Below are positions 1 through 64,000 of a DNA stretch of 64,000 nucleotides, piece after piece. The stretch lies in NCBI GenBank assembly GCA_963730185.1, contig CAVSQW010000006.1, forward strand, positions 160,001 to 224,000, in the 5' to 3' direction. The position numbers were made by a program, and so were the translations under genes. Every line of letters begins with the position of its first letter. Position 1 is the stretch's first letter. Origin of the DNA: an uncultured Gemmatimonadales bacterium (lineage in GTDB: Bacteria; Gemmatimonadota; Gemmatimonadetes; Gemmatimonadales; GWC2-71-9). The notes beneath the pieces are model-generated. The model saw nothing but the letters and a program-made list of their open reading frames with translations. It had not been told where the DNA came from and did no database searches.

Positions 1-1004
1 CCGTGCGCCTGCGGGCGGCGCAGCGCCACCAACGCTCCTCGGATCAGGTAGGCGATCGGGTCACCGGAGGCGCTCCGGAACTCGGCCGTGATCCGGGTGC
101 CCGGAAGCACCCCGAGATCGAGCAGCCGCCGGCGCTGCGGCCCCTGGACCTCCGGGGCGAGATCCACGACCTCGGCTGACTCGCCCGGCCGAAGGAGGTC
201 GAGCCGCTCGAACAGTACGGTGTGACCCTCGGCCTCGGCGACCGGCTCGACGGTGACGCCGGCCGCCTCGAGATCCTCCAGCCTGGTGGCGCGGCCGCCC
301 ACCAGGACATGCACGTCGCTGCCCTCCTTCGCGATGACCTTGATCGGGGCGGCTGGGACGAAGCCGGCCGCGACGAGCCGCCGATAGACGGGCTCGGGTT
401 CGTCTTCGACATGGACGACATTGGCCGTCGCGCCGGGCGCGAGGGTCGCGAGCGAGACCCCCTCCAGCGGCGGCAGCTTGCCTTGGGCGGTGGGGATCGG
501 GTCGCCGTGAGGATCACGCAGCGGGTCGCCCAGCCGAGCCGCGAGGGCCTCGACCTGACCTTCCGTCAGGGCGTGCTCGCGGGTCTCGGCCAGCGGGTGC
601 CACTGAGCCGGCGCGAGTCCGGTGTGATCGGCGAAGTAGCGTTCCAGCAACCGATGGGTCCGGAGGATCCGGAGCGCGTAGGTGCGACCTTCGGGGGTGA
701 GCCTGAGGCCGGGCTCGTCGTAGGCAGCCAGCCCGAGCGCGGCCAGGCGCGAGGCCAACACATGGGCTCGCCACCGCGCGATCTCGAGGGCGCCGGCCAG
801 ACTGGTGACGGCCACCGGCTGGCCGGCCAGCTCGCCGTTGATCAGCTGCTTGAGCGCGTCCTCGACCAGCACCCGCTCGGAGAGGCGCCGGAGTCTGGCG
901 ATTCTGGCCACCACCCCTCGGCCGGGCCAGAAGAGCACCGCCATCGCCGTGGCGACAAGGCCGAACCAGAGCAGGGAGGTTGCGGGATCAACGGCCGGTA
1001 GCAT
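1..1004 (-). CDS. DtxR/MntR-family metal-dependent regulator with N-terminal TM segment and FeoA domains (runs off the window edge)
   Basis: Manual minus-strand translation from ATG 1004: MLPAVDPATSLLWFG...LTPEGRTYALRILRTHRLLERY...DPHGDPIP...RRRLLDLGVLPG...GDPIAYLIRG. Not in the ORF track because no stop codon falls in the window. Confidence 0.88.
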   Translation of the reverse strand, partial: MLPAVDPATSLLWFGLVATAMAVLFWPGRGVVARIARLRRLSERVLVEDALKQLINGELAGQPVAVTSLAGALEIARWRAHVLASRLAALGLAAYDEPGLRLTPEGRTYALRILRTHRLLERYFADHTGLAPAQWHPLAETREHALTEGQVEALAARLGDPLRDPHGDPIPTAQGKLPPLEGVSLATLAPGATANVVHVEDEPEPVYRRLVAAGFVPAAPIKVIAKEGSDVHVLVGGRATRLEDLEAAGVTVEPVAEAEGHTVLFERLDLLRPGESAEVVDLAPEVQGPQRRRLLDLGVLPGTRITAEFRSASGDPIAYLIRGALVALRRPQAH

Positions 1005-1044
1005 TATGGGCTAAATCCAATATTAGCTGTATTAAAAAACGTAG

Positions 1045-1060
1045 TTTAGGCTAGCCTAAA
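1045..1060. promoter_or_regulatory. Perfect palindrome TTTAGGCTAGCCTAAA, likely DtxR/MntR operator
   Basis: 16-bp perfect inverted repeat in an AT-rich patch directly upstream of the DtxR-family gene; resembles DtxR-type TTAGG..CCTAA boxes. Confidence 0.75.
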
Positions 1061-1100
1061 TTCCTTCGCCGGTCAAGCCCCTCAACCGGCCCCGACCGGC

Positions 1101-1685
1101 TCAGTCCTCGGCCGACAAGAGCTGGAGCAACGGGGTCAGGATCCGCTCGGTCATCCCCCAGACCACGCCTTGCGGCAGGTGGTAGCCCGGGAACCGGATT
1201 CGGGAGCCGCGGAGCTGATACTCGTAGGGACGGTAGATGTCGGGGACGATCAGGCGGTCGACGTCGGCCCAGAACGCCTCCGCCACCTCGTGGTTGGGCA
1301 CCGGTCGGCGGTGGGCGGGCAGCCGGAACACATAGGGTCGAACCAGGACCGGCGGGAGGCTGGGCGTGCGGGGGGCGATGTCGTCCAGCACGCCGATCAG
1401 GCGAGCGTCGGCGAGATCGATGCCGACCTCCTCGAGGGTCTCGCGCCGAGCGGTGGCGGTAAGGTCGGGGTCCTCGGGTTGCCATCGGCCGCCGGGAAAG
1501 GCCATTTGCCCGGACCAGCGGTCGTCATTCCGTTCGGCCCGCCGGATGAGGAGGAAGGCGTCGGGGTCGGGGGCCGCGACGATGGCGACCGCGGCGAGCT
1601 TCCGGGCCGGGTCGTCCACCACCTCCGGCCGCCGAGCTTCGAGCCGGCGCGCCAGGCGATCGAGCCGGCTCAGTGGAGGCGACAC
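1101..1685 (-). CDS. Nudix hydrolase, CoA pyrophosphatase-like
   Basis: SGQMAFPGG...TARRETLEEVG Nudix box and VWGMT motif; probable GTG start at 1685. Confidence 0.88.
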   Translation of the reverse strand: MSPPLSRLDRLARRLEARRPEVVDDPARKLAAVAIVAAPDPDAFLLIRRAERNDDRWSGQMAFPGGRWQPEDPDLTATARRETLEEVGIDLADARLIGVLDDIAPRTPSLPPVLVRPYVFRLPAHRRPVPNHEVAEAFWADVDRLIVPDIYRPYEYQLRGSRIRFPGYHLPQGVVWGMTERILTPLLQLLSAED

Positions 1686-1802
1686 GCTCCCCCGCCCGAG
1701 GAGACGACCCCCTCGCACCCGGTGCCGCAATGGTCACAGCGATACTCGTAGCTCGGCATGCGATGCAGATTGCGGGGACCGACCCGCCCGGGGCAAGGGT
1801 GC

Positions 1803-2639
1803 TCAGCTCAGGTTTGCCCCCAGGAACGTGACGGTCGCATCGAAGACCTGTTCGAGCGCCGGCGTCATGCCGGCAAACGGGTGGACGGCCCCGAACGTGT
1901 GCCCCGCCCCGGCGATCCGGACCAGCCGGGCGTTGTCGCCCGCCTCGCGGGCCAGCAGCTCGGCTTCGGCGAACGGGACGGCCTCGTCCTGCTCGCCGTG
2001 GACGATCAGCCACGGCAGGTGGAGCGCCCCGGCCGCCGCCGGGATGTCGAGCACGTCGCCGGCGTGGGCTTCCACGTCGTCGAGGACGTCGGTGTACATC
2101 GGAAGGACCTCGCCGGTACGGCTGTTGACCACGTCGAGTCGCCCCTTCTCCCGCCATTCCTTTCGCTGGCCGACGCTCCAACGCTCGATGGTGGCCACGG
2201 CCGCCCAGGTCGCCAGCGCACCGAACCGGGGGTGCCGGTGGGCGGCGAGGATGGCCATCCCCCCGCCTCGGGAGTGGCCGACGATCCCGACCGAGGTCGG
2301 TCGGGGGGCACCCAGGGCGCCGGTGTCCAGGGCATCCAGCACGGCCGCGATGTCGGCCTGTTCGGCGGTGAAGGTGTTGTGGCCGAACCGTTCGGGCCAG
2401 GCGGACCGCCCGTCGTCGTCGACGCCGCTTCCGCTCACGTTGAAGGACACGGTGACGAATCCGCTCCGGGCCAGTCGTTCGGCGAACGGCGGGAACATGC
2501 CCCAGTCCTTGAAGCCCTTGAAGCCGTGCAGGACCAGCACGGCCGGCGCGGGCGACGAGCGGTCGGCGGCGCGCACGTCGATCAGGATTTCGCCGAGGAC
2601 ACCGGGGAGCCGGAATTTCGAGAGCGATGGAGTGGCCAT
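1803..2639 (-). CDS. Alpha/beta-fold hydrolase
   Basis: HGFKGFKDWG, nucleophile GHSRGG, HGEQDEAV, GAGHTF. Confidence 0.88.
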   Translation of the reverse strand: MATPSLSKFRLPGVLGEILIDVRAADRSSPAPAVLVLHGFKGFKDWGMFPPFAERLARSGFVTVSFNVSGSGVDDDGRSAWPERFGHNTFTAEQADIAAVLDALDTGALGAPRPTSVGIVGHSRGGGMAILAAHRHPRFGALATWAAVATIERWSVGQRKEWREKGRLDVVNSRTGEVLPMYTDVLDDVEAHAGDVLDIPAAAGALHLPWLIVHGEQDEAVPFAEAELLAREAGDNARLVRIAGAGHTFGAVHPFAGMTPALEQVFDATVTFLGANLS

Positions 2640-2838
2640 GGTCACCCACGGAAACGGAGTCTCGGACCCGCGCGCAACAGGGTTGCCTGACGGGTCGCGT
2701 CGAACGACCTTCAACGGAGTCGGTCTCCCAAATTGGGGGGCGGGCCGACCGATTGCCAGTTCCAGGGCGGCGGACCCAACCGTCGTCGGGTCGGACGGAT
2801 CGCCGACATCGAGCGGGTCTCTCCGAAAGGGGTCTCCT

Positions 2839-3405
2839 CTGCGGGCATCTCATCCCACGCTGGTGGCGGCGAGCCGCGCGATCGCGGAGCACCGCGACGC
2901 CATGGCGGCTCGCTGGATGGAGTGGCTCGGCGATCGAGTCACCGGCACGACCGCGGCGTCCCCGGAGCTGGTGGAGGAGGAATTCCGCCTGATCCTCGAT
3001 CTGTTCGCGGTGCTGGTCGGCCCGATGCGACGGGAGGCCCGGCCCATCTGGCAGCGCGTCGCGGAGCAATACGGTCGCCAGGCCGCCGCGCGCGGCCTCG
3101 CCGCCGGTGAGGTGGTGGAGGAGATGCAGTACCTGCGCGAGCTCCTGATCCGGTATCTCTCACCGGCGATCGCCGCGGTGCGGCCCCGGCAAGGGATGGC
3201 GCTCCTGCTCCGGCTCAACCGGCTGGTGGACCGGGGCGTGGCGATGGCGGTGGTCGGCTACACCGACGCGATGGTCGCCACCCTCCTGCCGCAGGGCGAC
3301 GGGCGCTCGGCCCCGACGGCCGCACCCGACCCCGACGAGGAGCGAGCTCGGTTCGCCTCGCTCCGCGAAGAGCTCCAGCACATCCTGGTCGTCGGAGCGG
3401 CCTGA
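2839..3405 (+). CDS. RsbRD-N-like all-helical protein
   Basis: C-terminal part of ORF 1366..3405 (...YGRQAAARGLAAGEVVEEMQYLRELL...); start uncertain (CTG 2839 or ATG 2902). Confidence 0.55.
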   Translation: MRASHPTLVAASRAIAEHRDAMAARWMEWLGDRVTGTTAASPELVEEEFRLILDLFAVLVGPMRREARPIWQRVAEQYGRQAAARGLAAGEVVEEMQYLRELLIRYLSPAIAAVRPRQGMALLLRLNRLVDRGVAMAVVGYTDAMVATLLPQGDGRSAPTAAPDPDEERARFASLREELQHILVVGAA

Positions 3406-3502
3406 CCCTTTCGCGAAAAACCGCGCCGCTTCGCGCGGGTTCGGTTCCCATCCTTCGTCGTTCGAGGCCTAGCGTCGGTGCTCACGCACCGCGCGAGGCC
3501 TC

Positions 3503-6499
3503 GTGTCGCTCAAGCCGTTCCTCACCGCCGTCAAGCGCCTGGAGCAACTCCCGGCCCTGGTCCGCGAGTTGGGACTGGAGCCCACTTGGCACGAACTCGA
3601 TCCCGCCACTCTGCCGGCGGCCACCGAGCTGGTCGGCCGGGCGGCGGTGGTCGGACGGCGCGCGGGACTCCTCGGCCTCGGACTCGAGACGGACACGCCG
3701 GTGCCGGCGGCCCGCGCCGTGGCCCGGCGCCTCTCCTTCCGCGGCCAAGCGGCACTCGTTTTCGCGCTCGACCCGACCCGCCGGATCCTGATCGTCGTGG
3801 CGGCCGCCGGCGACTGTCCCTCGCTGGCGGTCGATCTGGCCCGACCGGCCGCCCACCACCTCGCCCTCCTCGAACGGGGCCGGACCAGCGCCGCGGACAC
3901 GGGCGGGTCGCTGGCCCGGGGTTGGGCCGAGGCACTCTCGGGGCAGGAGCTGGGGGCTCGCTTCTTCGCGGCCTTCCGGCGCACGCTGGACCGGCTGGTG
4001 GCCGCGTTGCCGGGCACCCTTCCCCGCCGCGACCGTCATGCCTTGGGGTTGGTGTCGCTCACCCGAGTGCTGGTCCTCTACTTCGTGCAGAGCCGGGGAT
4101 GGCTCGACGGCCGGGAGCGCTTCCTCCGCGAGGAGCTGGATCGGTGCCTGACCCGGAAGCAGCCGGTCGACGCCACCCTCTTTCGCCCGCTCTTCTTCGG
4201 CACCCTCAACCGCCCACCCGAGCGCCGGCGCCGCGCGTCCCGGCGGTTCGGACGGATCCCGTTCTTGAACGGCGGGCTCTTCGAGGCGCACCCGCTGGAG
4301 CGGCGGCATCGGCCGTCGATTCCCGATCCGGTCTGGCGAGACGCGTTCGACGACCTGTTCGAGCGCTACCACTTCGCGATCCGGGACCCGGACGAAGGCA
4401 CCACCACCATCGGGCCCGACATGCTGGGCCGGGTGTTCGAGGGGGTCATGGACCCCGACGAACGCCGCGGCGCGGGCGTCTACTACACTCCGGCCCACCT
4501 GGTGACCGAGGTGGTCGACTCCGCCCTGACCCACTGGCTGGCCGCGCGCGACTTGGGCCCGGCCCGGCTCGATGACCCGGCGCCAGCCGAGCGGCAGGCG
4601 CTGGCCGAGATCACGGTGCTCGATCCGGCCGCGGGCAGCGGGGCGTTCCTCCTGGGCGCGCTGGCCCGATTGGTCGAGGTCCGGGTGGACGGCGGCCAGC
4701 GGCGGAGCCCGGCGACCCGGGCGGTGCTCGCCACCAACCTCTTCGGCGTGGACGTCAATCCCAACGCCGTCCGGCTGGCCGAGCTGCGGCTCTGGCTCGA
4801 GGTGCTCGCGGCGGAGGACGCCGAGGGGCCCGACGGCGTGGCGCCGCTCCCCAACCTCGACGGCTTCGTGCGCCAGGGCGACAGCCTGATCGAGCCGGTC
4901 CAGGCAACGGTGGCGGTCGGCGGGGTGTTGGCCGGACGGGTCGCCGCGATCCGGCGCGGGGTGGCGAGCGCCGTGGGCTCGGCCAAGCGGCGGCTCCTCC
5001 GCCGGCTCCGGCGGGCCGAGCTCGACGCCGCCCGCCAGGCAATCGCCACGGCGGGAGAGCGGGTCGAGGCCGAGCTGAGGGAGGTCCGATCGGCCCTCCG
5101 AGCTCCCGGGCTCTTCGACGACGGGCCGCCGCCCGCTCGGCGGTTGACCCGGACCCTGGAACGGCTCCGCCGAGAGCGGACCCGACTCCGCCGGTTGGCA
5201 CGCCGGCTCCGCGACGCCGACGAGGTCCCCTGGTTCCACTACGGCTCGCAGTTCGGCGACGTCATGGCCCGGGGCGGCTTCGACCTGGTCCTCGGCAATC
5301 CGCCCTGGGTCCGGGCCGAGGCGCTGGGCCCGGCCGAGCGCCGGGAGCTGAAACAGCGGTCGCGATGGTTCCGGGCCGCACCCGACCGCCCGGGCGGCTA
5401 CGCCCACCTGCCGGACCTCTCGATTCCGTTCCTGGAGCGGGCCGTCGCGCTGACCCGCCCGGGGGGCGTCACCGCGATGCTCCTTCCGGCCAAGCTGCTG
5501 ACGGCGGGCTACGCCGCCGTCGCCCGGGAGGAGCTGACCCGGCGGACCACCCTGCTGGTGGCCGCCGACCTGACGGACTCGCATCCCGGGGCCTTCCACG
5601 CCACGGTCTACCCGCTGGCCCTGGTGTTGGGTCGGGCGACGCCCCCGCCGGACCACCGGCTGGCCACCGCGCTGGGCGGGCCGGCGGAAGCACCCGGGGG
5701 CGTCGCCCAGTCGACGTTAGGCAGGGCTCCCTGGATTCTCCGGAGCGACCCGGTGCGGGACGCCTTGGCGGCGGTGCGGGGCGCGCATCCCACGCTGGCC
5801 GACCGCTTTCGGATCCGGCTGGGGGTCAAGACCGGATGCGACGCTGCGTTCCTCGACCCGGGCCCGACGGTGGAGCGGAGTCTGGTCCGTCCGGTCATCC
5901 GAGGACGCGACGTCAAGGCGTTCGCGGTGACACCCGGCCACACGATGCTCTGGACCCATGACGAGCAGGGCGCACCGCTCCGCTCGCTGCCTCCGGCGGC
6001 GGCCGCCCACCTCGCCGGGCACGAGGCGGCGCTCCGCCGCCGGGCCGATCTCGGGACCGAGCCGTTCTGGACGGTGTTCCGGGTCGACGCCGCGCTTCCG
6101 CGCTGGCGGGTCGCGTGGGCCGACCTGGCCCGGCGGCTGGAGGCCGCGCCGCTCCTCGGCCGGACGGTCGCCGGCGCCATCCCGCTCAACTCCTGCTACC
6201 TGCTCGCGACGCCGTCCCGCGACACCGCGCTCCGGCTGGCCGTCTGGCTCAACACCACCTGGCTCCGGGTCGTGGCCCGCTCGCTCGCGACCCGCGCCGC
6301 GTCGGGGTTCGGCCGGTACGGCGCGGCGACCGTCGGCGCCTTGCCCCTCCCCGACTCGGTGCTCGCCGACCAGGCCCTGCTGTCGCTGGGCCGAGCCGCC
6401 CTTCGATCCCAACGACTGGATCAGGCCGGTGCCGACGAGGCGGCGGCCGAGATTCTCCGCCTGCCGGCCGCGCAGCGGGCGGTCCTCCGGGAGGGGTGA
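3503..6499 (+). CDS. Eco57I/TaqI-like N6-adenine DNA methyltransferase (type IIG-like)
   Basis: IPFLNGGLF, GVYYTP, motif I DPAAGSGAF, motif IV GNPPW, TRD-like LGVKTG. Confidence 0.88.
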   Translation: MSLKPFLTAVKRLEQLPALVRELGLEPTWHELDPATLPAATELVGRAAVVGRRAGLLGLGLETDTPVPAARAVARRLSFRGQAALVFALDPTRRILIVVAAAGDCPSLAVDLARPAAHHLALLERGRTSAADTGGSLARGWAEALSGQELGARFFAAFRRTLDRLVAALPGTLPRRDRHALGLVSLTRVLVLYFVQSRGWLDGRERFLREELDRCLTRKQPVDATLFRPLFFGTLNRPPERRRRASRRFGRIPFLNGGLFEAHPLERRHRPSIPDPVWRDAFDDLFERYHFAIRDPDEGTTTIGPDMLGRVFEGVMDPDERRGAGVYYTPAHLVTEVVDSALTHWLAARDLGPARLDDPAPAERQALAEITVLDPAAGSGAFLLGALARLVEVRVDGGQRRSPATRAVLATNLFGVDVNPNAVRLAELRLWLEVLAAEDAEGPDGVAPLPNLDGFVRQGDSLIEPVQATVAVGGVLAGRVAAIRRGVASAVGSAKRRLLRRLRRAELDAARQAIATAGERVEAELREVRSALRAPGLFDDGPPPARRLTRTLERLRRERTRLRRLARRLRDADEVPWFHYGSQFGDVMARGGFDLVLGNPPWVRAEALGPAERRELKQRSRWFRAAPDRPGGYAHLPDLSIPFLERAVALTRPGGVTAMLLPAKLLTAGYAAVAREELTRRTTLLVAADLTDSHPGAFHATVYPLALVLGRATPPPDHRLATALGGPAEAPGGVAQSTLGRAPWILRSDPVRDALAAVRGAHPTLADRFRIRLGVKTGCDAAFLDPGPTVERSLVRPVIRGRDVKAFAVTPGHTMLWTHDEQGAPLRSLPPAAAAHLAGHEAALRRRADLGTEPFWTVFRVDAALPRWRVAWADLARRLEAAPLLGRTVAGAIPLNSCYLLATPSRDTALRLAVWLNTTWLRVVARSLATRAASGFGRYGAATVGALPLPDSVLADQALLSLGRAALRSQRLDQAGADEAAAEILRLPAAQRAVLREG

Positions 6500-8742
6500 T
6501 GGAACCTCCGATGCTGGTGGCCGAGGCCCTGCTCGAGGTCCGCGATCTGCTGGCCGAGGCTCTCAGCCCCGGCGAGCGACGGCCGGCCGCGGCCGTCGCG
6601 GCGAAGATCGCCGAGCTGGCGCTGCCGCCCCGGGCCTCCGATCCCCCGCCCGATTGGCTCCTGCCGGGACAGGTCCGGTCGTACCAGCGCGCCCTCGCGG
6701 CGGTCCGGCGCTTCGGCGGGGCGCTCCTGGCCGATCCGGTCGGCTCGGGCAAGTCGTACGTCGCCCTGGCGGTGGCGCGGCGGTTGGCGGAGGCGCCGGC
6801 CACCGTCGTCGCGCCGGCGATCCTCCTCGACCACTGGCGCGGGGTGGCCGGGCGGCTGGGCCTCCCGGCGTCGGTGACGAGCCACGAGCGGGTGAGCCGG
6901 GGCGAGCCGGCTCCCGGCGCCGGCCCGGTGATCGTCGACGAGAGCCACCGATTTCGTAACCCGGCCACCCGCCGCTACCGGACCCTGGCGCCGAGCCTGA
7001 TCGGACGGCCCACCCTGCTGGTGAGCGCCACCCCGGTGGTGAATCGGATGGACGATCTGGCGCACCAGCTCCTGCTGGCCGTCCCGGACGACGCGCTCCG
7101 GCTTCTCGGGGTGCCCTCGCTCCGGCGGGCGCTCGGTCGCGGCGACGGGCCACCCGCCCTCGCCAACCTGCTGGTGACCGACCGGCGGGCCCGCCGCGGA
7201 TTGCCCGACCGCCGCGAGCTGGTGATCGAAGGCTGGGAGCGGGACGACGACGATCTCGCCCGGGCCGGACGCCTGGTGGCGCGGCTTCGTCTCTCCCGCG
7301 ATCCGGGGGTGGCGTCGTTGATGAAGACCGGCATGCTTCGAGCCCTGGCGTCGAGTCCCGCCGCGCTGCTCGGGGTCACCCGCCGCTACGCCCTCCTGCT
7401 CCACCACGCTCGGGCCGCCCACGCGGCCGGACGGCACTTCGGACGGCACGAGCTTCGCCGGGAAGCCGGCCTCCTGCCAGAGCAGATGGTGATGTGGGAG
7501 CTGCTCGACGACCCCGGCGCGCCGGCGGAGCTGGCCCTGGGCGACGCGGGAGGCCTGGACCGGCTCGAACGGCACCTGCGGGCCTGGATCGAGCGGGGCG
7601 ACCGGAAAACGGCGCTGCTGCGCGACCTGGTGGCGGACCGGCGACCGACGCTGGTGTTCACCGGATGGACCGACACGGTCCATCACCTCCGGCGCGCCCT
7701 GCGGTTGAGCGGTGCCGCGTGGATTACCGGCGACCGGGCCGGGGTAGGGGGCTGCCGCTACCCCCGGCGGGCGGTGCTCGGCGCGTTCGACCCGAGGGCG
7801 TCGAGCCCCGGCATCTTTCGGGAGCCGCCCTGGCTCCTGGTGTCGACCGACGTCGCCGCCGAAGGCCTCAACCTCCAACGGGTCGGACGGGTGGTCCACT
7901 ACGACTTGCCCTGGACCTCGGTGCGACTCGAGCAGCGCGACGGCCGGGCGCTCCGCCACGGGTCCGTCCACCCCGACGTGAGCGTGGTCCGGTTCGGACC
8001 ACCGCCGGCGGTCGAGGCCCACCTGGCGATGGCGCGGCGGCTGGCCCGGAAGGCCGCGCTCCCCAGGCAGGTCGGGGTCGGCCGGCAGGTGAGCGGGATC
8101 TGGCGATGGCATCAGGCCCTCGAGGATCGGTGGGGCGACGGGGCGGGGGCCGCGGGGTGGGCTGCGGGCCAGTCCGACGCCGGCCGGGCCGTCGCCGCGT
8201 TCGCCATCGACGACGGCTCCGGAACGCAAGCCGGGCTGGTCCTGGTCCGCCAGCCAGACGGGCGGTGGCGGGAGGATCCGGCCGCCCTCGCGGTGGCACT
8301 CGAGGGCGCTCGAGCGCCGGAAGGGCCCACCGACCGGGCCGCTCCACCCGACCCGGGCGGCGGCTTGCTGCCCGCCATCCGCCAATGGCTCAGGGCGGCC
8401 AACGGGTGGCACTGGCTTCCGACCGATCCCGATCCCGGTCTGGCCGCGGCGCTCAAGGTCGCGCGGGAGCGTTCGGCCCTGGCCCGCCGGGAACGCCGGC
8501 CCACCGAGGCGAACGAGGCCGATCGGGTGCTCGCGTTCCTGGCGCGGGGCCACACCGCGGGCGAGCGGTTGCTCGCCGCCGGCATCGCCTGGGGCGACCC
8601 CATCGCCTGGCGCCGCGCCGCGGTCCTCGGCGAGCGCCTCATGGCCGCGCGGCGCCCGCTCTCCCTCGAGCTGGTCGCGCTGCTCGTGACCGGTCCGGCG
8701 CCGGGCGGGCCGGCCCCGCCCGCTCTCTCCTTGTCAACTTAG
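6499..8742 (+). CDS. SF2 (SNF2-like) helicase/ATPase
   Basis: Walker A ADPVGSGKS, DESH, SATP, STDVAAEGLNLQ, LEQRDGR; ATG overlaps the methylase stop (TGATG). Confidence 0.85.
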   Translation: MEPPMLVAEALLEVRDLLAEALSPGERRPAAAVAAKIAELALPPRASDPPPDWLLPGQVRSYQRALAAVRRFGGALLADPVGSGKSYVALAVARRLAEAPATVVAPAILLDHWRGVAGRLGLPASVTSHERVSRGEPAPGAGPVIVDESHRFRNPATRRYRTLAPSLIGRPTLLVSATPVVNRMDDLAHQLLLAVPDDALRLLGVPSLRRALGRGDGPPALANLLVTDRRARRGLPDRRELVIEGWERDDDDLARAGRLVARLRLSRDPGVASLMKTGMLRALASSPAALLGVTRRYALLLHHARAAHAAGRHFGRHELRREAGLLPEQMVMWELLDDPGAPAELALGDAGGLDRLERHLRAWIERGDRKTALLRDLVADRRPTLVFTGWTDTVHHLRRALRLSGAAWITGDRAGVGGCRYPRRAVLGAFDPRASSPGIFREPPWLLVSTDVAAEGLNLQRVGRVVHYDLPWTSVRLEQRDGRALRHGSVHPDVSVVRFGPPPAVEAHLAMARRLARKAALPRQVGVGRQVSGIWRWHQALEDRWGDGAGAAGWAAGQSDAGRAVAAFAIDDGSGTQAGLVLVRQPDGRWREDPAALAVALEGARAPEGPTDRAAPPDPGGGLLPAIRQWLRAANGWHWLPTDPDPGLAAALKVARERSALARRERRPTEANEADRVLAFLARGHTAGERLLAAGIAWGDPIAWRRAAVLGERLMAARRPLSLELVALLVTGPAPGGPAPPALSLST

Positions 8743-8780
8743 GAGAGCCGATCTAGCTTCTCCTAGTCTCGTTAGGAGAG
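8725..8780. promoter_or_regulatory. Tandem inverted-repeat operators (TCTCCT-N9-AGGAGA x2), probable PadR boxes
   Basis: CTCTCCT-TGTCAACTT-AGGAGAG (8725-8747) and TTCTCCT-AGTCTCGTT-AGGAGAG (8758-8780); the second overlaps the padR RBS. Confidence 0.7.
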
Positions 8781-8784
8781 CGCC

Positions 8785-9126
8785 ATGTCCGGTCCCGCCG
8801 ACCTCCTCCCCGGCACCCTCGACCTTCTCATCCTGAAGGCCGTCTCGCTCGGCCCGCTGCACGGGTATGGAATCCTGCTCCGGATCGGACAGATCTCGGG
8901 CGAGCGGTTCCAGATCGAGCAGGGCGCCCTCTACCCCGCCCTGTACCGGCTGGTGCACCACGGCTTTCTCGAGAGCGAGTGGGGCACCTCGGACAACAAC
9001 CGGCGGGCGCGGTTCTACCGGCTGACCGTGGCCGGGCGGCGGCGGTTCAAGGCCGAGACGGAGGGATGGGAACGCCTGGTGGCCGCGATGACGGCGGTGC
9101 TCTCGACCCGCCCCGGGGAGGTGTAG
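8785..9126 (+). CDS. PadR-family transcriptional regulator (acidobacterial type)
   Basis: LLPGTLDLLILK..HGYGI..GALYPALYRL..NNRRARFYRLT. Confidence 0.93.
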   Translation: MSGPADLLPGTLDLLILKAVSLGPLHGYGILLRIGQISGERFQIEQGALYPALYRLVHHGFLESEWGTSDNNRRARFYRLTVAGRRRFKAETEGWERLVAAMTAVLSTRPGEV

Positions 9127-9127
9127 G

Positions 9128-11776
9128 ATGCCGGCCCGGCTTCGGACCTGGCTCCGCGCCGTCTTCCGGCGGGGTGAGTGGGAGCGCGACCTCGCGGAGG
9201 AGCTGGCGTCGCACGTGGCGCTGAGAGCGGCCGACCTGGTGAGGGGCGGGATGGAGCCCGACCGGGCCGAGCGTCAGGCCCGGCTCGAGCTGGGCGCGCG
9301 GGAGGCTCACCGGGAGAGCGCCCGCCAGAGCTTCGGTCTCCGGTGGATCGACGAGCTGATCCAGGACCTCCGCTATGCCGGACGCACGCTCCGGCGGAGT
9401 CCGCTGCTGGTGGCGGTCGCGACGCTCTCGCTCGGTCTCGGCATCGGCGCCAACACCGTCGCCTTCAGCGTCCTCAACGCCCTGATCCTCCGCCGGCCAC
9501 CGGTGGCGGAGGCGGACCGGCTCCGGTTCTTCGACACCAATCGCGGGCCGACCCTGTCGTTCCCCGACTATCGCGACCTCCGGGACGAGAACCGGACCTT
9601 CGACGGGCTGGCGGCGTTCCGTCCCGCGCCGATGGGACTCGGGACCGCGGGCGCCACTCGCCGGGTTTGGGGAATGATCGTCACCGGGAACTACTTCACG
9701 CTGCTGGGCGTCGAGCCGGCGCTCGGCCGCTTCTTTCGGACCGACGACGATCGGGCTCCGGGGGCCAACCCGGTCGCGGTGCTGTCGCACGAGGCGTGGC
9801 GGACTCGGTTCGGGGCCGATTCCGCGATCGTGGGGCGGACGGTGCGGATCAACGACCTCGCGTTTCAGGTGCTCGGGGTGGCCCCGCCAGGCTTCTTCGG
9901 CACGGAGTTCATCTACCGGCCGGAGCTCTGGGTCCCGATGTCGATGCAGCCCCAGATCGAAGGGTGGTCGTGGCTGGACGAGCGGCCCACGCAGAACGCG
10001 ATGGTGGTAGGCCGGCTGGCGGCGGGGGTGTCCGCGGATCGGGCCGAAGCCGACGTCAACCGCATCCTGGCCGACGTGGGCAAACGGTTTCCGGCGACGA
10101 GCGCGGGGGTGAGGGCCCACCTGACCCAACCCGGCTTGGTCGGCGACGCCGGCCGGGGCCCGGCCCGGGCCTTTCTGAGCGGGGTGATGGCCCTGGCCCT
10201 GGTGGTCCTGCTGGCGGCGATCGTCAACCTGACCAGCCTCATCGCCGCGCGGACCCGGGAGCGGTCGCGCGAGATTGCCCTTCGGGTGTCGATCGGCGCC
10301 GGCCGGGGGCGGGTGCTCCGGCAGCTGACGACCGAAACCCTCCTGCTCTCGCTGATCGGCGCGGGGCTCGGCTGGGTCGGCGCCCGCGCCATTCTGGGGG
10401 CGCTCTCTCGCTGGGAGCTCCCGATCGGAATCCCGCTCCGGGTCGCGGTGGAGCCCGACGGGCGGGTGTTCGGATTCGCCCTCCTGGTGACGGTCGCGAT
10501 CGGTCTGGTCGTCGGCGCGGCGTCGGCGCGGCAGGCCTGGGGGGTGGACCTGGTGGGCACCCTCAAGAACGAGCCCGGCGCGAGGCGGGTCCGCCGGGGG
10601 CTCGGACGGGAGGCCCTGCTCGGCCTCCAGGTGGCGATGGCGACGGTGTTGCTCACCGCGACCGCCGCCTCGATCCGCGGGCTGACCGCGGCCCTCCGGA
10701 TGCCGATCGGGTTCGAGCGCCGAGGCCTGGCCGTGGCCGGGTTCGACCAGGCGCTGGAGCCCAAGTCCCGAGAGGAGATGCAGGCCTTTCAGCGCCGGGT
10801 GATCGATCAGGTAGCGAGGCTCCCCGGGGTGACCTCGGCGGCGCTCGCGGCCGCCTTGCCACTCACCTACGACCACTCCCGGACGTCGGTCTTCCCGGAC
10901 GGCACCGCCGATTTCCGAGCGTCGAGCGCCATCACGGCGACCGACCTCCGGGTGTCGCCCGGCTACTTCGAGACCCTGCGCACCCCGATCGTCGCGGGAC
11001 GCGCGTTCACGTGGCACGACGACCAGGAGGCGCCACTGGTCGCGGTCGTCAACCGCGCGTTCGGCCGGCAGGTGTTCGGCGAAACGCACGACGACGGCCT
11101 CCTCGGCCGGCGGTACCGATGGACGCGCGACGGGCCAGCGGTGCTGATCGTGGGCGTGGTGCCCGACGGGAAGTACACCACCCTGACCGAGGATCCGCGA
11201 CCGGCCGTCTTCCGTCCATTGACCCAGGCCGCCAACTCGACCGCCCTGGTGGTGGCCCGGAGCTCGGCGCCGGTCGCCGCCACGGCCGAGCTCCTCCGAG
11301 AGACCCTGACCCGGCTCGACCCGCACGTGCCGCTCTTCGCCGTGGGGAGCGTCGACCAGCTGACCGAGATCGCCTTCCTGCCGTCGCAGGTGGCCAGCTG
11401 GGCCTTGGGGGCGTTCGGACTGCTGGCCGTGATGCTCGCCGTCACCGGGATCTATGGCACGGCGGCCTACGTGGTGAGCCGCCGGGCCCGCGAGATCGGG
11501 GTCCGGGTGGCCCTCGGCGCGCGACCGGTCCAGGTGCTCCGGTTCACGCTGGGGCGAACGGCGCTGGTCCTGCTGGCCGGCTCGCTCGCCGGCCTGGCGC
11601 TCGCCGCGGCGGCCGCCCGCCTCCTGGAGAGCGTGGTGTACCAGGCCTCGGCCCGAGACCCCTGGGTGCTGCTGCTGGCCGCGGTCGCCATGGCGGTGGT
11701 GGGACTCCTGGCGGCGCTGTCGCCGGCCCTTCGAGCGCTCTCGCTCGATCCGTTGAAGGTGCTCCGGGCGGAATAG
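9128..11776 (+). CDS. ADOP-type duplicated ABC permease (MacB/FtsX domains)
   Basis: EELASH, QDLRYAGRTLRRSP, LGLGIGANT, two REIxxRxxxGA motifs, C-terminal DPLKVLRAE. Confidence 0.92.
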   Translation: MPARLRTWLRAVFRRGEWERDLAEELASHVALRAADLVRGGMEPDRAERQARLELGAREAHRESARQSFGLRWIDELIQDLRYAGRTLRRSPLLVAVATLSLGLGIGANTVAFSVLNALILRRPPVAEADRLRFFDTNRGPTLSFPDYRDLRDENRTFDGLAAFRPAPMGLGTAGATRRVWGMIVTGNYFTLLGVEPALGRFFRTDDDRAPGANPVAVLSHEAWRTRFGADSAIVGRTVRINDLAFQVLGVAPPGFFGTEFIYRPELWVPMSMQPQIEGWSWLDERPTQNAMVVGRLAAGVSADRAEADVNRILADVGKRFPATSAGVRAHLTQPGLVGDAGRGPARAFLSGVMALALVVLLAAIVNLTSLIAARTRERSREIALRVSIGAGRGRVLRQLTTETLLLSLIGAGLGWVGARAILGALSRWELPIGIPLRVAVEPDGRVFGFALLVTVAIGLVVGAASARQAWGVDLVGTLKNEPGARRVRRGLGREALLGLQVAMATVLLTATAASIRGLTAALRMPIGFERRGLAVAGFDQALEPKSREEMQAFQRRVIDQVARLPGVTSAALAAALPLTYDHSRTSVFPDGTADFRASSAITATDLRVSPGYFETLRTPIVAGRAFTWHDDQEAPLVAVVNRAFGRQVFGETHDDGLLGRRYRWTRDGPAVLIVGVVPDGKYTTLTEDPRPAVFRPLTQAANSTALVVARSSAPVAATAELLRETLTRLDPHVPLFAVGSVDQLTEIAFLPSQVASWALGAFGLLAVMLAVTGIYGTAAYVVSRRAREIGVRVALGARPVQVLRFTLGRTALVLLAGSLAGLALAAAAARLLESVVYQASARDPWVLLLAAVAMAVVGLLAALSPALRALSLDPLKVLRAE

Positions 11777-11792
11777 GGCCGGGGCGAAGCGC

Positions 11793-14426
11793 TCACTCCG
11801 AGGCGATGGCTTCGAGCGGCCGGATCCGGGCCGCCCGGAGCCCCGGCAGCCAGCAGGCGAGGAGCGCGGTCGCGCCGAGCACGACCACCACCCCCACCAG
11901 GGTGCCGGGATCCGTGGGGGCGACGCCATAGAGCAGCGTGCCAAGCCACCGGGCCACCAGGAGCGAAAGGGCCAGCCCGATCGCGGTGCCGCCCGCGGCA
12001 TAGCGCATTCCCCGCCTCACCACCATCCACCGAACGGCCGCCGGATCGGCGCCGAGCGCGATCCGGACGCCGATCTCCCGCCGCTCCCGGCGGACGGCGT
12101 ACGACATCAGACCGAAGATGCCGACCGCCGCGAGGAAGAGCGCCAGCGAAGCGAACGCGGCGACGACCCCGGTTCGGCGAAGGGGATCGGCGAGCGAGGC
12201 CTCGAGCCGGTCGGCGAGCACGGTCTCGGTTCCGGCCAGCTCCGGGTCGAGCCCGGCCAACCGATCGCGCACGACCCGAGTGGTCGCCCCGACGTCGCCA
12301 CCTCGGACCACCAGGTAGGCCTGCCGGGCGGGATACTGGGTCAGCGGGACGTACACCGCGTCGCCTTCGCCCCCGAGTCCGAGGTACTTCACGTCGCCCA
12401 CGACGCCCACGACGGTGGTCGGGGGACAGGTCCGGCACCCTCCCTCGAAGAGCTCGCGCCCGAGGACCCGCTCGCCCGGGAAATACCGATCGGCCCAGGC
12501 CCGGCTCACCACGGCCACCGGGCGTGCGGCGCCGCTGTCGGCCGGGGTGAACAGGCGGCCCTCCACCAGGGGAATGGCCAGCGCCGCGAAGTAGCCGTCC
12601 GTCACGGCGGCCCAGGGCGCCGTCGGCTGGGCCGCGCCCTCGGGCACGGGCTTGTCGCGGAGATCGAAGTTGTTGGTGGAGTTGCCCTGATCGTCGGGCG
12701 GGAGGGTGGTCGCGATCCCGGCCGACACGACGCCGGGCGCCGCGCCGATCCGCTCGACCGTCCGGCGCCAGAAGGCCTGGACCTCGTCGTAACCCGGGTA
12801 CCGGGAGGCCGGCAATGCCACGGCCACGCCCACCACGCCGGTCGGGTCGACCCCGGGGTCGACCCGCTGCAGCCCGAGGAAGGTGCGGAGCAGCAGGCCG
12901 GCCCCCACCAGGAGCGGGAGCGCCAGCGCGAACTCGGCCACGACGAAGGCACCGCGGATCGCCTGGCTCCGCCGGGAGGCACCGCTCCGGCGAAGGTCGC
13001 CGGCCCGCGGCACCCCGGCAAGGCCCGCCAGCACGGCGGACACCGGCGACACCGCCACCAGGATTCCGGCGGCGAGCCAGGCGCCGACCGCGAACAGCAG
13101 GGTCGACCCGCCGAGGGCCGCGCCCTCGATCCGGGGGAGGGCGGGCGCGACCACCGGAGCCAGACCGATTCCGAGCCGGGCAAACGCCAGCCCCACCAGC
13201 CCAGCCGCCGCCGCCAGCACCAGGCACTCCACCAGCACCAGCCGAGCCAGCCGAAGCCGGCCCGCGCCGACCGCGGCGCGGAGCGCCAGCTCCGACTCCC
13301 GGGCCGACGCCCGCACCAGCATCAGGGTGGCGACGTTGGCCACCGCGATCAGCAGCAGCAGCGCGACCGCGCCGCCGAACAGCTCGACCTGCCTGGGCGC
13401 GCCGCCCACGATCGCGTCGAGCAGCGGCACCGGCGTCAAGCGGGCCTCGGCGTCCTGGAAGCTCGACTGCCAGACCGGGAAGATCGTTCGGCTGATCCGG
13501 TCCAGGTCGGCCCGGGCGGCCGCGAGGGTCACTCCCGGCGCCAGCCGGGCGATGCCCTGAGTCCAGAACGGACCCCGCCGGGTCGGAGGGCGGAGCTCGA
13601 GCCCGGTCCAGGCATCGGCCCGGAAGCCCGCCAACCGGTCCACCCCGGGCGGAAGGACGCCGACCACCACGTGGCTCACGCCGTCGAGCGTCACCGACCG
13701 CCCGATCGCCGCGCGCGGGGTCGGTCCCAGCCGGCGGGCCAGGTCGTGGGAGAGCACCGCCACCCGGGGCGCGTCGGAGCGATCGTCGCTCGGCGCCACC
13801 ACCCGGCCCGCGACCGGCGTCACGCCGAGTGCCTGGAAGAAGCCGGAGGTCGCGCGGCCCACCATGATCTGCTCCGGCGCACCGCCCAGACCGGAGAGAG
13901 CCATCCCGGTCCGCGAGACGGCGCCGAACGCGGCCAGGCTCCGCTGATCGGCGGCGATGGCCTCGACGTCGACGGTCGACAGGTTCCAGAGGTTGGTGGG
14001 CGAGTTCTTCTCGTAGATCCGGACCAGGCGGTCCGGGTCCGGATACGGCAGCTTCGCGAAGAGCACCGCGTCGGCCACGGCGTAGACCGCCGTGGCGGCG
14101 CCCAGACCGAGGCCGAGCACCAGCACGGCCGCGGCGGTAAAGCCGGGGCTCCGCCGGAGGGCCCGGACCGCGTACCGCACGTCACCCATCAAGTCCTGGA
14201 GCGGACCGACTCCCCGTGCCTCTCGGACCTCCTCCTTGGTGGACTCGACCCCGCCCAGGACCAGAATGGCCTCCCGGCGGGCCTGCACCGGATCGGCGCC
14301 GCGGCGGACCCGCTCCTCCACCTCTCGCTCGAGGTGGAAGCGAAGCTCCTCGTCCAGCTCCCGCTCTTCCCGGTCGCCCCGGAGCAGGGCTCGAAGGCGG
14401 ACCAGCAGATCGCTCCACCCGATCAC
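11793..14426 (-). CDS. ADOP-type duplicated ABC permease
   Basis: LDEELRFHLE, DVRYAVRALRRSPGF, REIGVRIALGA; GTG start overlaps the padR stop. Confidence 0.92.
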   Translation of the reverse strand: MIGWSDLLVRLRALLRGDREERELDEELRFHLEREVEERVRRGADPVQARREAILVLGGVESTKEEVREARGVGPLQDLMGDVRYAVRALRRSPGFTAAAVLVLGLGLGAATAVYAVADAVLFAKLPYPDPDRLVRIYEKNSPTNLWNLSTVDVEAIAADQRSLAAFGAVSRTGMALSGLGGAPEQIMVGRATSGFFQALGVTPVAGRVVAPSDDRSDAPRVAVLSHDLARRLGPTPRAAIGRSVTLDGVSHVVVGVLPPGVDRLAGFRADAWTGLELRPPTRRGPFWTQGIARLAPGVTLAAARADLDRISRTIFPVWQSSFQDAEARLTPVPLLDAIVGGAPRQVELFGGAVALLLLIAVANVATLMLVRASARESELALRAAVGAGRLRLARLVLVECLVLAAAAGLVGLAFARLGIGLAPVVAPALPRIEGAALGGSTLLFAVGAWLAAGILVAVSPVSAVLAGLAGVPRAGDLRRSGASRRSQAIRGAFVVAEFALALPLLVGAGLLLRTFLGLQRVDPGVDPTGVVGVAVALPASRYPGYDEVQAFWRRTVERIGAAPGVVSAGIATTLPPDDQGNSTNNFDLRDKPVPEGAAQPTAPWAAVTDGYFAALAIPLVEGRLFTPADSGAARPVAVVSRAWADRYFPGERVLGRELFEGGCRTCPPTTVVGVVGDVKYLGLGGEGDAVYVPLTQYPARQAYLVVRGGDVGATTRVVRDRLAGLDPELAGTETVLADRLEASLADPLRRTGVVAAFASLALFLAAVGIFGLMSYAVRRERREIGVRIALGADPAAVRWMVVRRGMRYAAGGTAIGLALSLLVARWLGTLLYGVAPTDPGTLVGVVVVLGATALLACWLPGLRAARIRPLEAIASE

Positions 14427-14770
14427 GACCCGACCTCCAGCGACCGACTGGCGAGAATCCCGTTCACCGCCCCGGCGGCGCGCTGCCAGCTCGCGACCCG
14501 GGCCTCCAGCTCGCGGCGGCCCTTGGCGGTGAGCTCGTAGTACCGAGCCCGGCGGCCGTTCTCGGTGATCCGCCACTCGGAGCGGATCCATCCCTTCCGG
14601 AGCATCCGCATCAAGGCGGGGTAGACGGAGCCCTGGGGGACCTGGAACACGTCCTTCGAGAGCTGGCCGATCCGCTGGCCCACACCCCAACCGTGCAGCG
14701 GGGCCAGGGAGAGGGCCTTGAGGATCAGCATTTCCAGAGTGCCCTGGAGCAGGTCGGCGGATTCGCCCAT
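14423..14770 (-). CDS. PadR-family transcriptional regulator
   Basis: LLQGTLEMLILK..HGWG..GSVYPAL..RRARYYELT. Confidence 0.93.
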   Translation of the reverse strand: MGESADLLQGTLEMLILKALSLAPLHGWGVGQRIGQLSKDVFQVPQGSVYPALMRMLRKGWIRSEWRITENGRRARYYELTAKGRRELEARVASWQRAAGAVNGILASRSLEVGS

Positions 14771-14775
14771 CGTCG

Positions 14776-14832
14776 CTCTCTTCTAGATGGTCTGTAGGAA
14801 GATACGCCTCTCTTCTAGAGGTGCAAGGGGTG
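14776..14832. promoter_or_regulatory. Probable tandem PadR operators
   Basis: CTCTCTTCTAGA repeated at 14776 and 14808, each followed by an imperfect inverted half-site; layout parallels 8725-8780. Confidence 0.55.
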
Positions 14833-14945
14833 GAACATAGGGAATAGGGAGTGGTGAATCGGGAGTGGGGAGTGACTTGGGACTTGGCATTAGGAGGCCA
14901 GCTCGGCGCGGAGGGCGGCGGCGCCCGGCGGTGGGATGCGGGGTG

Positions 14946-16169
14946 TTAGCGCGCCACCTGGAGCCGGGCCGCCAGGAAGTTCTCCGGCGCCCGGTCTCCG
15001 TCGGGCGCGCCGCCCTCGAACGTGGTGTGCTCGTACTCGATCATCAGCTTGGTCCGCCGGGCAAAGTACCAGTTGACACCGACCCCGACGCCGCGGGCTC
15101 GTCGAGCCGAGAGGGCGGGGTCGACGAACGCCGGGAAGGCGTCGGGGTCGGCGTCGACGCCTTCGACCCGGGCCGCGAGCTCCACGGCGCCCCAGTGATG
15201 GCGCTCGGGGTCGAGCTCGTGCTTGGGCGAGATCGTCCCGAACCCGGCGTGCTCGCCGGTGAGGAAGAACGATCCGGCCACCTGCCAGGCCGTGCTGGTG
15301 AAGGTGCCGGTCGACTGGCCCAGGCGGAGCGCATGCCGGCTCTGGGCGTACTCCGCCATCACGCCGAACGAGCCGCGGTAGAAGTAGGCCTGCGGGTCGA
15401 GCCGGCTCCGCCGCCCGTCGGCGATGACGGTCCCGCCCGGGAGGCCGGCCCGGTACTCGAGAATGGTCGCCTGACCCGGCGACCGCAGGGTCGAGGTCTC
15501 CGGCAGCTCGGGCGTGCCGTGCTCGGTCCCGGTGCTGGCGCCGACCCCGAAGCCGAGGTCGACCGGCGGGTGATCGCCCCGGCCGGCGAACGGGGTGATG
15601 AACACCCGGCCCACCAGGTCCTTGGCCGAGCTGGCGTCCTCGTTGCTGGTGCCGTAGTCCGGCACGCCGTTGAAGACCCCGACGTCGTAGGTCACCGTCC
15701 GACCGAACAGCTGGCCGCCGACGTTGATACCCAGGTCGCGCGCCTCAAGCAGGTACGCCGGGAGGCCGCGCTCGATCAAATGCAGGTCGGCCGACTTCAG
15801 GCTCGGCTCGAGCCCGACTCTTGGCTTGGTCTTCCCGACCAGAACGTTCAGCCCCTGGTGGAGCCGAACCTCGATGAACGCTTGCGCCAGCGAGGCGGTG
15901 CCACGGCTGATATCCGGCACCACCAGGAAGGTGAAGTACCGCGCGACCGTTCCCTCGACCGCGACCCGCGCCCGCCGGATCAGATAGCTCGACGCCGGGG
16001 CGTCCGGGCCCGAGGCGGGGTAGAAGCGGGCATCGGTCTGGAGGTAGCCCTCCACGTGGATCTCGGGCTGTTGGGCCGCGAGCGGCGTCGCTGCACCCAC
16101 CAGAGCGAGGAGGCCGGTCAGCGAGATCGAGAGACGCAGGGGTCCTTGGACACCTGGAAGTTGCGGCAT
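14946..16169 (-). CDS. OprO/OprP-family phosphate-selective porin
   Basis: Signal peptide, YLQTDARF, IRRAR, WGAVELAAR, GVNWY, beta-barrel terminus RLQVAR. Confidence 0.85.
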   Translation of the reverse strand: MPQLPGVQGPLRLSISLTGLLALVGAATPLAAQQPEIHVEGYLQTDARFYPASGPDAPASSYLIRRARVAVEGTVARYFTFLVVPDISRGTASLAQAFIEVRLHQGLNVLVGKTKPRVGLEPSLKSADLHLIERGLPAYLLEARDLGINVGGQLFGRTVTYDVGVFNGVPDYGTSNEDASSAKDLVGRVFITPFAGRGDHPPVDLGFGVGASTGTEHGTPELPETSTLRSPGQATILEYRAGLPGGTVIADGRRSRLDPQAYFYRGSFGVMAEYAQSRHALRLGQSTGTFTSTAWQVAGSFFLTGEHAGFGTISPKHELDPERHHWGAVELAARVEGVDADPDAFPAFVDPALSARRARGVGVGVNWYFARRTKLMIEYEHTTFEGGAPDGDRAPENFLAARLQVAR

Positions 16170-16283
16170 CGAAGCGGAGCTGAGAGGGATGAGTGGTTCG
16201 GGTCGTCGAAGATAGTCGAGGCCGGGCGCCCGAGGCCAACCCGATCGTTCTCCGCCGGGCCTCGCCCCGCTAGGTTGGGTGCC

Positions 16284-16970
16284 ATGTCACGACCGATCCA
16301 CACCGTTCTCTTCGACCTCGACGGCACTCTGCTCGACTCGATCCGGCTGATCGTCGACAGCTATCACCACACCCTCGCCGTGCACGGCTTTCCGCCCCGC
16401 ACCGACGAGCACTGGCTGGCCGGCATCGGCACGCCGCTCCGGGTCCAGTTCGCCGACTGGGCGCACGACCAGGCGCTGCTGACCGAGATGATCGCGACCT
16501 ACCGGGACTACAACGTCTCCAACCACGACCGGGTGGTCCGTCCCTATCCCGGGGCGGTGGAGCTGGTGCGGCGGCTCCGCGACGACGGGCTCCGGACCGG
16601 GCTGGTAACCAGCAAGCAGCGAACGGGCGCCGAGCGGGGCCTCCGCTTCCTGGGCCTGCTCGACGCGATGGACGTGATCGTGGCGGCCGACGAGGTGGAG
16701 AACCCCAAGCCGCACCCGGAGCCGGTGCTCAAGGCGATGGCGCACCTGGGCGTGGAGGCCACGGGCACCATCTACGTGGGCGACAGTACCCACGACATGG
16801 CCTCGGGCCGGGCGGCCGGCGCACTGACCGGGGCGGCCCTCTGGGGGCCGTTCGATCGGGACCACCTGGCGCCGACCGGGCCGGACTACTGGCTGGAGCA
16901 CCCCGAGTCGCTGCTCGGCGTGGTCGGCAACCACCGCTCGACCGGAGGCGACGCGCCGGCCGGAGCCTGA
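16284..16970 (+). CDS. HAD-superfamily hydrolase (PpaX-like)
   Basis: FDLDGTLLDS, VTSK, KPHPEP, YVGDSTHD. Confidence 0.9.
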   Translation: MSRPIHTVLFDLDGTLLDSIRLIVDSYHHTLAVHGFPPRTDEHWLAGIGTPLRVQFADWAHDQALLTEMIATYRDYNVSNHDRVVRPYPGAVELVRRLRDDGLRTGLVTSKQRTGAERGLRFLGLLDAMDVIVAADEVENPKPHPEPVLKAMAHLGVEATGTIYVGDSTHDMASGRAAGALTGAALWGPFDRDHLAPTGPDYWLEHPESLLGVVGNHRSTGGDAPAGA

Positions 16971-17034
16971 GCGGGCCCCGTGCCGGAGGTCTGGCCCCTC
17001 GCCCAACGGGAGGCGGGGGGCCAGATTGCGTCGG

Positions 17035-19722
<2,688 letters not shown>

Positions 19723-19731
19723 CGCCGCGAA

Positions 19732-22700
19732 TCACGAATCCAACGGCGAGACCGCCGGACCGGGACGATCCGCTCCGATGTCGGCGACCGTCGACTTCCG
19801 CTCGAGCTTGCCCCATCCCACGACCCGACCCTGCAGCGCGGCGATCGCCGAGCGGACCACGACCCAGTACATCACCTGGCGGTAGGCGAAGCGCTGGAGC
19901 AGCACCAGCCAGGACAGCCACCGCTCCTCCCCCGGCTCCATCACCAGGGCGATCACCGCCGCGAGCCAGTCGATCAGCAGAAAAGCGGTGTAGAAGAAGA
20001 CCACCTGTTCGAGCGACTGGAGGGCGTACTCGGCGCTGTGCTGGACGGCGTTGAGGTAGACGGCGACCAGGGACCAGAGAAAGAGCAGGTCGGCCACCGG
20101 GGAGATGAACGGGAAGAGCAGCTGGAAGATCCAGACGTTGGGCAGCGCGACCATGCCGAGGGTGCCGAAGCGGGGCCGGAGCAGGGTGCGGCGGTGCTTC
20201 CAGGCGCATTGGAGCGTGCCGAAGCTCCAGCGGAATCGTTGCCGGCTCAGCGTCCTCAGGGTATCGGGCGCCTCGGTGTACGCGACGGCTCGGTCGGCGT
20301 AGGCGATCCGCCAGCCGCGCTCCAGCAGGCTCAGGGTGAGGTCCTGATCCTCGGCCAGGGTATCGTCGGAGAACCCGCCAACCGCGACCACCAGCTCGCG
20401 GCGCCAGGCCCCCACGGCGCCGGGGACGACGGTGATGCAGTTCAGCAGGGAGAAGGCCCGGCGGTCGACGTTCTGGCTGGTGATGTACTCGATCGCCTGC
20501 CACCGGGTTACCAGGTTGATCCGGTTCCCGACTTTGGCGTTGCCGGCGACCGCACCGACCTTCGGATCGGCGAGCGGCTCGAGCAGGGCTCCGATCGTGT
20601 GGGGAGCGAAGAGGGTGTCGGCGTCGAGGGCCACCACCACCTCGCCGGTAGCCCGCGCCAGCCCGTAGTTGAGGGCGCTCGCCTTCCCGCCGTTGGGCTT
20701 GCGGAAGACCCGGACTTCCGGCCGGTGGGCAAAGGCCTCGCGGGCGGTGTCGAAGGTCTGGTCCGGTGACCCGTCGTCGACCACCAGGATCTCGAGCCCC
20801 GGCTGCTGCTGGTCCAGGATCGACTGCACGGTCCGGACGATGACCTTCTCTTCCCGAAAGGCGGGGATGATCACGCTCACGGAGGTCGGCACCGATCCGA
20901 CCGCGCGGCGCGGCCGCCGGTAGCGCTGGACCGCCGCGAGCGCGACCAGAAACGCCAGCCGGCCGAGTCCGAGCACGACCGCGACCAGGAAGACGAGCCG
21001 AAGCGCGAGGTCGATCCCCCCGAAGAGCGAGAACGAGCCCAGCTCGACGAACCGCTGGAGCCGGCCCCCGGGAGGCAGCGGGAGCATGACCTGGTCGCGA
21101 GTGAGCCCGGCGAGGGCGCTGACGGTGACGAAGCTGTCGCCCCGGGCCCGGACCGAATCGATCAAGGTTCCCAGCGCGGCGACCGTCTGCGACCGAACGC
21201 CGCCGCCGTCGTGAAGGAGGACGACGTTGCCCCGGTCCAGCTGGTCGAGCGCCCGCCGGACGATGGTGTCGGCGCCGGGGGTTTCCCAGTCGCCGGGATC
21301 GACGTGGAGACCGACGGTGATGTAGCCGAGCTCCTTCGCCTCGGTGATCGGGATCAGCTCGTCGGCGGTGGTCGGCTCGGCGTCGCCGAAGTACGGGGCC
21401 CGGAACAGCGTGGTCCGGCGGTCGATCAGGGCCTCGAGCAGCCGCCCGGTGGCGGTGAGCTCGAGCCGGGTGGTGAGCCGGCTGGCCAGGGCGAGGTTGG
21501 GATGGGTGAAGGTGTGGTTCCCGATCTCGTGGCCCTCGCGGAACTCCCGCCGGATCAGCTCGGGATGGCTCTCCGCGTTGATGCCGATGATGAAGAAGGT
21601 CGCGGGCACGCCGCGAGAGCGGAGGGTGTCCAGGATCGGCCCGGTGTAGCGGCCATCGGGACCGTCGTCGAAGGTGAGCGCGACCTGGTGCGGCCGGTGC
21701 CCGTACCGGCGGAGGACGTAGGTCGAGGGCAGGGTGCGAACCTGGCTCCGGCCGATCAGCCCGGTCTTCGGATCGACCGTGATGGTTCGGGAGCCGACCG
21801 TGGGCGTGGCGGCGAGATCGAGGATCTCGCCGACGCCCTGGAAGTCGACGTCGTAGCTCACTCGGATGACGGCGAGCGAGTCGGGCGCCCGGGTCAGGCC
21901 CTGGCGGCCGAGCACGCTCCAGAGCGAGGGATCCTCCGAGCCCAGCCGCCAGACGGCGAGGCCGCCGACCCCAAAGTTGGTGGCGGTCCGGATCTCGTTG
22001 TAGGCGGTGACCGCGTCGAGGTACCAGACGATGTGGTCGGTGCTGTCGGCATCGGTCCAGGCGAAGTACTCGTTGCCGGCGACGGAATCCAACGCCGGAA
22101 GGAGGTCGTGGTCGCGCGCCGCCTGGACGGTCTCCTGAAAATCGAGCTGATCGGCGACCGGCTGGTTCTCGTCCCATCGGTAACCGTACTGGCCGATGCC
22201 GAGGATGATCTTCCCGGGTGGGATCCGGGCCACCGTCCGGGCCAGCTCGTAGCGGAACCAGTCGCGGCTGGCGATCGGCCCGGGGTCGCCGGAGCCGTCG
22301 TTCTCGTCGTAGAGCATCAGGAACACCCGGTCGACGATCCGGGCGTAGGCCTCGATCGGCCAGCTGGGATCGCCGGCGGGAATCGCCTGGGTCACGAGTC
22401 GGCCGGCGGCCGAGAGGCGGGCCTTGAGCTGGCGGACGAAGGCGAGCAGCGCGGGCTGGAGCCGGGACGGCACCCGTTCGAAGTCGAGGGTGACACCGGC
22501 CAGATTCTCGCGAGCCAGGATCGCCGCGATCGAGTCGATCACCCGGGCCCGGACCGCGGGCTGGGTGAGGAGGGGACGGAGCCGGGCCGGATCGAACTCG
22601 CCCCCGGAGGCGTTGGTGATCATCAGGAGGATCTGGGGCGCCTCGGCGGCCTGGGCCACAGTCGCGAGGACCCGCCGGTCGATTCGAAACGCGATCGGTC

Positions 22701-23205
22701 CGGCGGAGTCGGTCGGCAGGCCGAGAAAGCCCCATTCCGCCACGATCCAATCGAGCCGGTCGAGATGCTGGCGGAGCGACACCAGGGAGTTGTCGTCCCA
22801 GTTGACGTAGAAGCCGGCGACGATCGGGTCGTCGGCGGGACGGGCCGCGAGGGCCGAGTCGGCCCGCGGGCCACGCCGCCCGACCGGCATCTCGACATAC
22901 CGCTTCGACGGCACGGCCGGATGGCGGCGCAGCTGCTCGAAGAGCCGCTGCCTGGCGAGCCGCTGTTCCCGCTCCCGGCGAGGCGAAAGCGTTCGGGTCG
23001 GCGCCACCCGCGCCCTCCGGTCGGGGACGGGATCGGTGGTTGGCCGACCGAGGTCGAGCGACGGCAGGAGGGGGGGAACGAGGAGGGTCCCGGCCAGGAC
23101 CAGCAGCATGGCGGTGGTCAGGATCCCAACCACCAGGGCGCCGGTCCGAAGCCGGCGCCAACGCCGCCCGGACGGGTCGTGGAACACGGGCGCGGAGCGG
23201 TTCAT
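19732..23205 (-). CDS. GH18-like / polysaccharide deacetylase / GT2 glycosyltransferase fusion
   Basis: LDFE and WRLGSED (GH18-like); TFDDGP, GNHTFTH, LLHDGGG (NodB/CE4); DDGS, DADT, AED, QRFRW (processive GT2). Confidence 0.9.
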   Translation of the reverse strand: MNRSAPVFHDPSGRRWRRLRTGALVVGILTTAMLLVLAGTLLVPPLLPSLDLGRPTTDPVPDRRARVAPTRTLSPRREREQRLARQRLFEQLRRHPAVPSKRYVEMPVGRRGPRADSALAARPADDPIVAGFYVNWDDNSLVSLRQHLDRLDWIVAEWGFLGLPTDSAGPIAFRIDRRVLATVAQAAEAPQILLMITNASGGEFDPARLRPLLTQPAVRARVIDSIAAILARENLAGVTLDFERVPSRLQPALLAFVRQLKARLSAAGRLVTQAIPAGDPSWPIEAYARIVDRVFLMLYDENDGSGDPGPIASRDWFRYELARTVARIPPGKIILGIGQYGYRWDENQPVADQLDFQETVQAARDHDLLPALDSVAGNEYFAWTDADSTDHIVWYLDAVTAYNEIRTATNFGVGGLAVWRLGSEDPSLWSVLGRQGLTRAPDSLAVIRVSYDVDFQGVGEILDLAATPTVGSRTITVDPKTGLIGRSQVRTLPSTYVLRRYGHRPHQVALTFDDGPDGRYTGPILDTLRSRGVPATFFIIGINAESHPELIRREFREGHEIGNHTFTHPNLALASRLTTRLELTATGRLLEALIDRRTTLFRAPYFGDAEPTTADELIPITEAKELGYITVGLHVDPGDWETPGADTIVRRALDQLDRGNVVLLHDGGGVRSQTVAALGTLIDSVRARGDSFVTVSALAGLTRDQVMLPLPPGGRLQRFVELGSFSLFGGIDLALRLVFLVAVVLGLGRLAFLVALAAVQRYRRPRRAVGSVPTSVSVIIPAFREEKVIVRTVQSILDQQQPGLEILVVDDGSPDQTFDTAREAFAHRPEVRVFRKPNGGKASALNYGLARATGEVVVALDADTLFAPHTIGALLEPLADPKVGAVAGNAKVGNRINLVTRWQAIEYITSQNVDRRAFSLLNCITVVPGAVGAWRRELVVAVGGFSDDTLAEDQDLTLSLLERGWRIAYADRAVAYTEAPDTLRTLSRQRFRWSFGTLQCAWKHRRTLLRPRFGTLGMVALPNVWIFQLLFPFISPVADLLFLWSLVAVYLNAVQHSAEYALQSLEQVVFFYTAFLLIDWLAAVIALVMEPGEERWLSWLVLLQRFAYRQVMYWVVVRSAIAALQGRVVGWGKLERKSTVADIGADRPGPAVSPLDS

Positions 23206-23358
23206 CGGTCCCACTTGCTCTCGAATCGGCTCACGCCGTGCTGCCCTCAATATGACGTCACGCCGGTACGTAGTGCGTCCGGCAGATCCGGATACCTGCC
23301 CCAAAGATAGTGGACATCCAACCAGCCGGCGGAGGTTTGGCGGCCTTCCGCGGCGATA

Positions 23359-23796
23359 TCAGGCGCCGCCTCCGAGCCGTTCTCGGTCTTCGTCCTCGAT
23401 AAGTTCGGCCTCGACGGGATCCCCACCGCGGCGGGGGAGTGCCCACCTTTCAGCGCCTCTGGCCAGGGCCAGCGAACCGGCGGCGCAGACCGCGCTCGCC
23501 AGCGTGAGCGCGGGACCGAACAACAGGAACTCTCTCCACCAGCTCTCCCCTCGAACGGCCGCGGCGGCGACGACGATCCCGGACAGCAGAAGGCCGCTTA
23601 CGGCGCCCCACCCCGCGAAGCGCGAAAGCGACATGCGGTCAAAGCTGCGACGGCCCTCGATAGCCACGAGGACCCCGGAGAAGATGATGCCGGTCACAAA
23701 GCCGAGCGGCGCAAACAAGAGTGCAAACGGGAACCTGAATCCTCGCTTCCCACAGCGGTGTCTCGGGGGCGGCGGTCTCGGCCGCCTGCTCGCCAT
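23359..23796 (-). pseudogene. Membrane protein, probably 5'-truncated or chimeric
   Basis: Three hydrophobic segments preceded by a non-protein-like Pro/Arg-rich N-terminus; lies at the island edge. Confidence 0.45.
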
Positions 23797-23948
23797 AATG
23801 GTAGCGGTTCAGGTCGGGCGACTAGGGAGACCCCTCGCCCTCGGCCGGATCTTTTGACAATTGCTTACGGGAAGGTGACGCCTACGAAGGGCGGGAAGGC
23901 TCCCGGAACACCCGTCAGACCCCGGGTGATCGCGACCGACCAGTTCGC

Positions 23949-24034
23949 TGCTACCAGCGGGCCGACGAGGACACCGAGGAAGGGATCACTGGGGCGGCAG
24001 GCCTCGAACCTGCAACCTCCCGGTTAACAGCCGG
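23949..24034. repeat. Distal att site: duplicate of the tRNA-Asn 3' half plus about 40 bp of flank
   Basis: Near-identical to 42275-42360 (tgctaccagcgggccgacgaggacac...cactggggcggcaggcctcgaacctgcaacctcccggttaacagccgg). Confidence 0.92.
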
Positions 24035-24134
24035 TCCGACCGGGCCGGCGAATCCCCGAAGAAATCGGTAAACCATTGATGGCTCTAGCAATCCGCCGAG
24101 GCGGGCCATCGGGGAAATCGGACCAAAACGACTT

Positions 24135-24158
24135 CAACGGACACACCAACGGACACAC
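24135..24158. repeat. 12-bp tandem repeat CAACGGACACAC x2, possible integrase arm-type sites
   Basis: Exact duplication about 100 bp inside the distal att repeat. Confidence 0.55.
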
Positions 24159-24307
24159 CCCGATGGCCGTGGTTCGTTACCCGTTCTCGGCGTCGGTAGC
24201 CGCTGCTCGGGGTGATCCTGGATCGAGCTGAGGCATCCGCCTTTTCTTGGCTATTCGGCCGCCTCCACCCCTCACTACCTTTGGCCGACGCGACCATCGA
24301 GCCAGCC

Positions 24308-25306
24308 GTGCCGCCCAAACCGAAGCTCCTGCAGACCCTGCGGTCCAATCTTCGCCTCCGGCATTTCAGCCCTCGGACCGAAGCCACCTACGCGGACTGG
24401 GTTCGCCGTTACGTGCGGTTCCATCGCCTCCGTCATCCCAGCGACATGGGAGAGGAGGAGATCCGGCAATTTCTGATCTACCTCGCCCGGGACCGAAAGC
24501 TCGCGCCGAGCACGCCCAATCAGGCTACGGCGGCGATCGTGTTCCTCTATCGGGAAGTGCTTCGCCGCCCTCCTGGGGACTTCGGCCCGATCCTTCGGCC
24601 TCGAACGCCAGTCCGGATCCCGGTCGTGCTGACCCAGGCCGAGGTGCGCCAAGTCGTTGGGTGTCTCGCCGGTACGCCCCGGTTGATCGCCATGATGCTG
24701 TACGGCAGCGGCCTCCGCTTGGGAGAGTGTCTTGCCCTCCGGATCAAGGACCTCGACCTGGCAAGGGGCGAAATCCGCATCCGTGAGGGGAAAGGGTGCC
24801 AAAGATCGGATCACCGTGCTCCCAGCCCGCCTCCGCGAACCCGTGGCGAGCCAGATGGAGCACGTCCGCCAATTGCACGAGGCAGATCGGGCTCACACGA
24901 TCCCAGCGGGGGCTGGGTCGAGCTGCCCGGTGCGCTCGGCCGGAAGTATCCAAATGCGGGACGAACCCTGCCCTGGCAGTGGCTCTTCCCGGCGACCCGG
25001 AGATACCGGGACGCGATCACCGGCCAGATCCGGCGGCACCATTTCCACGCGACGGCGATGCAGCGGGCTATGGCCACGGCCGTGGCGAAGAGCGGCATCA
25101 CCAAGCGAGCCAGCTGTCACACCCTCCGCCACTCGTTCGCGACCCACCTGCTCGAAACGGGCTCGGACATCCGAACGGTGCAGGAACTGCTGGGGCATCG
25201 AGACGTGTCGACCACAATGCTGTACACCCATGTGCTCAACAAGGGTGGACTGGGCGTGAGGAGCCCGGCGGACCGGGGAGGGTTTGACGACCTTCTGCAG
25301 GGATAG
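24308..25306 (+). CDS. intI: Integron integrase IntI (two compensating frameshifts at about 24795 and 24897)
   Basis: [32 protein letters not shown] (alternate frame), IntI patch [51 protein letters not shown]. Start uncertain (24212 or 24308). Confidence 0.95.
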
Positions 25307-25309
25307 CGG

Positions 25310-25390
25310 ATTAGGCAGCGGGCTGCTAGGGTTTAAGCTGTTGGGCGGCAGGCGGGGGACGGGCCCTTGCAGGCCCAATACCTGTTATGC
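25310..25390 (+). other. Candidate attI at the 3' end of intI
   Basis: GCCCAAT-acct-GTTATGC (25373-25390). GTTATGC is the exact complement of the first attC R'' GCATAAC. Further core-like motifs ATTAGGC (25310) and GTTGGGC (25340). Confidence 0.65.
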
Positions 25391-25411
25391 CGCCGCCGCG
25401 GAGTCGTCTGA

Positions 25412-26038
25412 ATGCGAACCTACGCAAGTATGAGTTCCGCCCTGGCGGACGCGCATGGTCTCTTGTGGGCCGACGTCGCCCTCCTCCACCAGCGTTGGAC
25501 GACCTTCAAACGGCTCTATACTGACCAGCCAACCGTCGACCTGCTGAACTGGGCTGCTGGCGGGTTCTTCCAGCTTCTCCAACGCGTCTTCTTGGACGAT
25601 CTGTTGCTCGGCATCGCTCGGCTGGCTGACCCACCGGAGACGAAACAGCAGACGAATCTCGTCCTACGGAGTCTTCTCGTCCGTCTACCCGACGATCAAT
25701 CGGATTTGTTCGGCGAGTTGTCCGAAAAGATCGAGACCTTCGAGGCCAAGGCCGCGTTTGCGCGCCCCGTGCGCAACAAACGCCTCGCTCATAGGGACGA
25801 AGGCATCGCAAGCGGAGCGAGTGATCGGCTCAACTATCGATACACGAACGAGGACATCGATGGAGCGCTGGGCGCCGCAGCCGACATTCTGAATCACCTA
25901 GACCTGGCGTTCGAGGGCCGGACGACGATGTTTGCGGAGTTCATCCATACCAAGGGCGCCGATGTCCTCCTGCGACGGCTCCAGGCGGCGAAGGATGCGA
26001 ACGACGAGTACTTCCGGGACCTCCGGGCAGAGAGCTAG
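25412..26038 (+). CDS. Cassette 1: HEPN (AbiU2-like) domain protein
   Basis: LLN..AGGFF..LQ..LLLGIARLADP and HEPN motif RNKRLAH. Confidence 0.72.
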   Translation: MRTYASMSSALADAHGLLWADVALLHQRWTTFKRLYTDQPTVDLLNWAAGGFFQLLQRVFLDDLLLGIARLADPPETKQQTNLVLRSLLVRLPDDQSDLFGELSEKIETFEAKAAFARPVRNKRLAHRDEGIASGASDRLNYRYTNEDIDGALGAAADILNHLDLAFEGRTTMFAEFIHTKGADVLLRRLQAAKDANDEYFRDLRAES

Positions 26039-26049
26039 TCGGGGCGTCG

Positions 26050-26185
26050 GCATAACAAGATGTTGCAGCGGACCGGCGCCCGGGCTCCGCTTCCCAAGGT
26101 GCGGCCGCGGCTCCATGTTACTTCGAGGCCGCCGCGGCCGCTCGGTTCCGCTGGGCGCCGGCCGCTGAACATCCGACCGTTATAC
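26050..26185 (+). repeat. attC 1
   Basis: R'' GCATAAC...R' GTTATAC; arms tgttgcagcggaccggcgccc / gggcgccggccgctgaaca. Confidence 0.9.
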
Positions 26186-26225
26186 AGCACACACGCTTCT
26201 ACGATTGTGGAGGGTCGTGCTTGCA

Positions 26226-26788
26226 TGGAAATGGCGTATCGAGAGCGGTGGCAGGCGGAGATTGCGGCGATGCGCCGCGTACTTGCCGGCTTTGCCATGA
26301 AGGAGGAGTGTAAGTGGGGGAAGCCCACCTACACCGTGGATACAAAGAACATCGTCATTCTTCAGGGCTTCAAAGAGTATTTTGCGCTGGGCTTCTTTCG
26401 AGGTGCTTTACTGAAGGATCCGAAGAAAGTGCTCGTGCAGCTCGGTCAGACGCATGCCGCGCGCGTGATGAAGTTCACCAGCGCGAAGGAGATCACAGCG
26501 AAGGCGGCGACCATCAAGAGCTACGTGCGCGAGGCCATCGCAGTCGAGAAGACCGGGCTGCGGATGAAGCCGAAGCGGACCTCAGACTATCCGGTTCCCG
26601 ACGAGCTAAGCGAGCGTTTCCGAAGAGACCCGCGTTTCAAGCGCGCCTTCGAGGCGCTGACGCCGGGACGGCAGCGGAGTTATCTGTACCACTTCGCGGG
26701 GGCCAAGCAGTCGGCGACGCGGACCGCGCGAATCGACAAGGCGATGCCCGCGATATTCGAAGGCCGGGGGTTCCTGGAGAGACGCTGA
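26226..26788 (+). CDS. Cassette 2: YdeI/OmpD-associated (DUF1801 + OmdA) protein
   Basis: EECKWGKPTY, FKEYFALGFFRGALLKDP, AFEALTPGRQRSY, AKQSATR. Confidence 0.88.
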
Positions 26789-26859
26789 ATGAAGTGGCCG
26801 TTCATGGCGAGCATCAGAACGGTGATCAAGTCTCTCCGGTCAGCCTCTATCCGCGTGCT

Positions 26860-26953
26860 GTATAACGGTCGTTGCAGTTGACAAGCGATCAAGGGATTGC
26901 TCGCTTCGATCGCTTTTATTTGCCTCGCTTGCAACTGAACTTGGGCGTTAGGC
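26860..26953 (+). repeat. attC 2
   Basis: R'' GTATAAC (complements the preceding GTTATAC)...R' GTTAGGC; arms gttgcagttgacaagcga / tcgcttgcaactgaac. Confidence 0.9.
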
Positions 26954-27065
26954 GGGCCGGTGCGCGGTCTGGCTTATGGAGGGATTCGCTATGGCGCTCC
27001 CGGTTTGCGAAGGTACCACACGCACGCACGGTCACACACGGCAGCCATGTTCCCAGGGACCTGTC

Positions 27066-27557
27066 ATGACGTTCGTCTGGGTTCTTGGCCTCAGCATCCT
27101 GGCAACGCGGCTCAGCGCGCAGACGTCCGCCGACACGACCGCCATTCGCCAGATTGTGGAAGACGAGATCACGGCTTGGGATCAGGGAGACGCGACCGCC
27201 TACTCGCGTCACTTCGCGGCGAACGGCACGTTCACCAACATTCAAGGTGAGTCCTTCACGGGCTATGCGGGATTTCTGCGGCAGCACGAGATGATCTTCG
27301 AAAGCCTCTTCAAGCACACAAAGTTACAGCAGGATATCGTATCGCTCCGTTTCATCACTCCCGATGTCGCCGTAGTTGATGTGTTGACCGCGGTCACGGG
27401 TGTGGCGCGGCCACCGCCACGGATGACGCTCGATGGGCAAGGGCGACTGCGGACGCGCCTGCTGCAGGTCGTCGCGAGGCAGGCTGGGGAGTGGAAGATC
27501 GTCGCCTATCATAATGTGGACCTGAAGCCTGGGGTCCCGGTCCCGGCGCCACGATAA
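27066..27557 (+). CDS. Cassette 3: secreted NTF2-like (SgcJ/EcaC, DUF4440) protein
   Basis: Signal peptide, AWDQGDA, FTNIQG, RFITPDVAVV, WKIVAYHN. Confidence 0.8.
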   Translation: MTFVWVLGLSILATRLSAQTSADTTAIRQIVEDEITAWDQGDATAYSRHFAANGTFTNIQGESFTGYAGFLRQHEMIFESLFKHTKLQQDIVSLRFITPDVAVVDVLTAVTGVARPPPRMTLDGQGRLRTRLLQVVARQAGEWKIVAYHNVDLKPGVPVPAPR

Positions 27558-27592
27558 TGGCGACCCACGAGTGGGCGGGGCTGCGCTTGGTT

Positions 27593-28889
27593 GAGCAACC
27601 GGGGACATAGGTAACAGAGTTGTCCGGCAACATAGGTAACACTTTGGGCTACCCGCGAATGATGTAATCCCGCTCGTCCAGCTTGGCGAGGAGGATGGTG
27701 TTGAAGTAGATCGCCCAGATGCCGTCGTCCACTTCCTCGAAGCCCACCAAGTGGCCTTTCAGGGGGTTCGAGAGAAACAGCAGCCGGTGCTGGAACCGAA
27801 ACGTCCCGGCCCGCGTGATCCGCTTCACCAGGTAGTGACCGGGATACACCTGCGGCGGGAGCACGCGGGGATAGGGACGCGCCGACGGTTGATAGCGGGA
27901 TGCGGGCGTCGCGCCGCCCAGGGTCGCATGGGGCCGCTCCTCGTTGTACTCCGCCCGGAACCGGTTGAAGGCCCGCTGCTGGCTGGCCGCGTCCCGCCGC
28001 GGCGGCCGGATCGCGGCCCGCTTCAGCGTCCGGTGCATCCGCTCATGCGCCCCGTTCTGCTGGGGCCGGCCCGGATGAATGCGCTGGTGGTGAATGGCCA
28101 ACCGCCACCACCAGACGTTGAGCGTGGTCAGCCCGTGCAAGCCTCCGCTGGCAAGGGGATCCCGTTGTCCGTCCGGATCGCCGTCGGCAACCGTACGTCC
28201 GGAACGCGCGTTCGAAGACCCCGCGTGCGCCCACGGTCTTGGTCGAGGGCAGCCCGTGGCAGGTCAGGAGGAACCGGGTGTGCTGATCGGCGATCGTCAG
28301 CGGGTGGCAGTACACCCCGTCGCCCGTCGGGAACTGTCCCTTGAAGTCCGCCGTCCAGAGGTCGTTGGGCGCCGTCGTGGTCGGGGGCACCGCACCCGGA
28401 TGCTGGTGGGGCCGGCGTCGGCGCCGCCGGGTGAGTAGTTGATGAGGGCCCAGCAAGTCGTTGACGGTGCTGACCGCCGGCCAGGCGGTGTCCGGGTGCC
28501 GCGGCGCGAGGTAGTCCAGGAGTTTCCCCGCGCCCCAGTCGGGATGCCGCCGCCGCGCCTGGACCAGCAGCTCGGCCAACGCGCCGTCGATGCGATGCGG
28601 GCAATGGTGCGAGGCCCGGCTCTGGTCCCGCAGGCCCCGGCGCCCACCCTCGGCGAACCGGATCAGCCACTTGTAGCCGGTCTTGCGGCCCACCCCGTAG
28701 CGATCGCAGAGATCGGTCATGCGGTAGAGGCCGCGCTGGTAGTCCACAATGAAATCCGTCCGCTGGTCCATGCGGTCGGTCTCCAACCAGGGCATCGGTC
28801 GTGCTCCCTCACAGGGTCGACCGTGCAGTTTAGAAGGAGTGTCACCCATGTTCCCGGACAGATCTGTTACCTATCTACCCGGTTTGTAC
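27593..28889 (-). mobile_element. IS481-family insertion sequence
   Basis: About 50-bp imperfect terminal IRs with repeated ATAGGTAACA-like motifs; inserted between the cassette 3 gene and its attC. Confidence 0.88.
27649..28795 (-). pseudogene. IS481-family transposase (frameshifted)
   Basis: MPW..RKTGYKWL, WTADFKG, IRTDNG, QNGAHERMHRTLK, YNEERPH split over three frames. Confidence 0.9.
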
Positions 28890-28898
28890 CGGTGGGCC

Positions 28899-29039
28899 GC
28901 CTAACAAGCGCTTAAAGCTGTCCAGCGCCCTCAGCCTCGGCCTCCTTGCGGCGGGCCCCTGGCGGTGCATACTCAGAGGAAGTCAGACAATTCGCTGCGG
29001 GCGAGGAGTCGCTGGCAGCTTAAGCGCAGGCCGTTAGGC
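28899..29039 (+). repeat. attC 3
   Basis: R'' GCCTAAC...R' GTTAGGC; arms gcgcttaaagctgtccagcg / cgctggcagcttaagcgc. Confidence 0.9.
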
Positions 29040-29076
29040 CGGTCTGAAGCAACTCTCGACATCGTGGAGGTACGAC

Positions 29077-29640
29077 GTGGCGAATCTAGTCTGCGAGCTG
29101 ATCGTCACCCTCGACGGCCTGGCCCGGGGGACGCGGTCGCCAGGCTACTACGGGTACGCCGGCCCCGAGTTCATGGCGTGGATCCAGTCGAACGGGGCCG
29201 CTCCTCATCGCATGCTCGTCGGACGCCGGACCTACGAGATGCTGAACGGGCTGCCCGAGGACGCGGGCGACGAGGGGTGGCGGTCCATGGTGACGACGCC
29301 CGGGTGGCTCTTCTCGCGCACGCTGGATGCGGCCGAGTGGCCAGAGGTCAAGCTCGTCCATGACGACGCGGTGGCGTTTGTGCGCGAGGCGAAAGGGCGT
29401 CCTGGTCCCGAGTTGCGGACGCTCGGTAGCGTGTCGCTAGTACAGCAGCTGCTCGCGGCGGGTCTCGTCGACTGTCTGAAGCTCGTCGTCTGCCCCCTCG
29501 TCCTGCCGGACACCGGCACGGAGCCGGTGTTTCGACACGTGCCGGATGTCGGTTTTGACCTCGTCACGAGCAGGACGCTCGATGGCCGCGTCTTGCTTCT
29601 GGAATACCGTCCCACTGGCGCGCCACCTTACGCTACGTGA
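29077..29640 (+). CDS. Cassette 4: RibD C-terminal / DHFR-fold protein
   Basis: TLDG, GRRTY, FSRTL, GSVSLVQQLLAAGLVD. Confidence 0.85.
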   Translation: MANLVCELIVTLDGLARGTRSPGYYGYAGPEFMAWIQSNGAAPHRMLVGRRTYEMLNGLPEDAGDEGWRSMVTTPGWLFSRTLDAAEWPEVKLVHDDAVAFVREAKGRPGPELRTLGSVSLVQQLLAAGLVDCLKLVVCPLVLPDTGTEPVFRHVPDVGFDLVTSRTLDGRVLLLEYRPTGAPPYAT

Positions 29641-29717
29641 GCGGTGGTCCCATCGCATCGGTACCGATCGCGAATGCACCGCGGCCTAACGAATCGTCGA
29701 AGCTGACGAAGGCGTCT

Positions 29718-30786
29718 GGCATCAAGGGTGAAGGGCAACAATGGACGTCATCGGACATAGCACTCCTCCGGGGTGCGAAACCCCAATCGATGGCGAGGTC
29801 GGCGGTTCAGGCGGGCCGCGATGGCGGTACAGGTGCGTTGCGTGAGCCCCTTCATGCTGGCGCCCCGGGGGAGATACTGGCGGACCAGCCCGTTGGTGTT
29901 TTCGTTCGTGCCCCGGACCCAGGCGTGGTACGGCGGCGCAAAGTAGAACCGGGCCCCGGTGGCCGCCTCCAGGGCCGGGTACCCATCGAGTTCCGACCCA
30001 TTGTCCGCCGTGATCGTCCAGACCGGGCGGGACGACCGCCGGAGCAGTTGCCGAACCCGCCGATTCAGGGCCGCCGAGGTGCGCGCGGGGAGTTTGCCGA
30101 GGAGGCGGTAGCCGGTCTTGCGCTCGACCAGCGTCACGACGCAGTCCGGGCTTCCGTGCCCTAGCACGGTATCGATCTCCCAGTCGCCGACCCGGCGCCG
30201 GTCCGCCACGATGGCCGGCCGGTCTCGCAGGAGGCGTTTGCGCGGCATCCGCCCGCGCGGATCATGATACCGGCCCCGTTTGAGGCGGGGCCGCTGGCGC
30301 CCGCGGAGGTGGCGGTACAACGCGCCGCCGGCGAACTTGTCCGCCCAGATGTAGCGGTAGATCCTCTCGTGGCTGATGGCCACCGGGCCTGTCCGGTGCA
30401 GGTGCCCGGCCACCTGCGCCGGGCTCCACTGGCGCTCGAGGAGGCCTCGGACGAGGCGCTCCGCCGGGGCGAAGTGCGACCGCCGACTCGCGGCCCCCCG
30501 CCGCCGCGCCGCCTGCTCCTGGGCGGCCTCGGGCTGATAGCTCCCACCCCGCCCCCCATTCCGACGCAGCTCCCGGAGGATCGTACTCCGGTGCCGGCCT
30601 ACGTGGCGGGCAATCGCAGCCGGGCATTCGCCGACCGCCACCAACCCGCCGATCCGATATCTTTCCACCCAGGCGATCTGGTGGTACCTCATAGTAGACT
30701 TCCCTCTCTTGGCAGAGAATCGAAGCCTACGGTATCCCGGGTCACCTTTCCATAACGACTCGGTGTTGCACTTAGAATATGAAACC
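29718..30786 (-). mobile_element. IS30-family insertion sequence
   Basis: Imperfect IRs ggcatcaagggtgaagggcaaca / tgttgcacttagaatatgaaacc flank the transposase. Confidence 0.85.
29748..30692 (-). CDS. IS30-family transposase
   Basis: RHRSTILRELRRN, WSPAQV, GDWEIDT, TADNGSE, RGTNENTNGLVRQYLP, LNRRPR. Confidence 0.93.
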   Translation of the reverse strand: MRYHQIAWVERYRIGGLVAVGECPAAIARHVGRHRSTILRELRRNGGRGGSYQPEAAQEQAARRRGAASRRSHFAPAERLVRGLLERQWSPAQVAGHLHRTGPVAISHERIYRYIWADKFAGGALYRHLRGRQRPRLKRGRYHDPRGRMPRKRLLRDRPAIVADRRRVGDWEIDTVLGHGSPDCVVTLVERKTGYRLLGKLPARTSAALNRRVRQLLRRSSRPVWTITADNGSELDGYPALEAATGARFYFAPPYHAWVRGTNENTNGLVRQYLPRGASMKGLTQRTCTAIAARLNRRPRHRLGFRTPEECYVR

Positions 30787-30961
30787 AAGGCCCGGGGCTT
30801 CGCTTGCCAAGTCGCGGCCGCGCCCCGACGTTGGTTGGAGGATGGCGCAGCCGCTCAGTTCCAATGTGGCGCCCGCCAGTTAAGGCTAGAGCGTTGGGCT
30901 GCGAGGCCGAGTTCCTCGCCCCATCACTGCTCCCGGGACTCACGGCTAGCGCCCGCAACCG

Positions 30962-31435
30962 ATGCCGATCAAGCCGCCCCCTATACAATTCTCGTCGTGG
31001 GTCCGGTGGGGCGACCGACGGAGCCTCCGCCGTTCCGATGGTCCCTGGCTTGGTGTGTACCTCTGGGCGCGTTTCCGCAATGGGCCAGGCCGCTCTGGCC
31101 GACCCAATCCGGCACAGTTGCCGGTGGAGCTCATCTACGTGGGTGAGACGAAGCAGCTCGACCGGCGGCCGTTGGGCGGGCAGCACCACCGGCTGGCCCA
31201 CTACCGCGATACGTTTCCAGCCGACCAAGCATTCACCCAACTGTACGTCGCTGTCTTCCGAGTCCACCAGTTTCCAGGCGGCTATTCGACGCCGGCGGCA
31301 AAGCGGGTCTACCCCTCCCTCCGGGTCTACACTCAGTTCATTGAGTCCAAGCTCTACTGGGAATACACCCGACGCTGGGAGCGACCCCCGGCGCTCCATT
31401 ACAAGAAGGACCGCACCGGCGGAGGAGCGTCCTGA
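30962..31435 (+). CDS. Cassette 5: hypothetical protein, GIY-YIG-like
   Basis: GVY...IYVGET...R...H pattern; fills the interval between attC 4 and attC 5. Confidence 0.6.
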   Translation: MPIKPPPIQFSSWVRWGDRRSLRRSDGPWLGVYLWARFRNGPGRSGRPNPAQLPVELIYVGETKQLDRRPLGGQHHRLAHYRDTFPADQAFTQLYVAVFRVHQFPGGYSTPAAKRVYPSLRVYTQFIESKLYWEYTRRWERPPALHYKKDRTGGGAS

Positions 31436-31441
31436 CTCGCA

Positions 31442-31578
31442 GCCCAACCTGAGCTTGCACCGGACGGGCGCGACCCGCTCCATTGCCGGTGGCGCGGCCG
31501 CGCCCCATGTTTGTTGAACGTCGGCGCGGCCGCTTAGTCCCGAGCGGCGCCCGCCGGTGAAGCTCTACACGGTTAGGT
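31442..31578 (+). repeat. attC 5
   Basis: R'' GCCCAAC...R' GTTAGGT; arms gagcttgcaccggacgggcg / cgcccgccggtgaagctc. Confidence 0.9.
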
Positions 31579-31719
31579 GACGCTTGCGGGGAGGGAGCCT
31601 CCAAGAGCACATCTCTGAACTCTTCGTGCGTCAGCACACGACCTCAACGCGATCGACGAATGGACCCCACGCGGTGTTGCGCTGTCCCTTGCGTGGAGCG
31701 AGGGCAAACAGACAGAGAG

Positions 31720-32739
31720 TTACTCCTTCAGCCAGTTGTTGATCGCGTCAAACGAGGTTCCCGCGCTACGGTGGAGGGCCAAGTCATGTCCGGTGTTCGG
31801 GATCGTAATGACCGTCACGCTGGCCGCCGAAGTGTAGAATGGCTGTTCGTTGGTTCTGACGGCCGCGATATTGGTGCAGTCGAGGGCCAGACCGCAGGCC
31901 AGGCGATCTTCTTCCCCCGCGATGAGCAATACCGGACGAGTGATGCGGTTGCTGATGTTGGAACCGGCCGGTACGCGACCGAGCTCTATCCCCTGTTGGA
32001 ACTCCGTGGTCGACATGATCGACTTATGGGCGTCGTCGTAGGAGATTTCGTTCGAATCTGCGCCGGGCAGATGGTAGAACGCAGCACGGCCAGCCGCCGG
32101 TGTCGTGGTGGTCCAGCCACTGTCCAGGCCCAGTGTCGCAAACAAAGAATCCTGGCTGGCCGGATGGAAGGCAATCTCACCCTTGGTGAGCGCTGGCCCG
32201 ACGGCGTGCAAGGCGTCGCTGAGCACCAACCGGGTGGCATCGTTGTATTCGGAAGATTCAAGCTGGGCGATCCGCGATCCATATGAATGGCCGATCAGGT
32301 TGATGACACGGAATTGCGCATGGAAGTGTTGCAGGATCTGGTGCAGCACAAAGGCGTCGGCGGACATAGTCACACTGGTACTCGGCAGTGGACTGCTCTT
32401 GCCAATGCCTAGCCGGTCGTAGGAGAAGGTTGCCCTCCCCGCCTCGAGTGTGCGCCCCACGTAGGAGTACCGGGGGGCGTCATAGGGCAAATCCCAGTAC
32501 GACCGATCGTATGTTGCGCCATGCACCAATACATCGAGGGCATGACTAGGGTTGGGTTTGGACGGTATACACAGGGTGCCGGATATCGTTTGACTGGCGG
32601 GTTGGCCTGATGCCAACGATATACGCAGCATAAGTGGAGTACACCGCCCAGCCTTTGGCTGCTGCTGGCCGCCGGCTGCGGCGGCTGTCGCTGCGAAGGT
32701 GCCGATGGCCAGCAATAGACTGCCGTAGACTCGCGTCAT
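31720..32739 (-). CDS. Cassette 6: secreted alpha/beta hydrolase
   Basis: Signal peptide, VHGATYDRSYWD, DRLGIGKS, GHSYG, GEED, TGHDLALH. Confidence 0.85.
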   Translation of the reverse strand: MTRVYGSLLLAIGTFAATAAAAGGQQQPKAGRCTPLMLRISLASGQPASQTISGTLCIPSKPNPSHALDVLVHGATYDRSYWDLPYDAPRYSYVGRTLEAGRATFSYDRLGIGKSSPLPSTSVTMSADAFVLHQILQHFHAQFRVINLIGHSYGSRIAQLESSEYNDATRLVLSDALHAVGPALTKGEIAFHPASQDSLFATLGLDSGWTTTTPAAGRAAFYHLPGADSNEISYDDAHKSIMSTTEFQQGIELGRVPAGSNISNRITRPVLLIAGEEDRLACGLALDCTNIAAVRTNEQPFYTSAASVTVITIPNTGHDLALHRSAGTSFDAINNWLKE

Positions 32740-33812
32740 GGTTCTCTCTCGATTGAATTGAATGAAACGCCGCCGCGAAGCCGCCACCAGGCGAGGTAGC
32801 TCAACCCGAGCATCACGAGCAGCAACATCGCCTGACCCACCACATCGATCGGCGTCGAGGGCACACCCAGAGCGGTGCCGCCAAGTACCACCAAGCGGCG
32901 CAAACTGATCCAGCCGTAAGTCAGGATTGCACCGGTCGATGCCGCGAGCGCATGCACCGGCCCCCAACCGACGCGGCGCGCCCACGCCGCGAACAGGGCG
33001 ATGGCCGCAGTCACGAGGCAGAGCAGCCCCGCGAGGCCGAGGTTCGCTTGCAGGCCGTGGCGCGGCGCGCATGCGAACCACAGCTGGAACGCGCTGCACA
33101 ACGCGAGCGCCGCAATCAGCACGAGCCATGCAGATGGTGCGGGGTGTGCCCGATTGGTGGATCCGCCAGTGTTGGGCCCCAATCGCGCGAACGCCAAAGT
33201 GATGACGACTGCCAGAACGATTGCAACGGACGCGAACTGACCGACGGAGGCGACGAAGGGAAATGTCCGGTGAGTGAAGGCTGTGGTCGCTATGCAGCCA
33301 GTACAAACAGCGCTGTGGTCGCAAGAAGGCCGGGGAAGTGCAACCATGGTTCACGCCAGCGCGAGCCCGCCAGCGCTTCCGCGTGTGCGACGGAACTGCC
33401 CACGCTCCATACCACGTGTAGGGTCAAGAGGTAAAAAGTGAAAGGGAACGACGTTCCGAGCGCAGGGATGAAGCCGTAGTCCAGGAGGTGCTGACCGGCA
33501 TAATTCGGATTGAAGAGGGTCTGGTTCGTAAGCCCTTCCTCGATCAGCGCATACGCCAATGCCAGGAGCAGCATAGTCGGCCAGCCACGGCGCGTTCGCC
33601 TGGTGATCTCGCGCACCAGCACGGCCCCGCCACCGTACTGCGGAATGAACACAAGGACGAAACCGATCTGCCGGATATTGAAATCGCCGAGCAGGAACTC
33701 CGCCAAGAGCGGCGCGATGATGAGGAGTGCAAGCGCCGGCGCAATCCGACAAAGAATCGTTATCCACTTCTTCGCGGATTCGCGGGTGCGAGGGTTTGCG
33801 ATCGTTATTCAT
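32736..33812 (-). pseudogene. Cassette 6: multi-pass membrane protein (frameshifted)
   Basis: APLLAEFLLGD..YGGGAVLVRE..EEGL..LHVVWS continues in ORF 32736..33347; frame breaks near 33760 and 33350. Confidence 0.7.
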
Positions 33813-34428
33813 CGCGCTCGCCTCCTGTGAAAGCGGTACCTGATCGAATCGCCGCCGGGTCCCAGGCAAGTTTGCCGTTACTCAGGTCGCCGATGAGGTT
33901 GCGCACCCACATCAGCTCCGCTTCCGTGACGGCCCGCATGTATTCCGATTCCAGCAGGAAGAGGCGCGGCACCGTGTCGGTGTGTTCCTCCATTATCGCC
34001 GCCAGGCTTTGCTGCTTGGTGTCCAGTGCGTCCGCTCTCCGGCTCAGGACCCTTCGGGCCGCCTCCGGCTCCAACAGGTAGATGAAGGAGAGGGCAGCAG
34101 GGAATTCCGGGAACTCGGAAGCCGGCGTAGCGAGCATCTCCCTCATCCCCGCGTGGAGCGACTTGCGACCCGCCTCTGTCAGCTGATAGACAGTCCGTTC
34201 TGGCCGACTCTCGGTCCGGGCGGTGCCTTGGACTTCGAGCAAGCCATCTCGCTGCAAGCGGCTGATTGTCTGGTAAAGGCTGGCCCGGTGGCGGACGTTG
34301 ACTATCTGATCGTTCCCCCGATCCCGGATCAGCTGTTGCATCCGGTAGGGGTACATGGGCGCCTCGTCCAGGAGGGCGAGCACTACCAAAGCGCGCGGCG
34401 GCAGGGGGGTGCGGCGTTTGCTCTTCAT
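33805..34428 (-). CDS. Cassette 6: PadR-family regulator (long form)
   Basis: PMYPYRMQQLI, ASLYQTISRL, PERTVYQLTEAG, EFPEFPAALSF. Confidence 0.9.
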   Translation of the reverse strand: MKSKRRTPLPPRALVVLALLDEAPMYPYRMQQLIRDRGNDQIVNVRHRASLYQTISRLQRDGLLEVQGTARTESRPERTVYQLTEAGRKSLHAGMREMLATPASEFPEFPAALSFIYLLEPEAARRVLSRRADALDTKQQSLAAIMEEHTDTVPRLFLLESEYMRAVTEAELMWVRNLIGDLSNGKLAWDPAAIRSGTAFTGGERDE

Positions 34429-34655
34429 AGTACTACTATTACTAGTCATGCTCTGACTGTCAAGGGTTCGCTGCCCGCTACGACCTTGATCTCCCGGAGA
34501 CGCCCCTCTGGCCAGGTGCTCGGTGCTCGGGGATTGATGGGTTCAGCCGGTAGGCCAGTTGTGGCCGGCTTGCGATCATCCCCGAAGGGTCCTGCCTCGG
34601 GCTCTGTACGCGTCACGCTGTCGGTGCGCGTCTGGCGAACACCGTGCTACGCGTC

Positions 34656-34773
34656 ACCTAACCCGCGCTTGCTGCCGTCGAGGCCAGAGCGATTCGGCCG
34701 CCGCGATGTATGCTTTATTCAAGGATTGCGGCGGCCTCACCCGGCCTCGCGGCGGCAGCGCACGGCGTTAGGC
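34656..34773 (+). repeat. attC 6
   Basis: R'' ACCTAAC (complements GTTAGGT at 31572)...R' GTTAGGC; arms tgctgccgtcgaggcc / ggcctcgcggcggcagc. Confidence 0.9.
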
Positions 34774-34783
34774 GCACCAATCA

Positions 34784-35571
34784 ATGACGCTTATTCCCAA
34801 TGTCACGCAGTGGCTCGATGAGCAGGGGTTCGCACTCGAGATGCACGCGGCCGCCGCGTTTCGGGCCGCCGGCTTCACCATCCAGCAGGCTAGTCACTAC
34901 CCGGATCCAGAGACTGGCAAGGTGCGAGAGATCGACGTCCTCGCGGTCGACCCAGACGCCCTGGTTATCGTCGACATCGCCTTCGTCGTCGAATGCAAGG
35001 CGAGCAAGAAGCCATGGGCGTTGCTTTGCTCGCCCGACACCCTTGCCAGCTACAATCGAATATTTGCATTCGGCACGCTTTCGCAGGAAGCGATTGCCGC
35101 CGTGGCGGATCGCGTGCCGGATGTGATCGAGCGGCGGCCGTGGCTGCGGAAGGACATTGTCGCCGCGTACTCGGTCCGGCATGCCTTTCTCTGACCGTGA
35201 TGTGGCGTACGAAGCCGCCATCGCCGTAGCCAAGGCCTCCGCGGTTCGCGCGCGAAAGGACGGGCCCACGCATGGGCGACCCTATGGGTTCGCGTTTTCC
35301 AGTGATCGCGGTCGACTCCCCCTTGGTCGCCTGTACCCTCACCGAAGAGGGCGGTATCAATGGCGTCGCAGTACATGAGGGCGAGTGGCTCTTCTTTGCC
35401 CAGCTTCCCGAGTACTTCGGCACGTGCATTCGGATTCTATCGCGGAAGCGCTTGCCGTCGTTCGCCCAGGAAGCGCGGGCGTTTGCATCCGTGATCAGAC
35501 AAGAACTGCAACCGGAATCGCGTAATGGCGTCCTGGCAGCAAGGCCGCCGCCCGGGCGCCTAACCCATTGA
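34784..35571 (+). pseudogene. Cassette 7: PD-(D/E)XK-like nuclease (two frameshifts)
   Basis: GFALE..YPDPETGKVREIDVLA..VVECK; continues in ORFs 35157 and 35272. Confidence 0.65.
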
Positions 35572-35705
35572 TGGAGACTGACGAGGCCGCCCGGCCATCG
35601 TGCCATGCCAGTGGCGTCGCAGGCGCCGCCGCTCCATATTGGTCGGACGGCTGCGGCGGCGCCTGCACGTGGCGGCCTCGCGGCTCATCAAATTGGCCGT
35701 TATAC
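35558..35705 (+). repeat. attC 7
   Basis: R'' GCCTAAC...R' GTTATAC; arms ttgatggagactgacgaggccgcc / ggcggcctcgcggctcatcaa. Confidence 0.88.
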
Positions 35706-35784
35706 GGCCCACCGGGGTATCCCACCCGCCCGTCGGGGCGGAGCTCCGGCCGGAGACCCCTTTGCGAGCATCAAGGCAACGCCA

Positions 35785-35976
35785 ATGACATGGACCGCGG
35801 AGCAGCGTGCCGAGTTGGCGCGCGAGTATGACCGGATAGGATACGTAGCTGCCGACCGCTGGCCCGCGCCGCCGCCCGAACTCGGCCCGGAAGAGTTGCT
35901 CGCACTTTTGCGCTCCGTGGAGTCCGGTACGGGTCGAGCGGGTTGGGAGGCGGCGCTGGCCCGGCGAGCCCCGTAA
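35785..35976 (+). CDS. Cassette 8: small hypothetical protein (63 aa)
   Basis: MTWTAEQRAELAREYDRIGY...; sits within cassette bounds. Confidence 0.5.
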   Translation: MTWTAEQRAELAREYDRIGYVAADRWPAPPPELGPEELLALLRSVESGTGRAGWEAALARRAP

Positions 35977-36114
35977 GGCTTGAGCAGTGCACCTCCGCTC
36001 GATCCTGGCGGGTCTGTTCATAGGCCCGGTGCCAGGGCCGGGCACCCAGGCCGCCGATCCTCAGCCTTCCTCGCCCGTCCTGGCGATCCTTCGGCGAGCA
36101 CTATTGCCAGTGCC

Positions 36115-36253
36115 GTATAGCCCAGTGTTGCAGGCGGACGGGCGCCCGACCATCCCGTTGCGAAGTCGCTGGCGCGCCCCAATGTTATCGGGGGACGGCG
36201 CGGCCGCTCAGCCCCGATGCGGCGCCCGACCGTTGAACACTAAGGCGTTAGGC
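36115..36253 (+). repeat. attC 8 (R'' has one mismatch)
   Basis: GTATAGC...GTTAGGC; arms agtgttgcaggcggacgggcgcc / ggcgcccgaccgttgaacact. Confidence 0.82.
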
Positions 36254-36280
36254 CGCAGGCCTTAGACTCCGCGTTACCGC

Positions 36281-37064
36281 ATGGCTATTCCGCCGGGTCC
36301 CTGGCGCCTGATCGTCCCGGCTGAGGCTTTCGCCATGTTGCGGTCAGACAAGGAATTCCTCTTCCTTGCAACGTTGTCGCGCATGGTCAACGCCGCCAAG
36401 TTCGGCGTGTCGGCAATGAACGAGCACCGCGGGGGTGGAGGCGCCCGCCGCGGATCGACAGCGGATGGGGGCGTTCCTGTACACGGCCGGAGTCATCAAC
36501 GAGCTGACCGAGTTTGTACGTAGCCACAAAGAGGTGGGGGGAGGCCTAATGGCGTTCGAACGGGCCTTCAACCTCGTAGACGAGGGTCGCGTCGAGGACG
36601 CCACCCGACATGTCCTCCACGTGATTCGCAACCGGCAGGCGTTTCACTTCGACCCGACGGTTGCCGAGCGTGTCATTCCACGCCTGCCGCCGGATGACTA
36701 CCCACTCGTCGTGGGCCACGGACCGGAACGCCTGGCAGCCAACTATGAGCTTGCCGACATCGCGACGATAGCCTTCGTGTTCGGGCACCTTGACAACGTT
36801 GCCAAGCTCTACGAAGAGTTTGAGCGCTTCTGCGATGACCTCAGCCGCCTTGTCATTCGTTTCATTGAGGCTGCGGACGACGTCATCATTGAGCGGCTCC
36901 TGGCCAGGGGTGGGACGAGTCGGGAGCGCACTCCGGAACCACCGTCTTCGACATCCTTGCAGACGGACGGGCGCCCCGGTCTCCGCTTGCCGAGTCGCGG
37001 CCGCGCCCCGATCTTGGTTGGAGGATGGCGCGGCCGCTCAGTTCGGTGCGGCGCCCGCCGCTGA
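36281..37064 (+). pseudogene. Cassette 9: HEPN-like hypothetical protein (frameshift near 36432)
   Basis: ORFs 36281 and 36435 join across a G run; motif IRNRQAFHFD; reads through a degenerate attC. Confidence 0.55.
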
Positions 37065-37081
37065 AGCATCGAGCGTTTGGC
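36944..37081 (+). repeat. attC 9 (degenerate R'' and R')
   Basis: Internal sequence closely similar to attC 4, 5 and 8; ends GTTTGGC. Confidence 0.75.
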
Positions 37082-37108
37082 GGCAACGCCTGACACCAGA
37101 GAGGTCCC

Positions 37109-37498
37109 ATGAGGACTTTGGATCGGGCATTTGGCTGGCTCCTGGTGGTTAACGGCTGCGTTCATGCGGTCGGTGCCTGGAATGCCAATCATGCGAATCC
37201 CAGCGTTCTCTTGTGGGCGTTAACAGGTTCCCTCGCGGCGGTTCTCATCGCCGCAATCAACCTGCTGCGCGCCGAGCGTCCCCATGATCGCCCGCTTGCC
37301 TGGCTCGGTCTTGCGGGGTCTCTCGCGTGGCTCGCCGTCGCTCTCAGCGTCGGGAAGCTCATCGGCAACGTCCTCGACATCCGGGTGGTCAGTAACGCGT
37401 TGAACGCCGTGGTGCTGGCCGCGATGAGCATCCGATCGCTAAGGAGTGGTTCCCGCGTGCTGCGGTCGGGGCCAGACGCGCCGCGGCCGCCGCGTTAG
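37109..37498 (+). CDS. Cassette 10: small membrane protein
   Basis: RBS gagg, ATG, four hydrophobic helices. Confidence 0.7.
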   Translation: MRTLDRAFGWLLVVNGCVHAVGAWNANHANPSVLLWALTGSLAAVLIAAINLLRAERPHDRPLAWLGLAGSLAWLAVALSVGKLIGNVLDIRVVSNALNAVVLAAMSIRSLRSGSRVLRSGPDAPRPPR

Positions 37499-37559
37499 AT
37501 AGGTTTGGGGATGGCGGCGGCCTCACCTGGCCTCGCGGCAGAAGCGCAGGGCGTTAGGC
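37447..37559 (+). repeat. attC 10 (degenerate R'')
   Basis: The 3' half gcggcggcctcacctggcctcgcggcagaagcgcagggcgtt is identical to attC 11; R' GTTAGGC. Confidence 0.78.
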
Positions 37560-37584
37560 GGCCGCGCCTTCACCGGTGATAAGG

Positions 37585-38043
37585 ATGATTCGCTCCAGCA
37601 TCGACATCAATCGTTCGCCCCATGATGCATTCGCATACGTCGAGGAACTAGACCGACACGGCGACTGGCAGGATGCGATCATCACCGCCCGGAAGGAACC
37701 GTCCGGTCCAACTCGGCTCGCCACCCACAACATCGAAAGGCGACGCATCCCCGGTGGGCCGAGGGAAAGCGAATCCGAGATGTGCGAATACGATCCGCCG
37801 CGCCGGATTGCGGCGAAGGGCGTGAACGGGCCAGTACGCGCGATCGTCGTGATCTCCATCGAACCGCTCGACGGCGGTTCCCGCTCGCGATTCATCATGG
37901 AACTAACTCTGGTGGGGCGTGGTATCGGTAGACTGTTTGCGCTGTTCGCGCGGCGCTCGGCTCGTCAGCAAGTCCCGCGCGATCAACGTCGGTTGAAAGG
38001 TCTCTTGGAGAGTGGTCGAGATTCGGCCTCTGCCTCCGAATGA
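37585..38043 (+). CDS. Cassette 11: SRPBCC/polyketide cyclase-family protein
   Basis: SIDINRSP..FAYV..W, EYDPPRRI, EPLDGGSR. Confidence 0.85.
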   Translation: MIRSSIDINRSPHDAFAYVEELDRHGDWQDAIITARKEPSGPTRLATHNIERRRIPGGPRESESEMCEYDPPRRIAAKGVNGPVRAIVVISIEPLDGGSRSRFIMELTLVGRGIGRLFALFARRSARQQVPRDQRRLKGLLESGRDSASASE

Positions 38044-38051
38044 CATCGGCC

Positions 38052-38166
38052 ACCTAACCCCGCGCTTGCTGCCGTCGAGGCCACGGCGGTTCGGCCGCCG
38101 CGATGTACTTTCCATCTAAGGACTGCGGCGGCCTCACCTGGCCTCGCGGCAGAAGCGCAGGGCGTT
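38052..38166 (+). repeat. attC 11, R' interrupted by an IS110 element
   Basis: R'' ACCTAAC; ends ggcGTT at 38166; the rest of the box (TAGAC) resumes at 39105. Confidence 0.88.
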
Positions 38167-38269
38167 GATATGACTGGGCTGCTGTCAAGGACCGTGATCT
38201 TCACGCGCGCATGGACTCATCCTCTCGCTCAGCGGGTTGGAGACGAGGGGACGACGGGGCCGGAGCTGG

Positions 38270-38420
38270 TTCGCCGATCATCCTGCTGATATACGCCGGT
38301 CAGCGGATCCGCTCGCCGGAGCGGCACGAAGTGGATGCGTCGGGAGCGACCTCGGTCTAGGCACTCGGGTTCCGTTGGGCTGCCACGTACCGGATAACGT
38401 ACGACGAGGGTTCCCCCAGA
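38270..38420 (-). ncRNA. Candidate bridge/seek RNA
   Basis: CCTCG..CGTTA..GCCTA..CGAGG loop followed by an ACTTC..ATATC loop; these match the attC target and the element junction. Boundaries approximate. Confidence 0.6.
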
Positions 38421-38449
38421 TCGTGCCCCGGACACCCGCCGTCACGACG

Positions 38450-38986
38450 TCAGACCACCACCGGGCCGGGCTCGAGCCAGGCGAGATGCCGCGGGCCCCA
38501 GTGGGGGCCTTCGCGATAGATCAGGCCCCGGCGGGTCAGGAACTTGAGCAGGTAGTGCTTCGACTGGAGGAGCTCGCGTTGGAGCGTCTCCGGGCACCGC
38601 ACCAGATCGCGGACCTGTTCTTCGGCGGCGCTCGGTACCCGCACGGCGGTCAGCTCGCCGGCGCGGAAGAGCCGGACCAGCTGGGTCGCGTCGTACCGGT
38701 CGTGCTTGCGGTGGATGCCGGGTTTGGTGGGGATCAACGACGGGGCGATCACGGTGCAGGCGTGGCCCCAGCTCGTCAGGGCCCGATACAGCACGAACCC
38801 GGCCCCGCTGGCCTCGTAGCACACGTGGAGCGCCCCCTGGGTCGCCAGCCGGGCGAGGTAGCGTTGGAGGACCTTCGGCTCGTTCGGCAGGCGGTTCACC
38901 CTCGACGGGACCGCATCGCCGGTCGGCAGGACGGCCACGGTGATCGATGCCTGGTGTACATCCATCCCGACGTAGATATTAGACAT
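38450..38986 (-). pseudogene. IS110-family transposase, N-terminal DEDD domain only
   Basis: YVGMDVH, CYEASGAG, KHDRYDA; stops at 178 aa and lacks the C-terminal domain. Confidence 0.9.
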
Positions 38987-39132
38987 GGGCTGGTTCCTCC
39001 GACTGGCTGCGACGGTGGGTCGCGTCGCATGTGGCTCTGGCGACTTCGGGGATCCCGAAGGAGCTAACCCACGGCGCTTCGGGGGCCAGCCCAGTCATAA
39101 CTTCTAGACAGCACTCAATCAGTGGTCAGGCC

Positions 39133-39882
39133 GTGGATCAGGGTTCGTTCTACGATGACATCGCCGGGTACTACGACCTGATCTATGCGGATTGGGATGA
39201 AAGCATGCGGCGCCACGGTGCGGCTATTTCTACCATGCTTGGCAGTGCCCCGCCCCACGCGCGCATCCTTGATGTCTCGGCGGGAATCGGAACTCAGGCG
39301 CTGCCGCTCGCCTCAATGGGCTACGACGTCGTCGCCAGAGACTTGAGTCCCGGCGCTATCCGCAGGCTTCAACGGGAGGCACAGGACCGAGGGCTCTCAA
39401 TCGACGCCGCGCCCTCTGATATGCGCGACGTTGCTCGTTCGGTCGACGGACTTTTCGACGCCGTGATTTCGTTCGACAATTCGGTTCCCCATCTGCTGAC
39501 GGATGCTGACATCACCGCGACCCTTCGGGGCCTCAGCGAAGTGTTGGTTCCCGGTGGAGTCATTCTCCTGTCCGTCCGGGACTATGATGGGGTGGACCGA
39601 TCCCCGACTTCGATCCATCGGTATGGGGAGCGAACTCGTCAGGGCTCCCGGTACAGGATGAGCCAGGAGTGGGAGTGGTATGACCCTTCGCACTACCGGA
39701 CGACCATGATCATCGAACGGGAGCAGGAGAAGCGGTGGAGGGAAGTCGTCCGTACCGTGGCCGCGTACCACGCCATTTCGATCCCGCGGCTCCTTGAACT
39801 CATGGAGGGCGTCGGACTTGATGCGCGGCGCGTCGAAGAACCGCCGTTCTTCCAACCCGTCTTGCGTGGACGTGCTGCCTAA
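39133..39882 (+). CDS. Cassette 12: class I SAM-dependent methyltransferase
   Basis: FYDDIAGYYDLIY, ILDVSAGIG, DMRD, FDAVISFDNSVPHL, LVPGG. Confidence 0.9.
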   Translation: MDQGSFYDDIAGYYDLIYADWDESMRRHGAAISTMLGSAPPHARILDVSAGIGTQALPLASMGYDVVARDLSPGAIRRLQREAQDRGLSIDAAPSDMRDVARSVDGLFDAVISFDNSVPHLLTDADITATLRGLSEVLVPGGVILLSVRDYDGVDRSPTSIHRYGERTRQGSRYRMSQEWEWYDPSHYRTTMIIEREQEKRWREVVRTVAAYHAISIPRLLELMEGVGLDARRVEEPPFFQPVLRGRAA

Positions 39883-39993
39883 CGATGGTTTGCTGCTGAC
39901 AGGGTAGGCTGCGAGGTCCGGCAGCACTCGCCTGGCGGCTCGCGCCGCGGGTCGGCATCATGCTCCTGCAGCAGAAACCCAGCGTCGTTGGGC
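39877..39993 (+). repeat. attC 12
   Basis: R'' GCCTAAC supplies the stop codon...R' GTTGGGC; arms ggtttgctgctgacagg / cctgcagcagaaacc. Confidence 0.88.
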
Positions 39994-40063
39994 GGTGGGA
40001 CGAGACCATAGCAGCGAATGATCCGGCTGCCATGGCTTGACAGCGTCGAGGAACGGACTGTGC

Positions 40064-40576
40064 ATGATCATCGTTCTCAACGGACCGCTCGGCATAGGAA
40101 AGTCAACGCTGGCCGAGGCGCTCGCCGAGGGTATCCACCAGTGCGTGATGCTGGACGGCGACCATCTCGTGGCAGCAAATCCGCCGCCAGCGGATGAGAT
40201 CGGCCATTTGCATTCGACGATCGCGCTGCTCGTCGCGCACCATCGGCGTTTTGGCTATCGCCACTTCGTGATCAATCACCTCTGGCGCACGCCCGGAGCG
40301 CTCACCGACCTGCGCCGCAGGCTTCGCGATGTCGACGCCGATGCGGACATCCGCTGTCTTCTCCTCACCCTTCCGCTTGAGGAGAATCTTCGCCGAATCC
40401 AGCGACGCCAGAATGCACGGGCACTCGACGAGCAGCAGTTCGAGCTGCGGACTGTCGCGGAAGAACGGGAAGCCCTGTCCAAGAATACCGGCGACAGTCT
40501 GGGCATGCCGTTCGATGTCTCGGCACCCCCGGCGGATCTCGTCGCGACTCTCTTGCTCCGCCTTGCGCCATCATGA
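40064..40576 (+). CDS. Cassette 13: P-loop kinase / AAA-family protein
   Basis: MIIVLNGPLGIGKST, LDGD. Confidence 0.85.
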   Translation: MIIVLNGPLGIGKSTLAEALAEGIHQCVMLDGDHLVAANPPPADEIGHLHSTIALLVAHHRRFGYRHFVINHLWRTPGALTDLRRRLRDVDADADIRCLLLTLPLEENLRRIQRRQNARALDEQQFELRTVAEEREALSKNTGDSLGMPFDVSAPPADLVATLLLRLAPS

Positions 40577-40619
40577 GGCCGCGAGTCTCCAGAGGTAATC
40601 AGGTGGCGGCGGAGACGCC

Positions 40620-40685
40620 TCCTAGCAAGCCGATGGAGTTGCCGCTCGCCTTCGGCGCCCGCAGCTTATCGGCATGGCGTTAGAC
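40620..40685 (+). repeat. attC 13 (short, degenerate R'')
   Basis: TCCTAGC..gccgatggagttgc / gcagcttatcggc..GTTAGAC. Confidence 0.78.
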
Positions 40686-40712
40686 TGACGATAGACCGGA
40701 GGAACAATCTTG

Positions 40713-41372
40713 ATGAAGAGTAGCCGTCTTGGCGCATGGATACTGGCGAATTTCTTGGCGTTCGGTGTCGCCACGGTCGCCACCTTGCAGGTGGCGATGT
40801 TTGTCGAGTACGGGTTCGACTTTGACAAGCACTGGGCCTTTCTCCCGCCAGACCAGAGCGTTGGGGCCTATGCCGCGAGAGTCGTTGGCCCGCTCGTGGG
40901 TGGGCTGATACTCGGCTCCGCTCAGGCTTTTGTTCTGCGACCCAGCTTGCGACGGGTGGCGTCTTGGATTCTCGCGACGGCCGCAGGGTTCGGCGTGGTG
41001 GGCCTGATGATCTGGCCGCTCATGGCCACGAACATATGGGGACGGATTCCGGGTCCCGTGGAACCCATCATCGGCACGGTGGGCAGTTGTAGCATTGCCG
41101 GCGTGTTTCAGCACCTGATGCTTCGGCGTCGCCGGAGGACCTCGTCGAAGTGGTTGTTGCTTTGGATTGTCGGATTGGTCGCGAGCCTGGTTCCGACCGC
41201 GTTGACGTTCTTCTTGCTCGAAGGTCCTCTCGGTCTATCTTTGGCGATGCCGGTTCAGGTCTTCCTCAGTGGCTTCATGGTGGCGGGCGTGGCAGCCGCA
41301 ATCAGCGGGAAAGCTCTGTTCAATGCCTTGGGGGCTCCGCTTGTCGCCGCCGATGCCCAGTCGACCGTCTAA
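40713..41372 (+). CDS. Cassette 14: multi-pass membrane protein
   Basis: RBS ggagg; WILAN, GSAQAFVLR..WILAT; about six TM helices. Confidence 0.78.
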   Translation: MKSSRLGAWILANFLAFGVATVATLQVAMFVEYGFDFDKHWAFLPPDQSVGAYAARVVGPLVGGLILGSAQAFVLRPSLRRVASWILATAAGFGVVGLMIWPLMATNIWGRIPGPVEPIIGTVGSCSIAGVFQHLMLRRRRRTSSKWLLLWIVGLVASLVPTALTFFLLEGPLGLSLAMPVQVFLSGFMVAGVAAAISGKALFNALGAPLVAADAQSTV

Positions 41373-41426
41373 CCACAGCATGCAGCGGACGGCGCTTCGC
41401 GCCGCCGCTGATGCTAGGCGCTAGGC
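41367..41426 (+). repeat. attC 14 (60-bp, 59-base-element-like)
   Basis: R'' GTCTAAC (complements GTTAGAC); agcatgcagcggacggcgc-ttc-gcgccgccgctgatgct; R' variant GCTAGGC. Confidence 0.88.
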
Positions 41427-41566
41427 GGCGCTCCGAAGGAACTGGACGTCTGCTGCGTAGTCGTGCTGTGGAGTGAGTCGCACGGTGAAGGGCGCATGAG
41501 TGACCGAAGATCGTTCGGCAGTGCGGGCGTCACTCAGACGTTCGCGGTCCCTCTCGAAGGTACTCA

Positions 41567-41989
41567 ATGTTCAAAGGCGCACTCAGGCTCGCCGCCTGGC
41601 CCGTGCTCATTTCTCTCTTCATCACGCCGGTTCGCGTCTTCCTCGAACTGGCCGGCGTGCCAACGGTGTTCGTCTTTCCGCTCGGCTTGCTCTGGCTGGC
41701 CTTGGGGTTCGCGGTCTTCCTCGGCACGAGACTGGGCAAGGAAGAACACCCATATCTGCTCCTGCTTCTGAGCCTCTTCATCTTCTCCCCACCCTCTCGG
41801 TTCTCCGTTTTCGTGATGTGGTGGATCGATACGACGTGGGAGCTCGGCACTCATTACAACATCTTCGACAGCTGGGGGCGGGCCCTGTTCTCCCAACTCT
41901 TCTGGGGCTCCGTCATCCAGGTAATCCCCGGCTTCTTGATCGGGTCAGTGGTCCTCCGCATCAAGAGGGCCCGGGCGAGCGCCGCCTGA
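41567..41989 (+). CDS. Cassette 15: membrane protein (no downstream attC seen)
   Basis: Four hydrophobic segments; followed directly by the integrase remnant. Confidence 0.7.
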   Translation: MFKGALRLAAWPVLISLFITPVRVFLELAGVPTVFVFPLGLLWLALGFAVFLGTRLGKEEHPYLLLLLSLFIFSPPSRFSVFVMWWIDTTWELGTHYNIFDSWGRALFSQLFWGSVIQVIPGFLIGSVVLRIKRARASAA

Positions 41990-42305
41990 CAGGGCTTATA
42001 GCGAAGGCGGTCGCGGAACTTCGCGCGGCCAGGCAGGAAGCACCCGGGATCGGAGCTGCCTGGCTCTTCCCGGCTCCCAAGGACACGGCGCGACCGATCG
42101 ACCGGTTCCTGGTGCGGGAGTGGTGGAAGCGCCTGGAAGGCGCGGCAGGGCTCGCTCGGATTCCCGGGCGGGGTTGCATGCCCTGAGGCGGCAGTTCGCC
42201 TCAGAGCTCAAGCACGCGCCATCCAGGAGCCTCTGCGAGCTGGGCGGCTGGAGTCGCTGCACACGATCGTCAAATGCTACCAGCGGGCCGACGAGGACAC
42301 CTAGG
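41990..42305 (+). pseudogene. Phage-type tyrosine integrase C-terminal remnant
   Basis: WLFPAPKD..WWKRLEGAAGL, then LHALRRQFASELK..LCELGGW, then TIVKCYQRADED, across frames. Confidence 0.8.
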
Positions 42306-42314
42306 AAGGAACCA

Positions 42315-42387
42315 CTGGGGCGGCAGGCCTCGAACCTGCAACCTCCCGGTTAACAGCCGGGCGCTCTGCCAATTGAGCTACACCCCA
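42315..42387 (-). tRNA. tRNA-Asn(GTT)
   Basis: TGGGGTG-TA-GCTC-AATTGGCA-GAGC-G-CCCGG-CTGTTAA-CCGGG-AGGTT-GCAGG-TTCGAGG-CCTGC-CGCCCCA-G; CCA not encoded. Confidence 0.96.
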
Positions 42388-42542
42388 TCGCCCGAACGGT
42401 CGCCCGGCGCCCAGCAGAATAGAAAGCCGCCCCCAAACCGTCAACGTCCTCGAGCGCCACGGCGCGGTCAGGATCGGTTGCTGCTCCTTCCCCACCCTTG
42501 ACGATCTTCTCACCTGGCCGATTCCTCGCCGGACGAACCCGG

Positions 42543-43223
42543 TCAGCCGGGCTGGTCCGAGCCGGGCGGCTCCACCAGAATCTTGGCTGCGGCCGCCGCG
42601 CCGAGGGCAACCTCTCGGCCGTCCCCCACCTGGATCCGAACGGCTTCGGCCGGAGCGTCGCGATCCAGAACCACGACCTCCGCGCCGGGCACCAAGCCGT
42701 GGCACTCCGCGAACCGGAGGAACGATGGAGTCTGATCCAGGATCCGGATCAGCCGCTCCGGCCGGCCCGGCGGACAGTCCGCGAGGCTCATCCGCGCCGG
42801 CTCCTCCAGGTGTCCCTTCGAGCTGGGAATCGGATCGCCGTGAGGGTCGACCGCCGGGTACCCGAGCAGGGCGTCCATCCGTTCGAGGACCCGGTCAGAG
42901 ATTGCGTGCTCCAGCCGGTCGGCCTCCTCGTGCACCTCGGACCAGTCCAGCCCCAGCGCCTTCACGAGGAATAGCTCCACCAGCCGGTGGCGGCGAAGGA
43001 CGTGAAGCGCCAACTGCTCACCCCGGGCGGTCAACCGCGCCCCCTGTCTGGACTCGTACTCCACCAACCCCGAGTCGGCCAGTGCCTTGACCATCGAGGT
43101 CGCCGTGCCGGGCACCACCCCCATCCTCGCAGCCAGTTGACCGGTGGGCATCATGGCACCGTCACTCGCCGACTGAGCGAGATAGAGCTGCTTGAGATAG
43201 TCCTCGACCGTGCTGCTCGGCAC
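42543..43223 (-). CDS. mntR: DtxR/MntR-family Mn-dependent regulator with FeoA domain
   Basis: TVEDYLKQLY, RRHRLVELFL, VHEEADRLEH, DPHGDPIP. Confidence 0.9.
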   Translation of the reverse strand: MPSSTVEDYLKQLYLAQSASDGAMMPTGQLAARMGVVPGTATSMVKALADSGLVEYESRQGARLTARGEQLALHVLRRHRLVELFLVKALGLDWSEVHEEADRLEHAISDRVLERMDALLGYPAVDPHGDPIPSSKGHLEEPARMSLADCPPGRPERLIRILDQTPSFLRFAECHGLVPGAEVVVLDRDAPAEAVRIQVGDGREVALGAAAAAKILVEPPGSDQPG

Positions 43224-43269
43224 GAGACCCCTCCGTTCAAGTGCTCGACACTACCGATCCGAGCGAGAC

Positions 43270-43317
43270 TTGACAACAATTTGAAATATAGCGAAAATGA
43301 TTTTGACTACTCAAAAT
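43270..43317 (+). promoter_or_regulatory. Promoter (TTGACA-N17-GAAAAT) with palindromic operator ATTTTGA-CTAC-TCAAAAT
   Basis: -35 at 43270, palindrome at 43300-43317, between divergent mntR and the uptake operon. Confidence 0.72.
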
Positions 43318-44134
43318 GGCACAAATGCCTACCCTCGCCCTCCTCCTCGGAACGACCTGGCTCGCGACGGCCCCACAGCCCCCCGATCGCCCCTGCCCTG
43401 GGGGCGGCGCTCGGCCATTGCACGCCGATCGACCGGATGTGACGGAGAGCCCATACACCGTCCCCTCCGGGCGGTGGCAGGTCGAGGTGAGCTTCGTCGA
43501 ATACACGCGTGACGAGGTGGGCAAGGCTCGCTCGACCACCACCTCGGTCCTTCCGGGCGCCATCAAGGTTGGGGTGTCGTGCCGGGCAGACGTTCAGCTC
43601 ATGGTCACCCCCTTCCTGGACCTCCGCCGGGGCGGCTCGCCGGATTCTCGCACGACCGGTCCAGGCGACTTGGTAGGGCGATTCAAGCTCAACTTGGCGG
43701 GGAACGATGACGGGCAGATCGCTTTCGGTGTCATGCCCTTCGTGCGGATTCCCTTGGCGAGGCAAGGGTTGGGGGCCGGCCGCCTGGAGGGCGGCCTGAT
43801 CGTTCCGCTCGCAGCCGGGCTACCCCAGGGGTTCGACCTCGGTGCCATGGTCGAGCTTGATCTCCGGGGATCGGCGTCCGGCACCGGGTATGGGGTCGAG
43901 GCCGTGCATTCGATCACCCTCGGGCACTCATTGGCCGGCGAGCGACTCGGGTCATACCTCGAGTACGCCGGGTCGGCCCCGGTGGGGACTGGTGGCGGGT
44001 ACGAGGCCTACCTCGACGGCGGCTTGACGTTGGCCACGTCCTCCAATCGCCAGCTCGATGCCGGGCTCCGCCTCGGCTTGTCGCCGGCGGCGGACGGGTT
44101 CACCGCCTTCGTCGGCTTCACATTCCGCCGCTGA
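43316..44134 (+). CDS. Outer-membrane beta-barrel transporter (MetA-pathway-like)
   Basis: Signal peptide, DRPDVTESPYTVPSGRWQVE, GPGDL, QLDAG, terminal aromatic strand. Confidence 0.8.
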   Translation: MAQMPTLALLLGTTWLATAPQPPDRPCPGGGARPLHADRPDVTESPYTVPSGRWQVEVSFVEYTRDEVGKARSTTTSVLPGAIKVGVSCRADVQLMVTPFLDLRRGGSPDSRTTGPGDLVGRFKLNLAGNDDGQIAFGVMPFVRIPLARQGLGAGRLEGGLIVPLAAGLPQGFDLGAMVELDLRGSASGTGYGVEAVHSITLGHSLAGERLGSYLEYAGSAPVGTGGGYEAYLDGGLTLATSSNRQLDAGLRLGLSPAADGFTAFVGFTFRR

Positions 44135-45509
44135 TGTCCGGGCCCGTCTCTCTCGAAGGCATGCACCGCACTGTCGCGGTGCCGGAGCACAGCGGGGCCG
44201 GCTTCTGGCGCCACTGGCGGGCCTACGTCGGGGCCGGCGCTCCTGGTCAGCGTCGGCTACATGGATCCCGGCAACTGGGGGACTGATCTGCAAGGCGGCG
44301 CGCAGTTCAAGTACGGCCTGCTCTGGGTAGTGGCCTCGGCAAGCCTGATGGCGATCTTTCTGCAGGTCCTGTCGGCCCGGCTGGGGGTCGTGACCGGCAA
44401 GGACCTGGCGCAGGCCTGCCGGGATTGGTATCCGCGCTGGACCCGATGGCCAAACTGGCTGTTGTGCGAGGTGGCGATCGGCGCGTGCGACCTGGCCGAG
44501 GTGCTCGGCAGCGCCGTGGCGCTCAACCTGCTGTTTCACATCCCGCTCTTCTGGGCGGTGATGATCACCGCGGCTCGACGTGCTTCGTGTTGTTGGCGTT
44601 GCAGCGATTCGGGATGCGCACGATCGAGGCGGTCATCGTCCTGCTGGTGGCGACGATCGGGGTCTGCTATTTCATCGAGATTTTCGTGCTGCCCCAGACC
44701 ACGCCGAGCTTCGCGGAGATGGGGCGGGCGCTGCTCAGCCCCGGACTCCGCCAGGTGGGCATGGTCTACGTGGCGATCGGGATCATCGGCGCGACGGTCA
44801 TGCCGCACAACCTGTATCTGCACTCCGCGCTGGTGCAAAGCCGTCGGAGTTCCCGAGGATCGACCACGGCGATGCGACGGCCATCCGAGTTCAACACGAT
44901 CGACTCGACCGTCGCGCTGACGTTGGCGTTCTTCGTCAACGCGGCGATCCTGGTACTGGCGGCGCTCGTGTTCTACGGCACGGACAGCGGTCACCGTCGC
45001 CGGCGGCGAGGTGGTGCATTTCGGCGGCGAGACAGCGACTGGATCCGGGTCGCCTACCTGACGCTGGCGCCGTTGCTGGGCACCGCGGCCGCGAGCACCT
45101 GTTCGCGGTGGCGCTGCTGGCCAGCGGCCAGAGCAGCACCATCACCGGCACCCTCGCCGGTCAGGTGGTGATGGAAGGCTTCATGCACTGGCGGATCTCG
45201 CCGTGGCTGCGCCGGCTGATCACCCGTCTGCTCGCGATCCTGCCGGCGGTGTTCGTCATCGGGATCCGCGGCGACGGCAGCGTGAACGACCTCCTGACCC
45301 TGAGCCAGGTCGTGCTGGCGCTGCAGCTGCCCTTTGCGATGTTCCCGCTCCTGCATTTCACCAGCTCTCGCCGCCGCATGGGGCCGTGGCGGAGCGGCGC
45401 CTTCCTCCTGCTCACCGGATGGGCGAGCGCGCTCCTCATTACCGCGATGGACCTGTACGGCCTAGGGGACTCGGCCCGGGCGGCGTGGCACATGGTCGCG
45501 GGACGATAG
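44134..45509 (+). pseudogene. mntH: Nramp/MntH divalent metal transporter (several frameshifts)
   Basis: [40 protein letters not shown] spread over several frames. Confidence 0.9.
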
Positions 45510-45743
45510 GAAGGCCCGGGCTCTTGGCCTGGCGGTTCGCGGGCCGGCGCAACATACTCAGTCACTCCTTCGCCGCGGCCTCGTTCCAAGGAGCAACCGC
45601 GCGCGGCTTCCGATGCTTCATGCCCGGCCTTGGGCCAGGAGACTCGTGCGCCCGGTGACCCACGCCCCGCCTCAGATTCTCGACCCCTACCCTCTCGCTC
45701 GCAACCGCGCCTGCGGGAGCTCGATGAACGCTGGGAAGGCCCG

Positions 45744-47990
45744 ATGAGCATGGAAGTCCGGCTGAGCCGCGAGATGCGGCTCATCGACATCACCATGATC
45801 GGCGTCGGCGCGATGATCGGCGCCGGGATCTTCGTGCTGACCGGCATCGCCGCCGGGGTGGCCGGCCCCGGGCTGCTGGTGGTCTTCCTCCTGAACGCGG
45901 TGGTCGCCTCGCTCACCGCCATGGCCTACGCCGAGCTGGGGAGCGCGTTCCACGACGCCGGCGGCGGGTATCTCTGGGTCAAGAATGCCCTCCCGGACCC
46001 GAACGGGTTCCTGAGCGGCTGGATGTCGTGGTTCGCCCACGCGGTGGCCTGCTCACTCTACGCCCTGGGCTTCGGCGGCTACCTCCGGCTGGTGCTGGAG
46101 ACGGCCGGCGCGCCGTCGTTCGATCTCGGGTTCATGACCCTGGAGAAGTGGCTCGCGGTCCTGGCCTGCACCCTCTTCGCCTACATCAACTACCGGGGCG
46201 CCTCGGAGGCCGGCAAGGCCGGCAACGTGGTGACCGTCGCCAAGGTCGTGATCATCCTGGCCTTCGTCGGGGTCGGGATCTGGGTGATGGCCGGCCGGCC
46301 GGAGTGGCGGGTGTCGTTCCAGCCGCTCTTGAGCAAGGGCTGGGGTGGCGTGTTCGCCGCGATGGGCCTGACCTTCATCGCCTTCGAGGGCTACGAGATC
46401 ATCGCCCAGACCAGCGAGGAGGTGGAGAATCCGAAGAAGAACGTGCCCCGGGCCACGTTCCTCTCGCTGGCGATCGTGGTGCCCATCTACCTCCTGGTGG
46501 CCTTCGTGGCGGTGGGCGCCACCACCCCGCCGGCGGGAATGTCGGTGACCGACTATCTCGGCCGGGAGAAGGAGACGGCCCTGGTCACCGCCGCCAACCA
46601 GTTCATCGCCGGCGGCGGGGTGGTGATCCTGATCGGCGGCCTCCTCTCGACCCTCTCGGCGCTCAACGCGACGATCTACTCGTCGTCCCGGGTCGCATTC
46701 GCGATGGCCCGGGACGCGAACCTGCCCCCGATCCTGGGCAAGGTGCACGAGAAGCAGGCCACGCCCCATTGGGCCATCCTGGCCTCGACCGTGCTGATCG
46801 TGATCATGGCGATCGCGCTCCCGATCGAGGATGTGGCGGCCGCGGCCGACATCATGTTCCTGCTGCTGTTCGTGCAGGTGAACATGGCCGTGATCCGGCT
46901 CCGGAAGCTCCGACCCGATCTGGACCGGGGCTTCAAGATCCCGTTCATGCCGATCATCCCGCTGCTGGCGATCGGCTCGATGCTGTTCCTCGCCGTCTTC
47001 CTCTTCACCGAGTACCCGCTCTCCTGGGCCGCGGCGGGCGGGTGGATCGCGGTGGGGGTCGGGGTGTACTACGGCTACGCCCGGTCGCGGGAGGCGGCCC
47101 AGGTGGAGCGGACCGAGTGGATGGAGCGGATCGAGCGGAAGGAGTACCGGGTCCTGGTGGCGGTCTCGAATCCGGAGACCCTGGAGACCCTGCTCGAGAT
47201 CGGGATTGCCGTGGCTCGCCGGCACGAGGGCGAGCTGGTGCTGCTCTCGGTGGCCGAAGTCCCCGACGGCGAGACCCTCATGGCCGGCCGCTCGGCGACC
47301 CGGCGGCTGGAGCCGCTGCTGGCCCGGGCGGTGTCGTACGCCAACGAGCGCGGGGTCTCGAGCTACTCGGTCATCAAGATTGCCCGGCGGGCCAGCCACG
47401 GGATCGTGGAGACGGCCCGCGAGGAGGAGTGCAATTTCCTGGTGATCGGCCAGCCGGTCCGCCTGTCGGTGTTCGAGCGGCTGGTGAGCACCGTCGTGGA
47501 ACGGGTGCTCGAGACCGCGCCCTGCCAGGTCGCGATCGTCTACGGACACCTCCCGGCGGAGGGGATCACCGGGATCGTGGTGCCCACCACCAAGGGCCCC
47601 AACACCAAGCTCGCGGTCGAGCTGGTTCCGGCGTTCAAGATGGGCGACGGGATCCCGACCCGAGCGGTGACGGTGGTCGGGATCGACGATTCGAAGACGA
47701 CGGCCGAGAAGCTGGTGAGCGACGCCAAGGAGACCCTCGACGCCGCGGGCTTCGGCGGCGAGTTCACCGTGCTCCGGCACCCCGAGATCGTCGAGGCCCT
47801 GTCCCACGCGGTGGCCCCGGGCGAGCTGGTGGTGATGGGCGCTCCGGCCAGCGCCCCGGTCGCCGCGATCTTCGGGGAGACCATCCCCGCGGCGCTGGCC
47901 CGCCGGGGGCCGCACCCGGTGGTGGTGGTGCGCGACGTGGAACCACAGCAGGCGCGCCGGTTCGAGCGTCTGTTCTTCCGGGAGGAATAG
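45744..47990 (+). CDS. APC amino-acid permease with C-terminal USP domains
   Basis: GAMIGAGIF, AGGGY, FIAFEGYE, SSRVAFAMARD, then VLVAVSNP USP-like region. Confidence 0.9.
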   Translation: MSMEVRLSREMRLIDITMIGVGAMIGAGIFVLTGIAAGVAGPGLLVVFLLNAVVASLTAMAYAELGSAFHDAGGGYLWVKNALPDPNGFLSGWMSWFAHAVACSLYALGFGGYLRLVLETAGAPSFDLGFMTLEKWLAVLACTLFAYINYRGASEAGKAGNVVTVAKVVIILAFVGVGIWVMAGRPEWRVSFQPLLSKGWGGVFAAMGLTFIAFEGYEIIAQTSEEVENPKKNVPRATFLSLAIVVPIYLLVAFVAVGATTPPAGMSVTDYLGREKETALVTAANQFIAGGGVVILIGGLLSTLSALNATIYSSSRVAFAMARDANLPPILGKVHEKQATPHWAILASTVLIVIMAIALPIEDVAAAADIMFLLLFVQVNMAVIRLRKLRPDLDRGFKIPFMPIIPLLAIGSMLFLAVFLFTEYPLSWAAAGGWIAVGVGVYYGYARSREAAQVERTEWMERIERKEYRVLVAVSNPETLETLLEIGIAVARRHEGELVLLSVAEVPDGETLMAGRSATRRLEPLLARAVSYANERGVSSYSVIKIARRASHGIVETAREEECNFLVIGQPVRLSVFERLVSTVVERVLETAPCQVAIVYGHLPAEGITGIVVPTTKGPNTKLAVELVPAFKMGDGIPTRAVTVVGIDDSKTTAEKLVSDAKETLDAAGFGGEFTVLRHPEIVEALSHAVAPGELVVMGAPASAPVAAIFGETIPAALARRGPHPVVVVRDVEPQQARRFERLFFREE

Positions 47991-47993
47991 CCC

Positions 47994-48656
47994 ATGCAGC
48001 AGACACCGAGCGGCCCGCTGGCCGAGTTCGCCAGCCGCTTCTCCACCTACCTGCCGACCCTCTTCGCCGGCCTGGTGGTGCTGGCGCTGGGGATCGGGGT
48101 GGCCTGGGTGGCCAAGCGGGTGGTGGTCCGGGTCTTCATCTGGCTCCGCCTGGACCGGCTGGGCGGCCGGGTCGGCTGGCGGGCCGCGTTCGGCAAGGGC
48201 GACGTCCGGGCCGCGCTCTACGACCTGGTCGGCAACCTGGTGATGGCCACGCTGATCCTGCTGTTCCTGGACAACGCCCTTCAGATCTGGGGCCTGCTGG
48301 TCCTGTCCCGACTGATCGACCAGCTGGTGTTCTATCTCCCGAACGCCGGCCTCGTCGCCCTGATCGGGGTGGTGGGCTTCCTGGTCTCCAACCTGGTGGG
48401 CGAACGGGTTCGGCAGGCGCTCGAGGAGGAGGGGCTCAAGCAAGCCCGGCTCCTGGCTCGGCTGGTCAAAGGCGTGCTCCAGGGAGTGGTGGGCGCCCTG
48501 GCGCTCTGGCAGCTCGGCTTTGCCCGGGAGATCGTGCTGGCCGGGTTCCTGATCACCTTCGGGGCGATCGGCGTGGCCTTCGCGGTGGCGGTGGGGATCG
48601 GCTCGGCCCGGGCCATCCAGCACGGGTGGCAGGCGATGTTCGAGGCCAAGAAGTAG
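47994..48656 (+). CDS. CmpX-like / mechanosensitive-channel TM-helix protein
   Basis: YLPTLFAGL...YLPN...AFAVAVGIG repeat pattern. Confidence 0.72.
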   Translation: MQQTPSGPLAEFASRFSTYLPTLFAGLVVLALGIGVAWVAKRVVVRVFIWLRLDRLGGRVGWRAAFGKGDVRAALYDLVGNLVMATLILLFLDNALQIWGLLVLSRLIDQLVFYLPNAGLVALIGVVGFLVSNLVGERVRQALEEEGLKQARLLARLVKGVLQGVVGALALWQLGFAREIVLAGFLITFGAIGVAFAVAVGIGSARAIQHGWQAMFEAKK

Positions 48657-48661
48657 CCGGG

Positions 48662-50002
48662 TTAGCTCCGGATCAGGCCGACGAACCAGCGCACCAGGTC
48701 GGCGTTGTCGACGATCGACCAGGTATGGGGCGACGCGCCCGCGTCGTAGCCCTCCCGGGCCCGGCTGGTGGTGATCAGCTCGGCCGTGGTGCTCCCGTCG
48801 AGATCCAGCTCGTTGACCAGAGCCGCCAGATCGATCGAGTTCATCTGGTAGTACGACTTCCCGCGGTGATGGATCCACCAGTCCACGTCGGGCTCGTGGT
48901 AGGCGCGGAGCGGGAGGCCCTTGAGCACGGCCGCGTTCCCGCCGCCCGGCTCGCCGAACAGGTAGGGCGAGTAGGCCACGTACCGGTCCCGCGCCTCGGC
49001 CGGCGTCCCCCCCAGGTTGGCCTCCAATAAATAAGAGACCCACCGCCCCTCGTCGGTGGCCGAGGGATGGAAGCCGTCGCCGGCCGCCTTCACCTCGGCG
49101 TTCCACATCCGGATCATGTCCAGCGGGGCATCGACCACTGCGGCAGCCGCCAAGCGAAGCGGCGAGCGGCGGTGCCGGCGGACCTCGACCGCCGCCCGGA
49201 GCGCGCGGGTCCCCCCCAGCGAGAGGCCGGCGAAGAGGAGCGGCCGGTCCGCGAGCCCCTGCTCGGCCAGGGCCTCCTCGACCCGCTTGACGATACCCGC
49301 CGCGTCGTCGTCGGTGAACAGGAAGTCGACCGGGTTGCCGGTGGTGAGGTGGAGGAGCCCCACCCCGGCGCGGATCGCCTCGTCCTCGAACGAGCCGACG
49401 GCGGGCGGAAGCGAGTCGACCTTGACCCGCCAGCCGTCGAAGAACACGGCCATTCCGATCGGGTCACGATCGGCCGGCAGCACCATGGTGTAGCCCCGGT
49501 CGGTCATCGCCACCCGATTGTCGGGGGCCGGGCCGATCCGGATCGAGCCGCTCATCGGCGCGTAGCGCTCGATCACCCGGGGCGGCGTCCAGCCCGCGAC
49601 CACCCGGCGAAAGGCTTCCCACCCCTGGTTGGCGCCGTCCTTCGCCCACCAGCGACCCTCGATCCGGTCCCGATCCAGGATCCGGTAGTCGCCCCCGCCC
49701 GAGGTGCTGGTCGACCTGAACCGGAGGGTGAGGCGGTCCTTCCCCACCGGCTGGAGCGAGCCCCGGAAGCGATCCCGGCCGATCGTCCCCTGGATCCGGA
49801 GCGGCTCGCCCGGCCCGGCGGAATCGTCGATGGAGACCAGCCCGACGTAGGGAGCGCCGTCCTTCTCCATCCCGGCGACCCGGTACTGGCCGATCACCGA
49901 CCGCTCGGCCGGCGGGCCACCGGCCGGGGCGGAATGGCAACCCGCGACGAGGGCCGCGAGGACGAGCGGAGAGAGGCGATTGGCCTGGTGCAACGGCATC
50001 AT
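48662..50002 (-). CDS. Putative lipoprotein with alpha/beta-hydrolase domain
   Basis: Lipobox LVAGC, GLSLGG, PHTWS. Confidence 0.7.
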   Translation of the reverse strand: MMPLHQANRLSPLVLAALVAGCHSAPAGGPPAERSVIGQYRVAGMEKDGAPYVGLVSIDDSAGPGEPLRIQGTIGRDRFRGSLQPVGKDRLTLRFRSTSTSGGGDYRILDRDRIEGRWWAKDGANQGWEAFRRVVAGWTPPRVIERYAPMSGSIRIGPAPDNRVAMTDRGYTMVLPADRDPIGMAVFFDGWRVKVDSLPPAVGSFEDEAIRAGVGLLHLTTGNPVDFLFTDDDAAGIVKRVEEALAEQGLADRPLLFAGLSLGGTRALRAAVEVRRHRRSPLRLAAAAVVDAPLDMIRMWNAEVKAAGDGFHPSATDEGRWVSYLLEANLGGTPAEARDRYVAYSPYLFGEPGGGNAAVLKGLPLRAYHEPDVDWWIHHRGKSYYQMNSIDLAALVNELDLDGSTTAELITTSRAREGYDAGASPHTWSIVDNADLVRWFVGLIRS

Positions 50003-50215
50003 CGGTCGTAAGGTCACCCGCGAATGGCGTGCGAAGGTCCTCAATTCCCTACGGTCGCGCCGGAGCCGGGTTTCCCGTCCCGTGGCCACGCCGCCGCGGT
50101 CCGCTCGCCCCCCGATCGGGCCACTCGCCCTGCCCTGGTTCCGCTTACGCCCGACGGCGAATCCCCCCGGCGACCGCGGTCGTCGGGAGCGCTGACTCCA
50201 CTCCCGAGCCAGTTC

Positions 50216-51386
50216 GTGACCCGAGCCCCGATCCAGTCGCCGTCTCCCGCCCTGATCCTGACCCTGGCGGCGAGCCTCCTGACGATCCCCGTCGACGCCA
50301 GGGCGCAGTCACCCTGCGAGCCCGCCCCCGGCTCGCCGACCGCCGCGGAGTGGCTGGCCCGGGCCCGGCAGGCCGTGGGTGTCGCACGCCTCCGACGTGC
50401 GGGTGAAGGGGCGCTGCCGGTATCGCGACTACCGCCGGATCGTGCTCGCCCGGACCGGGCCGTTCGGCGAGGAACGGCTCTTCCTCCACGAGGGCACCGG
50501 CTACCCCCTTCGGGTGGAGCGGACCGAGCCGCACTATCTCTTCGGGCAGGTCGAGGCGGCCTACCTGTACTTGACCTGGTTCGACCCGACCCTTCCCTGG
50601 ACGGCGGTCCGCACCATCGACGGCGCGCCGGAGCTCGAGCGCTCGTACGCCGGCCGCGGCACCCTCGTCCCGCGCGACAGCGCTCCGTCGCTCGCGGTTG
50701 GGACCGACCTCCCGGACATGACAGCGGCGATCCCGACCTTTCTGGCCCCGACGCCACCGGATACCGTCGGAATCGGACCGGCCACGACGATCCTCCGGAA
50801 CGTGGGATACGCCGAAGTGGTCACCCTGGTCCACGACACGGTGTTCGTGCTGGACGCCACCCAGGGCGAGGCTCGAGCCCGGGCGGACTCGCAGTGGATC
50901 GGGCGGCTGTTCCCCGGGCGGCACCCGATCGTGGTGGTGGTGACCGACCTGGCCTGGCCCCACGTCGCGGGGCTGCGCTTCTGGGTCGGGTCGGGAGCCA
51001 CGATCGTCTCGCACCGGGCCAACCGGGATTTTCTCGAGCGGGTCGTCGGCCGGCGGTGGACGCTCCACCCCGACCGGCTCGAGCGGTCGCGGGCCCGGGC
51101 CCGGTTCCGGTTCGTCGGCGTGGACGACTCGCTCAGCCTGGCGGGCGGGGAGCTCCGGCTCTACCCGATCGACGGGGTGGGAAGTGAAGGCGCCCTCATG
51201 GCGTACCTCCCGGGCGATCGTTTCCTCTGGGCCAGCGACTTTCTCCAGCGGCTGGACGCGCCGACCCTCTACGCCACCGAGATCCGGGCGGCGGCCGACC
51301 GGCACGGGCTCCACCCCGATCGGGTCGCGGCCGAGCACCTGCCGGTCACCGCGTGGGCCAGAATCGAGGCGATCACGGCACGGTGA
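50216..51386 (+). pseudogene. Secreted MBL-fold-like protein, disrupted near 50380
   Basis: The signal-peptide frame breaks at about 50380; the downstream frame has VLDA, VVVTDLAWPHVAG, LMAYLP. Confidence 0.6.
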
Positions 51387-51505
51387 GCGGCCGACTGTAA
51401 CACCCCTATACACTCTCGCCGATCTACGGTAGACTATCGGGTTGTCGCCCCCGCGCGGGCCGCCAACCAACCCGCCGGATTTCAGTCAACCCGGAGATCT
51501 TCCGC

Positions 51506-51973
<468 letters not shown>

Positions 51974-51983
51974 GGAGGCGGCC

Positions 51984-54338
51984 ATGACGACGCTCTTCGG
52001 TTCGGGTATCAAGCGCCGCGAGGATCCCCGTCTCCTCACCGGCCAGGGACTTTTCGTCGACGACCTCAAGCTCCCGGGGCTGACCTACGCGGCGGTGCTC
52101 CGGAGCCCCTACGCGCACGCCAAGATCCGCCGGGTGGACGTGAGCGCCGCCAAGGCGGCGGACGGCGTGGTCGCGGTGTTCACCGGGCAGGACCTGGCGG
52201 GCAAGGTGAACCCGGTGCCCTGCGCCTGGAACGTGCCCGGCTGCGATCTCAAGGTGCCGGCCCACCCCCTGCTGGCGGCCGACACGGTCCGCTACGTGGG
52301 CGACGGCGTGGCCCTGGTGATCGCCGAGTCGCGCGCGGCGGCCCGGGACGCGATCGACCTGATCGACGTCGACTACGATCCGCTCCCGGTGGTGGTGGAC
52401 CCCGAGAAGGCCACCGGTCCCGACGTGCCCAAGCTCCATGACGACGTGCCCAAGAACATCGCCTTCACCTGGACCGTCGCCGGCGGAGACGCCGACACGG
52501 CCTTCCGTGACGCCGAGGTGAAGGTCAAGCAGCGGATCGTCCAGCAGCGGCTCCTCCCTACCGCGATGGAGCCCCGGGCGGCCGTGGCCAGCTACAACTC
52601 AGGCACCGGCCAGCTGACCCTCTGGGCCACCAGCCAGAACCCGCACATCCACCGGTTCCTCTGCTCGGTGATGCTCAACCTGCCGGAGCACCGGATCCGG
52701 GTGATCTCGCCCGACGTGGGCGGCGGGTTCGGGAGCAAGATCCCGGCGTACGCCGACGAGGCCATGGTGGCCTGGGCGGCCATCCAGCTCGGCCGGCCGA
52801 TCAAGTGGACGGAGGACCGCTCGGAGAACTACAAGGCGACGATCCACGGCCGGGACCACGTGGAGCACGTCGAGATGTGCGGCACCAAGGACGGCACCAT
52901 CACCGGGCTCCGCACCAAGGTGTACGCCGGCCTCGGCGCCTACGCCTCGACCGCGGGTCCGGGCGTGCCGACCATCCTGCACGGCCTGATGTACTCCGGC
53001 GCCTACACCATTCCCAACATCCACGGGGTGATCTACGGCGTCTACACCAACACCACCCCGGTCGACGCCTACCGCGGGGCCGGCCGTCCCGAGGCGACCT
53101 TCCTGATCGAGCGGCTGGTCGACACCTACGCCCGCGAGATCGGGATGGACCCGGCCGAGGTCCGCCGGAAGAACCTGATCCCGAAGGAGAAGATGCCCTA
53201 CACCGTGGCCACCGGGATCACCTACGACTCCGGCGACTACCACACCGCGTTCGACAAGGCCCTCGGCCTGATCGATTACCAGGGCTTCCGAGCCGAGCAG
53301 GCCAAGGCCCGGCAGAAGGGGCGCTATCTCGGGATCGGGGTCTGCACCTACACCGAGATCTGCGGCCTCGGCCCCTCGCAGGTGGCGGGCGCGGTCGGGT
53401 TCGGCGGCGGGCTCTACGAGTCGGCCATCGTCCGGGTGTACCCCACCGGCGTGGTGCGGGTCTACATCGGCACCCGGCCGCATGGCCAGGGCGAGGAGAC
53501 GACCTTCGCGCAGGTGGTGGCCGACGAGTTCGGCGTGCCGGTGGAGAGCGTGGAGATCGTCGCGGGCGACACCGAGTCCACGCCCCAGGGGTGGGGCACC
53601 TATGGGAGCCGGACCACGGCGGTCGGCGGGTCGGCGGTCCGGCTGGCGGCCCGCAAGGTCAAGGAGAAGGCCAAGCTCCTGGCGGCCCACCTGCTCGAGG
53701 CGAGCGCCGACGACCTGGAATGGCAGGACGGCAAGTTCCAGGTCAAAGGATCGCCGGGTCAGGCCAAGGCCTTCGGCGAGCTGGCCCTGATGGCCAACGT
53801 CGCCTGGAACATGCCGGCGGGGATGGAGCCCGGACTCGAAGCCACCGCCTTCTTCGATCCCTCGAACTTCGTGTTCCCCTACGGCACCCACATCTCCACG
53901 GTCGAGGTCGACCCCGAGACCGGTGAGGTCTCGATCCTCCGCTACGTGGCGGTCGACGATTGCGGGCCCCACATCAATCCGATGATCGTCGAGGGACAGG
54001 TCCATGGCGGCGTGATCCAGGGCATCGGCGAGGCGCTCCAGGAGATCGCGATCTACAGCGACGACGGCCAGCTGGTGACCGGGACGATGATGGACTACGC
54101 GGTGCCCAAGGCCAGCCAGATGCCGCGGGTCGAGTCGCACTATACCTACACGCCGTCGCCGGTCAATCCGCTCGGGGTCAAGGGCATCGGCGAGGCCGGC
54201 ACCATCGCCTCGGCGCCCTGCATCGTGAACGCGGTCTGCGATGCGCTGGCGCCGCTCGGCATCACTCACATCGACAAACCGCTCACCCCGCAACGGGTCT
54301 GGGTGGCCATGCAGCAGGCGAAGGGAGGCGCCCGATGA
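51984..54338 (+). CDS. coxL: Form II CoxL-like molybdopterin-binding subunit
   Basis: GGGFGSK, AYRGAGR, HGQG, GTYGSR, GQVHGG, KGIGE. Confidence 0.92.
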   Translation: MTTLFGSGIKRREDPRLLTGQGLFVDDLKLPGLTYAAVLRSPYAHAKIRRVDVSAAKAADGVVAVFTGQDLAGKVNPVPCAWNVPGCDLKVPAHPLLAADTVRYVGDGVALVIAESRAAARDAIDLIDVDYDPLPVVVDPEKATGPDVPKLHDDVPKNIAFTWTVAGGDADTAFRDAEVKVKQRIVQQRLLPTAMEPRAAVASYNSGTGQLTLWATSQNPHIHRFLCSVMLNLPEHRIRVISPDVGGGFGSKIPAYADEAMVAWAAIQLGRPIKWTEDRSENYKATIHGRDHVEHVEMCGTKDGTITGLRTKVYAGLGAYASTAGPGVPTILHGLMYSGAYTIPNIHGVIYGVYTNTTPVDAYRGAGRPEATFLIERLVDTYAREIGMDPAEVRRKNLIPKEKMPYTVATGITYDSGDYHTAFDKALGLIDYQGFRAEQAKARQKGRYLGIGVCTYTEICGLGPSQVAGAVGFGGGLYESAIVRVYPTGVVRVYIGTRPHGQGEETTFAQVVADEFGVPVESVEIVAGDTESTPQGWGTYGSRTTAVGGSAVRLAARKVKEKAKLLAAHLLEASADDLEWQDGKFQVKGSPGQAKAFGELALMANVAWNMPAGMEPGLEATAFFDPSNFVFPYGTHISTVEVDPETGEVSILRYVAVDDCGPHINPMIVEGQVHGGVIQGIGEALQEIAIYSDDGQLVTGTMMDYAVPKASQMPRVESHYTYTPSPVNPLGVKGIGEAGTIASAPCIVNAVCDALAPLGITHIDKPLTPQRVWVAMQQAKGGAR

Positions 54339-55189
54339 TTCCGACCGGGTTCGAGTACGCCCGGGCGCGGTCGCTTCGCGACGCGCTCAACACCCTGGCG
54401 GCCGGCGACGGGGTGAAGGTCGTGGCCGGGGGCCACAGCCTGCTGCCCTTGATGCGGTTCCGGCTGGCCCAGCCGAGCAAGCTGGTGGACATCGGGCACC
54501 TGAACGAGCTCAAGGGAGTGGAAGCCAAGGGCCGGAAGGTCCGGATCGGCGCGGCCACGACCTATCGCGACCTGATCGAGTCGGAGGTCCTGGTGGCGCG
54601 GTATCCGCTGATCGTCGAGGCGGGCCTCTCGATCGGCGACCTCCAGGTCCGGAACCTGGGCACCATCGGCGGCGGCCTGGCCCACGCCGACCCGGCGTCC
54701 GACATGCCGGCGGTGATGCTGGCGCTCGGCGCCACCTTCAACCTCCGGTCCAAGGCCGGGAAGCGCGCGGTCGCGGCCAAAGATTTCTTCCAGGGCGCCT
54801 TCGCCACGGCCATGCGGGAGGACGAGCTCCTGATCGACATCGTGCTCCCCGCCCCGCCCGCCAAGGCCGGGATGGCCTACGTGAGCGTGGAGCAGCAGGC
54901 CTCGGGCTACGCCCTGGCCGGCGCGGCGGCCGTCGTAACCCGGAGCCGGAAGACGGTGAAGACCGCGGTGGTGGCCCTCACCGGGGTCACCGACCGGGCG
55001 GTGCTGGCGGACGTGGGCGGCGTGGTCGGCACCCACGCGGACGCCGCCGCGCTCGAGGCCGCCGTGCAGGACCTGACCCGGGGCCTCGACGTCAACGGCG
55101 ACATCCACGCCTCGGCCGAGTATCGGGCCCACCTGGCCCGGGTGGTGACGAAGCGGGCGCTCGCCACCGCCTACGGCAGGATCGGCTGA
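54335..55189 (+). CDS. coxM: CoxM-like FAD-binding subunit
   Basis: AGGHSLLP, IGDLQVRNLGTIGG, DPASD, SAEYR. Confidence 0.92.
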   Translation: MIPTGFEYARARSLRDALNTLAAGDGVKVVAGGHSLLPLMRFRLAQPSKLVDIGHLNELKGVEAKGRKVRIGAATTYRDLIESEVLVARYPLIVEAGLSIGDLQVRNLGTIGGGLAHADPASDMPAVMLALGATFNLRSKAGKRAVAAKDFFQGAFATAMREDELLIDIVLPAPPAKAGMAYVSVEQQASGYALAGAAAVVTRSRKTVKTAVVALTGVTDRAVLADVGGVVGTHADAAALEAAVQDLTRGLDVNGDIHASAEYRAHLARVVTKRALATAYGRIG

Positions 55190-55791
55190 CGATCCACGCG
55201 CTGGTCCTGGCCGCCGGGGCCGGCGAGCGGTTCGGCGTCGGCGGCCAGAAACTCCTGGCCCCCTGGCGGGGCCTCCCGATCCTGGGCCACGTGCTCGCCA
55301 CCGTGGCCCGGGCTCGTGACGAGCGCCTGCTGGAGCGCTGCCTGGTGGTGCACGCCCCGGCCGCCGCCGGGATCCGCCGGTTGGCCCGGGAGATGGGCGC
55401 CATACCGGTCTTTTCGGTCCGGGCGGAGGAAGGCATCGCCGCCAGCCTCCGGGCCGGGATCGTGGCCCTCGCCCGGGACGACGCCGTCTTGATTCTCCTC
55501 GGCGACCAGCCGACCGTCCCGCTCGAGGCCATCCGCGCGCTGGCCGACGCCGCCCGTGACGACCCGGTACACGCGCTCCTCCGCCCCCGTTATCGTTCCG
55601 ACCCCGCCACGCCCGGCCACCCGGTGCTGGTGGGAAAGGCCCATTGGCCGCTGGCGGCGCAGCTCGCCGGCGATCGCGGCTTCGACCCGGTGATCCGGGC
55701 CGCCGGGCTCGACTGGCGACTGATCGACGTCGACGGCGCCAATCCGGACATCGATACCCCCGAGGATCTCCAACACCTGGAACGGATTTAG
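55186..55791 (+). CDS. Molybdenum cofactor cytidylyltransferase (MocA-like)
   Basis: LVLAAGAGERFG..KLL, LGDQP, GHPV, GDRG, DIDTPED; start uncertain (CTG overlapping the coxM stop). Confidence 0.85.
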   Translation: MTIHALVLAAGAGERFGVGGQKLLAPWRGLPILGHVLATVARARDERLLERCLVVHAPAAAGIRRLAREMGAIPVFSVRAEEGIAASLRAGIVALARDDAVLILLGDQPTVPLEAIRALADAARDDPVHALLRPRYRSDPATPGHPVLVGKAHWPLAAQLAGDRGFDPVIRAAGLDWRLIDVDGANPDIDTPEDLQHLERI

Positions 55792-55792
55792 G

Positions 55793-56248
55793 ATGCGCCT
55801 CTCCTTCACCGGCTCTCCCGAAGTTCGGGCCGACGTAGCTACCGTGTGGTCGCGGCTGCTCGACGCCAAGTTCGTCGCCTCCACCGCACCCGCAATCGAG
55901 TCGGTCGAGGAGCTCGACCCCACCCACTTCAAGGCGGTGGCCGCCCTCGGCGTCGGCGCCTTGAAGCTCCGGTTCGCAATGACCGTGGAGCTCTTCGACC
56001 TGGTGGAACGGGAGAGCGCCCGGATGCGGGTCCGGGGCAAGGCGCCGGGCTCCATCCTCGACGCCACCACCTCGTTCCGCCTCGAGTCGCTCGGCCCCAA
56101 GCTGGTCCGGCTCCACTGGACCGCCGACGCCGACGTGGGCGGCACCGTGGCCAGCGTGGGGGCCCGCCTCCTGGAGGGCACCGCCCGGCGGCTGGCCGAG
56201 GAGTTCTGGCAGGACTTCGCCGATCAGGTGTCGGACCAGGGCGGCTGA
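55793..56248 (+). CDS. coxG: CoxG-like SRPBCC protein
   Basis: VWSRLLD, VGGTVASVGARLL. Confidence 0.85.
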   Translation: MRLSFTGSPEVRADVATVWSRLLDAKFVASTAPAIESVEELDPTHFKAVAALGVGALKLRFAMTVELFDLVERESARMRVRGKAPGSILDATTSFRLESLGPKLVRLHWTADADVGGTVASVGARLLEGTARRLAEEFWQDFADQVSDQGG

Positions 56249-56250
56249 GG

Positions 56251-57147
56251 ATGACATCGCTCGACGACGTCGACGGCGTGGCCCGGGCATTCGAGGCGGC
56301 TCGCTACCTGGCCGACCCCGACCTCGCCACCTCGATCTATCTGAGCCTCCGGTTGGAGCGCCCCCTCTTCCTCGAGGGCGAAGCGGGCGTGGGCAAGACC
56401 GAAGTGGCCCGCACCCTGGCCGAGGTCACCGGCGGCGAGTTGATCCGGCTCCAGTGCTACGAAGGGATCGACGCCGCCACCGCCCTCTACGAGTGGGACT
56501 ATCCCCGTCAGATGCTCGAGATCCGGCTGCTGGAGGCGCGGGGCGAGAGCGGCTCCGCCAGCATGAAGAACATCTTCAGCCCCGAATTCCTCCTCCGGCG
56601 GCCGCTGCTCCGGGCGATCGAGAGCATCGAGGGACAGCCGCCGGTCCTCCTGATCGACGAGATCGACCGGGCCGACGAGGAGTTCGAGGCGCTTCTGCTC
56701 GAGCTGCTGGCCGACTTCGCCGTCACCGTACCGGAGATCGGCACCCTTCGGGCGCGGATCCGCCCCCGGGTGATCCTCACCAGCAACCGGACCCGCGAGG
56801 TGCACGACGCCCTCAAGCGACGCTGCCTCTACCACTGGATCGACTACCCCACCGCCGATCGCGAGCTGGCGATCCTCCAGGCCCGGCTGCCGGGCATCGG
56901 TCCCCGCCTGGCCGCCGGCGCCGTGACCTTCGTCCAGCGACTCCGGGGCACCGACCTGTCCAAGCTCCCCGGCGTGGCCGAGACGATCGACTGGGCCTCC
57001 GCCCTCGACGCGCTGGGCGCCGACGATCTCGACCCCGAGGTGGTGGACCGGACCCTGGGCGTGCTGCTCAAGTACCAGGAAGACGTGGCGCGGCTCAAGG
57101 GCGACGGCGTCCGAAGCCTGCTCGGGGAGGTGAAGGCGGGCCGGTGA
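56251..57147 (+). CDS. coxD: MoxR/CoxD AAA+ ATPase
   Basis: GEAGVGKT, RLQCYEG, IDEIDRAD, TSNRTRE, LKRRC. Confidence 0.9.
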   Translation: MTSLDDVDGVARAFEAARYLADPDLATSIYLSLRLERPLFLEGEAGVGKTEVARTLAEVTGGELIRLQCYEGIDAATALYEWDYPRQMLEIRLLEARGESGSASMKNIFSPEFLLRRPLLRAIESIEGQPPVLLIDEIDRADEEFEALLLELLADFAVTVPEIGTLRARIRPRVILTSNRTREVHDALKRRCLYHWIDYPTADRELAILQARLPGIGPRLAAGAVTFVQRLRGTDLSKLPGVAETIDWASALDALGADDLDPEVVDRTLGVLLKYQEDVARLKGDGVRSLLGEVKAGR

Positions 57148-58331
57148 CCGACCTGGCCCTGGTCCGGAACGTCGTCGTCTTCGGCCGGTTGCTGCACCGG
57201 CTCGGACTCGGGGTCAGTCCCGACCAAACCCGGCTCTTCCTCCAGGCGCTCGAGACGATCGGCTTCGACCGCCAGCGCCAGGTGCGGGCCGCCGGCCGGG
57301 CGGTGTTCGTCCGGCGGCGGGAGGACCGGGAGCTTTTCGACCGGGCGTTCGCCCTCTTCTGGCGCCGCCACGCGCCGGCCGACGAGGGGCTCCTGCTGCC
57401 CCGGATCCGCCAGGACGACCGGAAGCCGCCGACCTATCCGGCCCCGGCCCCCCGCGCCTCGGAGGGCGAGGCAAAGGAGGCGCCGCCCCGCGACGCCCGG
57501 ACCCTGGCCAGCCACGTGGAGCGGATCAGGCACGCCGACTTCGCCACCCTGACCGCCGACGAGGCGAGGGACGCCTTGAGGCTGATCGCGACCCTCCGGC
57601 CGGCCCTCCCGCAACGCCCGTCGCGCCGCTGGCGGCCGGCGCGCCACCGGGGCCGCCGGCCGGCCCGGGCCCGCATCCTCCGGGGCGCCCTCGCGACCCT
57701 GGGCGAGCCGCTCCGCTGGCATTGGCTCGACCACCCGACTCGTCCCCGCCCGCTGGTGCTGGTGTGCGACATCAGCGGCTCGATGGAGCGCTACAGCCGG
57801 CTGATGCTCCGCTTCGCCCATGCGCTCGAGCAGTCCGGCGCGCCGGTCGAGGTCTTCGTCTTCGGGACCCGTCTCACCCGGATCACCCGCGAGCTCCGGG
57901 TCCGCGACGCCGACGCCGCCCTCAAGCGGGTGGGGTCCACGGTGACCGACTGGAACGGCGGCACCCGGATCGGGGGGAGCCTGGCCGAGCTCAACCGGCG
58001 GTGGGTCCGCCGGACCATCCGGAGCGGCGCGGTGGTCATGGTCTGCTCCGACGGCTGGGAGCGCGACGACCCCGCCCAACTGGGCCGGGAGATGGCCCGG
58101 CTCCGGCGGTCATGCTATCGTCTCTATTGGCTCGACCCGCTGGCCAGCCAGCCGGGATTCGTGCCGGAGGTGGCCGGTCTTCGGGCCGCGCTGCCGCACG
58201 TGGACGCCCTGATTCCCTGCGCCTCGGTGGCCTCGCTGGCCGATCTCGCCGCCCGCCTGGGACTCGGCGCCGAAGGTGGACTCGAACGACGGAGCCGGCC
58301 CGCCCGGCTCCCGGAGCGGATCGATGCGTGA
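57144..58331 (+). CDS. coxE: CoxE-like VWA protein
   Basis: DISGSMERY, FGTRLT, GGTRIG, SDGW. Confidence 0.9.
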   Translation: MTDLALVRNVVVFGRLLHRLGLGVSPDQTRLFLQALETIGFDRQRQVRAAGRAVFVRRREDRELFDRAFALFWRRHAPADEGLLLPRIRQDDRKPPTYPAPAPRASEGEAKEAPPRDARTLASHVERIRHADFATLTADEARDALRLIATLRPALPQRPSRRWRPARHRGRRPARARILRGALATLGEPLRWHWLDHPTRPRPLVLVCDISGSMERYSRLMLRFAHALEQSGAPVEVFVFGTRLTRITRELRVRDADAALKRVGSTVTDWNGGTRIGGSLAELNRRWVRRTIRSGAVVMVCSDGWERDDPAQLGREMARLRRSCYRLYWLDPLASQPGFVPEVAGLRAALPHVDALIPCASVASLADLAARLGLGAEGGLERRSRPARLPERIDA

Positions 58332-59385
58332 GCTGGTGACGGAATACGAGCGGTTGAGCAAAGCCGGCCCGGTCGGGCGCGCGGTGGTGACCCAGGTCTG
58401 GGGATCCGCGCCCCGCGCCGAAGGGGCCGTGCTGCTGGCGACCCCCGACGCCCAGATGGCCGGCTCGGTCTCGGGCGGGTGCGTGGAGAACGCCGTGGTC
58501 GAGGAGGTCCGGGCGGCGATCGAGCGCGGCACGGCCAAGGCACTCGAATACGGCGTGACCCACGAGCGGGCCTGGGAGTTTGGCCTCTCCTGCGGCGGAA
58601 CCATCTCGCTCTTCGTGGAGCCCGCGGTCCGTCCCGAGATCCTCGACGCCGCGCGCCGGCGCGAAGCCAGCGTGGTCGCGACGATCATTGCCGGGCCGGC
58701 GCCGGTCGGCTGCTCCGTCGTCGTCCGCGAAGACGGGAGCCTCGAGAACCACGGCGTTCCGGCCCAGCTGCTCGACCCGATCGCCGAGCCGGCCCGGGGC
58801 GCCCTCGGAGGGATCGCCAGCGAGACGGTGACCATCACCCGGCCGGAAGGCGACGTCCGGGTGTTGATCGAGGTGTTCCCGCGCGAGCCCAGGCTGCTCG
58901 TCTTCGGCGGAGTCCACGTGGCCATGGAGCTGGTGCGGCTGGCCCAGCCGCTCGGGTTCCGGACCATCGTGGCCGACGGCCGCGAGCTGTTCCTGACCCG
59001 GGAGCGCTTTCCCGATGCCGACGAGCTCCTGGTCGGCTGGCCGGACGAGGTCTTCGCGAAAGTGGGCATCGACTCGGCCACCTGCATCGTGATCCTGACC
59101 CACGACCCCAAGTTCGACGAGCCGGCCTGCGACATCGCGCTCAAGTCGCCGGCGGCGTACGTGGGGGTGATCGGCTCGCGGAAGACCCAGGCGCTCCGCC
59201 GCGAGCGGCTGGTCAAGGCCGGCTTCTCCCCCGACGAGATCGCCCGGCTCCACGGACCGATCGGACTGGACCTCGGCGGGCGGGAGCCGGCCGAGATCGC
59301 GCTCGCGATTCTGGCCGAGATTACCGCCGTCAGGAACGGCGGGCGGGTGGTGCGGCCCCGGCCGGAGACGGTCGCGGCGTCCTGA
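58324..59385 (+). CDS. XdhC/CoxI-family maturation factor
   Basis: GSAPR, GSVSGGCVE, GLSCGG, THDPKFD, GPIGLDLGG..PAEIA. Confidence 0.92.
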   Translation: MRELVTEYERLSKAGPVGRAVVTQVWGSAPRAEGAVLLATPDAQMAGSVSGGCVENAVVEEVRAAIERGTAKALEYGVTHERAWEFGLSCGGTISLFVEPAVRPEILDAARRREASVVATIIAGPAPVGCSVVVREDGSLENHGVPAQLLDPIAEPARGALGGIASETVTITRPEGDVRVLIEVFPREPRLLVFGGVHVAMELVRLAQPLGFRTIVADGRELFLTRERFPDADELLVGWPDEVFAKVGIDSATCIVILTHDPKFDEPACDIALKSPAAYVGVIGSRKTQALRRERLVKAGFSPDEIARLHGPIGLDLGGREPAEIALAILAEITAVRNGGRVVRPRPETVAAS

Positions 59386-59411
59386 TTCATCCTCACAACG
59401 GAGAACGACCG

Positions 59412-60854
59412 ATGCGTCGAGCCCTGATGTTCGCGCTGGTCGTGGCGTGCGCCCCGCTGGCTTCCGGGACCGCCCAGCTGGCCGATCACCCTCGGGTCCG
59501 CGAGGCCACCCATCTCCTGGCCAAGTGGCTGGACGCCCAGCGCGCCTACGAGCGGATCCCGGGCCTCTCGGCGGCGGTGCTGTCCGACCAGGAGGTCGTT
59601 TGGAAAGGCGGCTCCGGATACGCCGACCTGGCCACCCATCGTCCGGCCACGGCGGAGACCATCTACAGCATCTGCTCGATCTCGAAGCTCTTCACCAGCA
59701 TCGCCGTGATGCAGCTCCGCGACGAAGGCAAGCTCCGGCTCGACGACCCGGTGTCCAAGCACCTCTCGTGGTTCGACATCAAGCGGCGCCATCCGGAGTC
59801 GGGGCCGATCACCATCGAGGGGCTCCTGACCCACTCGTCGGGACTGCCCCGCGAAGCCGCCTATCCCTACTGGAGCGGCCCGGACTGGGTCTTCCCGACT
59901 CACGAACAGGTGGTCTCGGCCCTCTCCAGCGAGGAGACGCTCTACCCGACCGAGACCTTCTTCCAGTACTCCAACCTCGGGCTCACGCTGGCGGGCGAGA
60001 TCGTGGCGGCCGAGTCGGGCATGCCCTACGCCGACTATGTCACCGGCCACATCCTGAAGCCCCTCGGCCTGACCAGCACGACCCCCGAGATCCCGGTTTC
60101 CGAGCGGGGCGGCCGGATGGCGATCGGGTACGGCCCCTGGGAGCGCGAGGGTGACCGGAAGGTCCTGCCACCGTTCCAGGCCAAGGGCATCGCGCCGGCG
60201 GCGGGCTACGCCTCCACCGTGGAAGACCTGGCCCGGTTCGCCGCCTGGCAGTTCCGGCTGTTGAGCTACCAGTCGACCGAAGTGCTGGCCCCCAATACGC
60301 TCCGCGAGATGCAGCGGATCCACTTCGTGGACCCGAGCGGCTCGCCCACGTGGGGGCTGGGCTTCTCCGCGTGGAAGGTCGGGAAGGACAACTTCGTGGG
60401 TCACGGTGGGTCCTGCCCCGGCTATCAGACCCAGCTGACCCTCGAGCCCGAGGACCGGATCGCGGTGACGGTGATGACCAACGGGATCGACGCCCCGGCC
60501 GGCGGTCTGGCCCGCCAGGCCTACGCGATCATGGCGCCCGCGATCAAGGCGGCCCGCGACTCGACCCCGCCCAAACCGGCCGATCCGTCGTTGGCCGCCT
60601 ACACCGGGACCTACGATGAGGCCTGGGGTGGCGAAACGGAGATCTTCGTCTGGGAGGGAGGGCTGGCCGCGATCGGGTTCCCGACCGACCATCCGGTCGA
60701 CGGGATCACCAAGCTCCGGAAGGTGGGCGAGCACGCTTTTGCCCGGGTTCGGGACGACGGGAAGCTGGCCGAGCAGTGGACCTTCGATGTGGGCCCGGAC
60801 GGCCGGGCCACGGCGCTCCGCCGGAACTACAACGTGATCCCCAGGGTGCGTTAG
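59412..60854 (+). CDS. Serine hydrolase, beta-lactamase/AmpC-like family
   Basis: Signal peptide, SISK, LLTHSSGL, YSN, HGG. Confidence 0.9.
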   Translation: MRRALMFALVVACAPLASGTAQLADHPRVREATHLLAKWLDAQRAYERIPGLSAAVLSDQEVVWKGGSGYADLATHRPATAETIYSICSISKLFTSIAVMQLRDEGKLRLDDPVSKHLSWFDIKRRHPESGPITIEGLLTHSSGLPREAAYPYWSGPDWVFPTHEQVVSALSSEETLYPTETFFQYSNLGLTLAGEIVAAESGMPYADYVTGHILKPLGLTSTTPEIPVSERGGRMAIGYGPWEREGDRKVLPPFQAKGIAPAAGYASTVEDLARFAAWQFRLLSYQSTEVLAPNTLREMQRIHFVDPSGSPTWGLGFSAWKVGKDNFVGHGGSCPGYQTQLTLEPEDRIAVTVMTNGIDAPAGGLARQAYAIMAPAIKAARDSTPPKPADPSLAAYTGTYDEAWGGETEIFVWEGGLAAIGFPTDHPVDGITKLRKVGEHAFARVRDDGKLAEQWTFDVGPDGRATALRRNYNVIPRVR

Positions 60855-62638
60855 CGCCCCGGCTCCGCCCCGCGGCGCCGGACCAGGAGGACCCCGCTCG
60901 CGCTGGTGAGCCGAGCCCCGGCGGGCCGGCGCTCGCCGCTGGCCGCCTGGAACACCAACCGGAAGACGAGGTCGGCGCCGGCCGCGTCCACGACGATCGG
61001 TCCGGCCAGCTGACCGTCGCCCCGGCCGGTCGGCTCGCCGAACTGGACCAGGCTGTCGACCACGCGGCCGACCTCGAAGCTCGCGATCGAGTCGGCGCCC
61101 CGCCGGACCGTGACGGTCCGGAACGCCGTGTCGGCCTGGAGCGAGAGGGAGTCGAGTCCGAGCTGACGCCGAGTCCCCGCCGCCAGGTCGACCGGGTAGA
61201 GCCGCTCGAATCCCGCGACGTCCACGGCACGGGGCTCCGGTGACCCGACCCAGAGCAGGCCACCCAGGGCGCTCCCCGGCGCCACGTATTCGATCCCCAG
61301 CCGCTCGAGCGCGGCCCGGTCGGCGTCCGGCCCGACCCAGCGGCCCGAGCCTCCCCAGGCGACCAGCGAGTCTCGATCGAGGCCGGTGGCCCGGGCCACG
61401 GCCGGGACACCGTGCGTACCCCGGAGATAGCGAAGGATGGCGCTGGCCTCCGACTGGTCGTCCGTCGAGACGCCGCCCTCCGCTCCGGCAGTCCGAGTCG
61501 ACGCCAGAATCGCCTGGAACCGATGGACCTGGCTCCGGGTCGAGACCGAGAACGCGCTCCAGGGCCCGACCGAGGAGAGCAACGCCACGACTGCCAGGCT
61601 CCCGGGAATGACCTTGATGTTCCGAGACGCGCTGACCCCATAGTAGATCGCGAGCCCGATCATCCAGAGCCCGAGCACCACCAGGAAGTACCGCGGCTCG
61701 GTCACCCCGTATTGGCCGATCCGCTTGCCCGCGGCCATCAGCAGCATGCCGAGCGACGGGAGCAGGGCCACGAAGAACCAGCGGCCGTAGCCGTTCACCC
61801 AACGGCTGTCCTCCCGATCGCGGGCCGGATGCACCAGGAGCAGCGCCAGCACCCCCGCGGTCGACACGCTCGACACCAGCCATCCGATCCACCCGCTCGG
61901 CCAGGTGCGGGTGATGATCACCCGTCCCAGGTAGATCGTGAGAATGACGAGATAGACACTCACCAGCGGGATCAGCACGAACTGGGCGAACACCTTCAGG
62001 CCGAGCGGGTAGTCGTCGACCGTGTCCAGCCGGGCGAAGTCGCCGGGCACGCCGGCCAGCACGAACCATGGGTGCACCGCGAACGCCAGGATCACGAGCA
62101 GGTCGGGATAGAGCTCGCGGCGGACGTGAATCCCGAGCAGCCGCTCGATCGCCACCAGAGCGATCGCCAGCCCGCCCCAGAGCACCGTCGCGTAGACCGC
62201 GCCGATCAGAAAGCGGAGGAGGAGCGACCGATTGTACTGCCAGAACCCGGCGACCGACCCCGACCGAGCGTAGGGGAGCACCGCGACCAGCAGGTGGGCC
62301 GCGACGAGGAGCTGGGTGAACCGGAGGAACAGGAGCGGGTCCGGCCAGGAAAGGGCGGACCGGTAGAGCAGCACCAAGCCGACCAGCAGCGCGGGCTCGA
62401 TCGTCCACCGGACCGTCTGCCGGAGCCCGAGCCACTCGGCCGCGACCGAGGTGGCCGTGAAGAGGGGAACCCCGAGAACCGCCGTGCCGACCAGGGGGGC
62501 GACCCAGTCGTGCGGGGAAGCCTCGATCCCGGTGACCAGGCCGCCGGTGGCGACGAAGGCCGCCGCCAGCGCCAACGGAAAGCGGGCGGCGGCTTCACCT
62601 GCCCGACGGATGGCCGCCGCAACCGAGGGAAGACGCAT
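60851..62638 (-). CDS. DUF4153-like membrane protein
   Basis: RFP.., FWQYN, YPLGLK, RIGQYGVTEPRY, GPWSA..SQ. Confidence 0.8.
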   Translation of the reverse strand: MRLPSVAAAIRRAGEAAARFPLALAAAFVATGGLVTGIEASPHDWVAPLVGTAVLGVPLFTATSVAAEWLGLRQTVRWTIEPALLVGLVLLYRSALSWPDPLLFLRFTQLLVAAHLLVAVLPYARSGSVAGFWQYNRSLLLRFLIGAVYATVLWGGLAIALVAIERLLGIHVRRELYPDLLVILAFAVHPWFVLAGVPGDFARLDTVDDYPLGLKVFAQFVLIPLVSVYLVILTIYLGRVIITRTWPSGWIGWLVSSVSTAGVLALLLVHPARDREDSRWVNGYGRWFFVALLPSLGMLLMAAGKRIGQYGVTEPRYFLVVLGLWMIGLAIYYGVSASRNIKVIPGSLAVVALLSSVGPWSAFSVSTRSQVHRFQAILASTRTAGAEGGVSTDDQSEASAILRYLRGTHGVPAVARATGLDRDSLVAWGGSGRWVGPDADRAALERLGIEYVAPGSALGGLLWVGSPEPRAVDVAGFERLYPVDLAAGTRRQLGLDSLSLQADTAFRTVTVRRGADSIASFEVGRVVDSLVQFGEPTGRGDGQLAGPIVVDAAGADLVFRLVFQAASGERRPAGARLTSASGVLLVRRRGAEPGR

Positions 62639-62671
62639 CGCCCGCTCCGCGAAGGAGGGAGGTGGAGCGAC

Positions 62672-63187
62672 CTACATCGACGTTTCGTCGGCGGTCGGAC
62701 CGTAGACGGACGGCAACGGGACGTTCCTGAGCCGAAGATACACGGTGAGCTGGCCACGGTGGTGAATCAGGTGGTTCATCACGAACGAGCGGAGCACCAC
62801 CACCCGAGGCATGGCCAAGACCGTCTGGCCGGCGCTCTTGAGGGTCCAGGTGACCAGGAAGTCCTCGTCCGAGGTGGCCTCGATCGCCTTCCGAGCCGCC
62901 TTGACGTTCTCGTCGAACAGAGCGAGCGCCTCGGCCGTGGTGGTGAACGAGGGCGTCTTCCATTGCTCGCCACCGGCCGGATTCAGGTCGAGCTCGGTGT
63001 CCTTGAGAGTGTAACCGGTCCAGGTCAGCAGGTTGATCACGTGGGCCGTCAGATCACCCAGTGAGAACGACTTGGCGTGCGGCTTCCAGGCGGCCTCCGC
63101 CTCGGGCACCCGGGCGACCACGTTCCGGGTGGTGGCCATTTCCTGATCGAACTCGGGCAGGACGGCTTGGGCCATCGACGTCGACAT
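62672..63187 (-). CDS. DinB-family protein
   Basis: WKPHAKS, H, NHLIHHRGQLTVYLR, PSVYGP. Confidence 0.9.
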   Translation of the reverse strand: MSTSMAQAVLPEFDQEMATTRNVVARVPEAEAAWKPHAKSFSLGDLTAHVINLLTWTGYTLKDTELDLNPAGGEQWKTPSFTTTAEALALFDENVKAARKAIEATSDEDFLVTWTLKSAGQTVLAMPRVVVLRSFVMNHLIHHRGQLTVYLRLRNVPLPSVYGPTADETSM

Positions 63188-63297
63188 GGTACCCCTCCGG
63201 CTGAGACGGACATGGATGCGCTGGTCCAGGCGCCAGCGTCAGGGATACCGAACATATCCCGAAATAGCGGCTCTCACAAGCATCCCCGGCCGAATCG

Positions 63298-63939
63298 TTA
63301 CCCCGACGGCCCCGGCCCGCCCGCCGGCCGCCGCCGCCGCGCCAGCACCGCCCGCACCTCGGCGAGCGACCCCCCAACCGCGTGCACCGCGACCAGCGCG
63401 TGGTAGAAGAGGTCGGCGGCCTCCTCGACCGTCCGCTGCCGGTCGGCATCGGCCGCGGCGGCCACCAGCTCGGCCGCCTCCTCGCCGATCTTCTTGAGCC
63501 GCTTGTTCCGGTTCCGCCAGAGCTCGGCCGTGTAGCTCGCGGTCTCCGCCCCTGACGCCGCACCCGCGATCCGCTCGGCGATGGTGAAGTCGAGCCAATC
63601 GAGCGCATCGAGCCGCTCGGCCGGGCCGAAGCAGGACACCTGACCGGTGTGGCAGGCGGGGCCGGCCGGCTCCACCCGGGCCAGCACCGCGTCGCCGTCG
63701 CAGTCGGGCGCCAGCGACACCACCCGCTGCACGTTGCCGCTGGTGGCGCCCTTGTGCCAGAGCCCTCGTGACCGGGAGCGGTAGTGCATCTCCCCGGTCT
63801 CGAGGGTCCGTTCCAGGGCCTCGCGGTCGGCGTGGGCCACCATCAGCACCTGGGCGCTCCGGGCGTCCTGGGCGACGACCGTCACCACGCCGTTGCCCTT
63901 GCTGAAGTCGAGCCCGTCCAGATCGAGACTGACCGTCAT
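63298..63939 (-). CDS. hisIE: Bifunctional phosphoribosyl-AMP cyclohydrolase / phosphoribosyl-ATP diphosphatase
   Basis: [38 protein letters not shown]. Confidence 0.95.
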
Positions 63940-64000
63940 GCCGGCACTCCCAGGGCCGAGCGGACCGGGCCCGCCAACAGGTCGTTGGTGGCGATGCTGT

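What the first reader, a model, noticed from the sequence alone, without database searches (positions are those of the whole stretch)
38160..39110. IS110/IS1111-type element in an attC R' box, with a candidate bridge RNA programmed against the attC consensus
Seen: the element splits attC 11 as ggcGTT|gatatgactgggctg...cagcccagtcataacttc|TAGAC. On the minus strand of its non-coding end, a stem CCTCG/CGAGG (38409-38350) encloses CGTTA (38399-38395) and GCCTA (38362-38358). These are the top-strand left half and bottom-strand right half of CGT-TA-GGC, the commonest R' context in this array. The next loop holds ACTTC (38332-38328) and ATATC (38292-38288), the two halves of the predicted circle junction aacttc-TA-gatatg. 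Known: IS110 bridge RNAs have a target loop then a donor loop with this guide geometry, and IS1111-group elements targeting attC exist. Inference: an RNA-guided recombinase aimed at the integron recombination core, with a TA core. Each match is only 5 nt, but all four are in the expected order and orientation. The left junction lacks one A of the expected TA duplicate.
Basis: partly seen in the sequence, partly recalled or inferred. Interest (0 to 1): 0.9.

Follow-up and report, generated by a model that had tools for sequence, protein, structure and literature searches.

The report
RNA-guided transposon aimed at integron core
A broken jumping gene sits in the recombination site of a bacterial gene-capture system (an integron), and its tail encodes a guide RNA whose letters track the insertion sites of its relatives; RNA-guided elements that invade these sites are known, but this lineage got there separately and hits the other end of the site.

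Summary
Real. A 939-bp IS1111-type element (38167-39105, minus strand; 12-bp sub-terminal repeats, 7+3-nt ends) splits an attC at GTT^AGAC. It is non-autonomous: about 585 bp, including the catalytic C-domain, are deleted relative to a copy on contig C14. Its 3' end is a two-loop bridge/seek RNA with compensatory stems. Across 118 homologues the left target guide matches each element's own flank (115, 116, 116, 107, 96 of 118 at positions -2 to -6), including relatives retargeted to non-attC sites; IS621-type handshake pairs covary too. 103 of 120 metagenome right ends abut GTT. ISKpn4, ISPpu24 and ISPa62 insert 6 nt after R'' instead, are 25-31% identical and do not form one clade with these; the nearest named element is ISSfr2 (45%). 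So: a convergent R'-targeting lineage of a known kind. Against: no RNA data, this copy's guides fit its own site poorly, and about half of the GTT flanks pass my attC tests. The scan noted the same idea in other genomes before.

The parts
38052..38166 (+). attC site up to the insertion point: R'' 38052-38058, L'' 38064-38071, L' 38150-38156, R' GTT 38164-38166
   Evidence: close to the uninterrupted attC at 34656-34773
39106..39109 (+). rest of the R' box (AGAC), displaced by the element
   Evidence: same register on C14
38167..39105 (-). IS1111-type element, 939 bp, internally deleted, antisense to the cassette genes
39099..39105 (-). 7-nt left terminal extension; its first two bases are the donor core (CT on the + strand)
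   Evidence: 7+3 rule in PMC11187229
39087..39098 (-). left sub-terminal inverted repeat, 12 bp
38450..38986 (-). truncated transposase gene, 178 aa, DEDD domain only
   Evidence: PF01548 E 1.7e-12; 92% identical to the C14 copy over 172 aa
38471..38476 (-). deletion scar: one CTCGAG where the C14 copy has two, 580 bp apart
38253..38434 (-). predicted bridge/seek RNA, target loop then donor loop
   Evidence: consensus fold and pair counts; model match 147.6 bits, by construction
38395..38402 (-). left target guide (7 nt ending in the TT core, plus A)
38355..38362 (-). right target guide (4 nt plus the complement of the donor core) and 2-nt handshake guide
38327..38332 (-). left donor guide (5 of 6 match to the left end; loose across the family)
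38284..38292 (-). right donor guide (7-nt match to the circle junction) and 2-nt handshake guide
38183..38188 (-). outward-facing -35 hexamer TTGACA, candidate half of a circle-junction promoter
   Evidence: the -10 at 17 nt is weak here (GAAGTT); function untested
38170..38181 (-). right sub-terminal inverted repeat, 12 bp, perfect match to the left
38167..38169 (-). 3-nt right terminal extension
24212..25306 (+). integron integrase gene of the array (context)
   Evidence: TIGR02249 361 bits, cut-off 265
34656..34773 (+). uninterrupted sister attC, a model of the empty site (context)

Best explanation
The element is a non-autonomous copy of an IS1111-type, RNA-guided insertion sequence whose lineage is programmed against the R' box of integron attC sites. 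Shown by sequence comparison: the ends, the insertion point GTT^RRRY, a conserved two-loop RNA, and guides that change together with the DNA. Inferred from the IS621 mechanism: the element forms a circle joining its 3-nt and 7-nt ends around a CT core; the DEDD/serine recombinase with the RNA binds the target through a roughly 7-nt left guide ending in GTT and a 2-4-nt right guide, cuts the top strand 3' of the core, and exchanges strands. Each core stays with its left arm, so the target TT remains at one junction and the donor CT at the other, with no duplication. The right target guide keeps the complement of the donor core (a G-T wobble on the target before exchange, a perfect pair after it), and handshake bases pair with the incoming strands. 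This copy lost its C-terminal catalytic domain by a deletion between two 6-bp repeats; it either decayed after insertion or was moved in trans by a copy like the one on C14.
For: Left guide equals own flank at positions -2 to -7 in 115, 116, 116, 107, 96 of 118 and 61 of 117 elements (5000 shuffles, p 0.0002 each); among 42 representatives under 80% identity 41, 42, 42, 38, 35 of 42 and 25 of 41; non-modal guide letters match 22 of 23, 15 of 15, 18 of 18, 45 of 51. Right guide +1 and +2 match 69 and 64 of 70. First base of the right-guide core matches the donor in 70 of 70 but the target in 26 of 118; core classes (left guide/target/right guide): TT/TT/CT 90, CT/CT/CT 22, other 6. First handshake bases: 67 of 70 (to donor) and 108 of 118 (to target), p 0.0002, as described for IS621 (PMC11208158). 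The right donor guide follows changes in the 3-nt end (118 of 118 at +2). Stems: 95% of cells paired, 14 of 31 pairs with two-sided changes, 0 of 500 shuffles as high, slid controls 31-48%. GTT flanks score as attC arms in 50 of 110 versus 2 of 36 other flanks and 13 of 1500 control sites. An integron integrase was found in 3 of 3 genomes with GTT-targeters and not found in 2 of 2 with only other targets among the copies examined.
Against: No RNA run was listed and nothing was tested at the bench. This copy's guides fit its own site less well than the family norm (5 of 7 and 3 of 4). Its non-coding end folds no better than shuffles (z 0.69) and the single-sequence fold pairs the left guide. 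The left donor guide is loose (49 of 70 at the last core base, where this copy has G; 23 of 70 at -5) and the second donor-loop handshake base does not match (9 of 118). Only 45-60% of GTT flanks pass the attC arm test (scores 9 and 7), against 7 of 8 IS-free window sites. 48 of 166 elements were left out before the counts (42 without the scaffold anchor, 1 alignment gap, 5 irregular junctions).
Confidence: 0.88

Rival explanations
1. The element is simply a member of the described IS1111-attC group (ISPa21, ISPst6, ISKpn4, ISPa25) and nothing about it is new.
For: Same end geometry (7+3), downstream non-coding region, antisense orientation in attC, and published seekRNAs for that group (PMC11187229).
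Against: ISKpn4, ISPpu24, ISPa62 and an unnamed relative insert 6 nt after the AAC of R'' in 4 of 5 loci examined (the fifth, ISPa21, was not in an intact attC); their transposases are 25-31% identical to an intact relative of this one; a tree holding both groups together is rejected (p-AU 3.7e-99, quick tree, long branches); the RNA model does not match 6 of 6 such loci at E up to 1.
Confidence: 0.06
2. One reading: a TA core duplicated on insertion, with one A later lost at the left junction of this copy.
For: Both target guides overlap on TA when read as 5-mers.
Against: The same junctions occur on C14 and in 103 of 120 metagenome right ends; relatives with C instead of T or G instead of A at those places exist, with matching guides (L058, L065); handshake covariation fixes the register at CT/TT.
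Confidence: 0.02
3. The RNA guides only a short GTT-containing motif, and attC enrichment comes from the folded or single-stranded state of attC or from survival of harmless insertions, not from sequence alone.
For: The guides specify about 7+3 nt; CGTTAGRC occurs 243 times in this genome while both copies lie in attC sites; about half of the GTT flanks fail my attC tests; a target stem-loop is reported as a second determinant for ISPpu10 (bioRxiv 10.64898/2026.03.19.712850, abstract only).
Against: Guide letters follow the individual flank out to -6 or -7, so base pairing does most of the work. This rival adds to the best explanation rather than replacing it.
Confidence: 0.3
4. The matches are chance or relics of copied flanking DNA, and the site is chosen by the protein.
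For: Each match in this copy alone is short, and this copy's guides mismatch its site.
Against: Closely related transposases with different guides sit at different, matching sites (L055, L060, L061, L201); compensatory stems.
Confidence: 0.03

Closest known systems
IS1111-attC group (ISKpn4, ISPst6, ISPa21, ISPa25, ISPpu24, ISPa62) and their seekRNAs (PMC11187229; Tetu & Holmes 2008 and Post & Hall 2009 seen as titles only)
   Same: IS1111-type ends, downstream guide RNA, insertion into attC antisense to the cassette genes.
   Different: They insert 6 nt after R'' at the 5' end of attC (PMC3001079); this lineage inserts in R' at the 3' end, 2 nt from the integrase crossover. Transposases 25-31% identical, separate clade, RNA scaffold not matched by my model.
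IS621 / ISCro4 bridge recombinases (PMC11208160, PMC11208158, PMC13626964)
   Same: Target loop then donor loop, left guide then right guide, CT donor core, handshake bases after the right guides.
   Different: RNA lies downstream of the gene and reads the strand opposite to it; long sub-terminal repeats; weak protein similarity (E 7.6e-5 and 1.5e-7); a naturally fixed TT target / CT donor core mismatch, whereas the IS621 core-reprogramming test I read changed target, donor and all guides together.
ISSfr2 (name from the plasmid annotation)
   Same: Nearest named element found: 44.6% identical transposase, 7+3 ends, same RNA scaffold (48.8 bits), CT core.
   Different: The copy examined sits at a non-attC target with a CT core and its own matching guide.
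Group IIC-attC introns (PMC3001079, passages)
   Same: A mobile element that invades attC on the antisense strand.
   Different: Ribozyme and reverse transcriptase, inserting near the 5' end of attC; no relation to this protein.

Membership tests
IS110/IS1111 superfamily | N-terminal DEDD (RuvC-fold) domain PF01548 | tested here: met
   E 1.7e-12, residues 6-151
IS110/IS1111 superfamily | C-terminal domain PF02371 with the catalytic SG motif | tested here: not met
   Deleted in this copy; present in the C14 copy and in relative L011 (NF033542 216.8 bits, cut-off 140)
IS1111 group | Sub-terminal inverted repeats of 11-13 bp | tested here: met
   12 bp, perfect
IS1111 group | Terminal extensions of 7 and 3 bp, no target duplication | tested here: met
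IS1111 group | Longer non-coding region downstream of the gene, top-strand match before bottom-strand match | tested here: met
   283 nt downstream versus 119 nt upstream; guide order (rule)
IS1111 group | Transposase of 330-350 aa in the tight IS1111 clade | tested here: inconclusive
   Intact relative L011 is 372 aa and groups with ISSfr2, away from ISKpn4; IS1111 itself was not in the tree
IS1111-attC group | Inserted in attC, antisense to the array | tested here: met
IS1111-attC group | Insertion at the group's shared position near the 5' end of attC | tested here: not met
   Group: 6 nt after R'' (4 of 5 loci; also L218). This element: in R'.
IS1111-attC group | Transposase monophyletic with ISPa21/ISPst6/ISKpn4 | tested here: not met
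   25-31% identity; one clade rejected
Bridge/seek RNA systems | Conserved structure with two internal loops that leave the guides unpaired | tested here: met
   single-sequence folds do not show it
Bridge/seek RNA systems | Target guides covary with insertion sites | tested here: met
Bridge/seek RNA systems | Donor guides covary with element ends | tested here: met
   Right donor guide clearly, left donor guide weakly
Bridge/seek RNA systems | RNA is expressed, binds the transposase and is required for movement | not testable with these tools
   Needs bench work or RNA reads

The most novel reading that the evidence does not exclude
A bridge-recombinase lineage has evolved a built-in core mismatch (TT target, CT donor) so as to land two bases 3' of the integron crossover while leaving GTT intact; the site stays usable by IntI, and the element rides at the 5' end of the next gene cassette when cassettes are excised and shuffled. 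GTT targeting would have arisen more than once in this family (the tree forces at least 3 label changes). Against this: the bottom-strand fold of the filled site leaves AAC/GTT unpaired while the sister site pairs it.
Probability: 0.25. Interest if true: 0.72.

Novelty: new variant of a known kind. Interest (0 to 1): 0.52.

Why it matters
It shows a second, independent route by which RNA-guided insertion sequences have taken integron recombination sites as a target, this time at the conserved GTT core shared by nearly all attC sites. The family offers a natural set of retargeted guides on one scaffold, extends IS621-type handshake pairing to an IS1111-type element, and suggests that target and donor cores need not be identical, which bears on how bridge recombinases can be programmed. 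It also makes a question left open in PMC11616780 testable: what such insertions do to cassette recombination.

Tried and rejected
Rfam: only a tRNA in the window, no family for this RNA. Single-sequence folding gave no signal. Two regex attempts and one anchor attempt to extract guides failed and were replaced by alignment columns. The first attC scan was too strict in its spacer and missed the site itself; the relaxed L-box test still passes few of the window's own sites and fails the C14 site, which is an evident attC by eye, so an arm-alignment score was added. Plasmid pNL194, fetched on a recalled lead for ISPa21, holds no IS110 match. Tetu & Holmes 2008 is not held. PMC5034289 and PMC11322120 gave nothing useful. 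I considered that the core mismatch would leave a heteroduplex resolved half each way; rejected, since only 2 of 95 elements with a TT left guide have a CT target core and IS621 cuts 3' of the core. The careful tree did not finish; the quick trees were used.

Full report
What is in the window. The window is G000:C6:160001-224000; the three closest named relatives of the protein are Gemmatimonadota assemblies (74-80% identity). An integron integrase lies at 24326-25276, followed by about 13 attC candidates counted by eye, 5 of them ending in CGTTAGGC. The attC at 38052-38166 has a 7 of 7 L-box match and a close uninterrupted sister at 34656-34773. It is split after GTT by a 939-bp element on the minus strand, 38167-39105, with perfect 12-bp sub-terminal repeats and extensions of 7 and 3 nt, the geometry given for IS1111 elements in PMC11187229 (passages). 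The gene (38986-38450) encodes only the DEDD domain. A 1524-bp copy on C14 has the same ends and junctions, also sits in an attC (by eye), keeps the C-terminal domain but is frameshifted near its end; the window copy lacks the part between two CTCGAG repeats. The RNA model finds these 2 copies only in this genome, which is 82% complete.

The family. A protein search found the family at E 1e-30 in 37 of 401 genomes of the phylum, own genome included. Of 61 genome loci examined, 43 gave both ends, many at sites unrelated to attC. By an arm-alignment score of 9 or more, 50 of 110 GTT flanks look like attC, against 2 of 36 other flanks, 13 of 1500 control CGTT sites and 7 of 8 IS-free window sites (18 short flanks left out). 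An integron integrase was found in G255, G016 and G356, which hold GTT-targeters, and not found in G141 and G241 (five genomes only, chosen by me).

The RNA. The consensus fold of 40 homologues has an outer stem and two internal-loop domains with all four guides unpaired; 95.2% of cells pair, 14 of 31 pairs change on both sides, 0 of 500 shuffles reach this and slid controls give 31-48% (the structure was derived from the same alignment). The window sequence alone folds no better than shuffles and pairs its left guide. From 166 elements, 42 lacked the scaffold anchor, 1 had an alignment gap and 5 had irregular junctions, leaving 118. The left target guide equals the element's own flank at positions -2 to -7 in 115, 116, 116, 107, 96 of 118 and 61 of 117; positions -8 and -9 are near chance. 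The result holds for 42 representatives under 80% identity. The right guide matches at +1 and +2 (69, 64 of 70) and weakly at +3 and +4 (34 of 68, 31 of 67). The right donor guide follows the 3-nt end; the left donor guide is loose. These shuffles ignore relatedness, but the matched non-modal letters (22 of 23, 15 of 15, 18 of 18, 45 of 51) come from several separate branches of the tree.

The core. On the cassette strand the donor core is CT in 70 of 70 elements with a left end, and the right target guide carries its complement. Relatives at other sites have a CT target core (22 elements); the attC class has TT in both the left guide and the target while the right guide stays CT-type (90 elements). 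In IS621 the top strands are cut 3' of the core, the right guides then pair with the incoming cores, and handshake bases pair with positions 6-7 of the other DNA (PMC11208158, passages and section 12; PMC13626964, passages). The same first handshake bases covary here: 67 of 70 and 108 of 118; the second matches in the target loop (50 of 70) and not in the donor loop (9 of 118). This fixes the register and explains, by inference, why the target TT stays on one side and the donor CT on the other without duplication. PMC11208158 notes that the first core base is less conserved and that GT, AT and TT cores work; the test described in PMC11208160 changed target, donor and guides together.

This copy. 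Its left guide matches its own site at 5 of 7 and its right guide at 3 of 4, whereas the C14 guides would match the window site at 6 of 7 and 4 of 4. Decay after insertion or movement in trans both fit; short derivatives of 305, 401 and 515 bp that keep both ends exist in the family.

Comparison with what is known. PMC11187229 (passages, sections 6 and 9, supplement files 1, 3, 4, 6; figures and file 5 not seen) shows seekRNAs for the attC-targeting ISKpn4 and ISPst6 and predicts one for ISPa25. PMC3001079 (passages) places ISPa21 and ISPst6 near the 5' end of attC. I mapped five plasmid copies: ISKpn4, ISPpu24, ISPa62 and an unnamed one insert 6 nt after the AAC of R''; the ISPa21 copy was not in an intact attC. 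Their transposases are 25-31% identical to the intact relative L011, one clade is rejected (p-AU 3.7e-99; quick tree, 35 rows, long branches), and my RNA model matches none of them while it matches ISSfr2. So the element works like a bridge/seek-RNA recombinase and has IS1111-type ends, but fails two tests for the IS1111-attC group. Within the family the GTT label needs 5 changes on a 63-row quick tree, at least 3 forced; the group holding the window copy has only 82% support. The integrase crossover lies between the first and second base of GTTRRRY (PMC8876359, passage), two bases from this insertion point.

Novelty. Eight paper searches showed no description of an IS110/IS1111 lineage in the R' box, but the library lacks most subscription papers, including Tetu & Holmes 2008; Post & Hall 2009 was seen only as a title. 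Supplement file 5 of PMC11208160 lists unlabelled target sequences (target_seq136-146) that by eye resemble R' boxes with a GT core, so IS621-like elements may also reach this box; files 3, 4 and 6 of that supplement are cut and file 2 is unreadable. PMC11616780, PMC11089894 and PMC9229058 (passages) cite only the known group. Two preprints were seen as abstracts only. Three earlier notes of this scan report the same idea in other genomes; I saw them after reaching my reading, and they are not independent support. Verdict: a real, well-supported new variant of a known kind, represented here by a dead copy; interest 0.52.

Noticed in passing
L214, L215 and L057 (G016): A related element carries a target guide against the left end of another family member; one copy sits exactly at the left junction of the attC-targeting element L057, 3 kb from the integrase. 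An RNA-guided element aimed at another one.
   Followed up: partly
L032 (515 bp), L141/L142 (401 bp), L178 (305 bp): Miniature derivatives with both ends; L032 and L141/L142 keep the guide RNA and sit at GTT sites, suggesting mobilisation in trans.
   Followed up: partly
L116, L121, L129, L171: Irregular right junctions with an extra 2-9 nt of element end between GTT and the element; possible footprints of repeated or imprecise insertion.
   Followed up: no
L067, L207, L209, L210-L212 (G356, G267, G239) and L018: Separate branches that also target GTT with a TT core but have different repeats and left ends; possible independent origins of R' targeting.
   Followed up: partly
window 24212-25306: The integrase gene has a second short TIGR02249 match in another frame (24786-24896), which suggests a pair of frameshifts or assembly errors; the C14 transposase frameshift may be of the same kind.
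   Followed up: no
G000:C13:210982-211923 and G000:C7:736456-736713: A second integron integrase and a distant IS110-family transposase (26% identity) elsewhere in the genome.
   Followed up: no
window 37500-37559: What looks like only the right half of an attC, nearly identical to the right half of the interrupted site, follows another GTTAGAT; possibly a fused or partly deleted site.
   Followed up: no
window 27600-28400 and 29750-30790: Minus-strand reading frames inside the array that by eye look like other insertion sequences; not searched.
   Followed up: no
window 39031-39882: The methyltransferase cassette's open frame extends upstream into the element's left end; a likelier start is a GTG just after the junction.
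   Followed up: no
PMC11208160 supplement file 5, target_seq136-146 and 1352-1355: Unlabelled IS621-orthologue targets that resemble attC R' boxes with a GT core, one base from the register found here.
   Followed up: no
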